Shown: piece after piece, positions 1-64,000 of the stretch
Numbering within the stretch: the stretch's first letter is position 1
Layout: each line of letters starts with the position of its first letter
DNA from: Tubulanus polymorphus
Lineage: Eukaryota > Animalia > Nemertea
Direction: 5' to 3'
DNA: 64,000 nt
Assembly: GCF_964204645.1 (NCBI RefSeq)
Contig: NC_134035.1
Coordinates: forward strand, 12,618,451-12,682,450
Position numbers and translations under genes: made by a program
The notes under the pieces: generated by a model
Database searches by the model: none
What the model was told of the DNA's origin: nothing
The model's input: the letters and a program-made list of their open reading frames with translations, nothing else

Positions 1-1829
1 TATATATATATCTCAACAAAAGCAGCCGAAACAGTTTCAATTACGAAATAGGAAAAAATAGAATCCGATACGAACCGGACTGATAGAAAAACCTGTTAGG
101 TGCGCCGGCGCACGGAAATGAAACGACATGACGAATTCCTAATGAATTTTTGCTTTCTAAAATGACACTTCACACAGACCACGTTTCGCTGAAGGACGTT
201 TATAAACCGCCGTCACTTAATGAAGTTCCGGTTTAGGTAAGGTGTACATTTATCGATATATGCGGAGAGTGAGGAAGGACGAACTGGTTAGAAGAATACC
301 GGTTTTCTGATCTCACTCTGTCTGAGATTTGTTAGCGGTTTCGATATATCTTATTAAGTGAATTGATTTGTAAGCAGCTTGATGTCTAGCGGTCTACGCA
401 AAGACGGCCGACTAACGTCTTAAGCCGGATCCGCACTAACAAAGTCACACGGCGGACTAACGTATACAAGCCGGACTCGTACTCCGGACTCGATCATCCG
501 GACTAACGTCTAAAAACCGGACCCGGACTCAAAGTATGACTGACACATATATCCCCCAAGTTAGTCTACCTGAAAATTCATCGAAGTTTATCATGGTCGT
601 GTGGTTTCTGTTTAAAGCGGGCGGCAGAAAACCCGTTATTATTTATGGGGTTAAGAAACTCGTAATCCCGGCGCGTCGTACAGTTCGGTTTTGATATCGT
701 TGTGGCGCGGTTTATCGGTTTAACAGTTGTCTAGAGCTGTCGCGATCGACGGAAAGATGAACCATGACTCCGTATGACAGCCGGCAATGCGCGCAACTAA
801 TATAAAATTCAAACGCTGGACGCGGCTACTTTTTATTGTCGCTGTCGTATCGCGTACGTGGCGCGAGGAGTCACAGCCCTCTCAGAGAGTTGTTAACTAA
901 ACGAGAAAACTAACTAGAAAGTTCATTGACGCTTTGAGCAATAGCACATATTATATATTGTTTAGGATTATGAATAATACGACGATATGAATTACCGGTA
1001 CATTATATCAAGTCGGATCCTGTTACATTTTTCTTCGTTAGCTTTTATTTCAATATCATGTAACATTTGAAAATGAATATCAATTTCACGGATCAACGTA
1101 AGTTATTTGCGTGCTGAATATATCGATAATTGAATTGAATTGGCCGGCAACCAGTCTAGCCCCGATATATTGATGATGTAGTGCACATCATCTCAAAAGT
1201 AATTGTCTAAATTTGTAAAAAAGAAAGAAAGAAAAGAGTCGTGAAATATAATTGATTACAAAATGAACGCCAAAATCCATAAATGTAACTTTGGGTCTGT
1301 TTTTACGAAATGGTTTGACTAAGTTTGAATAATTTTTGAATGAATTCCAGAATCGTTTCAGTCGGTCAAACATGGAAATGTCTTTGTGAAATCTAATCGA
1401 TCTAAATCGTTCTGAAATTACTCATTGCAGTCAATATACGTTATACGATATACGATTTACGATATACGACATACGACGTAGAACAAAGGCAGCGCGACAC
1501 ATCTTATTATCACACGATTTGTCTTCGTCGTCGTTTCAACAAATGACTTTACTTAAGCGTTATCGTCGGTTCATATTTAATTCACGACCGACATTCTTTT
1601 CATGTACAGATTATCATTTTGTCTGGTTACGAATGATTGCGTTGTGCGCGCCCACCAGTCTAGACGCGGATAGTTGAGTTCTTGTACCCCCTCATTTAGC
1701 AAGCACCTGCCCAGCATTCCCGATTTAGTATTGTCTTGTTTCTCATTTATAACTTCTTCCATTTCCACATCAGTTAAATCTTACCAGGTTTGTGGACCGA
1801 GTTCTGCAATTCTGTATGTTTAATTTGTC

Positions 1830-2026
1830 TCTGGGTCCAGTTCCACAGTTATGAGTTTAATTTGACTCTGGATCCAGTTCCACAGTTGTGTGAGTTTAAT
1901 TTCGCTCTAGACCCAGTTCCACCAGATACGTGGGTTTGATTTGACTCTGGATCCATTTCCACAGTTGTGTGAGTTTAATTTGACTGTGGATCGAGTTCCA
2001 TAGTTGTGTGAGTTTGATTCGACTCT
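1830..2026. repeat. Tandem array (about 5-6 x 38-40 bp) of a MITE terminal motif
   Basis: Repeats of tggatccagttccacagttgtgtgagtttaatttgactc. The same motif is dispersed at about 2515, 3625, 15168, 18345 and 28797. Confidence 0.75.
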
Positions 2027-4458
2027 TAATTAATCCATTTGTTAAATTTATCACTGCATTTTAACAATAATTCCCATGAAAGAAACTGCTGACATTTCTA
2101 GTTGTAGCTCATTCGACTCGCGGTTCTTGTCGAAGGACCGAGCAATACTTAAAAACCGACGACAACTGAAATTCAAACCGCCTTCTTCAATTTCAAACCG
2201 TAAAATGAAATTGATTCGAGTTGAACTCACCGAAATTCGAGTGAATTTTTTATTCGATTTTGAACGATTGAATCTCGAGTATTTCGAATCGTTAATAACT
2301 TCATTAGATAGAATTTCACAGAGCTCTTCTATACCGCGCGTGGGTGACGAAAATTAAAAACCGCTAAATAACTTCACTTTTCAAATGATTCTTCAACCAT
2401 TGAGTAAGATAGCTATTAGAAATACCGCTCATCAAGAGATTTCCAGTTGCCACACTTGAAAATTCTTAATCCTACACGAGCGCGTCACTACATATCGATC
2501 TAAAAATGAAATCAAGGATCTAGTTCCACAGTTTGGAGTTAAGATTTGATAGAGTTAAAACATTGAAAATGAACTAATTTTAACTCAGAGTCAAAAACTG
2601 TCAAAATGTGTAACCTGATCCTGGAATCAGTTTCCAAATTGACTCTGGAATTAAAATTTTAGTTAATTTCCAATTGTTTTAACCCGAGTCGAAATTGCTT
2701 AACCGAGAAATGAAATTATCTTAACGTTTTATAGTTAAACTTATCCGAGAATTTTCGAACTAATTCCAGAATTTAAGTTCAGGACACTGTTCAACAGTGT
2801 TTGGTTTAGTTCATTTCCAAGCAGTCAAATCTGAACTCAAGACTGCGGAATAGGGTCTTGAATATTTCCAGTACGATACATATAAACGCACGTAGATATA
2901 TAAATAAGCCGTTTTTCAGATTTGCGGTGAACTGTCACACCGGTTTCCACGCGCTCCATAATCTAACGGGAATAATACATAAACTGCTGTTCGCTGTCCT
3001 GTGGGATGCGGTTATCAGAAAAATCCAGGCAGAACCTAACAGCCACGTATGTAAACCACGTGCGTTTTTTGTTAGCACAAACCCCGCCGAGATGCCGTCG
3101 TATCTTGACTGTCCATCTCAGGTCGCGCTGATAAAGCTGATTCTACCGAATTCAGTTGGGAACTTGCGTCATCCAAATTATATAGAACCACTTGTGGCAT
3201 TAAACCGACGGATATTCATTCCTACGAATGCCCTGACGAAAACACGCCGTACATCTTAAGACTTAATTATCTGTAATATTTTTCTTCAATTGCCTAAGAC
3301 GTATTTTTTCGCTGAATTTTTTTCACAACGCTTTTTGAATATGGTATCGGAAGCACCAGACAGTGCGTGTGTATGACCCTCCCTACGGGTCCTCTATACC
3401 TGATCGGTAAAAACCAACCTCAGACCCAGACGAGTAGTTAACACTGGTAAATGGGGCCTCTTAAAGGTGTGTGGATGTCACACGTGGACGTCACGTTGAC
3501 GTTGTACATCTTCACACGCGTCATTTCGACAGTCAAAAGACTGATAGTAGCGTTAGAAAGTTTTCAAGAAATATATCAGAAAATAATATGCGATTTCCGA
3601 GATGATAAGTATCAAAATGTGCTGAATCTAGTTCCACAGTTGTGAGTTACGGCTTGAAAAAATCATCAAAAATCAACTACAGTCAAAGTCATTCATAATG
3701 CCGCTGCTGGGACCGTTGAATACGAATTGGGTTGCGCAAATTCGTCAAAAATGTTGGTGTTTTGTGATCAGTGGCATTAATCAGGATAGCAGCGTTGTAA
3801 CAAGCATTGATCGTAATCTTAACTCCGAGTTATTGTGGAGTTGGATTCAGGTTTTGAAGATCACTTTCAATCACACGGTAGCGATCCTGACACCCAGAAA
3901 ATAAACCCTAGATCCGCCCTTGCAATGGCGGTCGTTATGGCTATTTGCTTCAGTTCGGTCAATATAACCAAAACAGTCGCTTTCCACATCCTAGATTGTC
4001 CCGTGCTTAGTCGCGTTATATGTGTCCACGTCCCGAGACCGCATCACAGAAGCTGCAGTCTATCAATAGATAATCTTAGACACACTTTCCGTCCAGCGAC
4101 AAATCTAAATCGGATCCAATCGACTGAGATTTGTGAATGTCGCTCTGTTTATTGCTGACATTAAGGGATGGTGTTGCGGTCAAGATAACATTAAATAACT
4201 GCTGATAACGCGCGCAACTTTATGGGTCTTGATACGCGTTAATATCTATTTTTAAATATTCTTCTTACAGACGGAGGACATTTTGATACTCATGTTTATG
4301 TCCCTTTTCAATGATGATCATCCGTAGGTTATCCAGTTATCCAGTTATCCAGTTATCCATTTACTTTTTAGAATCAATACTAATGAAACAGATGGCGAAT
4401 TACTCATCTGCAAATGAGACAAGTGTACCGATTTGACACCAGGTTTAACTCACGATAT

Positions 4459-4647
4459 GCAGCATCCGGGAATCGAACCCGGACCTCGTAGACGTAAACC
4501 AAATTCAATTCAATTTATGGTTACTTTACCACAGTCTCACCTAGATATTTATGATGCAAGGAAAACAGTGATAAAATTACGAACAATTCTAATATTGAGT
4601 TGTATTTTAACGTCACAAGGTGACCATGCTAACCATTAGGCCAATAG
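4459..4647 (-). pseudogene. tRNA-derived (SINE-head-like) remnant interrupted by an insertion of about 115 bp
   Basis: Reverse-strand B-box (ccgggaatcgaacccgg) and A-box-like half (gctaaccattaggcca) separated by AT-rich sequence. No intact cloverleaf. Similar remnants at about 10793-10865 (+) and 24460-24530 (-). Confidence 0.4.
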
Positions 4648-5192
4648 AACCATAGACTAGAATGATTATATATGTGTATTTGGCTCAATGTCGTATTGCG
4701 AAAGATCAGGCGCGGACAAAATACGATCGACGATAAATCTCGTGACCTTGACCGACGTAGTGTGATTTGTATGCGTTTAAGATTTGGAATCGCCGTGTGA
4801 CGTCAGAATGAGAGAGACGCTCCGATAAACTGTTTGTACAGTGTGTAGGAAGGAGGCGAGACTCGAAAAGCGAAATCGAATTCATTTCGACAACGGCTAA
4901 AAATAAAATCCCATTAAGGTTATGATAGAAGACTCACTCGCGCCGCTACAGCAAAGATATTTCGATGGTTTAAGAGTTTAAAGAGATTTAAGCGACTTTG
5001 GACTTAAATCCATCATCATCTGGAGACAAATGCGACGTGAACGCTTTCACTCGCCTGACAGGTTACTGCAGAATATCTATACCCGATACAATCAATGATT
5101 CAAAGATTACGTCGAAGCTTCCGTATTTCGATACGCTTCAGAGCAGGTTATAAAAACACTCAGTGAAAAAAAAATGCCACAATTACATAGAA

Positions 5193-5575
5193 AATCTAAG
5201 AGAATAGTAACGTTAAAACTGAATTCTATTAACCATTTTCTAAACCGAATGAAAATATAGATTAAATTGCGTCGAAGCGCCATATACCATCTTAATTTTG
5301 AAAATGTCTCATAGAATTGAGTCTAAACGTCACTACTCTCTTAGTTTTGAAAATGTCTCTTAGCATTGAATCTAAACGTCACTACTCTCTTAGTTTTGAA
5401 AATGTCTCTTAGCATTGAATCTAAACGTCACTACTCTCTTAGTTTTTGAAAATGGCTCATAGAATTGAATCTAAACGTCACTATTCTCTTAGTTTTTGAA
5501 AATGGCTCAGAGAATTGAGTCTAAACGTCACTACTCTCTTAGTTTCTGAAAATTGCTCATAGAATTGAGTCTAAA
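5193..5575. repeat. 49-bp satellite array (about 6 copies, minus orientation) preceded by one inverted copy
   Basis: Unit (reverse complement) agagtagtgacgtttagactcaattctatgagccattttcaaaactaag. Opposite-orientation copy at about 5193-5245. Confidence 0.85.
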
Positions 5576-7295
5576 AACTGCGTTTCCACTTAATCGGTTT
5601 TGTTCTGTACGAACGAGACAACTAGACGACTCGCATGCCAGTGGTCGTTCTCCTCGGTATCGATACGTCGTCTAATTCGTCGTCTTTCTCTAACTCCGGG
5701 GACTGTTATTAAGGAGCTCGTGTATACAATGACTGACACTACGCGTTCACCTATTAAGATACATATATCTCAACTATCAACTACAAAGACGTCACTTGAG
5801 GGAGAATTGTTCGCCGTACTTCCGCCGGTACTTGCGGGCAATGGCTGACTTCCGATTGAAAACGTCGATATTTTCTACCAATATTCGGCTTCCGACGACT
5901 AGCGATGTGTATATATGCGTGTTGCTGGCTGCTCGCTTTATCCGGTGCAGTAAAAGTGAATCAACGTTAAGGGGAATGAAAAGGTGGCTTCTCCCCAGGG
6001 AAAGATGACTGATACATGTTAGGGTATAAAATTTGCCGGGGTAATAATACCGAAAATGTAAAGCGCTCTCAACTTATCAACTTTCAACATGAACATTGTG
6101 AGAGCGGACCCTGGTGATATCCAAATATCTTCAAGGTCCAATCGATCAAAAGTTGATCACCTTTTCGCCTGTCAAAAGTCTCAGTACTAGTCTGTGTAGT
6201 AGACTCCTCTTGCCTCAGACCTGATGGGACCGAAAGTCCCCGAAGAAAGCGATTTGCAGGGTGATCGCAGAGATGATGGGTTGTCATTTCATGAATAAGA
6301 GTTGGGAAATTTCAGATATTTCGTCCGGGGTACGCGAGTCCGAGGCACACAATAATCCGAGGCAATCGGCCAACGGTGTTATCTTAAATTTTATGTAAAT
6401 TCAATTAGCTTATTTGCATAAATTGGAACGTAAATGATTAGGACCGATTTACGTCAGAATTCTGATTCCACGATATTCACCTGGTATTTACATATTTTGC
6501 TCGTTTTGGTGACGACGAACGCGCAGTCGCAGCGGAGCTGATTATTTCAACAAAAATATCAATGAAAAATCACCGAAACTGCAATAAATCGAATAGTACA
6601 ATATAACCGTGTCTTAGCTCCATAAGAACGCATTAAGCTAGTCGCTTTTTGCCGCTTTAAATAGCGCGGAAACAGGTCCGTAGAAAACGCTTGATTTTCA
6701 GCGATCAATTTCCGAGATCGCGCTCTTTTAATAATCTTTGAATTATAGACCTATCGAGTCGTACAATAAACGACGATATATCAGGGTCGAAAATGATCCG
6801 TGAAAAGCGATGTTTTATCGATACGCGAATAGATCAAAGACCCTTTAGTTTCTTTATTGCCGAAACTAATGGATTTCAGAGCGGAGGAGAACCAGTTCTT
6901 TTGAACGATGAATCTAGAACTGTAGCTATAGATGTTATCGTGGCTAAAGGCAGAACGTAAATTATTTTCAATGATAGATTTTAAATGATGGCTTCTTTTT
7001 GTTGGTAGTGTTTACGTAAACTAGGTGTTTAAGCAGAAAACTGTGGGATTCAGTAATCTGATATGGATCGTAGACGACAAGCAGTCTTGAGTTGATTTAG
7101 AAATAGAAATGAACCAATTGTTTCTAACGTTTCGGTCATAATACTCTTCTCGGGCCAGTCGCTCAACGCCATTTTCAACGATGACTTATTGTGCAAGATA
7201 TATATGACAAGTTGCTTCAAAGCCTTCATATGATATCACATTTTAATGCATTTGGTTAATCATTAATTCTGTACAAATTGCACTTGAAAATAATT

Positions 7296-7388
7296 CATAT
7301 CATATCATATCATATCATATCATATCATATCATATCATATCATATCATATCATATCATATCATATCATATCATATCATATCATATCAT
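7296..7388. repeat. (CATAT)n microsatellite
   Basis: About 18 perfect pentamer copies. Confidence 0.95.
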
Positions 7389-8276
7389 AAGTTTTTGTAT
7401 AAAATACGAACGTTTTAAGTTATTGCACAGTTCGACTAATGAGCCAATGATCAGTGAATAGAGTTTATTACCGGAGTGAGAAACTGAAGTCGTCTATGAC
7501 GCATGAATTTGAAAAAGAAGTTATCACTCAACCGAACGTCGGGTGACACCCTCTACCTCCCTCATCTTCTTTCCCTCTCCTTCTCTTTCCCTCTTCTCCT
7601 CTCTCTTCTCTCTTGTCCGTAAATGTTATCCAGAAAGAGATAGTGAGATAAGAATTCTGATTTGAACTCTAAATTGAGTAGTCACCGCAGATTAAAGTTA
7701 AGTCGAACGCTTGCCACGTTTCTTCCATGGCTAATTCTTTGAGATTATTGAATTTGGTTTAGAAAGGCTTTCCAATCAATGTTTCTCGGTTGGAAGGGGA
7801 TTTATTTTCATCTTTGAAAGTTTACCGCGACATGTCAGCCGTTCGAAAGGCAATCGATACGCGGGTGCGTGCGCGTGTATATGTTCTGTCGTATGGATAC
7901 AAATCATCCGAATCCGCTTTATTCTAGTGACTGCTTTTTATCCCATCTTTCGATTGCAGATACTCTGTCTTCCTGGCTCGATTGAGATGGCGCTTGACTT
8001 GATTGTAGGTTCGAACCCCGATTAACCAATGCTATTTGTTCACTTATTATATCAACTTAGAACCTAAACTTAGATAACTTAGAAACTAAAAGAAAATATC
8101 ACTCTAAAAAAATTCAATTAGATACAATCTGAATTTGCATCAAACACTTCGTCAATGATACGTAATTTAAATTCACCTGGAAATCTCAAAATGTTAAAAA
8201 CCTCACACAAGATTATGAAATGTTTCGAAATTTGGCAGAAAAAGTTCACGTGTGTAGAAAATCTACGCGCATTCAC

Positions 8277-8314
<38 letters not shown>

Positions 8315-10603
8315 TCATCGTTCGAACTGAAGATAACCTGCAACACCGTGGAATAAAATTGATGACGACATATAGATTACTTATTGTCGTCGTGTTAGAT
8401 TTACTGACGGTAAACCAACCTTGCAAACGTCTGTCACAATCTCTGCGATTCATTAACTCAAATTGATGACGGATCATAGTATAGGCTCCACACGTCCTTG
8501 CTTCGATGAAAACCCACGCCTCGGACAAAACGTATATTAAGTCCGAGGTAAACGAAGTCAGAGGTCAATATATGAAAATACGTTAGGAGGTCAGAAAAAA
8601 TCATTTCGTTCTTGTCCGAATCGGTCAAAAGTCCCGAGTTGAACCTATCCTAGTAAGACGACGTTTACCGTATTCAGGTAGATTTACCTGTATTTGAGAA
8701 CTGGGTCTATTTTCAATAAAATAGATGTGCAATATGATGTTGACGGTAGATACGATTGTGATTCTACCAATCAATCAATCATTAACCGCTGTGTTCAGAC
8801 AGAGTAATTTCAGCCTGGAGACACTTCCCTGTATTTACCGTGTGGCTACTGTAGCTATAATAACCAGGTGACTTTGCCGACAGTATCTACAGCCTCATCA
8901 ATGGTCGATCTGGGGTCAGAACCAGCCTTTTGCACCCCAAATAAGCAGCGTTTTACATCTCAGTACGTTTCCAAATATATCGCCGATATAGAAAATAAAA
9001 AGAGTTGATTGAAATAGAATAGTCCGTACACTCGTGGGGAATAAATGATAACTTTAAAAACCCATACAAAGTTCAAAAGACTGGCACACCTGACGGTGGT
9101 CAGCGAGAGTTCGAAACGTTGTGTCTTATGATTTTATTTTTTTGATGACTTGCAGTCTTAGTTTATACTTTGTATATAGTGGATTTTAAACCTACTAGTT
9201 CATTCAAATATTAACGAAAATGTCTTGACTTGACAAGTCTTGACTGCACCTTACATACTATGTCTCGTCGCAGGTTAAGTTACATTATGTTGGAAGAACC
9301 TTGGACGCCTTCTGTTATGTCCTAATAATGACAAGTGGGAATTTTAGCATTTGCAAAGTAAAAGCTACCTCCACGCGGCATCTAAACCTTCACGCGAGAA
9401 AGTGTTTAAGTCAGTTAATAACTGCACAAAGTTCTAGTTTCAACAGTTGCCGAGGGTAGAAACAGGTTTACTACAACCGCACAACGAAGAGAAGTGGGTT
9501 TCCGGGTTCGCGCGACAAGTCGATATTACATTCCGCGTTACTAGTTGACCAAACAGTTCAAATAGAAAACTTCAAAGTACAGCAGCATCGGCAGCAGTAG
9601 ACATCTCTTCAGCATTCGATCCGTCCCCTTCATTGACTTGATACACAACTTCCTGGGCCAACTTCGGTTTTTGGAGTTAGCCGACTATAGTCGAACTAAA
9701 CGAAACCGAATGCCCGTTAGTCGGAACACGTGAATTATCAATAACGTTTTATCTTGATTTTAAAAAGCACCCAAGCTTTACAAAAAGTCGAAAAAATGAA
9801 AATAATTTTAAGAGGTTTTTCTGAACCTTAAAAGTGTGTGTATAAATCAATTCAGTGCACCATGTCCTGTTGAAGGCCGCCGAACACTTGACAATATTTC
9901 ATTTCAGATACATTTCATTCCTGACTGGTTTTTCTAGTGTTTAGCATTATTCGGTATTCCTGCAGTGCGTGGGCTCAGGTGCTTCTCAAGCCCGTGGCGA
10001 CCACGACCATGATCTAACAAGTAGAATTCTCGTTTTCCCAGAAATGCCCAACTTCCCGAAAGCTTTCCAACCCGCGCGTTTATGAGTACCGCAATTAGCC
10101 TCTTTTTTATAAATTATCTTAGATATGCCATAATAAATAAAGTATTCAATGGATTTCACAAACTCGAGATAAGCCGCAGATGTTTTTATTTACAAAATAT
10201 ATCCCCGGGGTAACAGTCCTTGGTGTATCTTCATGTTGTCATCGATTCTCGTGTGCAATATAAACTATGAAACTATGAGCTGCTTTCGGCTTCGCTTTTT
10301 AATTAAAACAAACGATGCTTCAACGGCTGCATAAATATACAAGCCGCACTGATGGTTTATCTACCATAAGAAGTATGAAAAACTGGATAAAATACAAGCC
10401 AAGAAAAATTTCCTATTTGGTAAATTGGGATTCGAACCTGATGACATCGCGAGAATGCCACGACTATATACCGGTTCCACATTATAGAGGGCATTGCCTT
10501 GATTTCGATATCAGCCAATCAGAAATCACGTTACATTTTAGCCTGGAATATCCAGTTCATTTCCATCCATGAATTTGCCTGTACACCCGTTGGCGCTAAC
10601 ATC

Positions 10604-10771
10604 CATGGCGAACTTCGGTTATCGGAGTTAGTCGACTAGTCGAATGTCAGTAATAGTTATTGAGCACGGTCGCTGTAGTTCGAGTCTAATTCAAAGATGG
10701 CCGACACTGTGAAATACGTGCGTTCGGTGCGTTCGGTTATTAGTTAAGTACGAAAACCAAGTTCGCCTTGG
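10604..10771. mobile_element. MITE-like element (family with gcgaacttcggtt termini)
   Basis: Inverted ends catggcgaacttcggtt ... aaccaagttcgccttg. Longer opposite-orientation copy at 44914-45159, fragment at 9655-9730. Confidence 0.7.
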
Positions 10772-11982
10772 CTGTGCAACTACATCGCGCACGGGGCCTA
10801 TTCGGACTTGGGGTCCATGAGTAGGAGTCTCGCGATGCGATCAGGTTCGAATCCCAGCCGAAGTGGATGGAATAACTGGGGTGTCTTCCAAACAACGAAT
10901 AATTATTCTAAAGCTTTTTTTCTCAATTTCACATTTCAATCTCGATCGAGCGATTCGTGTAGCTTTTATTGTTGAGCTGACGATTTCCTCTGAAATAGAA
11001 AGCCCTGATGACTATCTATAAAACACGTTTCATCCCGTTCAATAACCGCCTCACGCAGTTTGCGTCCGCGATCTTCAAAACACGTTTTAATTAAAAATCA
11101 AGTACAGCAAAATGATATCCTTGAAAGCCATATGAGGAGGAGACTTAGTATTGAAACTCAGAGGATCAATTTTACTTCATTTCGCGTATAAACATAAACA
11201 GAGGATGCATACAACATGTATCTTCTATATGTATATATATACATATATGTTGTGTGTGTTCGGGGACACGACCATCTCCATTATAGAAACCATTTATTTC
11301 ACATTAATCCATTCACGCAATTCAAGTATTAAGGTCTAGCCTATTCACATGCGGATGAATTCCTGAATCAGTATCGCAATAATAATACCAGTGTATTTTG
11401 ATGTATATGAATACATCCTCTACAAACCCAGAGCCAAATTTTGGTCCGATTACCTTATTTGAGAATTACGCCTATTTTTGGGTTGCCAACATTTTCCCCC
11501 AAAAATTGTCCAGCTGGCTGTACCTTGGAACTCAAATGGCCTAAAAATTCGGAACTTTGGAATTTCGATTTGAATTATCAAGTCCTAAACCATGCTTATT
11601 GCCTTATTTACGCCTAATACCGCCATTCTAGCATGCAATGGTCTAGATGTAATGGTCAAAGAATTTTGTGAGCACTTTGAAAAATTGTGAAATTTTTGAG
11701 TTTGGAAATGAGATTTTAGGTCACAGTACTTAAAATACTAGATTATAGAAGAAGACTATTTAATCCTACCTATCCCTATACTAAACACAAAATACGGTCT
11801 CTAGACAAGTTCACGTTGCAAGTGCAAATAGGTTTTTGAAAGGTCAAATAGTTTTCGTAATAATTTGCTATGTCTCAATCGGAAAAGGGTGACTACAAAA
11901 TTACATCCTGCCGTAGCGGTGCCTACAGGGACTAACCTGACCAGTAGGACTATCAAAGGTTGCATAGCCCACATTAACGAAG

Positions 11983-12223
11983 AAAAACTAAGAGAGTAGT
12001 GACATTTAGACTGAGTTCTACCAGCCATTTTCAGAAACTAAGAGAGTAGTGACGTTTAGACTGAATTCTATGAGCCATTTTCAAAACTTAGAGAGTAGTG
12101 ACGTTCAGACTCAATTCTCTGAGCCATTTTCAAAAACTAAGAGAGTAGTGACGTTGAGACTGAATTCTATGAACCACTTCAGCTTTGGAAATGGCCAACG
12201 GAATCTAAACGTCACTACGCTCT
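11983..12223. repeat. 49-bp satellite array (about 4 copies) followed by an inverted copy
   Basis: Same unit as 33078-33598. Inverted degenerate arm at about 12185-12223. Confidence 0.85.
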
Positions 12224-12893
12224 GTGTTTTACTTTGTTATTGTTTGTTTTTTCTTCAATTGAACCGAATACACGGAAACTACGTGGCTCTGAAAACTGAC
12301 CGATGCCGTCTATAGATGGCTGTAACGACAAACAATTCACTCGACCCGTTATCAAACTTATCTGCAACCCTAAAACTCGTGACCAAATAAAGCATGTTGC
12401 TTTTGATCGTATAGGACTTAACGATGCCGGGACGTGTAGGATTTTATACGCTTTTCAGTGACACGAAACAAATCCTACGACAATTGATGAACATTGAACG
12501 ATAATCTCTTATACTCGGTGTATCGTAAATAACGTGTTCAGCGTTACACGGTTTTTATGATTGATAAAGTCTCTTCTCTCGAGTCGTGTATGTTTTACCA
12601 TTTATGACGAAGTGTCTAGTGTTTATTGTTAGACGCAGAAAGCGAAGCGTCATGGGTTCCATATGACATCATCGAATTACCTTCCGAAAAGATGGTTGCC
12701 TCCGTAATGACATATATTATCTGTTCATATTTATTCCTAAGAAAACACAGCCATAGACCCCTATATGACATCATCGAATGATCTAATGGTCCCCATTGAA
12801 GAAACACTCATTCCGTGTTATAACGATAAGTAGAGAATCCCACACTGATAAAACGAAAGATGAAGTCCGAAAAATTCCTCAATAGCTATTCAG

Positions 12894-12938
12894 CATTCCT
12901 GAAGATGACTATTGATGTTATAGTCGAAACGTCGAATG
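12894..12938 (+). ncRNA. Minimal type I hammerhead ribozyme motif (Penelope-like-element type)
   Basis: cattc [stem I] CTGAAGA t gactat-tgatgtt-atagtc [stem II] GAAA cg TC gaatg [stem I']. Intact CUGANGA and GAAA core boxes, GUC cleavage triplet, stem III reduced to the palindrome ACGU. Confidence 0.65.
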
Positions 12939-15665
12939 AATAAGAAACATTAGCTATATAGGAAACTTGGTATCTTTAAGGAAAGTTGGCCTGGCTCCTT
13001 TAACCTCATAAATGACATTTTTGAATTTACCCTTTCAGGAAACTTGGCTGCTTCCATAGATCCCCACATGACATCATCAAATTACCTCTAGTCTATCTAA
13101 AGATGGCTGCTTTAAAAAAGCCCCAATAACATCACTGCACTTATAAACCCTTCCACGAAAAATGCTACACCCTAGGTTTCATATTCTGTTGTAGAAATAG
13201 ATTGTTAGCTCGGTTCCTTTGGTTCTTGGCATGTATTTGATAGGATTTTTGTTTAAGCTTAATGAAAATGAAAAAACTCCGACCTTAGAGTCATATCCAC
13301 AATTTGCGGATGCAAATTTTCAAAAAAATCAATATGTTTCTACGAACAAAAATCTAAAGATGTCGGGAAAATACTTAAAAAGTTTTAGCCTTACCAAAAT
13401 AACCAACCGAATTCAGACGAAATTCTCCGAATGTTTTGTAAGTGAAAATGACTTCTTCAAGTAGACATCCCTGAGGGGATTTTATCACTTCCGCATAGCT
13501 GCGCATTCGCGCATAATATCACTAAATATGATAGTATCCAGTGTTTGGAGAATTACTATATATCTTCTAGCTGTAGGGTTATATACTAATTGATTTAACT
13601 GATTAGCTTCTCAATCTATGGTTCTTACTCAATCTGATCTGTAACGAAGGTATTTTATGATATGTAGAATGTCGTATAGTATATAAGCACACACACTCGG
13701 TAGACTATAATGTATTCATTATTGATATTTCGGCATCTTTTCCGCCCTGAAGACGCTCAGAAACCACACGCGAAAGGGAATTATTATATCCGTATTGCAT
13801 GATCGTGACCGTCGGTAACACGACCTTTAGATCGACTAATGAGCTGTTTATGAATTAATTGGAAAATTGAACCCGTCTCTGGAATATATCGGCGGGAGAT
13901 TTTGTCGCGTATACTACGCGTTTATATTTCAGTACAATTTCTTGACAAAACATTTGTGTTCGTTGTTCAATCTTCCGGTATATGTTTAGGTCGATTTTCT
14001 CTTCGCTTTAGATTCGGAGGCCATTTGCGCAGTTAAATGTTAACACGCGACTTAAGATTGAAATATTTAAATGAACTTTTTCGATAATTTCTTGACAAAA
14101 CATTTTCTGTTCGTTAATCAATCTAAAAACGTATTTTCGGTGATTTCCTTTTCGACTTGGGTCATTGGGCGCTTGATTCGGTAGCGCCAGTTGCGCAGTT
14201 CCGGGTTAGATACGCACGATTAAAGGGTTAAAGCATTCAAAATATACTATTTTAAACTCGAGATTCAATTTCTAACAGGCCACTTTGAAAGCGGATCCAG
14301 AACATGATAGATACACTACCACAGACGATTGACAGAACGGAATCTGAAACTATCTGATAATGTCGTATAAACTTCAGGCAATCCTTGGCATCTTTCATGT
14401 AACTTTCTTCATAAAGTTACCAGGTATTAATTGCCGATGTGATCTGTAAGGTATAATTTGATATGAGATATATCGGTAGCCCGTGTGTCGCGGTATTACA
14501 AGGCCTATGATTCATCAGTTTTCTCGAGTGAGGTTTCTGATATTTATATATACTAAGTGTTCCATATAAGATTGTTTTATCTGCCTGAAACCTTTCAGTG
14601 ATTCCTCTTGCTGTTGGCTCACTTCGATATCAATGAACTCTAGGTAGTAAATTCATAATAAAACCACAACTAAAACAAAATTCATCCTTGAAAATAATGT
14701 GTATATATACATTGCTGATTTTCTTCAACCTCATAAAGTGCGTATGAGATAAGATATGAAATAAAGAATGTGGAGAAGGGCATATTATAAGCCCACAGAA
14801 CTAAACAAGTATTAACATGCAAATACAAGATTTACAAGGATCAATATAGGTTCGACAGTAGAGAATTAGAGAGTTATCGTGGTTTTTGATATAAAAAATA
14901 AACTAGTTTCTCAGTATAGGGACATGAACGGACATCACGTATTGTTTACTCACATTAGTGAACTGTGACCTTTTAGTTTACTGTCAGCGCTTGACCAGTC
15001 CAAAATTACGCATTGGGAATTCAGGGACATTACGCACCTATAAGATCGTCACGTAGGGGTAATTTTATAAACTCAGATTAACCTTTCTGAACCATAAGAT
15101 TTCGTAATGAATTATAGATTGTACGCGTGGCCGCCTGCGTGCAGGGAGTCGTCGGGTATCGTGCATGATCCAGTTCCACAGTTTGGAGTTAAGATCTGAC
15201 TTTGAGTAAACACTAGTATTAGTGGAACCGGGTCCTGAGTTGTGCCTATATCATCGACTGGGATAATTGTTTTATAGACTTAAAAACTAAAACGATGTCA
15301 TTCGATACGGAAGCTCGTATCTCTCTACGCCGGCGAACTCGGGAGAATCTTTTTAAACGCCGCGCCGTCATTCGTTTTAACCGTCGCTATTTATTCACGC
15401 AACCGTTTTTATTCCAAACGGCTGTTAATGAATTTAAACGCCAGATCGCCTCGTTTTATGCGCGGTGTTAGGTCGAACTGTAAAATCGTGTAGTCGTAAA
15501 CAGTACTTTATTTTGCCGTCGTCGAATTTCTAGCGATCTTCTGATTATATGATCATTGAGGGGTGTTTTGTGTGTTGTTTAGTGGTTTAGTGATAATTTG
15601 AATGTTTAGCTCGTTCTAACTATTGATAAAATACTCTCGAGTTCGTGCTGCCACGATAGATTATT

Positions 15666-15822
15666 GAGTCCGAAATGATTCCTTGAACTAGTAGTTTATA
15701 CTTCAACGTTTCGATTATATCCTATAAGTCACCTTAAGGAATAGCCATTTAGTGTTTCTCTGCAGAAGGATATTGTCTAAGCATCGAAATGAACTATAAG
15801 CTAAAGGAAACATTTCGGACTC
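15666..15822 (-). mobile_element. Short dispersed element with inverted ends and a degenerate hammerhead motif (probable Penelope-like remnant)
   Basis: Ends gagtccgaaatgattcctt ... aaggaaacatttcggactc. Internal minus-strand cttaagg-tgacttataggatataatc-gaaacgtt. Related copies at about 12862-12968, 34557-34630, 53357-53480 and 53823-53860. Confidence 0.5.
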
Positions 15823-18800
15823 GATATTCCATTCTTATTGTGGTACATTCTATAATAACGAATAATCATCAGCGCTCGGCGATGCTCCGTAGTTGACCAC
15901 AGGTTGTGACGTCATTGTAACCGGTGTTTCTGGTCGGTTGAGTTGAATAAGTGCTTCTATACGACGTGTGTCAAGCGCTTCCTGTTTCTCATTATTCCCC
16001 GTTTGAGCCCGGCGATAAAAGAAACGATGCAGTCACGCCAAGGCGGAACCGTCGCGATCTTTATTATTTCGCCACACAAAGTGTCTCGGAGTTATAAACC
16101 AATATGAACGAAGGAAGTCCAACCGCGTCGGAAGAAAAAGCCTCCATTTTCCGTCGCAATCGAGTTTTATTTATCCAAAGGGTTGATATTGGTTAATAGT
16201 GTAATAGGTCTATCAATAACTGACGTCAGTTTGATTAGTTCGTTTGACAGCCGCTGACAATGCGTCAACAAACGTAACTAAGTCCCAATAATCGCCCGTA
16301 CTGTGATTATTGCTCGGTGTATTATACTTGCGACAGCGCCATCTCGCTGGTCGATCCGTGGGTGACAATTTACCTCGATAGGTAACAGGTTAAAAACATT
16401 ATAGCTTAACCTATACCCGAACACATTCCCGTCATCGAATTCAAGTATTTAGGGTAGATTTTCAACCCTTCCTGTATACATCGAAAACTTTGCATTGGAT
16501 CATTGACGGAAAAGACTATAACCGGTTTTAACCAACACTACCACCTGGCGGATTGACTGAATGAAACAAGGAAACTATCTTGAAAGTTTATCGACACCTT
16601 GCAAAATGACACATGCTTGATATTGTTGACGATAAAGGATATAATATAAACATCAAACTAATCTCATATAAGTAGTATAAACACCCGTACACCCTGACGT
16701 GGAGATTAGATTTAACTGGCGTATCCGAGAGTTCGAAACGAGATTTCTTTTATCTATAACTCTTGAGTAACGAAATACATTTTAGATCTTTTTAATTTCT
16801 ATATGGTTGGTCTTAAACTTTTATTCCCATTTTGATTCTTTTAATTGCGGTTTTTACATCACCATAAAAATTTAGAAAATTAAAAACGAAATTTATTTAC
16901 AAGAATTGAAAATAGAAAAAACGACGGATACAGTTTCGCCGTATAAACTTCACTAGACACTATATTCTAGGCGGATATCACTTATGAACTGATACTCATT
17001 TATTGTTTATTTTAATTGTTTATTTATTGTTTATTTTATTTTTAAATGCTGAGGTTTTTTAACTTCAGTGCCCGTCGTAGTTGCTGTTTTCTCCTCGGAC
17101 CGATCTTCCGTTTTCGTCTGCCGGAAAAGCGAGCGTTAACTGTAAAAATGCGGCGTAAACAATTCGCTGTAAACGATGATACGACGAGTTACGACACGTC
17201 GATACATTACACAACACTTATTTCATTATACACAATCGTGTGACTTACCGCAATAAAGCGAACCTCGCAGATTTATTACCAAACGCGACCACGCGCACCA
17301 ACCAGTTCATAAACTCATTCCATTAGAGACGGAATAACGAATTCGAATACAGACACAGAGCCAACTTCAAAGCAATTCATTCTCAAATTATACCCCACCC
17401 CCGGTGACTAACTCGTTAAAAATGCAGTCACATTTTGCGTCTTGATTCTATGATGATTTTATTAGGACGATGCCACGGCTGATGGTTGTCTATACCCGCT
17501 AGCATAAGGCTCGTTAAACATGTAATCGTATTTTGAATTCTGTGCCTGAATTTTTCGAAAAGTTAAGAACCGAACTTCGCGACTGCACGTTCGGATTCAA
17601 AATGCATTAACAATCGTTAGAAAGTGCTTTGAAATTACAAGAGGCTCTAACTCATCTTTGAGCTGCAACAAGATCATCAACAGACCATACAATTCGTTGT
17701 TTCCAAATGAATTATCCTAAAGCGGCCGTTTCGAAAGAGATTGTATCGACGGGGTACTTACTATATGATAAGGATAAAACGTTTAAAACTTGTTTCAAGT
17801 GTTCGAGTATATATTATACACGGTTGATCGGTCGTTGTTTTTACACCGGGGATCAACAGCCGCGTATAACACGGCAAAGCTGTCTGGTGTGGATTTTCTT
17901 CGCAAAATAACATAATCCTCGAGTGAAGATCAACGAGAGATTTCGAATCGAGAGATCGGACACGATAATGGCATCCACGCTCGATTTACAGATAGTAACA
18001 AAATCATCTATCGCTCGAAGTGTACGATATAAAATATAATATCGGATTCGATCTTTACAGCGTTTTTTTATCCCGTCATTAACGCCGTGATCTTCACAAG
18101 ACGGCCATTAACTGAGTAACTCTTACTTTACTTCTATATTCAGACATTCCCGAGCCCTTTTTAGCAAATATTCGCCCGTAACTTCAATTCAGAAAAGAAC
18201 TTTCACACTTTAGGAACAAAGCCTCTTCTTCTCAAGGTTTGTTTTTGGAAAAATTGGTGAAATGGGCGGCAATCAGAAGATAAAGTTGTCTTTTTTTGTC
18301 TCCAATGAGGATGGCCCTTTTGGACCCTCTGCCGAAAATCCTGAATCCGGTTCCACAGATCTGAGTTAAGAAAATTCAACTCAGAGTGATTGAACTTGTT
18401 GGAAATGAATCAAATTTCACTTTCGTTCGCAACACTGTAGACTAGGATTTTGGCTGGCGCGCGTAGAGCTCGACGACCAATGAGGCGCCCCACGCGCGTG
18501 TCTCCGTACGGTCGAGATCAACCGAAGCGTGCGTTTTGTCGTTACGTCATAGCGAGTGATCGAGGCAATGAGGCGAATTATTGTAGCCGGTGCGTAATAT
18601 ATGAGTTTTTGTCACGAAAGAATGCCATTAATAAATATAATAGGAAATTGAACGTCTATAGCGAGTATCTGTGACAATCAACGAAAAGTGAATTTAGTCG
18701 TCCGTCTTCATTAGAAATACAGATCCCTTTCCGTAAACTACGCGCGCTCGTTTACCAACTGTATATAAAACTAATCAAGGAGTAGTTTATTTTTTCAGCA

Positions 18801-19994
18801 TTCATTTCTCATTTTCTATGACTCTCCCTCTCTCCCCCTGATTCTACCTTTCTCTCCTCACGCCCTCTCCCTATCACCCCCACTTTTTCTTCCACATTTC
18901 CCCTTCTCTCTCCCTTTCCCTCCATCTTGACCCTGTCACCCTCTACTTCTTCCTCTCGTCCCTATGCTTCTGTCCCCCGCTCCACATTCCCCGCTCACCC
19001 TGTCTCCCACCATCTAGTCCAATCTCTCTCCTTCTCGAGTATCATCTGATGGTTGATATCCCTAAATATGTCAATTCATATCAAGATCAAAATCAAACTT
19101 TAAATACAGCAGGAAATGCATTTTACGATTTCAATATGTTGAATTAGATCTTTGTCCTGCTCAAGTGAAAAGATGTTTTTTACGAGATATAACGAACTTA
19201 TTACCTATAGAACTCATGACTTTTAACTTATAACTTTCTCATATAACTAGAACTCAATCGACTATTTCAACCTCTCCCCATAACGACGCGGCTCTATAAA
19301 CCGTTCGTTATGCAGTATTCATTAATGAGATTTATTTAATTAGTTGCTACCGTTAACGGATTCATCTCTTATTGATCTTCGACTTACAAAGTGTACAACA
19401 AATACAGCCTCAAATACACTTCATTCGAGTAAATAAACTCGATTACGACCGATCGACTGAACACTGGTTGCTTTATACGTATATACATAAATCCCTGGAC
19501 GACTATTTGAAGAATTCTGACGCCTGCGCCTCCAAATACCTAAATATTGCTATTTTGTGTTGATTTTTAAACGCGTGAATTTTAAGTATGCGCTTAGGAA
19601 GTCTAATTTTGTCGGTTTCCTGCGGCGAAATCGCCGCGCTATACCGCCTGCTCGTTCGCTCGGCGCTGGCGAATTCCGGAAATACCCGAAAGCGTCGGAA
19701 CGATCACTTGGCGCATTCCGAAAGAGTCCGAACAAACATCGCTCGTAGATTTTAGGAATAACTACGGAACTCGTGTACGAGTCGAACCGGTTACAAACGA
19801 TTCACATTTACATGAAATTATCGAATTAACCTCATCGACTGTTTCGTCACGTTTCCCGCGCTCGCACAAGTGTCGTCTGCCGCCCAACTCTAATACATAA
19901 TGAATTTATTCCAAGTCTCTACTTGCGTAATAGGTTTAACTGAATAAATTCAGATATGGTCAGATATTTCTCATCTGACGGTCGTGTGTCTCCT

Positions 19995-20266
19995 GGGGCC
20001 AGTTGCAAACAGTCATGGCTCGGTCTAAGAACATCTGGAGCCAGTTGCACAGTCGTGACTTAAGTCCGAAAGTGGTCTTAAATCTTAAGACTGGTCTTAA
20101 GTTGTTAGATAGGCTATAGAATTAAGTTTGTCTTTGACTGGTCTTAAGTCTAAGCCATGACTATGGGACCAGCTCCTCAGTTGTATATAGACAACCCTAT
20201 ACAACTTCAGATAAGCCTTATGAACTAAGACCACTTTGATGTCGCGACTGTAAAACAACTGGGCCC
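19995..20266. mobile_element. Composite/nested copies of a GGGCCAGTTGCA-terminated MITE
   Basis: Termini ggggccagttgca ... caactgggccc and core cttaagactggtcttaagttgttagataggctataga, shared with about 30159-30283, 46156-46414, 48235-48550, 49176-49322, 58512-58653 and 62782-63049. Confidence 0.75.
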
Positions 20267-20348
20267 TATACTCTGTTCCTTGTCTATAAATCAACTTGAC
20301 CTCAACTTTACTCCGACTAACGTATTCCTTGCTATTGTATATTTACAG

Positions 20349-21310
20349 ATTCGGTACATACGACCGATGAAAACGATACCCCGGTCAGAAATCGACGAGC
20401 GATGCCTATGGTTCGCATGGGTCGAGGCTTGGAACTGGTGAGGATGGGCAAACGGGACTTGAAACTGGTGCGAATGGGTCGATCACCGTACTCAAACAAC
20501 AACGACGAAGTAGAAACCGACGATGATTTATACAGAAGACAACCTCATTTCCCGCGCATCGGCAAAGATCTGGAAAACTTAGAAGAGGAGGCTCGAACCC
20601 CGAATTTACCTCGACTCGGTAAAAATGTTTACCGCCAGTTGTTAATACGAGCTCTGTTAGACGATCTACAAGCGCCACCGGCTTACAAACCTAGGTTCGT
20701 CCGATCAGCTAGAAATACCCGCTCTACCGACCACGTGGATGAACACAACGACCACCACCAGGCGGAGCTACCGTCCACACACGACAACGACCACAGCGAA
20801 GATGAAGACGCCAAGCCCGATGCAGACAGGGCTATACAATTCCCTCGATTGGGTCGCCAATTGAAAGAAGTTCAAGACATAAAGCGCGCATTCGGATTGG
20901 TTCGCATGGGCAAACGGGAACTGGACGACAAACGCGCGTTCGGTCTGGTTCGAATGGGCCGGGCGTTCGGTCTAGTGCGCATGGGCAAGAAATCGGCAGA
21001 TTCCGACACCGACGAAAAACGAGCGTTCGGTCTGGTGCGCATGGGCAAGCGCGACGAAGACGAGGCTGCCAAAAGAGCGTTCGGTCTAGTGCGCATGGGC
21101 AAACGCGACGAGGAAGACTACAAAAGAGCGTTCGGTTTAGTGCGCATGGGCAAACGTGACGAGGAAGACTACAAACGGGCTTTTGGACTAGTGCGCATGG
21201 GCAAACGGGACGAGGAGGATACTAAACGGGCTTTTGGTTTGGTGCGCATGGGCAAACGTGACGAGGCCGACGATAATAAGCGCGCTTTCGGTCTAGTGCG
21301 CATGGGCTAG
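20349..21310 (+). CDS. Myomodulin-family neuropeptide precursor, main/last coding exon (signal-peptide exon upstream, not identified)
   Basis: Acceptor ...atatttacag at 20347-20348, phase 1. The frame reads SVHTTDENDTPVRNRR-AMPMVRMG-R-GLELVRMG-KR-DLKLVRMG-R ... QPHFPRIG-K ... TPNLPRLG-K ... AIQFPRLG-R ... then 9x AFGLVRMG with mostly KR sites and acidic spacers, stop TAG 21308-21310. Gly plus basic residue is the amidation/convertase signal. The C-terminal (M/L)VRM-amide resembles mollusc/annelid myomodulins (MLRL/MLRM-amide). Confidence 0.9.
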
Positions 21311-22101
21311 AAACAAAACCCAAGTGCAACGCGTCCCCCGCGCCGACCCCCTAGATTATTCTAAACAAAAAAAAACATGTTCAGTGCAAATTAAAAAAGA
21401 ACGAAGAGGCAATTTTTACTTGACTGAAAACTCGCGTGTAAATAATGATTAAATGATAATGATAACTTGTTCTAGCAAATTATGGAAACTTAATACGATG
21501 ACTTTAATATAGCCACAACTATCAACGTTTCGGAGCAAACTATCATAATGTTGAAGCCAAAAGGAAACTTGTGCAGAAATGAATACCATATCAAAGCCGA
21601 ATCAAATGTAGGAGTTGAATACAAATTCGCTGAGAAATTGATAATGTATTTGCGTAAAAATATCACCTGAATCTGAATATATCTTATAGCTATCTAATAC
21701 ATGAAAAACCTGGTGTGCACGAAATATATCAAAAACATTTCCTTTCATCTCGTTACTCCCACGGTTTACATCAAACCATTATCGACGAATTCATTTACCG
21801 ACTATGAACATCAAACTTATAAACGCCACTTGTGGATTCAATGTTGAAATGTATGCAATGGCTTATATATACTGACTGACTGACTCGTCGCACAGTAGCA
21901 GGAATTCGTGCCGTTTTAGCGCCGGAGTTTAGTGATGCGTTTCACCACCAGGGTTCGTTCTGATTAGAATTTGCCGTGTAAATAATGATCGAAAAACAAA
22001 GCCAGCCCCAGAAAATAAAGCGTCAATAATCTAATATGAATAATACTGTGTATCTGTGTGTCCGATAATAATGTTGTTCGTGTTATTAAATGATTGGAAA
22101 T

Positions 22102-22107
22102 AATAAA
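22102..22107 (+). terminator. Probable polyadenylation signal of the neuropeptide gene (alternative AATAAA at 22014-22019)
   Basis: AATAAA about 0.8 kb after the stop codon, followed about 35 nt later by a GT/T-rich tract (gttcttgtgttttc). Confidence 0.5.
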
Positions 22108-25100
22108 AATAACTGAACATATTTTAGCAAATCTGCTGCGAGTTCTTGTGTTTTCATCGGGCTGTTTTAAAGATCATTTCTACCGTTTGTTTTATAGAGG
22201 AAATGCACGGACGTCACAAGCGTCATAACGACCGTCAAATGGCCGTCGGATTGTGACTTGACTCCAGTTATCCACTTGCGCTTGGCGGTTGATATGACGC
22301 ACTGTGACGTCACATTTACAATCGTTATGATACGGATTTCATAAGCCCATTCACCATAAAAGGGCCGCACAGACGTGACGTCATCAATGGTTTCACCGTC
22401 ATTGCTGGAGACCCGTCAAACAAGTAAAGGCGACTACACAGTCATGAGATTTTGAGGCCAGTTTAAGACTGACAGAGTTCTATAGCCAACTAACAACCTA
22501 AGACAAATCTTTTTCGGACCCCTCTTGGACTTTCGTGGGCCATGACTGTGCACCTGCACCCAGAGTCTGAATATCCAAGGTCGCTTTTGGACTCGGAAAT
22601 CTCGACTGCACAACTTTTCTGCCAGAATTTGGGAGAATTCGAAATTCTCGATTTTCGTATCGACGTCACATACATACACAGGTCACATTGACTGCAGCTG
22701 ATGATATTGAGATGAGAGACTTCGTAATTCAAACGAGAGCGCAGTTAATTTCACCTCAGTGTCACGCAAACCGGTTCGATTAACGGAAGCATCGCGGCCT
22801 CTTAAACTCGTCCACGCAGATGGTGTTCGTCACGAGATCTTATCCGACTAGCACACCATTTCATACAATCGGGGACTCGAACCCACGCGACGTTACTGAC
22901 AAGGGTGCCACCTACCGGCGTATTCGTGCAATCGATTATGCAAATTTTTCTCGAAATGGCGGAAACGGATAGTTGAATGATGAATGGACCGCAATTGAAA
23001 GAATTACTACGAAATATTGGCGCTTCCGAGTTCTCAATGTTGGTATTCATTCAATTTTGAGTTAAAACACTTGATAGAAACAGATGAATAATAGGTAAAA
23101 TGATTGTATATAAGTGAATGATCACAACATCACTATTCTCAATTGTCTTCCATATTGCGGGTTCTTTCTTCACGCTGAACATTGTTTGAATGAAAAGTCA
23201 ACCATCATAATTTATGTAAATTCGAACATACGTAATTATGCAAAAAGCCTCCGGTCTATGAGAAGAGTTTTAATAGATGTTTATAGATGTTATATAGATG
23301 TTCATGTGATGCGTCGTTTCTGACGTTCGCTTATGAACGGAAATGTTGAAAACGGGAAGTAACTACTTTAAAAAAAGCTAGCTTTAATGGACTTTTAGCA
23401 GACGTTTATTTTAAACAGACAGCCACTTCACACCATTACCGCGTGCGTGAATAACAAACGTAGAAACCTACGCGAATGGTGCAACGTAAAATAATAACAG
23501 TTTATTTCGGACACTATTGCATGGCGGTAATATAATACTATAGCATGGTAAAGGATTTAATTCCAAGATTAGGGAACTTTTCACAGAATGACTTGGTCAA
23601 GTAGCATCATCGGTATTGCTTATGACCATCTAAAGAAACTCTGAGCACATCCCCAGATCAGTGGTAAAAAGAAACATTACCGGTATGATTCTTCCAAAGC
23701 CTATTATCACAAACTCGTTTGAAATCCATTCAGTTTCTTCATCATATCAGGGAGGTACATATTTCAATTTTTCATCGAAATCGAGTCTTTAATCTTTTCT
23801 GTACGAGGGCCCTGGGCGGGTGACGTCATTCTGATCTATATCCTTTATCGAAATATCTCCGCGGTTAATTTTAGATTCTTGGAAATTCGCCCTTACCGAA
23901 CGAGCTGACTGGTCGAAACGAATCGGCACGAGATTTATTGTTGCAACTCGACTCGCGGATGTATGTTGAGATGTTCGGTCGTCTCGAGGGGTGCAAATTA
24001 ACATGTTCTATCCGTTGTTTCGTTTATCTAGTTCGGGATTTACGATCAGCCGCCACGTCTGTTCGTCGGCTTTCTTTTTTACAAATTCATTTTGGTTTTA
24101 CCGAGAATGAGACTATCGGCTGGCGTCGGCGGGAGATGAGTCTAAATTACGGAGAAGTCATTTTCGATCGAAAACATGAAACCTTTCCGTACAGCGAACG
24201 TTCGTACATGGTGTATTTTATGAATTATGAAATAATGTGTCAAATATCCAGCCATGAATGGAAATAGGTATGATATGGGCTGTCCGAAACTTTTTCAGTT
24301 CGTAGCCAGACCTCTTATTTTCAAGCGTCTATTATTTTCATATTGGAATGTACGAATCATATACCGGTATTATCACGATTATTGAAAACATGATTTCTAA
24401 TGAAATATTGTAGCAGCAGATAATTTAAATTCAAGAAAAAAAATTAAAAAAAAAAACTCGTCTATGCTAGGATTCGATCTCGGAACCTACCAGTTGCGTG
24501 GCGGTGGTTCTAGCCATTCGGTCAGGCCGGGATGGCTGACGTGTCCTTATACGAATTTCGACAATAACTGGTGGTGGTAAATTCATCATTACGTCATCAT
24601 TCATGTGTGCGTGTGGGAATCTCCGGTGACGTCATTTGGAGGGAAATCCTCGTGTTGTCGTCTCGTCGTTCTGTGAGACTATTACCAGTCATTCAAATTT
24701 TCTTTTCAAGTGCCCTTTTTCATCAAGGAAATTAGTTCATTCCAGTGTGGGGGATGGCGCTTAATAATGACGTTTTGGAGATACCAATGTACCCTTGTGG
24801 TGAGTGTGATGTGACAAATTCTTCAAAACCCCTGTATCCACCCTGGTTTAACGCCGAATCTATTTTGAGGTGCAAATGAAGTAACAAATTCGTCGATGTT
24901 TTGATCCAATTTATTCATAACCGATGTACATCATATATTACTCTTATATATCATTTATTTATTTATATATATATTTCATGTATACATATATACCAGTATT
25001 TAATTAATCAATATTAATTGATTTATTTATTTACACGTACGTATACGTCACTCCGTATTCATATATTTATCGATTAACCAATTATTTTCAATTAATCAGT

Positions 25101-26209
25101 AATTCCATAACGATCACAATCATAGAACTAGTTTCATTTCATTTTTTAATAATATTTTGAACTGAATGGTCATAATACCACTTATTATATATTATGATAA
25201 TTAACTTTATTATTATAAGTATAATTATTATTATAATTATTATTATATTGTTGTAATCACCAACATCATTTTTATCATTATTAATATCATCATCATTATT
25301 AAATAGACTTTCATAATGTTTTAATGTCTGTACATTTCATGCCCATAAGGAACGATTACGATACACCTATGATGTATAATCCCATTGTTTGTCGAGCGCG
25401 GTGGTTCGTATGCTAAACCCATAAATGCACGTTCTAATTACTTTTTAAAGCAGAAACGTCTCTTGTTGTCTTTAGTTTTCGATATTTTCAGCCTAGCCAA
25501 CGATGACTAAGTCGCCATCTGTCACAAAACGACACGCGACAAACAACTCACCGCTGCAATCAAACGTCGCTGTACAACGTCCATCTCGGAAATACGACGG
25601 ATCTAAAAACCGATGCCACGCGTAGTTCCATATCGCTCGGGGTAGACTCCTCTTAAGTCGGATCCGAGAGATTTAAACCATTTAAATCGGATGTTTGTTG
25701 CAATAGTTCGTGACATTTTAAAAATAATTCAGATTTCACTCAATTCGAACAAATTTATATGGTCCCAAAAGGTCCGATTTGAAAGGAGTCTACCCTGTGG
25801 TCATTTCGTTGTTCTCAATGATAAGTTAGTTTCGAAAATTCAATTTAGCAACTAATTGAGAAATGTGAATGTATGGTCAATGTATTAGCTTCTATGAGTT
25901 GCGTAGCCTGCAGGGGTTCATAGACAGTTTACAGATTCATTATAGTTTTTTTTTTAGTGTTGTTTTCATGGCTAATGGAACTATAACGTACTAAGTATGA
26001 ACCTAACTCCTGGTTTAGGTAAGCAATCGCCTAGGCGATATATTCAGGACTAAGAACCCCAGACAAAGTGCCAGCATCCCTCTGGGTGAACCCATAAGAC
26101 ATTGAGATAAATTTCGTATAATATCCGGTGAAGAAATAGCCTCTATGTAATGCAATGTGTATCGGAAAGCAGTTTAAACGTATACGAAGAGACTGGCCGT
26201 TAGTTTAGG

Positions 26210-26299
26210 GGGTCGTTTTTCAGACTATCGCCATCGTCCAGCGTCAGCTGTCAAGTATAAACCACGTCCGACGGGATGGCGATAATCAAAAATTCGCCC
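26210..26299. mobile_element. Small hairpin / MITE-like element
   Basis: Imperfect inverted arms ggtcgtttttcagactatcgccatc ... gatggcgataatcaaaaattcgcc. Confidence 0.45.
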
Positions 26300-27224
26300 G
26301 CTGCTGCTGCTGCTGCTACATCAACGTTTTCTTTCTCTCAACCTTCTCGATTTTCGCGGTCGAGAAGAATGTTGCGGAACTTTCTCTGTCGGGGTCGTCT
26401 CTCGGCGACGACGACGGTTTACATAGACACGCGGTACGTCATTAGTTCCTGATTGGTACACCAGGGAGCACTATTTTACGCGATCGGCTTATCAAACAGG
26501 AAGGATCTATCCGCCCGCAACGCGATCAGGGAATTCGTTAATTGTTACGTGTTTTCCGATCACGTATTATTTCGACTGATTCGAATCACGAGGGTAAGAG
26601 ACTGTTCTGTCAGCCGAACCCCGTCATCTGTATCGATTATTTACGCCCGTTTAAACCCCGGGGCTATTTCCCAATTTATAGTTGCCATTCATTTGCAGTT
26701 CTTTCCGAGGTTTTAACAAATTCGCCCCGAGAGTCCGGCCGCACCGGAGTCGGACTCCCACGCACTGCACGCGAACAGTATGGAGGAGTTCCTATCAAGA
26801 CGGCACTGCGCGCTCAGACAGACTCTTAAGGGAAATCCGCGCACTCCCGCCTCGACAATGATTCGCTTCAGCTCCTGCGATACCGAACTTCGGAAATGTC
26901 GGCAATAAATATTCGGTCGTTTCTCCGATCAATTAGAACTTTATAAGTTGTTTGTAAATGCGAATGTCGCGAGCCTCCGTCTGATAATCCGAGGTCTCTT
27001 TTCAGTGAACGATTATTGATGCCGGCCCGACGCGAATCCGGCGTCGTCGCATTTTTTCGGCGTCTGCGGAATTTGAAAGTTTTACTGCAGAAAAACAGTA
27101 GTATGTATATCCAGAAAATTCTCGATGGTGACGCATACAGGCACCAGGAGTCGCCACTGGTTATACCCGCCGAGCACCAAGACATGATGATATGTGTCTA
27201 TATTGACCACCACGTAAGCGAATA

Positions 27225-29762
27225 CTATGATATGTAGTCGAAGTCTGGTTGAATCACACCCAGAAATTCTAAAGTCGTCTTAAATTCACTCAAATCAATA
27301 ATTTCATCACCTGAAAAATTGTGAAAATCTCTTTAAAAACATTGAAATATATGTATATATTCATAATGCTTGGTATCTTCGACTCTTTAAGTAAGTTCAG
27401 TAAGTTCGACTCTTAAAGATGTTGTAAGCGCCACGAAAAATGTCAAATTCATTATAAATGCGACAATAACAAGTTTACGTCGCAGATTAGGTGGTCGATG
27501 ACGTCATTTTCATGCAGACAATATTTGAGGGATTCTTTCGATAAATAAGTGGCTGTTTATTTGAAGAGGAAGCCACGTTTAGAAAGAAAAAACAATGCGA
27601 GTATCACTCTCTCGGTGAATGGTGATATAAAATCACACCTACGAACCAAAATGAGCCCGAACTGAAAACGACTTTCAGGATAAAGTCAAAACGTCGAATG
27701 AATATTAGCTCGAGGAAACATTTCTGACTTTTTTATTTTCTTTATAAGATACCGCTAGCGTCTTACCGTTCAAATCAAATAAATGGAAAAGTCTCTCGGC
27801 GAAAACTGAATCGGAGTGTTCAGCACCGTGGCCGCGCATATTGCTAAATATAGAAAATGCCGTGTCCCCGCTCCGTCTAGCCGTCGATGGGTGAGATTCT
27901 GTACGAGAACATAGGAAGAAAAATAACCATGGATGAAACATTCTCAGCCTGTTGTAACGACGATATAGAAAATCCCACAGAAAGAGACACTGAGTCATAA
28001 AACAGTTTTCTTTTTAGTTAATGATTTATTTTCGACAGCATTCCTGAAGGTGACCGTAAGAATAAACGGTAGTCTCGAAATGTCGAAAATAAATTATTAA
28101 GTAAATGAAACCTTTTCGGACTTGTTTTTCTGAGTTTGGCATTTTCTACATTATCAACACAAGACGAGCATATGAAATTACACACACACAGCACAAACGA
28201 ACGATCTTTTAAATACGGCAATTTTTTTCGTGAACGGAGGCGTGCAATCGCCGCCCGATCATCACTGGCCGAGTTCAGGTTACCGAGAATAGAGGAAAAA
28301 AGAACTTCGCCTTATTTATAATCGCTTTGACAATATTTTTACGCAAATGTCGAGCGAAATTTTATCGCGACGTCGCGAAATATTGAGATTATCGTCGACA
28401 TTATCGGGTTACGTAATTCGGTATACGGTGTAATTTTCCTACACGTCTCTGGAGACGATCACGACAAGTTATTTTGCGCTTATCTATAAGCGGGTGTAAA
28501 AGATTGTTATGAATATCATGAATCGTCTTAATTTGTCAGAGCACTTGGCGTATCTTCTATTCTCTACATGGTTGAATTTGGTATTGAACAGGCACCTAAA
28601 ATCACTAATGCCTTGCAGTGCAATTTTCATCGAAAATCCTTTCGCAACTCCGAATTTGTGCCAACCTTTGAACATTAAGAGTAGAGTTAATTTGTTAGGC
28701 CGTAGACACTGGGTTCATCTAGTCTATCCATGCTTAGATTTGAAATTAGATTTTTTTAAACGTTAGGAACACGCGATTTTGTAGTAAACTCACCACGACC
28801 CAGTTCTACAGTTGTGAGTTAGAGTTAACTCTTGAGTTAAAGTTAGTTCATTTTTAATGAGTTAACTCAGAGTCAAATCTTAACTCGCGGTTGTGTGGAA
28901 CTGGACCCAGAGCTTTCTATCCAAATCGATGGATCAATGCCAATGCACTACGCGCGCTAGACGAAGATTGGGATCTAAAGCTCCGGTGAGTTTTCTACGA
29001 ATTGTGTGTTTTTAACGTTTAAACATTGACTAACTTTATTGGTTTACATATACAGATCAACTTATTCCAATTGGTATAGAACACACGGTTCCAAGGGTTC
29101 AGCTTGACTCTAGTCGAAATAATTTCATTTCGACTGTTTTAGATCTCGAGACGAAATCTTTAGCGAGAACTCATTGAACTGGATCCAGAGGTTTGCATTA
29201 AACTATAAGTGTCCGTATTCAGGAAGTGACGTACGCGTTTCGCAACGACCAGAAGGAAGGAAACTTTCCGATCGGAAGCAGTTGGCGTGATACTCACGAG
29301 CTGACGCTGACAGGGGTTCGTTACGTCAGGGAGGTGGGAGTGAACTTCACTCCCACCTCCCTGGTTACGTGTATGCCACATGGGCAACTGAAATACCCGC
29401 GGGCACCTCGTGAAACACCGGTACGGTCCCAGGGCCTGCGGGGTATTGACATGGCTTTTCAAAAGATGAAGGAAGCGTGAAAAAATGACACTATTTAATA
29501 AATTCATGGAGTCTGACTATCAAAATAGTAAAAAACCTTTCTACGATTTCAAGGACCTATATTAGTGTATATAAACCTATTTTCACGATTTTGATGAGGT
29601 CGGTGCGACCCGCTTGGAAGTAGTTTGTATATACGTACCATGCGTATTTTGCTTTGATGAGTGGTGATAATGGCGCTCGTGGTCGGGTATATAAAACGCT
29701 CCACACTTTGATAGGCAGCAAATACAGGACAGAAGAAGAACGACTACGTGTAGACCATCCAT
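27225..29762 (-). CDS. Small secreted precursor-like protein with C-terminal EF-hand (113 aa, 3 coding exons: 29762-29639, 27898-27767, 27310-27225)
   Basis: Exon A follows acceptor ttttcattttgatattag (exon starts 29775), ATG at 29762, donor G|GTACGT. Exon B has acceptor ttcttcctatgttctcgtacag and donor G|GTAAGA. Exon C has acceptor caatttttcag and stop TAG 27227-27225. Both introns are phase 1 and the joined frame is open: MDGLHVVVLLLSCICCLSKCGA-FYIPDHERHYHHSSKQNTHESHPSTA-RR-SGDTAFSIFSNMRGHGAEHSDSVFAERLFHLFDLNGDEIIDLSEFKTTLEFLGVIQPDFDYIS. The EF-hand loop DLNGDEIIDLSE forms only across the exon B/C junction. Confidence 0.8.
28756..29022. mobile_element. Inverted-repeat element with a second MITE (about 28797-28908) nested inside, in an intron of the EF-hand gene
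   Basis: Outer arms ttaaacgttaggaacacgcgattttgtagtaaactcacc / ggtgagttttctacgaattgtgtgtttttaacgtttaa. Inner element gacccagttctaca ... tgtggaactggaccc. Confidence 0.65.
29327..29363. mobile_element. 37-bp perfect palindrome flanked by a 7-bp direct repeat
   Basis: gttacgt|cagggaggtgggagtgaa-c-ttcactcccacctccctg|gttacgt. Confidence 0.65.
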
Positions 29763-31453
29763 TTAGTGCTTGTATCTAATATCAAAATGAAAAGAAAAAG
29801 AATAAAACTATGATGATATTCAATCAGGCTAAACGACAAAATTATTTCGTATTTTAATTTTTTTTTCACAAAATATTCTTGTAAGTATAAAAGTATATAA
29901 GTTTAGTCACTTTGATGAATTAAGATTATCAATATTATTACATTAACCGTTGAAAACAGTATCAAATGCAACATATCGTATTCTCTACCTTCATCACGTG
30001 ATAAAACAGAAATAGTTTTTAAAAAAGGGGAAAATGCGGATAAAAGTACCCTAACAAAATGGCGGCTAGCAACTGTAAAATGGTTAAGTGAGAAACATCC
30101 GTTTGCCATCAGGATCAGAGGCACTTTGAACTGAGTATTCGTAAATTACCCTAAAGCTGATTTCACACCTGTGACTTAAGTTCAATGAAAAGTGCTCTTA
30201 ATTCCTAAGACTGGCCTTAAGTTGTTAGATAGGCTACAGTTGGTCTTAGAGCGCTCTTAAGCCGTGCCTATGCAACTGGCCCCTGGACATGCGCCGCACT
30301 TAAAAACCCTAGCCTATTCAAACCTAAGATAAAGTGCGCGGAAAATTAAAAATCTCTGAAAGGAAGAGAGAGCTCTCAGTTTGAGAAACCACCGACTGAA
30401 AAGAAATAGTAACGAAGAAGAGAAAATACGTTTTCAGGTGTTTTAGTTTAGAAAGTTACGAACGGGGATGATCAGAAACGCGTCGAAACAGTTGATTTTT
30501 CTGTAAAGTATTGTGTAAGACCTCCACGATGTTCGGAACCTGAAGCCATTCATCTTAGTATCTCCCTCAGACACTGTGCGTGTGTGTGTGAATGAACGTG
30601 TGTTCAGTTATTTACTATCGCTTCTTAATATATCTATTTCTCTTACGTGCGGAGTTAGTGTCTTGTAATCGTACGTTTAAGCTAACACTAAACAACACAT
30701 ACTTGCAAAATTATTTTAATAGTATACACCTTTTTATTTACAGTTTTTTTTGACGCTTTTAAAAACTAGTACAAAAAAGTGTTTTCATGCATCGATAACT
30801 ACTACTAACGTAAATTCTATATCATTCTTTATCGATAATGCTAAGCAACATGAACGCGTACAGTTTTCAAAGCGTCAAAAAACTTTCAAGTTAGTTTTCT
30901 CGTTCGTTTTTACCTGTTATTGTAACAACGATATCCAAAGAAATTCCTTTATCATTTTGCAGTTATCCCCGACAAAATGCATTGAAGCTGTTACAATAAA
31001 TTGTACACATTCTGTCTTTCGAGACTCAATCTCCTACATACATTATCACCTCATTCCTACCGGTAGTCGCTAAGTAAGACTATGCTAATTTGACGATTTT
31101 GACACAACGATTTTAATGGTGAAATTGTATTCATTTGATATAATCTATTATATCCCTTTAACTCATCCATCATAGTCTAGTTAAATAATCATTCGTTTTA
31201 ATAAGTGCTACCAGCAGTATATGCGCAAACGATGTAATGACCGATGACATCCCTTCCTGGAAAGATGTAACAACAGGACTCGGTGGGTGTCTCAACAGCT
31301 CTTCTCGGTTGATGTCTCGTGTCACCCAATCGGAAATGATGAACTACGTCTTACTCTATCATAACCGCAAACTGTTGGCGCTCAGTACGTCATCTCTCAG
31401 GCCAGTTAGCCATGGTGGAAATGTAGTTAACAGTGTGGATAAGTGCTCTCCAG

Positions 31454-31581
31454 GGCCCAGTTTCACAAAAAAGTTAAACTCAAATTTTTGGTGTAATTGC
31501 CATTGGTTACTTCATGTTTTCAATGAGGACAACAATTCAAACTTAACCGTTTTAGGCTAAACTTGTTCGTGAAACCGGCCC
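31454..31581. mobile_element. Harbinger-type MITE
   Basis: Imperfect TIRs ggcccagtttcac ... gtgaaaccggccc, with CAG on both sides. Confidence 0.65.
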
Positions 31582-33077
31582 CAGGTTTTTCCTGATTTTT
31601 TCTAAATTTTTCAGATTCGCTGGGTTGTCCAGGTTAGTGGCCACCCTGCTCCCAGAGAAAGGAACCCACGACATGGCCACCTTTTGCACTAGTTTGTTAA
31701 CGACCTACCATCATCAAACCTACCAACAGAACTTATAGAAGAATGTAGGATACCAACACCAAAGACTTCGTAATCGCCTAAATTCTAAAATGGAAAAGGG
31801 GCGGGACGAAAAAATTAGACAAACCTACCTGAGACGTCTTCACTGCAAGACATAGTAACGGTTTGAAACCGAGTGCAAAGGAAATATGCTCCCGAAATCT
31901 AAAGTCAGGACACCGAGTACGATCGAAAGAAATAAACAATAGATTTGTTGCGTTACATCTGTCATAAACTGTTTATATGTAAGTCTGACCCGCGGGATGA
32001 AAATATGAAACAAACTTCACGCTCGTAACACTGTAGGCATGTTAATCTAAATTGACTATAATGAGATATCAATTTGTCAGTAGTCGGCATTCCGTAATGT
32101 AGAACCGGGGAGAGAGAGAGGGAGAGAGGGAGACGATATACACGTGCAGGAGAACCGGCCCGAACTTACTATAAAAAAAACACTACAAAAACTGCTATAA
32201 ACATGCTGAATTACGTAAACGTCCTGGGGACATGTTGTTTGAAAAGAAGGTTGCTAACTCGGAATAGACCTCGAAAATTTTTTTCAACAATTTTGTTCTG
32301 TACTTTATGATTATGATTATTTTCTCGACTCACGGTCGGCATTTATTCAACTAATTTCGTATTCATACGTAAATCTAATTCAGCTCGATGGAAAATCAAA
32401 TGAATCGAGTGAATGTCATTCATTTGTGCATCATTTTTCGTCGATAAAAAAATTAAACTTTTCATCCGATTCACTTGAGTTCTTATTTCTAGTTCAATCG
32501 TCATCATCATCGTATACGGAACGAATCTATCGATAAACTAGCTACAAGAAAAATAGGGGAGAGTAATTCTTCATCGGTAATTCAAATAAATGGCTTTACG
32601 TCAATATCTAATTAACTGAAGAGAACAAACTTCACCAACCACGGTTTCTAATTAGTAATCAGAAAGCTAATCCGTCGTCGCACAGTCAACTTGAGTTCAA
32701 TTAGTTAGCTAATTTATATTCACGCGACGGTCATATCTCTCTACAATAAGATCCCAATGGTCATATCAACTCATATTAATCATCATTAAATGGTTTGGAT
32801 TGATGCGCATATTTAAAGGTCAATTGCACCCTAATTCGGTAGCTTAACGTTGACTTAACTCGGTCGTAAAGAAAGAAAGCGTTTTATCGTTCGTCTGGTG
32901 TAAGATATCCATCCAAACAGTTTCATGTCTATAATAAACAAGAGGAATCTACAGTGTGAACGTTCGGAGCGGATAAATCATATCTCCTAGCATGATTGAT
33001 GAAAAGACCAACAATTATAAACGAAAACCAAGAAAAGTATTTGCAATTTCGAATCAATTACCATGAGCAATTATAAA

Positions 33078-33667
33078 AAGATAGTAGTGATGTTTAGACT
33101 CAATTCTATGAGCCATTACAGAAGAGAGTAGTGACGTTTAGACTCAATTCTATGGGCCATTTTCAAAACTAAGATAGTAGTGACGTTTAGACTCAATTCT
33201 ATGAGCCATTACAAAAGAGAGTAGTGACGTTTAGACTCAATTCTATGAGCCATTTTCAAAACTAAGATAGTAGTGACGTTTAGACTCAGTTCTATGAGCC
33301 ATTTTCAAAAATAAGAGAGTAGTGACGTTTAGACTCGATTCTATGGGCCATTTTCAAAACTAAGATAGTAGTGACGTTTAGACTCAATTCTATGAGCCAT
33401 TACAAAAGAGAGTAGTGACGTTTAGACTCAATTCTATGAGCCATTTTCAAAACTAAGATAGTAGTGACGTTTAGACTCAGTTCTATGAGCCATTTTCAAA
33501 AATAAGAGAGTAGTGACGTTTAGACTCGATTCTATGAGCCATTTTCAAAACTAAGATAGTAGTGACGTTTAGACTCAATTCTAATGAGCCATTTTCAACA
33601 TTGGTAATACTGGTACGATTTTGGAAATGGCTCACAACAGGATTGAGTCGAAACGTTACTTAAGAGT
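33078..33667. repeat. 49-bp satellite array (about 11 copies, with 44-bp variants) followed by an inverted copy
   Basis: Unit agagtagtgacgtttagactcaattctatgagccattttcaaaactaag. Variants recur with a 191-bp period. Inverted arm at about 33619-33667. Confidence 0.92.
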
Positions 33668-36600
33668 ACCGTCCCCGGTATGGAAGGAAAACCACACTGT
33701 TAGTTTTTCGTCATAATTGTGAGTTTTATTCTTCGGTTGAATCATAGACACTCATTTGTCCTTGGAAACCGAAGTCTCAGATGATTTGCTGATTGAATTC
33801 AAAAGAAAATGGAATTTACTTCTGTCTCTCTGACTATACGAATATATAAATAGGACGGATACCAAATTCTTTAGATTGAATTGAATCATTCATTCTATAA
33901 ATCTAAACTGCGCACTCAATCCGCGAATATGTGTGACTGCTGCACCTCTAATCTCTATTCTATCCCTCTCTCCACGATTCATCACTCTGAAACTTTTTGT
34001 CCGTTTCATTCGACGTCGAATATTCATAATCACCCGAGGCATTTGCGTTTGGAGAGGGTTCTACTTAATCGTTGATGAAACGATGATTTTATCAAGCTCT
34101 CAAATTGGAACTTTAAAGGTATCGTTTATTGCTCATTTGTACATCTCATATTATAGCCAACCCGCCTACGCAATTTGAATATCCGCTCGTGTTCACGCGA
34201 TTGAATTTCATTAATCAGTATTTTGTAATTCAAGTTTCTTTTTCCATCCCCGATCCAACCGATAATACCAGCTGATGAAGTTTTTTTCTTGTCCGTTAAA
34301 ACCGGCGGGAGTTTCACGGGGGAAAATACATCGCGACGCAGTTGATGAAAACCCGGGAGATTGATACGAGAGCGACTAGAAGCTACTAATGAACTTATCT
34401 TTCGGAGACGATCCAGTAAAATCCCTCCTACGTAAGAAATGAATGTGTCATAAAAGCAGCAACAAATCTGGCTTTTGTTTAAACGACAAACTGCCCGGAT
34501 CAATTCTACTGTTATCGGTTATATCTCAAGTCGTCGGCGGATTTTATGTAAAATGAAGACCGAAATGTTTCCTTGCACTAATAGTTTATTCGGCGTGTCA
34601 AAACTATACAGTCATCTTCAGCAATACTAGTGTCATGAAGAAATTATCAGATAAACATAATGAGTTTAAAACCAGCTAAACTAAGTTTAAAAGTTTTAAA
34701 ATTTCAATTATCAAAATTCAAAATCAAAAGACACGGCGTTTCGGACTCTCTCTAGAGACCAATCGTCAGGTATATTTAGTATATGGTGGTTTTTGAATAG
34801 TTGATTTTAAACTTATTATCTATTATCCACATCAGAGCTATTCTGCTATGAAACATACATGTATATTAACAGTCCAGTTCCAATTAAACTCCAAGTAAAC
34901 GCTTTGGACTCGGTTTATTCTGAGTGTGCAGGAACCTAACATGATCTATCAACGCGGACTTGCGGAATATTTCATCAATTTCGCCGATTCTCATCTCGAC
35001 CATCCGTCGTGTCGTGTTTTGCTGTGCTTTTTGATGGTGCCGTTTCATCGTGTGTCTAATCGCTTTTAACCGTATTGACATTTCGCGCCAAGATCGACAT
35101 CATTTCCGACCACCTATTATGTATATCTGTGTAACACAAACGGACTGACCAGTAACACAGGCAATCAACGCTTGCCTGCCTGCCTGTCTGTCTGTCTGTG
35201 GGCTCATAATATATATACATCATACATAATCATATCACAAAGAGCACAAATTGACATGCATCCTATCAGTAATATGGCGAATCTTTTGATGGAGGAGGGG
35301 GTTGATAACGCCTCTAGCAGCGAAGATAGTGTCATCGGTTATATCTGGCGGTCATCGTTTTTGTCCTATCGAATAATTGCGCGCGCTTGTCGATTGTAAT
35401 GCGACTAGCGAGGACGGAAAGAGGAATCTGACGACGGTGATCGTGCTAATGCCGGCCGTCCTCCGCCCGCGCCAGCCAGGTGACATTTGACGGAAGTTTA
35501 CGAAGAGAAAAAAAAAACAACTATCGAAAGATTATCAGGCGTTTCGGGCGACGGTCCAGAAACAAGCATTTTTGTTTCGTGTTCCAGCGCATTCCAAAAT
35601 GGTTAGAGACTTTCTCAGTTGCTCGGTATCAACACAATTTGCCTGAAACTCAAGTCTTTCAAAAATGATAAGTTTACCGCATAAGCCCTGACAAATAACG
35701 TCACCTTATATGATTAATTCACACTACACAGTACAGTACACGTGCACCGCTTAAAGGAAAATGAAAATTTCGAATCTGTTAACTCCGTACAAATGCGTTG
35801 ATTGAGTTAGGGAATTAACAGTTTGAATAATTATAAACGCAAACATATAAACGAGCGTAGATAATATGATAAATCACGGACTCCTGCAGGGCGACTCTCT
35901 ATTTTAGAGTCCATGGCGCTAAAGACCTACGTAAGGAAAAAAACGTCAAAAGCGATCCTCATCCTCATTACCTCATCATTCGACACAAGACCTTCGAGAA
36001 AATGGTCAGGTTCTTATGTTCTTATCTATTCTAGAAACAAATCTTATTCAAAAAATGATTCGAGGCGACAAGAATTTGTTCGGATTTAATTCTTAATTAA
36101 AAAAAAAAAACAGGAAAAGATATGATAAAGAACGATCGCGATATTCTAGTTTTCCCTCTCTGTACCGACTATTTCAGAATTCATAACACACTGTGCTATT
36201 TCAATCAAAATAAATGAGATCATTAACAAGGGAACGATGCAATTATATCGGGTTCTGTTTTGTCTATCGTTTCTAACGTTTAAAGTCTATTTAAAGTGAT
36301 ATTCATATATTTTTTTTTCAAAAATCAAAAAGGAAGTTGGAGAGAAGAGTGTCTCCTGCAGTCAGACTCACCTGTTCCGGTAGACACTTGTTAACTGAGG
36401 GTGCGGAATTAGTGTTCGAACACTAAGGCAATGCCTCGTGTTTTATCCGCGATCTTACAGACGGTTATGTCATGTATTCGGGTGAAAAAGTACTTAAGTT
36501 TTACTAACACGAGCAAAACAAGAAACGATAAGATGCCGTTTAGATAAGAGGCAATGAGAGAGAGAGAGAGAGAGAGGGAAGAGGGAGAGTGAGAGGGAGA

Positions 36601-39600
36601 GAGAGAACGAAAAAAAGTGAATTCTAATAAGAAATACTGAATTTTCTATGTACAGCCTCCCCAGACACACACGTGTGTGTGTCTCAAAATCGAAAAAGGT
36701 GAAGGCAACGTATTGTGGGGATGAGAACCTTATCGAGGTTAGGAGGATGTGCGAAAAACTTGGATGAGCAAGACAAGTCTGAGCCGTTTTTGCAGAGAAT
36801 AATGAAGTATTGGTTTCCAAAGACAAGTAGCCGTATAATGTCAATAAGTTGATAAACCCACCGTAAGTAGGAAAAACTAGGAGATAGTCTGACGTTTCAA
36901 ATCACAAATCTATGAGCCATTTTCAAAATTCGCCTAGTTTTTCTTCACTTTGGGTGGGTTTCTCAACTTATAATATTTTAGTTTTTTCAGGGAAGAATTT
37001 GACAAAATTCCGTCGGAGAAAAGACAGTCAGTGTCCTCTAGAAAATGTGTGCATTTACGAAAACAGGCAGTTCGTGTGCACGAACCGAAAAGGATCGTGC
37101 TGTATATCGAGTTGGTAAACATACGTTTTCGTTTAGCTGGTCTGAATAAGATGTTAACCATCAATGAACAGATAAGATGAAGAAAATTCGAAACTGTAGA
37201 CACGATATGGGAGAATTCTGGGGTTCATTTCCAGGAAATAGCCCCTATACCACACAGGCGTTATACGTACATACAGCACAAACCTTTTCAATTCTAGTTA
37301 AACCACCAGCGACACATCATTTTTCTGTATAAAACCCGATGATTTCGCTGATACGTATTTCAACTATTTTTACGACGATAACAAAAAGTCTGCGTGGTTG
37401 ACTCATAATGAAAAAAACCCATCGATGACAAAATCCTACGTTAGATTTCGTGGTTTTTGTTCCAGTATAAATAATTTAGATAAATAGAAAGCATGAATCA
37501 AAATCCGTAGTTGTTCGATGATTGTGGTTAAACTTGGTCGTCGTCGTTTCTATCGTTGGAAATTCATGAGCTGCGAAACTCGAATCCGGAGTTAAAACAT
37601 ATACGGTAGATACAGTAAGTCAAAATCACCGATCCTAGTCGACTAAGACTACGATATATAGGTTGAAAATTGCAAAAACCGCCATACGAAATATCATGTT
37701 AAAGTTGCGGATTAAGATTCACAGTTTTCTCTGCAGAAATAAAGCTCTCTAAGACGTCTACGGGTAATTGATGATGGATGATGGCTGTTATAGGAAAAAG
37801 CGGTTTCGAAAGATCTTTTTAGTGTATAATCTGTGTATTTTTTGCCCGAAAAATTATGAAACCTTTTAGTCGATCCTCTAATTCTCTGTGTTCAAATATA
37901 TGTTGATATTCAACTAATTATTGTCCCGGTATATCATAAGTATTCATGTATTGTGTTAATTCATTTTTTATGTATTTCAATTCATTTCACAGAAAAGCAT
38001 AACATTAAGATTACAAGAAAGTTAAACAATTAAAATGAAATAGAGAAGAAAATATATAAATTTACAAATATTGTAGCGTGCTATTTCCATGTGGGCCTTG
38101 CAGGCACCCAATGAAACATTTCGCGTGGTGTCATCAGCGAAAACTAAAATTTTGATTCTCGGACAATAGCCCTTCGGAACTACAAATCAACTCCAATCCG
38201 TCTCGAAAATAAAGCGTTAAAAAAATAATAAAACACGCCGAATGATTGGGGTAAAGGTCGAGTTAGCCAAATTTGCTGGGAAGTTATTGAATATTTCTAT
38301 AGAAAGTGGCGTAGATAATAGAGAGACTTCCTTTCAAAAAAAAATAAACTCCCACCGCGTGTGGGGTCACCATAAAATAGCGTAGTTTTTACACGCTTAA
38401 AACATTGTGGTAATAGTTAGTTTTGATGATGTAGGTGGTTCTCGGTTATTCACGACAGATGGAATTGTATTTACTATGAAGATGCACCTGTAACCTGTTT
38501 GAACAGCGAGAGAAACAGATAGCACCACAATCAACCTTCAATCGCTCCACACACTCTCTCCCTCTCCCCTCTCTCCCTCTCTCTCTCTCTCTACAACTAA
38601 ACCGCAAACTACTACTCCACTTTACTGCAGCAATATCGCTGGTACAAACCAGTCTACGCGCAAACTACGACTGAAGTACCGAACCGGCGACAACAGACGT
38701 GTTGCGAATGAGGAACAGTGTAGAATTAAAATCACTCTCGTCCTCCCTATCGACTAACGCCTACTGAAGATCTCCTACTGCATTAATCCTATTAGTTTAA
38801 ACATTGATAGATTGATTGTTTCCACAACCAAGTGGCTGTCTGTAGTTCAAACTTGTTAAGGAAAATTCCATCCAACTCTATTGGCCATTTTCAAAACAGT
38901 TTTAAAAATGAATCTGAACGTCACTACTCAATTAGTTTTTGAAAATGGCTCGTAGAATTCAAGACTCCAAACGTCACTATATATAGTACCGTTTCTTTAA
39001 AAAGGGGGGGGAATATAGCACGACAATTAGAGGGCAAAACCATAGTTAGTGGTCGAATTTGTCACGAGGGTCACAAATTCATTTCCAGTGTTATTTTTAT
39101 CCAAGTGTCCATTTTGTCCATTCCAGTCAGAAGGGGTTGTTTGATTTTGAAATCGAAATTTTAACTACGCATATTGCGTAGATGGTTGGTGAAATTACAC
39201 AATTTGGAAATATCGCTTCTCGACCAAGAACGGGTGTGCAATCAAAGGTCCAGTGTTTAAAACAGCTAAAATTAAGTCATAACTAAAACGCGAAGGGTTT
39301 TTTCTAAACCGACAAGACTGTTCTACTTCGTGATTACAAGTTCATTTTCTTATTTTGAGAGCGGTATAAATTTTATCTTCTCCCATCAATGTCTGGTTTT
39401 CTCTCTCTCTCTCTCTCGCACATACACTCACACTCACACACACACACACACGTGGATAAATCCAGCTCGCCCCGGAGTGAGTGGTTCTAACTCATGTACT
39501 ATACCCGTTTATCCATCAATTCACGTCCCGACAGCGAAAAAAATGATTCCGTACAAACAGGCCAATAGGTAGGCTTCCATAGACAACATCGCTGTCTATG

Positions 39601-39882
39601 TATCTTCTAAACTGGAAAAAAGACACTTTTTACTCGTTGATTAAACTGGTCAGAATCATAGCCCTTTAAGTAAATCAAAGATGAATATGTTGAGGAATTC
39701 GCTTTTTCTGCCATATTCCGTTGCCAGAAGGGATAGGAGCGGACCTAGGGACGTTCCAACGTTACCGCGTGAGAGCTTTACCCGCGGATGAAGAAGCTCT
39801 AGTATTTTATATAGGATCCCCTCCCTCAGATTGAAGAACCCCGCTTTTACATTCCGTCTGTGGTGATTGTGATGCTGGATAG

Positions 39883-40876
39883 AGCAGTATGGCTCGGTGC
39901 GACCCCCTGCAGTATAGCTCGGTGCGACCCCCTGCAGTATAGCTCGGTGCGACCCCCTGCAGTAGAGCACGGTGCGACCCCCAGCAGTATAGCCCGGTGC
40001 GACCCCCAGCAGTATAGCCCGGTGCGACCCCCAGCAGTATAGCCCGGTGCGACCCCCTGCAGTATAGCCCGGTGCGACCCCCTGCAGTATAGCACGGTGC
40101 GACCCCCTGCAGTATAGCTCGGTGCGACCCCCTGCAGTACAGCTCGGTGCGACCCCCAGCAGTATAGCCCGGTGCGACCCCCAGCAGTATAGCACGGTGC
40201 GACCCCCAGCAGTATAGCCCGATGCGACCCCCAGCAGTATAGCTCGGTGCGACCCCCAGCAGTATAGCACGGTGCGACCCCCTGCAGTATAGCTCGGTGC
40301 GACCCCCAGCAGTATAGCTCGGTGCGACCCCCAGCAGTATAGCACGGTGCGACCCCCAGCAGTATAGCACGGTGCGACCCCCAGCAGTATAGCTCGGTGC
40401 GACCCCCAGCAGTATAGCACGGTGCGACCCCCAGCAGTATAGCACGGTGCGACCCCCAGCAGTATAGCACGGTGCGACCCCCAGCAGTATAGCTCGGTGT
40501 GACCCCCAGCAGTATAGCTCGGTGTGACCCCCAGCAGTATAGCTCGGTGCGACCCCCAGCAGTATAGCACGGTGCGACCCCCAGCAGTATAGCTCGGTGT
40601 GACCCCCAGCAGTATAGCCCGATGCGACCCCCTGCAGTATAGCACGGTGCGACCCCCAGCAGTATAGCCCGGTGCGACCCCCAGCAGTATAGCCCGATGC
40701 GACCCCCAGCAGTATAGCTCGGTGCGACCCCCTGCAGTATAGCCCGGTGCGACCCCCTGCAGTATAGCACGGTGCGACCCCCAACAGTATAGCCCGGTGC
40801 GACCCCCAGCAGTATAGCCCGGTGCGACCCCCAGCAGTATAGCCCGGTGCGACCCCCTGCAGTATAGCTCGGTGCC
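39883..40876. repeat. GC-rich 25-bp minisatellite, about 40 copies
   Basis: Unit gaccccc(a/t)gcagtatagc(a/c/t)cggtgc-like (e.g. gacccccagcagtatagcccggtgc), highly homogeneous. Confidence 0.95.
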
Positions 40877-41692
40877 CTGAGCAACGACAAGATAGGAAAA
40901 CTATGCGAGTATACGACGTATGGACACAATTCTACGAGGCAACTTCTCTTACATTCATTTTTGAAAATATTCCGTATCAATATAGTGAAAACGTCACTTT
41001 CGAATAGGTTTTCTTTCTAACTGTGGTTTTTCTCTAATTCAAAAGCAAATCGACGCCGTTTCATGGTTTCTTTCGGTGTCCGTTAACTAGTTCTGAAATG
41101 TTATCATCGCATGTACATAATATTAGCCTAGAAACAGGCCAACCTCAATACAAATTCAGCCACATCTAAATGTTTTACTTCAGACAACAAAATACTCAGC
41201 AATTCTGAAAATCTCAAGAAATCCAGCGGTTAATTGTTACTTAATAGTCACTTCTACTGAATTGTCGTCATTCGACTGGAAATTTCAATTTTATTGTAAG
41301 CATTTCATTTTTATTAAGAAACTTTAAGTACATTCGCGAGTTTTTTTTCCAGTTTTCTTTAGTCGACAAGAAACCTGGATTTCTTTACTTTCACTGTGGG
41401 TTTGATACGGGTTAAAAGTAGAGGCAATGAACTGAGTATAGTCTATTCCTGAACACAAAAACTGTGAAACTAGATTCGCGAACTGTAGAACTGACAAAAT
41501 GTGAACTTTAAGTTAAGAAACTTTCAGAGATGGATAAAACTAACGAAAATGTGAAAAGCTGCGGAACGGGTTGAAACAGGTCTGAGACTTTATAATTCCG
41601 TCAGTATTCGAATAAGTTATGAGCTCAAGGAAACAACTTCCTGACTCTGATTTTTCAATTCATAGCGTTGGATTCCATATTAGAGGTCTGAA

Positions 41693-42097
41693 ACTTTTTT
41701 GTTTAAAATTTCATTATTATATTTTCAACTTTTTTGTTCAAAATGTCGTATATTTTCAACATTTTTGTTTAAAATGTCATATATTTTCAACATTTTCGTT
41801 TAAAATGTCATATATTTTCAACATTTTTGTTTAAAATGTCGTATATTTTCAACTTTTTTGTTCAAAATGTCGTATATTTTCAACATTTTTGTTTAAAATG
41901 TCATATATTTTCAACATTTTTGTTTAAAATGTCATATATTTTCAACATTTTTGTTTAAAATGTCGTATATTTTCAACTTTTTTGTTCAAAATGTCGTATA
42001 TTTTCAACATTTTTGTTCAAAATGTCGTATATTTTCAACATTTTTGTTTAAAATGTCATATATTTTCAACTTTTTTGTTTAAAATGTCGTTTATTTT
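41693..42097. repeat. AT-rich 31-32-bp minisatellite, about 13 copies
   Basis: Unit tttttgtttaaaatgtc(a/g)tatattttcaac(a/t). Confidence 0.92.
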
Positions 42098-42501
42098 CAT
42101 GACAACGTGTCCCAAAGCGGGCACAAACAGGTTATGCTTATACCCATATTGAAAGGCGTAGCATTATTCATCGTGTTGTTATAAACATTAGGTTTTCATT
42201 GGTTAAGGATATATTGTGTAGACGATATTAGCCCCTTTAATAGTTGCGACTCTTTGATAAGTCGGTAGATAAAGACAGTGAAATGCAACCATTGTGACAA
42301 CATCACCGATTGTGTTTAACGTATTTTTTCTCCACACAATATCCCACGGTTCTGATGCGCCGTTAATGGATCTCGTTACTTTCATCAGACCCCAGTTAAG
42401 AATTCTTTTTTGAGCAATAAAAAAAACCTCTTCGCGAACTATCGTATGTGTGTGTGCGTGTCGTGAGAGGGATTCATACATAATTCATCGTGTGATTCGT
42501 A

Positions 42502-42627
<126 letters not shown>

Positions 42628-43426
42628 CCCCTCCCTCCTCCCTCCAGACACCTTCTATCCTACCCCTTCTCCGAAAATTATTGCTAATTATCCCCTTACC
42701 TCTAACCCTTCCATCCGTGAGCTTTGTCTTGATTTCTTTCCAAATTGATAATTCGAATGTTTATTTTCGTTGATTCCTGTATTTTGTATCAATTTACTTT
42801 TAAGTACAAGGATTACTGGTAGACATTTCACTACATGTTAACAACAGAAATTGTAATTATTGATACTCGTTATTTAGAATCGATCTTGTTCATATTAGTA
42901 CGCGTCCTATATCTTCCCTTATCATATCATCATATATCTCCTGTTATGCAGTTTCTCCACCCCTCGAACCAATCGTTTCTAGCTGATTTTCATCCGCAAA
43001 CCGGCTGAAGAATAGACCCATGACGCCAGTATAGATTCAACAAATTCGATTCTTATACCAATTCACTGCGAATAACAGATCGAAATCAGTGGCCCAGTAA
43101 CCAAATTCTCGCCGAAATTCGTAAATATAAGAATCGATCCAGATTCGGAGATGATACTTTTTTCGAAACGATGTCCAATAAATACATCATATCTGTAATA
43201 AATTGGCGCCTATTCGTCGCATTATTGTCAAATCTATAGCGCGTGCGGTGTATTATTCAAATGATAAATATTATTATAGGATCGGCAATAATCCGGAGGC
43301 TGTTCGGTTTAAAGAAACACGTATATTCACCATCACTATCGACCACAGGTTGAGAGTTAAAGATGTGTTATACATTTAGTCCATGAGGAGAGGAGATAGA
43401 GAGGGTGAGAGAGACTGAGTATAAAG

Positions 43427-43500
<74 letters not shown>

Positions 43501-44913
43501 GAGTTGGTTGGGTAGACGAGGAAGGAGTGTTGTACATTAGACTGATTTCTTTCCTCGAAAACGTTTTACATTCATAGCGAACACGCGATACAAAAACAAG
43601 TCTATGACGGATTAAACGCTCGTCTTAAACCTGAAAGTCGCGTCCGAGTTTAGAGACCAAAACAGTTCACAAAACTATAATGCGCGCTGATTTATAATTT
43701 CTAACTCATTTTGATTAAATGAATGATACGTTTTCGTCTGCCAAGAAACTGAGATTGACTTTTCAAAGTTTCTTTGCATGGGTCTTACTCAAATTATGAC
43801 AAAAATGAAATACTATTACTCTGGCGCCTTTCCAATTGTACCGGGTGCTCTAGATGCCTTAAATACCCTAAATGCCCCAAATGCCCTATAAGAACTAAAT
43901 TGCTAGGCGTTAATGACGACCACAACCGCTTAAGGCCTTTAAGACCGGGACCTAAAAAACTGTTTAATCAAAGATAAGTAACTAATGTCATTAACCCTAG
44001 AGGTGATTTCATTTGTTAATAAGTCGAATTAGATCCCACGCAAGCTCGCCTCCTGAATCTCCTCTCTCCCTAATTCCTGTAGGGGTTGATGCCTTTTCCA
44101 TGAATATACGTAACGTGTTTAATCCCCCGGAATAAAATATAAACCTATACGAGAAAGGTCGTTTTACAATTGCGCTTAACGTTATAATAACTCCCACCGC
44201 CAATCCCAGTTATTCGAGTCATTGAAAAAATTAGACCTATGTGTAATTTGTAAATATCAAGGATTAGATAGGCTTACAGCGAAAAATATATAAACGTCTG
44301 AATAGCAAGTCGTTCAAGAATATCTAAATCTGTTTTCATTGAAACGCCCACAGGAGAAGTTGAAAATTAATATAAACCGCTGAAAAACCTGACCGACTGA
44401 AAAACGTATCAATATTGCTGAAACGACGACTAACGTTGGCGAATATTATGAAATGCTAATTTTAGATCTTGCGATCACGAAACAACTTTAAAAACATATG
44501 AATCTTAATCTCTTGTATTTGACAAATAATTCGAAAGCAAATCGCGACCTGTTGCAGAAATATTTCATTTTTTAGAAATTACCCATTGCCTCTTATTGTG
44601 TTGATGGCGGTCGCGTTATTGTATTGACGAAACCTCAAAGTTCATTTTGCTATCAAACACACCCCCGTTCCGTATCAGACCCTTTAATGCGTGGTTTGTA
44701 TTGAAGACGAAAGCAATTTTCATCTCTACACGCGACGGTGCGAGAGTGGAAAACATTTCGATCAAAATACTGATTAGTTTAAATTTCCCTCCCGTTCGTT
44801 CCGAGACTGTTTTGTGTGCCGATAATTGTCCGATAATCACACAGCCGAATCTCACACTGTCAAACATCACCAGCAACAGTGACTGCCGGGTGAGCGTGGA
44901 TCACTGATGCATC

Positions 44914-45159
44914 CAGCGCCAACTTCGGTTTTCGTAGCTAGTCGACTAGTGGTCGGAACTAATAACCGAACGCACTATAGTTCGGTCGTAACGTGTTTCA
45001 TAGTTTCAGCCATCTTGGAAATGGGTCGGAACTAAACGACCGTGCTCAATCCCGTGGTCGACCATTTCCGGACCATAGTTCCGACTAACTGGCATTCGGT
45101 TTCGTTTAGTTTTAGTTGACTATAGTCGACTAAAACTCTGATAACCGAAGTTCACCCAT
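44914..45159. mobile_element. MITE-like element, same family as 10604-10771
   Basis: Inverted ends gccaacttcggtttt ... ataaccgaagttcacc with subterminal tagtcgacta palindromes. Confidence 0.7.
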
Positions 45160-48100
45160 AGGTTACACTTTTCCTAGTGACAAGGGTATACATTTCATAC
45201 AATTCGCATGTCTGTATCCCGGACAAGGCGACTACAGCAGAAGATGCAATGCAAGCTTACATTATGAGATTTAAAGGCTTTGCTGTTGAGTAACGTTTAC
45301 TAGTGGAATTGAAGAACAAGAGCATCGAGGACACTAATTGTCACCCCCCCCCCCCACCTCTCATCGAGGCTCGAGTGCTGGGGCATTACAGTAAATAAAC
45401 CTCGACCTTTCACTCGGGTCAGCAGCCAGCACTTGACGTCCAAAATCCAAAATGACGCTTTGCGATGTCAGGTGCGTAACCTTTATCATGCACGTATATG
45501 CTAGAGTTTAATATACGTCGATGGCTCTGTTAAACGCATTTGGAACCCGGCACCGGGGTGAACTGCCTATCAACCACGTCCAGAACTGGCGGTGAAGCAC
45601 TCATCATCAGTATTTTCAGCCTTAACTATGTTTATTTTTCACGCGCCGATGAAATCAACATTAATGACGACAAGGGCTGGATACAGAAACGACGCAATAA
45701 TTCTCTCGAGTAATGCGACATAAAACAGATCGTCAGACAAAGCATCGACGATCTACAGTAATCCTTCACAGTTACCGCTGAATAGCGAAATCACCACTTT
45801 CATTTGGAGGACTGCTCCAAACGACCTTAATAGATCAGACGTATAATGCAGCCTGGTTTTGAAGATCTGAGACGGAAAAACGGCCTTAAAGAATGCTTTT
45901 ATTGCGATGTGTGTATTTTTAGAGATCGCTTTCTAAGAATGTGTCGTTGAAGGTTTATATGTATGTATAAAATTTTGTGTCATCAGTGCTGGAATTTTCT
46001 GTGCAGCGTTCACAAGATTTATAGAGTAATCAAGGGTTGATATTTATTGTCACGGAAGAGCCAGCACTAAGTGGAACACACAGTTTGAAAACGTCTTAAA
46101 TTCAGTCCATACATTTCTGCAATTTGCTCATCCTATTATATTGTGCAATGATCCAGGGGCCAGTTGCGCAGCAGATACTCAGATTTTAGACATGTCTTAG
46201 ACCATCTGGCTCCACGCCCATAACCAAACAAGTTAAGACAAGTCTTATGATTCAATACCATTTTTGAACACAGGGGCCAGTTGCAAAGTCATAGCTTAGA
46301 TTCAAAACCGGCCTTTGACCGTCTTAGTTCTATAGCGAATCTAACAACTGTAAGACCAGCCTTAAGCTAAGCCATAAGACAACTTTTGGTGTGAAGTGGA
46401 CTGTGCAACTGGACGCGCAGTTTTACACAAATAGCTTATTAGGACTGATTTTTCAGTTTTGTTGATATTATTAAGATTATTAGCAAACAGATGAATCTAT
46501 AATTTACGTTCAGGACAATTCTCACATATTTCTAGATTATTTCTGAAAATACCGCCCGTTATCAGCTGGATTCGATGCAAATGGTGGTAAGTTAATTCAA
46601 AGAGATATAGAACTCGACATTTAGCTAAAATAAAGTACTTCAGTTTCATATCTTTCAACAGATTATTCTCTTCAGCCGGCGAAAGTTTTTTTCTAGCGGC
46701 CACGAAAATCTTATGGCTGGATAGAAAGCTTAATCAAGGGCGAATACTGGTTAATGCGGTTCAAATAAAATGTACGACAGCTGATGGTGGTGGCGAGCTG
46801 CGAAGAGAAGTGTGATCAGTGATGATGCTAACATTCGGCACATTAACGATATACACGAGCCAGCGGTGATGTTGTATTGTTAATAACACACCAAATGTGT
46901 TTATCGGGGAATGTATCTTTTCCGAGTCTAATCCGGGCCACTGATAGCTCTCTCTCTCTCTCCCTCTCCTCTCACATACACACATAAAATCAATAGAATT
47001 GTCGGGGAAAATGATGGAATTTCTTCTAGTCTGTCTCATGATTTGGTCATCGAACTGGAAAGATAAGCGCTGGGAATGGATTGTACAAACAATGAGACCT
47101 GGTTTGGGAATAGATTTTGAGAGATCAAATCTCGGCTCTGTTCGCTCCGTAGCATCAGTAGGGGATCGCATCGCTGAACGTGATCCGCTGCGATCGAAAA
47201 AACCAACGTGTGAGAGACAGAGAGAGAGAGAGGGAGAGAGAGGGAAAGAGAGAATGAGAGAGACACCGAGCACCGAGCTTGACAACAGTACAGAATACCG
47301 AATTAGCGACTCGAATTAGCGACTGTAGCATTGGTGAAATGCTGCTATTTTCCTAGCCATGTCATGCAATCAGAATACGTCTTTCACAGTTAAGTTTTAC
47401 TCTTTCAGTTAGAATTACTGCATTTCAATGTTCTAACCATAGAGTCAAACTGTGCCACAGGGGCGGTTCAAAGGTGCAGATCGAGAGAAAGATCTTTAGT
47501 AATCGGTTGAATCTGACTTATCTTTTCCAATGTTTTTCAAATTGTAAATAATTACTGCAGAACTGGGTAATTTTAATACTGCATGTTTGATTTTTTTTAG
47601 ATTTGGGTGCGCCGCCGAAAAGGTACAAAAATAGAGATCAACCCCCCAGCAACTGGTTTGATATTCAAACCTGTAATTTTCTAATAGCAAGCCCAATTAA
47701 AATGTGGAAAAAAACCTAGAAATAGAAGCAATTAATGATTGAATCATCTGTAATTTGTTTAATTATAAATCATAAAACTTCGGACCTCAATCTGTGCTAA
47801 AAACCGCTACAATATCTTAAACGGTAAAAACTATCGAAACGATAATATTCACATAAAATCAATATTGTCTTTTGAAAGAAACTCTTTAAATCACTCCTTA
47901 AACTCTTTAAATTCAATTAAGTCCAAGCTATTCATTCTTTGGCAGAATTCATTTCAAAAAAAAATTTATAAATAGTAAATGTATATCTGTCCTGTACATC
48001 TTTACAGGTGTATAATACTAAAGTTTGTATAACCAACGTTTATGTTTGTATATTCAACTTTCTATTTCAGAAAATAAACTTTTTTTTATCATTTTCATTA

Positions 48101-50672
48101 TTTTAATGTATGTATATTCAATTTCTTATTTCAGGAAATAAAGTCTTATCATTACCATTGCTATAATCATTACATGAACTAACCAATAGCAACTAAACCA
48201 AAGATTGGGTTTTGTCTTCTCTTTTTTTTAACTGGGCCCCAGTTGCTCAGCGGTCATTGGGGTTCAAACGCCTTGATAACTGATATAGTGACGATTGAAA
48301 TAACACCCTGGTTATTTTCCATAGCGTTTGGTTAAGTTCCACTCCACAAGTATTCTTAAAACCTGGTTGATTTCCAATGTTTAATTTAGCCTTGAATCAA
48401 ATTTCAACCCATAGTTATGTTCAACTGCACAGTCACGACTTAAGTCCAAAAGTGAACTTAAATCTTAAGGCAGGTCTTGAGTTGTTAGATCGGCTATAGA
48501 TTTAAGATAGACTTAATCCGGTCTTGAATCAAAGTAATGAATTTGTGACTGCGACCTTTGAAGTTCATTTTCATGGAAAAGATTATCAACACGTCATCAG
48601 CGTTTTACCAAAATCGTGATTCTCTTAAAAATCCTTCGACATTTGCACTTCGATTTCCGGTTTCAAAATCAAACCCGCTGTTTCATTCCCGAGCGTTTTG
48701 CGTTGAGTTTGTGAGGGACAACAAATCAAATTAAAATCAACCAAAATCTTCAAACTAAATAAGTAACAGGGACAATCCCTAGTTTGAGATCAACGAATCA
48801 ATGTAGAAACTGTAACGGTGTTGCGAACACGTCAGTATAGAATACTTCTTCAACTAAACTTTTTAAAACAGTTTAAAAACAATTAGAAAAAAAAATTGTT
48901 TTCCATCCGAATGAACGTTTACCGACCTTTCAAGTGGACGATTGAGTCGATTACTCGATTTTAAAATTCCTCGGATACTTTCATCTATCGCAAAAAAAGA
49001 TATCTTACGTTATCTCCCTGGTGAACATCTTCTGCCGGAGCGAAAAATATACATGTTTGTACCTTTCATCGTTTGAATATCTGATGGAAATTTTACAGCG
49101 ACCGGTAACGTTAATTGTCACTACCGAGTTCATAATTCATACCGGCGTCAACTGACTCATTGTATAATATCCAGGGATGGCAGTTGTATAGTATTGGCTT
49201 ACATAAGACTAGTCTAAGACCATCTCACTTATACAAACGATCTAGCAACACAACACCTATTAGTTTTAAGTAAGGTGTTAATATTTAAGACTTATGAAGC
49301 CCCGACTGTGCAACTGGGGCTCAGGCGTCAAATATGTAATCTAAATTGAAAGTGCCGGCTTAGTTTGAAAACGAAATCCCTTATTTCAAGAACATACAAA
49401 ATGCAAAATACATGAACCTTGACTGTGACCAGTCGTTGGAATGAGATTTTCAATTAACCAAATCTATTTCTTGACGACTTTTACATTTAACCATCGACAA
49501 GGAAGAAAGCACGCTAGAAACGGAATGAACGTAAATATATCTTACCCCAGTATCGGTCACAGTACCCCTCCATGTGGTCCAGCTGTGTAGGATGGCTCCC
49601 ATGTGAACATCGGAGAAACGAACTAACGTCTACCTAGCGTCGCTTCTTAATTCCGAGTAACGTTAGAGAAGTGTTGCTGAGCGTGTGAGTGCCGCCGACG
49701 CCGCCGCCGCCGCGTAAACGGTTGCAACATCCCACCACTTACTAGAGTGTCTCTCATTCGGGTCTATACCATTACTATACTACAACTACCACACAGTAGC
49801 GCGTGTGACGATGATACGACGTTTTTCTTTCTCCTCTTTTTCTTCTTCTCTTCTTCTCGTATACCTCTTACTCGATTCAATACGAGTTAGTCGCCTGTAA
49901 AATGATCAACGTAAAAGCTAAAATGAGGAATAGTCGACGAACGCTAGCTGATGGTATACGGCATAAGCTGCTCGAGTAACACTAGACTATTCGATTAATC
50001 TGTGACAACGTTTTTATATAAATCATCTTCACCATTTGTTTCATGTGATAATGGCTACAGTTATGGTGTTAGGTTACGTTCGCTTCAAGATATTTCCAAG
50101 ACCTAAATACACAATCTTTCGCTATCTAATAGTCATTCTACATGCTACTGATAGCATTTCGGTATTTCTTGGTTCGTTCGACAATTTCATCACATCTTTT
50201 TACGTTTGCATTTTAACCGAAGTTACGAAGTGTAAAATACAACAGGGGCTGCGACTGATGGAAAAACCGGTTTCAGTTTCACAGTTGGGAGTAAGAGTTA
50301 AAATTTGAAATTATCAAACGTTTTAACAGTTGAAAACGGTTCATTTTCAGTTCATTAGTCGAACGTAGAATCGAAATATCAACTCAAAAACTATGGAATT
50401 GAGGATCCTGGTGGATGCCATAGTGAAATTGCATTATTATTGGTATTTGTCCACCAGTTAAATCGTAACCATCTTTGCAGCGACCCCGGCTGCGGGCTTT
50501 CGAGTGTAATCCGCATTCGCGTAAGTTGAGACCGATGGAACCAAATGCCTCGAAAAAACGAAAATCAAAAACGTCGATTAACAATTTGTTTCTCGTTGTT
50601 GATAAAATCGAACGTTTCCACACGATATTCTACCACATTGAAATGTTTACGGACATCTAAAGAAGTACGTAC

Positions 50673-50812
<140 letters not shown>

Positions 50813-51322
50813 ATCATATATAGAACGAAATATTACCCGATTTTTAACGTTAACAATTTTTTTGTCACGAAACAATAGTTCATCGTACACACAACGCCGC
50901 TGCGGTGCTTAATCTAACCTTTGCCTCGCGATTGTTTGTACAACCTTCGAAGTGTTTCGACGTTGAAATAATAATAATAAAAGCATTTGTGTGTTAACTG
51001 GTCGCTTTAAAAACGTTTTTATTTGACACGGATGTTGGTCTTGATATCAACTCAGTGCATTAGGTAGTAAAATAAACATCGCGATCAATCATATTGCTGT
51101 AAGTGTCAACGCCATTTACTCTGTGTGTCGGTGCATCATCACCGGTTATCCCGCCGCTGCAGCCGCCTGTATCTTCCTCGTTTAGTCAGACAAGAAATAT
51201 TCATTGTGCCCCGCCATATTGGCCGTTGATCGCGAGCGGCGACCGTCAGTAAATTAAGAGACGAGTGAACCGTTTGACGGCCGATATGTCGAAAAATTAA
51301 ATCCACAATATGCATATGAAGA

Positions 51323-51660
51323 AAAACTAAGAGAGTAGTGACATTTCGACAGAATTCTAAGAGCCATTTTCAAAACTAGAGAATTAACGTTCAGACTTAA
51401 TTTTCTGAGCCATTTTCAAAACTCTAAGGAGTCATAACATTTAGACTCAGTTCTCTGAGCTATTTTAGAAAACTAAGAGTTTAGTGACGTTTAGATTCAA
51501 TTATCTAGTGAGTTTCAGAAATAAGAGAGTAGTGACGTTTCACCCGAATTCTACGAGCTATTTTCAAAACACTTTTTCGAAATCAGTTTTCAAATCGCTG
51601 GTCGAGATTTGAAAATATCAACTCAGGGAATTTGGAGTCGAAACGTCAAACACTATTTCA
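51323..51660. repeat. Diverged 49-bp satellite array (about 5 copies) with a degenerate inverted arm
   Basis: Degenerate copies of the 33078-33598 unit. Confidence 0.75.
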
Positions 51661-52053
51661 GTTTTTCTCACAATTATTTGTTTGTTCCTCGGTAACAGTA
51701 CGCATTATCGATAATAAATGACCTCTTTTATTTCGTCTTTCGACGTCGGGTATTTTGACGACCCCGTCCAATGATTTTACGCGGTAAAAGGTGATAACCT
51801 ACGATGTTGTGTCTCTGGGTCTTTCATCCCCGACGCGCGTCATGAAACAGGACACATTGATGATAGATTATATCGACGTATGATGATATATACCGACTTA
51901 TGCATTCTTATATCGGTCGTCAGTTGACCATAAGTGTGATGATACTGTCTTTGTACCATCAGTTCATCAGCAGATTAAAAACCAAACCTAAGTCTCAGCC
52001 ACATACATAGATGTATATCATTAAGAATAGAATAGTTAACATCGATTGTACAT

Positions 52054-52305
<252 letters not shown>

Positions 52306-53146
52306 ACTGATCTATTACATATCATTTTGATCGTTTCGATTTTCATCTAAAGCCTATGACTCAGTTATTTATTCAATTCCTACATCGTAGAATATTGTAA
52401 ACCTTTTATTCTTTTTTTTTTGTTGAATAGTAACAAACGGATACAAATCTGCCAAATCTTCGGCATCCGTAAAAAGAATTAGTCCAATCCGAATATTTTT
52501 TCACACCCTGGAACTACCCTGGGCCTTATTGCACTTGTACATGTCGAAATCCGACGAAATCCGTTTTTTTTTCTTATCAATTAATAGCAGCATCTAAACG
52601 AAGAACAACGTCTCATCCAGCTAGATACGACGAGAAGCTACTCTTCAAATCTTCCATTTTAATATTCGTGAATCATTGAGTATTTCGCGCGATCGTGTTG
52701 AAAAAACAAAGAACTTACGCGCGCTGAAGATCAGAGACCTAGTATTACCATTTACTAGTAGGTGTAACGCACACGCACGCAATACCCCAGGGTAAACCGA
52801 TGCAGCACCGATCCGTGTGTATCGTATCTCGTTTTAGCTTACCTCAGTTATAATGTGTAACGGTCAATGCGACGATAATATTCACTCGTCGGATTGTGGC
52901 AGTTGCGTTGAATTGCATCCATATTTTATTGCGTCCACAAGCGTGTCTATTGCGGGTGTACATTAACTCCATTACAGAGAGTGACTGTGGATGTTGTGTT
53001 TAATTCCTGGTTCTCTCTTTCGCTCTCTCTCGCTCTCTCTCTCTCTCCTCTCTCTCACTCGCTCTCTTGCAGCGGTCGTTTGCGGTGGATGCAGTACACA
53101 GTTGATGATGCTGCAATAACCACCACGAAATCGATGCATTTTTCGA

Positions 53147-53175
53147 TGACGTCACGCAGGTATTAATGAGCCAAT
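53147..53175. promoter_or_regulatory. CRE (TGACGTCA) plus CCAAT box, candidate minus-strand promoter
   Basis: TGACGTCA 53147-53154 and CCAAT 53171-53175, about 300 bp upstream (minus sense) of a consensus donor GAG|GTAAGC at 52843. Confidence 0.3.
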
Positions 53176-53356
53176 ATTTTGATATTGCGCGTTGATGCAT
53201 GATTATGATGGCAGTAGCTGAGACAGTGGTAGCAGCAGCAGCTGCAGCAGCGCTAGTTATCTTCAATGGAATATCATCGGTAACCATTGATGAAACACTT
53301 CGTGTCCGTGTTGTAAAAATGATTTGAAAAAATTCCATAATAAGAATGAATAAAAA

Positions 53357-53480
53357 GAGACCGAAATGTTTCCTTGAGCTATTGTAGTTTATTTCAACGT
53401 TTCGACTATATCCTGATAGTCCTCTTAAGGAATACAATCAAAATGTCGACGATAAACTATTAGCTCAGGAAACTGTTCTA
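53357..53480 (-). mobile_element. Copy of the hammerhead-bearing short element
   Basis: Starts gagaccgaaatgtttccttgagcta. Minus strand reads attc-CTTAAGA-ggactat-caggat-atagtc-GAAA-cg-tt-gaaat (core G5 mutated). Confidence 0.5.
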
Positions 53481-54796
53481 ACTCATTTTTCTATTCCATT
53501 GTGGCAATTCATATTAGAAAAGGACCTTATTTCAACGTATCGACGACATTCTAATAAGCATTCCTGAAGTTGATATTGACTAATATTGCCTTTTTGGACA
53601 TGAAAGTGCCCTTTTTGGTCTCGAAAAGTTCTATAAAACTTGCCCCATCTGTGGCGGGAAGCACACCTGATATTACCTTTTTGGACAACTCCTTCAAAAT
53701 TGGCAGGAATGCCCATCTTACAAATACGTCATTTAGTGTTACATAATTTTATGCTTAATAGAAGATCTTAATAAATGTAGCAACAAAATTTCTACGTTTA
53801 AACTACGTCTTCGTTTTAGCTGGGGAAGATGACTATCGAAACGTTGAATGAATAAATCTATAGCTTAACTGAAACTTCTCGAACTTTATCTGTCTTTTTA
53901 TAAGTGTAGGATTTTCTATATTTGCAACACGGAATTAGTGTTTCGCCAAGGTTATCCTTTAACTGGAGCCGCCCTTTGTTCATTGAATTTGCGTAGTATC
54001 TCGCGTATTCAACCGTAAAAATAAAATGGATCGATAAGAGCGTTATTATAGTGTCGATTTTTATATAGTAAAACATTGTTGCTGATGTGCACTGAAGCGA
54101 ACTGTTATACGCTGTCGCCGTCCTATTACTCTTATTCACGCTTCGATCGTCGTTAACGCGGATCAATTGAGAAAAGTTCACCCATAGCCGCAAGCTATCG
54201 TCGTCGTTCACTCGGTTCGTTCGATCGTTGGCGACGAGAAACTAATGTCGTCTTGGATATCATCGTTAACGATCTCGACGTAAGGATCACGAGGCCAAAC
54301 CGGCGACTCTATCGAATCTAGTACTATATTGAAACGGCCGGCTGGATCCTTTAGGCGTTCAGTACATCCAAAATCAAGTCTCACTTCTTGGCTGTAACAT
54401 ACTGACGAAAAGAAAAAGTCCTTATTTAAAACAACTTTTCAGAAGGGAAAGCGAATCAAAATGCGGGATATGAAATCAAAATCATATGAATATTGATTTG
54501 AATGCATTTGCGAAGATTGAAAAGTCCGCAGCACACGGCGGCGAGTTTGAGTATACACAGGAAAGCGAGTAGAACCGCTCTGAAGATCGGCAAACCGGGG
54601 CCATTTCGGAACTAGCGAGCGGCATGATTTGAAACATGATTTTGCCCGGCACTGGGAAGCGAGTGCGAAGTGTACATAGGTAAGCGAGGAGTTCCGCTGG
54701 TGGTTTGTAACGAACCGGAGCGTTCTGCTCCGACTCGATCGATTCGATTCTCGTTTCGGGTTCGAATCCCACATTAATCTACAACCGGCTTCCAAT

Positions 54797-63300
<8,504 letters not shown>

Positions 63301-63432
63301 GAGTGAATAACGCCGATAGTCGTAGTATCCGACGCTAGTTTCTTATCAACCGACAAGTTTATGCAGTATGCGAAACAATTTGAACTTTAAACTTTAAATG
63401 AAAGGAAAAGATGTAAACTTGAAATCAATGAA

Positions 63433-63434
<2 letters not shown>

Positions 63435-63484
<50 letters not shown>

Positions 63485-63602
63485 CCTCTCTCTCTCTCTC
63501 TCCCTCTCTCCCTCTCTCCCTCTCTCCCTCTCTCCCTCTCTCCCTCTCTCCCTCTCTCCCTCTCTCCCTCTCTCCCTCTCTCCCTCTCTCTCTCTCTCTC
63601 TC
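63435..63602. repeat. (CT)n-rich tract in the PSMD2 3' UTR
   Basis: CT / CTCTCC repeats between the stop codon and AATAAA. Confidence 0.93.
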
Positions 63603-63712
63603 TGCACTGAGTAGAGTCGAGATGTTTGCGCAAAACATTTTTATTGATAATTTCTTGGTTTGCATTTTTGTTTGTACTTGTGTAAATATATCATATATAC
63701 AGTAAATGTATG

Positions 63713-63718
63713 AATAAA
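63713..63718 (+). terminator. Probable PSMD2 polyadenylation signal
   Basis: AATAAA about 410 nt after the PSMD2 stop codon, just before the terminal satellite. Confidence 0.55.
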
Positions 63719-63770
63719 ATTAATGTATTCAATGTACATGAACAAGTGTGAGTTCTTATAGATATATCGA

Positions 63771-64000
63771 TCAGTAGATTGTGCCCCTTACAACTCAGTA
63801 GACTGTGCCCCTTACAACTCAGTAAACTGTGCCCCTTACAACTCAGTAGACTGTGCCCCTTACAACTCAGTAGATTGTGCCCCTTACAACTCAGTAGACT
63901 GTGCCCCTTACAACTCAGTAAACTGTGCCCCTTACAACTCAGTAGACTGTGCCCCTTACAACTCAGTAGACTGTGCCCCTTACAACTCAGTAGACTGTGC
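63771..64000. repeat. 24-bp tandem repeat running off the window end
   Basis: Unit cagtagactgtgccccttacaact, at least 9 copies. Confidence 0.95.

Follow-up and report, generated by a model that had tools for sequence, protein, structure and literature searches.

LOC141912585 lies in a 64,000-nucleotide window of the Tubulanus polymorphus genome (the whole stretch of DNA analysed here, with positions counted from its first letter) and, by sequence comparison, belongs to a conserved yet undescribed family found in Nemertea and Mollusca. We think it reasonably likely that this three-exon gene encodes a secretory-pathway protein that is cut at a KR/RR site, and that a Ca2+-binding domain is its conserved, and therefore functional, moiety. 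The original prediction for this locus, made from the DNA letters, had placed the emphasis on a His-rich peptide. This eye-catching peptide appears to be a lineage-specific spacer, with the EF-hand tail and the predicted cleavage site before it forming the conserved part of the protein.

Gene structure

The original prediction joined three phase-compatible minus-strand exons into a 113-aa frame, and exon-by-exon translation gives the same exons (Table 1). The gene had been thought hidden; in fact, RefSeq already annotates the 113-aa product as 'uncharacterized protein LOC141912585 [Tubulanus polymorphus]', and in a database protein comparison the three-exon product and this protein (P0001) agree letter for letter. 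A search with exon 2 retrieved P0001, which then served for all full-length analyses. Both introns share the same class and phase. Exon 1, whose ATG is preceded by an in-frame stop, ends CAT G before GTACGT, leaving a Glu codon split as G/AA; exon 2 begins with AA after CAG and ends AAC G before GTAAGA; exon 3 begins with GT after TTCAG and ends in TAG. The exons translate as MDGLHVVVLLLSCICCLSKCGAFYIPDHERHYHHSSKQNTH, (E)SHPSTARRSGDT...LFHLFDLN and (G)DEIIDLSEFKTTLEFLGVIQPDFDYIS, followed by the stop. Within 900 bases downstream of the stop the canonical AATAAA is absent and only variants of it occur. Searches of the 268-Mb genome with exon 1 and with exon 2 hit nothing but the exon itself, as expected of a single-copy gene. 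Intron 1 also houses a very high-copy dispersed repeat at ∼28790–28890, where depth reaches ∼175,000 (28792–28885), with many diverging contigs.

Table 1. Positions in the window of the coding exons, introns and protein features of LOC141912585.
Feature	Position	Strand	Remarks
Coding exon 1	29639..29762	(-)	Residues 1-41: ATG, signal peptide, FYIP motif, most of His-rich spacer
Predicted signal peptide, residues 1-22	29762-29697	(-)	Within exon 1
Intron 1	27899..29638	(-)	GT..AG, phase 1
Coding exon 2	27767..27898	(-)	Spacer end SHPSTA, RR, helix 53-64, EF-hand entering helix, loop positions 1-3 (DLN)
Dibasic RR, residues 49-50	27878-27873	(-)	Exon 2
Intron 2	27311..27766	(-)	GT..AG, phase 1; interrupts codon of EF-loop position 4
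Coding exon 3	27225..27310	(-)	EF-loop positions 4-12 (27310-27285), exiting helix, LGVI tail, TAG (27227-27225)
Conserved Cys-free domain, residues 51-113	27228..27872 (coding 27872-27767 + 27310-27228, intron 2 between)	(-)	Predicted product of cleavage at RR; alignment, Pfam and homodimer model

A family shared by nemerteans and molluscs

An exhaustive phmmer search with the LOC141912585 protein returned the Lineus protein LOC135492287 (P0002; E 1.6e-25, 51% identity), followed by matches in Aplysia, Potamilus and Elysia and in one Logan contig, at E 1e-8 to 1e-4. A Lymnaea member was added by a word-index profile search, in which it was the sole new one among the five members returned; a separate search with P0041 returned itself only. 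These sparse results say little, because the index is swamped by generic EF-hand words. The original prediction could not assign the protein to a known family. There is now a family of seven, spanning Nemertea and Mollusca: Tubulanus, Lineus, Aplysia (LOC101857556), Lymnaea, Elysia, the mussel Potamilus and one mRNA-like contig.

Alignments and per-sequence features reveal a common layout, consisting of a signal peptide, the motif [F/L/Y][Y/H][L/I/P]P, a variable spacer, KR or RR, and a Cys-free domain of ∼60 aa with a single EF-hand, ending LG[IVM]I. The gene structure is shared as well. Three coding exons and two phase-1 introns, of which the second falls in the codon for EF-loop position 4, are present in Tubulanus, Lineus, Potamilus and Aplysia, and in these four species both introns fall at homologous codons in the same phase. 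In the Lineus locus (L003), the counterparts of exons 1 and 3 lie at 21682–21774 and 25966–26058 respectively. The exons are more than a chance assembly, because all three are conserved in Lineus with identical intron positions and phases; by this comparison, they are a real gene. In the mRNA-like contig (L004) the family ORF crosses both junctions unbroken, and two codons 5′ of the ATG there is a stop in the same frame; we therefore take the contig to be the spliced mRNA of a relative. Two kinds of finding had been named beforehand as evidence against the original prediction, namely homologues without the signal peptide or the dibasic site, and additional exons encoding further EF-hands; the former are absent among the seven members, and the latter were found in no homologue.

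Leader, spacer and dibasic site

The leader and its cleavage site were assigned from hydrophobicity and the −3/−1 rule. By these measures, the hydrophobic leader of the original prediction is kept in all seven members, and in the alignment every predicted signal-peptidase site shows A, G or S at position −1, with C, S, A or V at −3. The dibasic site also held up: the Tubulanus protein has one RR, and KR or RR is conserved in 7/7 members. In the Tubulanus, Lineus, Aplysia and Potamilus proteins it is the sole [KR]R, and it always occupies the same place, 6–10 residues before the invariant F59. Judged from these features, LOC141912585 is a probable dibasic-processed secretory protein.

Between leader and RR lies the Cys-free 26-mer, for which exon translation bears out the count of six His; all four Cys of the protein fall in the leader, leaving a mature chain without Cys. 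The original prediction had put this 26-mer forward as the mature product. What it has in common with Lineus is limited to F[YH]IP[DE]H[EQ]RH, and with the molluscs to [FLY][YH][LIP]P. The rest of the spacer is hypervariable, with identity at 3/17 positions between Tubulanus and Lineus and a length ranging from ∼30 to ∼150 aa in the family, Elysia having a Ser-rich insert of ∼150 aa. His-richness is absent in the mollusc-type members and weak in Lineus, and within this alignment a His-rich spacer is peculiar to Tubulanus. The LOC141912585 protein contains no amidation signal, and a PRX-G-[KR]R motif is absent from all seven members. Of the parts whose conservation had been in question, the dibasic site and the EF-hand are thus conserved in 7/7 members, but the His-rich part is not.

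Strongest conservation in the EF-hand domain

Exon translation reproduces the EF-loop noted originally, DLNGDEIIDLSE, with E at loop position 6; position 8 is I. Loop residues are invariant or conservatively replaced in all seven members, each of which retains the ligands D1, N/S3, D5, D/E9 and E12. Position 6 is occupied by a residue other than Gly in 6/7 members, which may weaken Ca2+ binding.

A Pfam scan, suggested at the outset as a check on the EF-hand, located one at residues 76–103, but with a score just below the gathering threshold (EF-hand_6, 23.1 versus 25 bits; EF-hand_1, 21.2 versus 25.4). Four mollusc-type relatives (P0064, P0041, P0031 and P0065) pass for EF-hand_1, at 26.1–27.7 bits, with the two nemerteans just under. 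Single exons of LOC141912585 yield no Pfam domain, because intron 2 splits the EF-hand. Each of the seven proteins has one EF-hand stretch, and the usual pairing of EF-hands is not seen within the chain.

Invariant positions in the family alignment are F59, H65, F79, F82, D83, D87, I90, E94, F95, L99 and G103. Identity in the EF-hand domain is 33/56 to Lineus and 17–23 of 53–55 to the mollusc-type members, making this the most conserved part of the protein. For that reason the alignment makes it more probable that the EF-hand domain is the functional product than that it is a pro-domain with a helper role, as originally proposed.

Structure prediction

The AF2 monomer model, of mediocre confidence (pLDDT 66), has helices at residues 53–64, 71–82 and 92–101, the last two flanking the EF-loop, and residues 27–51 are disordered. 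A Foldseek search of the PDB with this model gave no match at E < 1. In a wide VIA-align search the best Z was 4.3, which is noise level, and S100A9, S100A8 and calbindin D9k appeared at Z 3.5–3.9 among unrelated helical proteins. Atlas feature and structure matches were to generic EF-hand clusters only, all scoring < 0.9. The best matches in a PDB sequence search were to EF-hand 2 of neurocalcin, hippocalcin and GCAP over residues 51–99 (E 6e-4 to 1e-3); the best 60 comprised neuronal calcium sensor (NCS) proteins, polcalcins and calmodulins, with no CREC or MCFD2 entry.

Modelling of residues 51–113 with Ca as a homodimer gave a symmetric assembly that scored 0.53, against 0.01 for the best control, and so passed a mark that is reached by 21/30 solved pairs and 0/23 single chains; these counts are weaker for animals (7/16). 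At least 65% of contacts recur between runs, and the partner pLDDT is at least 64. The interface is centred on I90–I90, that is, on loop position 8, the classical bridge of an EF-hand pair. The pass may nevertheless reflect the model's memory of EF-hand pairs.

Genomic neighbour and neuronal setting

The tail-to-tail neuropeptide neighbour reported originally is present: 20402–21310 (+) encodes repeated AFGLVRMG-KR units, about 5.9 kb away. Conserved linkage to this myomodulin gene finds no support within ±10 kb: when the Lineus, Potamilus and Aplysia loci with that much flank were compared with the window by tblastx, exon 1 of LOC141912585 was all that matched. The family strings FHIPEHQ, FYIPDHE, LFELFDIN and LFHLFDLN, together with AFGLVRMG, do not occur in the proneuropeptide lists in the supplements of PMC8557429. 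The Aplysia orthologue (EB257711/LOC101857556) is a CNS transcript expressed in pleural ganglia; 7 days after animals are trained for sensitisation its level remains elevated, together with that of FMRFamide (PMC5733468, PMC7665899). By analogy with this single mollusc, we infer a neuronal setting for the family.

Proposed working and alternatives

We propose that a cleavable signal peptide sends the LOC141912585 protein into the ER, and that signal cleavage after small residues (CGA/FY), as the alignment suggests, would expose an N-terminus of the form aromatic-Tyr/His-aliphatic-Pro. A prohormone-convertase-type enzyme would then cut at KR/RR in the regulated secretory pathway, a step to which the conservation of the site points. 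This cut would split the fast-evolving N-terminal peptide from a Cys-free three-helix domain of ∼60 aa with one canonical EF-hand. Because a lone EF-hand needs a partner, we suggest, following the model, that Ca2+ binding most likely takes place in a symmetric homodimer of the domain, which would rebuild the classical EF-hand pair. The product could serve neurosecretory cells as a Ca2+-dependent luminal or secreted factor that helps granules to condense or to be sorted, carries the N-terminal peptide, or is secreted as a ligand. In a bolder version, which we regard as rather unlikely, the family is an unrecognised ancient spiralian neurosecretory product, whose secreted Ca2+-loaded EF-hand dimer is either a signal or a neurophysin-like carrier of the FY(L/I)P peptide in the granule. 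If so, the persistent up-regulation in Aplysia would mark a lasting change in peptidergic output.

Originally, bioactivity was ascribed to the His-rich 26-mer at the N-terminus, acting as a neuropeptide, metal-binding antimicrobial or toxin-like peptide, with the EF-hand as a pro-domain for sorting or release; this reading seems to us unlikely. In its favour, the 26-mer occupies the place between signal peptide and conserved dibasic site where many precursors have their peptide; four residues at its start are shared by the two phyla, and nine by the two nemerteans; 6 of its 26 residues are His; and mytimycin precursors demonstrate that a layout of peptide, dibasic site and EF-hand extension exists (PMC8004829). 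Against this, beyond its first residues the 26-mer is the least conserved part of the protein, its His-richness does not extend to the mollusc-type members and is weak in Lineus, it has neither an amidation signal nor a Cys framework, and selection is plainly strongest on the EF-hand domain. The cleavage itself could also be doubted. MCFD2 is built in general from a disordered N-terminal half and a folded EF-hand tail, and LOC141912585, a small protein with a signal peptide and an EF-hand and with an apparently similar overall build, might likewise act uncleaved, as a luminal or secreted Ca2+-binding buffer or as a cargo helper of ER, Golgi or granules, like MCFD2, Cab45 or calumenin. The dibasic pair would then be structural, and in the mollusc-type members it does sit within a generally basic stretch. 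We consider this distinctly unlikely, given that no KDEL/HDEL-type C-terminus is present (the proteins end DYIS, DYMS, NHAY, SHRF or SHNI), that CREC proteins and MCFD2 are missing from the best 60 PDB sequence matches, that four members have no dibasic site besides this one, and that its position does not vary.

That the hydrophobic N-terminus is instead an uncleaved signal anchor, giving a type II membrane protein whose EF-hand is luminal or extracellular, would fit the long and very hydrophobic stretch of the nemertean proteins (Kyte–Doolittle mean 3.25–3.33 over 12 residues). It is nevertheless very improbable, as small residues stand at −1 and −3 right before the FY(L/I)P motif in 7/7 members, and the stretch, of 12–16 residues, has a length typical of signal peptides and not of membrane spans. 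A non-functional origin, by chance assembly of exons or as a decaying fragment of the neuronal-calcium-sensor type, might be read from the PDB matches to EF-hand 2 of neurocalcin, hippocalcin and GCAP (E about 1e-3) and from the lack of Tubulanus RNA matched to the locus: three sequencing runs contain it, all as genomic contigs including introns, and one possible RNA run yielded no match there. This reading is close to refuted by the retention of open frame, splice sites and exon structure from Palaeonemertea to Heteronemertea and molluscs, by the independent RefSeq model, by the spliced mRNA-like contig of a relative, and by the Aplysia EST measured by qPCR. A processed secretory protein with a functional Ca2+-binding domain is the reading that we prefer.

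Small secreted proteins are often overlooked or left unnamed. LOC141912585 is single-copy, and its layout and both intron positions are common to nemerteans and molluscs; through the family, the Aplysia transcript EB257711/LOC101857556 gains a name and a testable model.

Comparison with known systems

The best sequence matches among solved structures, the neuronal calcium sensors, align through the exiting helix of EF1, the linker and EF2 with residues 51–99 of LOC141912585, in matches driven by the loop. Unlike LOC141912585, they are cytosolic, myristoylated proteins of about 190–200 aa with four EF-hands and without a leader or a dibasic site. Nucleobindin-2, at about 420 aa, also differs, having two EF-hands, a leucine zipper and a DNA-binding region, and it gave no sequence match in any search with the LOC141912585 family. 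It is similar in that Nucleobindin-2/nesfatin-1 is secreted, has a signal peptide, convertase sites and EF-hands, and yields a signalling peptide (cited within PMC8398477). The vasopressin/oxytocin-neurophysin precursors offer an analogy of mechanism only, with a conserved N-terminus after the signal peptide, a basic site and a conserved C-terminal domain that may be a granule carrier; neurophysin, however, has a disulfide-rich fold and not an EF-hand.

Expression of HCS2, the command-specific gene 2 of Helix lucorum, is raised by noxious input, which parallels the rise of the Aplysia orthologue after sensitisation. As described, HCS2 is a molluscan neuronal precursor in which a hydrophobic leader is followed by putative peptides cut at basic sites and, at the C-terminus, by an 'EF-hand motif region', a build similar to that of LOC141912585. 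The gene, published by Bogdanov et al. (1998, Neuroscience 85:637), is treated as the pleurin precursor in PMC8398477. Both HCS2, which we compare by description only, and pleurin carry YPRX-amide peptides, whereas the LOC141912585 family lacks them. In nemerteans, brachiopods and a scallop, pleurin precursors have one intron and no EF loop (supplement of PMC8557429). Identity with pleurin was rejected, as no family member contains a (D/E)(Y/F)PR(I/L/V)-Gly-basic peptide and there is no similarity to the LOC141912585 protein; nor do the gene structures match, with two introns in LOC141912585 versus a single phase-1 intron near the 3′ coding end.

The likeness to mytimycin, drawn originally together with its main exception, stands on both counts. 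The mytimycin precursors of mytilid mussels have the same layout of signal peptide, N-terminal peptide, dibasic site and C-terminal EF-hand extension (PMC8004829), but their peptide has 12 Cys, whereas the mature chain of LOC141912585 has none. Read by eye, the mytimycin extension has two EF loops (e.g. DINRDGLIEQFE and DKDKDGTITLEE) straight after the basic site (PMC8004829, File S4), in contrast to LOC141912585, which has a single loop with an additional helix ahead of it. Mytimycins act as antifungals of haemocytes and are confined to Mytilida. Membership of the mytimycin family was rejected on the absence of a 12-Cys peptide and on the differing number of EF loops, as judged by eye, so that the resemblance is one of layout only. 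The pairing of a precursor with an EF-hand leads one to ask what role Ca2+ binding has within secretory granules or extracellularly, and beside mytimycin and HCS2 the LOC141912585 family would be the third, independent case of this rare combination of a convertase-type precursor and a luminal EF-hand module.

Structure of the EF-hand gene and its neighbourhood

Reading of the minus strand over 27100–29900 joins three phase-compatible exons into a 113-aa frame, with both introns GT..AG and both in phase 1. Sequence reading and exon translations agree, as the original prediction had it: a hydrophobic leader, which holds all four Cys residues, is followed by FYIPDHERHYHHSSKQNTH(E)SHPSTA with its six His, then by RR and a helix-loop-helix whose loop is DLNGDEIIDLSE. 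A protein search with the exon 2 residues within the 97-aa open frame containing this exon returned a single match, P0001 (RefSeq uncharacterized protein LOC141912585 of Tubulanus polymorphus), whose 113-aa sequence is exactly the three-exon product. The RefSeq model is an independent prediction of the identical gene, which is therefore annotated and not, as had been proposed, 'hidden'; the P0001 database record was used for all full-length analyses. Exons 1 and 2 each occur once in the 268-Mb assembly of this palaeonemertean, where the window lies on contig 11 at 12.62–12.68 Mb. Three runs matched the locus, all from one study and all as genomic contigs spanning the introns; the one possible RNA run of Tubulanus polymorphus placed no sequence on it.

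Features of the window (slashes mark exon ends)
Feature	Position	Strand	Remarks
Exon 1	29762 (ATG) to 29639	minus	open frame up to CAT G/GTACGT
Exon 2	27898–27767	minus	acceptor CAG/AA; frame ends AAC G/GTAAGA
Exon 3	27310–27225	minus	acceptor TTCAG/GT; TAG stop at 27227–27225
Intron 1 repeat	~28790–28890		summed contig depth ~175,000 at 28792–28885 vs ~24 elsewhere
Myomodulin-type precursor exon	20402–21310	plus	xLVRMG-KR repeats
Tandem array of that exon	21017–21307		51-bp unit, 5.6 copies, AFGLVRMGKR repeated
Tandem repeat	33078–33598		nested periods 49, 93 and 191 bp; ~11 copies of the 49-mer; upstream of the EF-hand gene
Minisatellite	39883–40875		25-bp unit, 39.7 copies, 94% match
ORF	60570–60908	plus	112 aa, Lys/Asp/Glu-rich tail

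The repeat in intron 1 is short, dispersed and of very high copy number; hundreds of contigs diverge there, with 'goes back 33' joints, and it resembles a MITE/SINE-like element that carries a short duplication inside. Elsewhere in the window, the minisatellite yields three overlapping, spurious minus-strand ORFs of 325–377 aa (GSHRAILLGVAP... repeats). The 112-aa ORF, which has no Pfam match at an E cut-off of 0.01, could belong to a larger gene as one of its exons.

The neighbouring gene lies tail-to-tail with the EF-hand gene, 5.9 kb from its stop, and fits an RMamide-type myomodulin precursor as described in PMC8557429; the string AFGLVRMG does not occur in the supplements of that paper. 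The Lineus, Potamilus and Aplysia genes introduced below have no comparable neighbour within 10 kb, the downstream one in Lineus being a lamin-type gene, and we therefore treat the adjacency as an unproven coincidence.

A small family in Nemertea and Mollusca

An exhaustive phmmer search of 1.84 billion representatives with P0001 gave as its closest match LOC135492287 of Lineus longissimus (P0002; E 1.6e-25, 51% identity over residues 3–112). Four more small proteins followed, each with one or two matched stretches: LOC101857556 of Aplysia californica (P0009, with a fuller form P0064), a protein of the freshwater mussel Potamilus streckersoni (P0041), one of Elysia chlorotica (P0027) and the unnamed product of a Logan contig (P0031). 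Other matches were long multi-EF-hand proteins aligned through the loop only. Lymnaea stagnalis (P0065) came from a profile search. The EF-hand gene is real, and is a member of a small, conserved and unnamed family of Nemertea and Mollusca.

All seven proteins share one layout. The hydrophobic leader has small residues at −3 and −1 (CGA, SGG, ASA, SDA, VSS, VSG and ASA) and runs directly into [F/L/Y/S][Y/H][L/I/P]P, in which P26 is invariant. A nearly unalignable spacer of ~25 to ~150 residues leads to KR or RR, 6–10 residues ahead of an invariant Phe; no other dibasic pair occurs in the proteins of Tubulanus, Lineus, Aplysia and Potamilus. The Cys-free domain of ~60 aa has F59, H65, F79, F82, D83, D87, I90, E94, F95, L99 and G103 invariant, and it is here that identity to Tubulanus peaks, with 33/56 in Lineus and 17–23 of 53–55 in the mollusc-type members. 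Identity is lowest in the spacer (1–4 of 12–17 positions), and of the Tubulanus His-rich peptide Lineus retains only F-H-I-P-E-H-Q-R-H. The His-rich character, on which the original prediction had laid its emphasis, is therefore a Tubulanus feature; it is the RR/KR site and the EF-hand that recur throughout the family.

Conserved introns and a probable spliced form

The three exons might in principle be a chance assembly or a pseudogene. When proteins of Tubulanus, Lineus, Potamilus and Aplysia were mapped onto their own loci and the junctions read, both introns were in phase 1 in all four species. Intron 1 interrupts a Glu/Asp codon 8–11 residues before the dibasic site, and intron 2 lies after D-x-N, within the codon for EF-loop position 4. 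Beyond the exons, no likeness could be detected between the Lineus and Tubulanus loci. Furthermore, the ORF of the Logan contig is unbroken across both intron positions; a stop precedes the ATG by two codons and a 3' stretch of ~300 bases follows, as would be expected of spliced mRNA from a gene of this family. With the shared introns and this contig taken together, it is very unlikely that the exons are a chance assembly or a pseudogene.

Two annotated N-termini differ from the family form. The Lineus RefSeq model (142 aa) starts 11.6 kb further upstream, in an extra exon at 10001–10072 of its locus (L003), which places 28 residues ahead of the conserved Met. Since Met29 corresponds to the conserved start and opens the leader, the model probably takes as its start codon an upstream ATG located in a 5' exon. 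Aplysia XP_012936474.2 (97 aa) begins at a Met internal to the leader, which is complete in P0064 (117 aa). The third Aplysia exon (DQVIERDEF...) could not be located in the 10 kb that follow exon 2 in an older assembly (L006).

The EF-hand domain

In every member Pfam detects a single EF-hand stretch, in line with the proposed EF-hand; the EF-hand_1 gathering score of 25.4 bits is exceeded by P0064, P0041, P0031 and P0065 (26.1–27.7 bits) and just missed by the two nemertean proteins. Ligands at loop positions 1, 3, 5, 9 and 12 are kept across the family, as is Ile at 8; position 6 is Gly in Lineus only. The best sequence matches among solved structures were to EF-hand 2 of GCAP1, neurocalcin and hippocalcin-like protein, with the alignment extending back to residue 51 through the EF1 exiting helix, linker and EF2. 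Because E-values were only 6e-4 to 2e-3, this alignment points to resemblance to NCS-type EF-hands rather than membership.

AlphaFold2 with the seven-row alignment (pLDDT 66) predicted a leader helix at 2–21, disorder at 27–51 and helices at 53–64, 71–82 and 92–101; structural searches with this model found nothing above noise. Since an EF-hand that stands alone would be expected to find a partner, we modelled a homodimer of residues 51–113 with Ca2+ in three runs and three controls. The score was 0.53 over the three runs versus 0.01 for the best control, with at least 65% of contacts shared between the runs and partner pLDDT of at least 64; in calibration, 21 of 30 solved homodimers (7/16 for animals) and 0 of 23 single chains reached the mark. 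The modelled interface is symmetric and centred on I90–I90, with additional E- and F-helix contacts, a predicted geometry that is that of a normal EF-hand pair. The model supports homodimerisation, although the pass may reflect memory of solved EF-hand pairs.

Expression and proposed processing

The Aplysia orthologue is expressed in the central nervous system: it is among 11 qPCR-confirmed transcripts up-regulated in pleural ganglia 7 days after long-term sensitisation training, when FMRFamide is likewise still up-regulated (PMC5733468), and it was followed again in PMC7665899. At least one family member is therefore transcribed in the nervous system and regulated together with a neuropeptide gene, and neural expression may be expected in Tubulanus. 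Most likely, to judge from sequence, the leader would be cleaved co-translationally and a convertase would, we infer, cut the conserved dibasic site. This would set free a lineage-specific N-terminal peptide and the conserved single-EF-hand domain, the latter probably a Ca2+-binding homodimer in the granule lumen or extracellular space.

Comparison with known precursors

HCS2, the Helix lucorum command-specific gene 2, is treated as pleurin (PMC8398477). A relation between the EF-hand region of HCS2 and that of the present family is possible. The pleurin precursors examined, from nemerteans, brachiopods and a scallop (PMC8557429 supplement), carry (D/E)(Y/F)PRIG-RR/KR immediately behind the leader, contain a single intron and lack both an EF loop and any likeness to P0001; we therefore reject pleurin identity for the family. 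Four strings of 7–8 letters did not find the family in the proneuropeptide lists of PMC8557429. Mytimycin precursors, with which the gene had been compared, do share the order of leader, peptide, dibasic site and EF-hand extension; their peptide, however, has 12 Cys, and two EF loops, identified by eye, follow right after the basic site (PMC8004829). The likeness to mytimycin is one of layout only.
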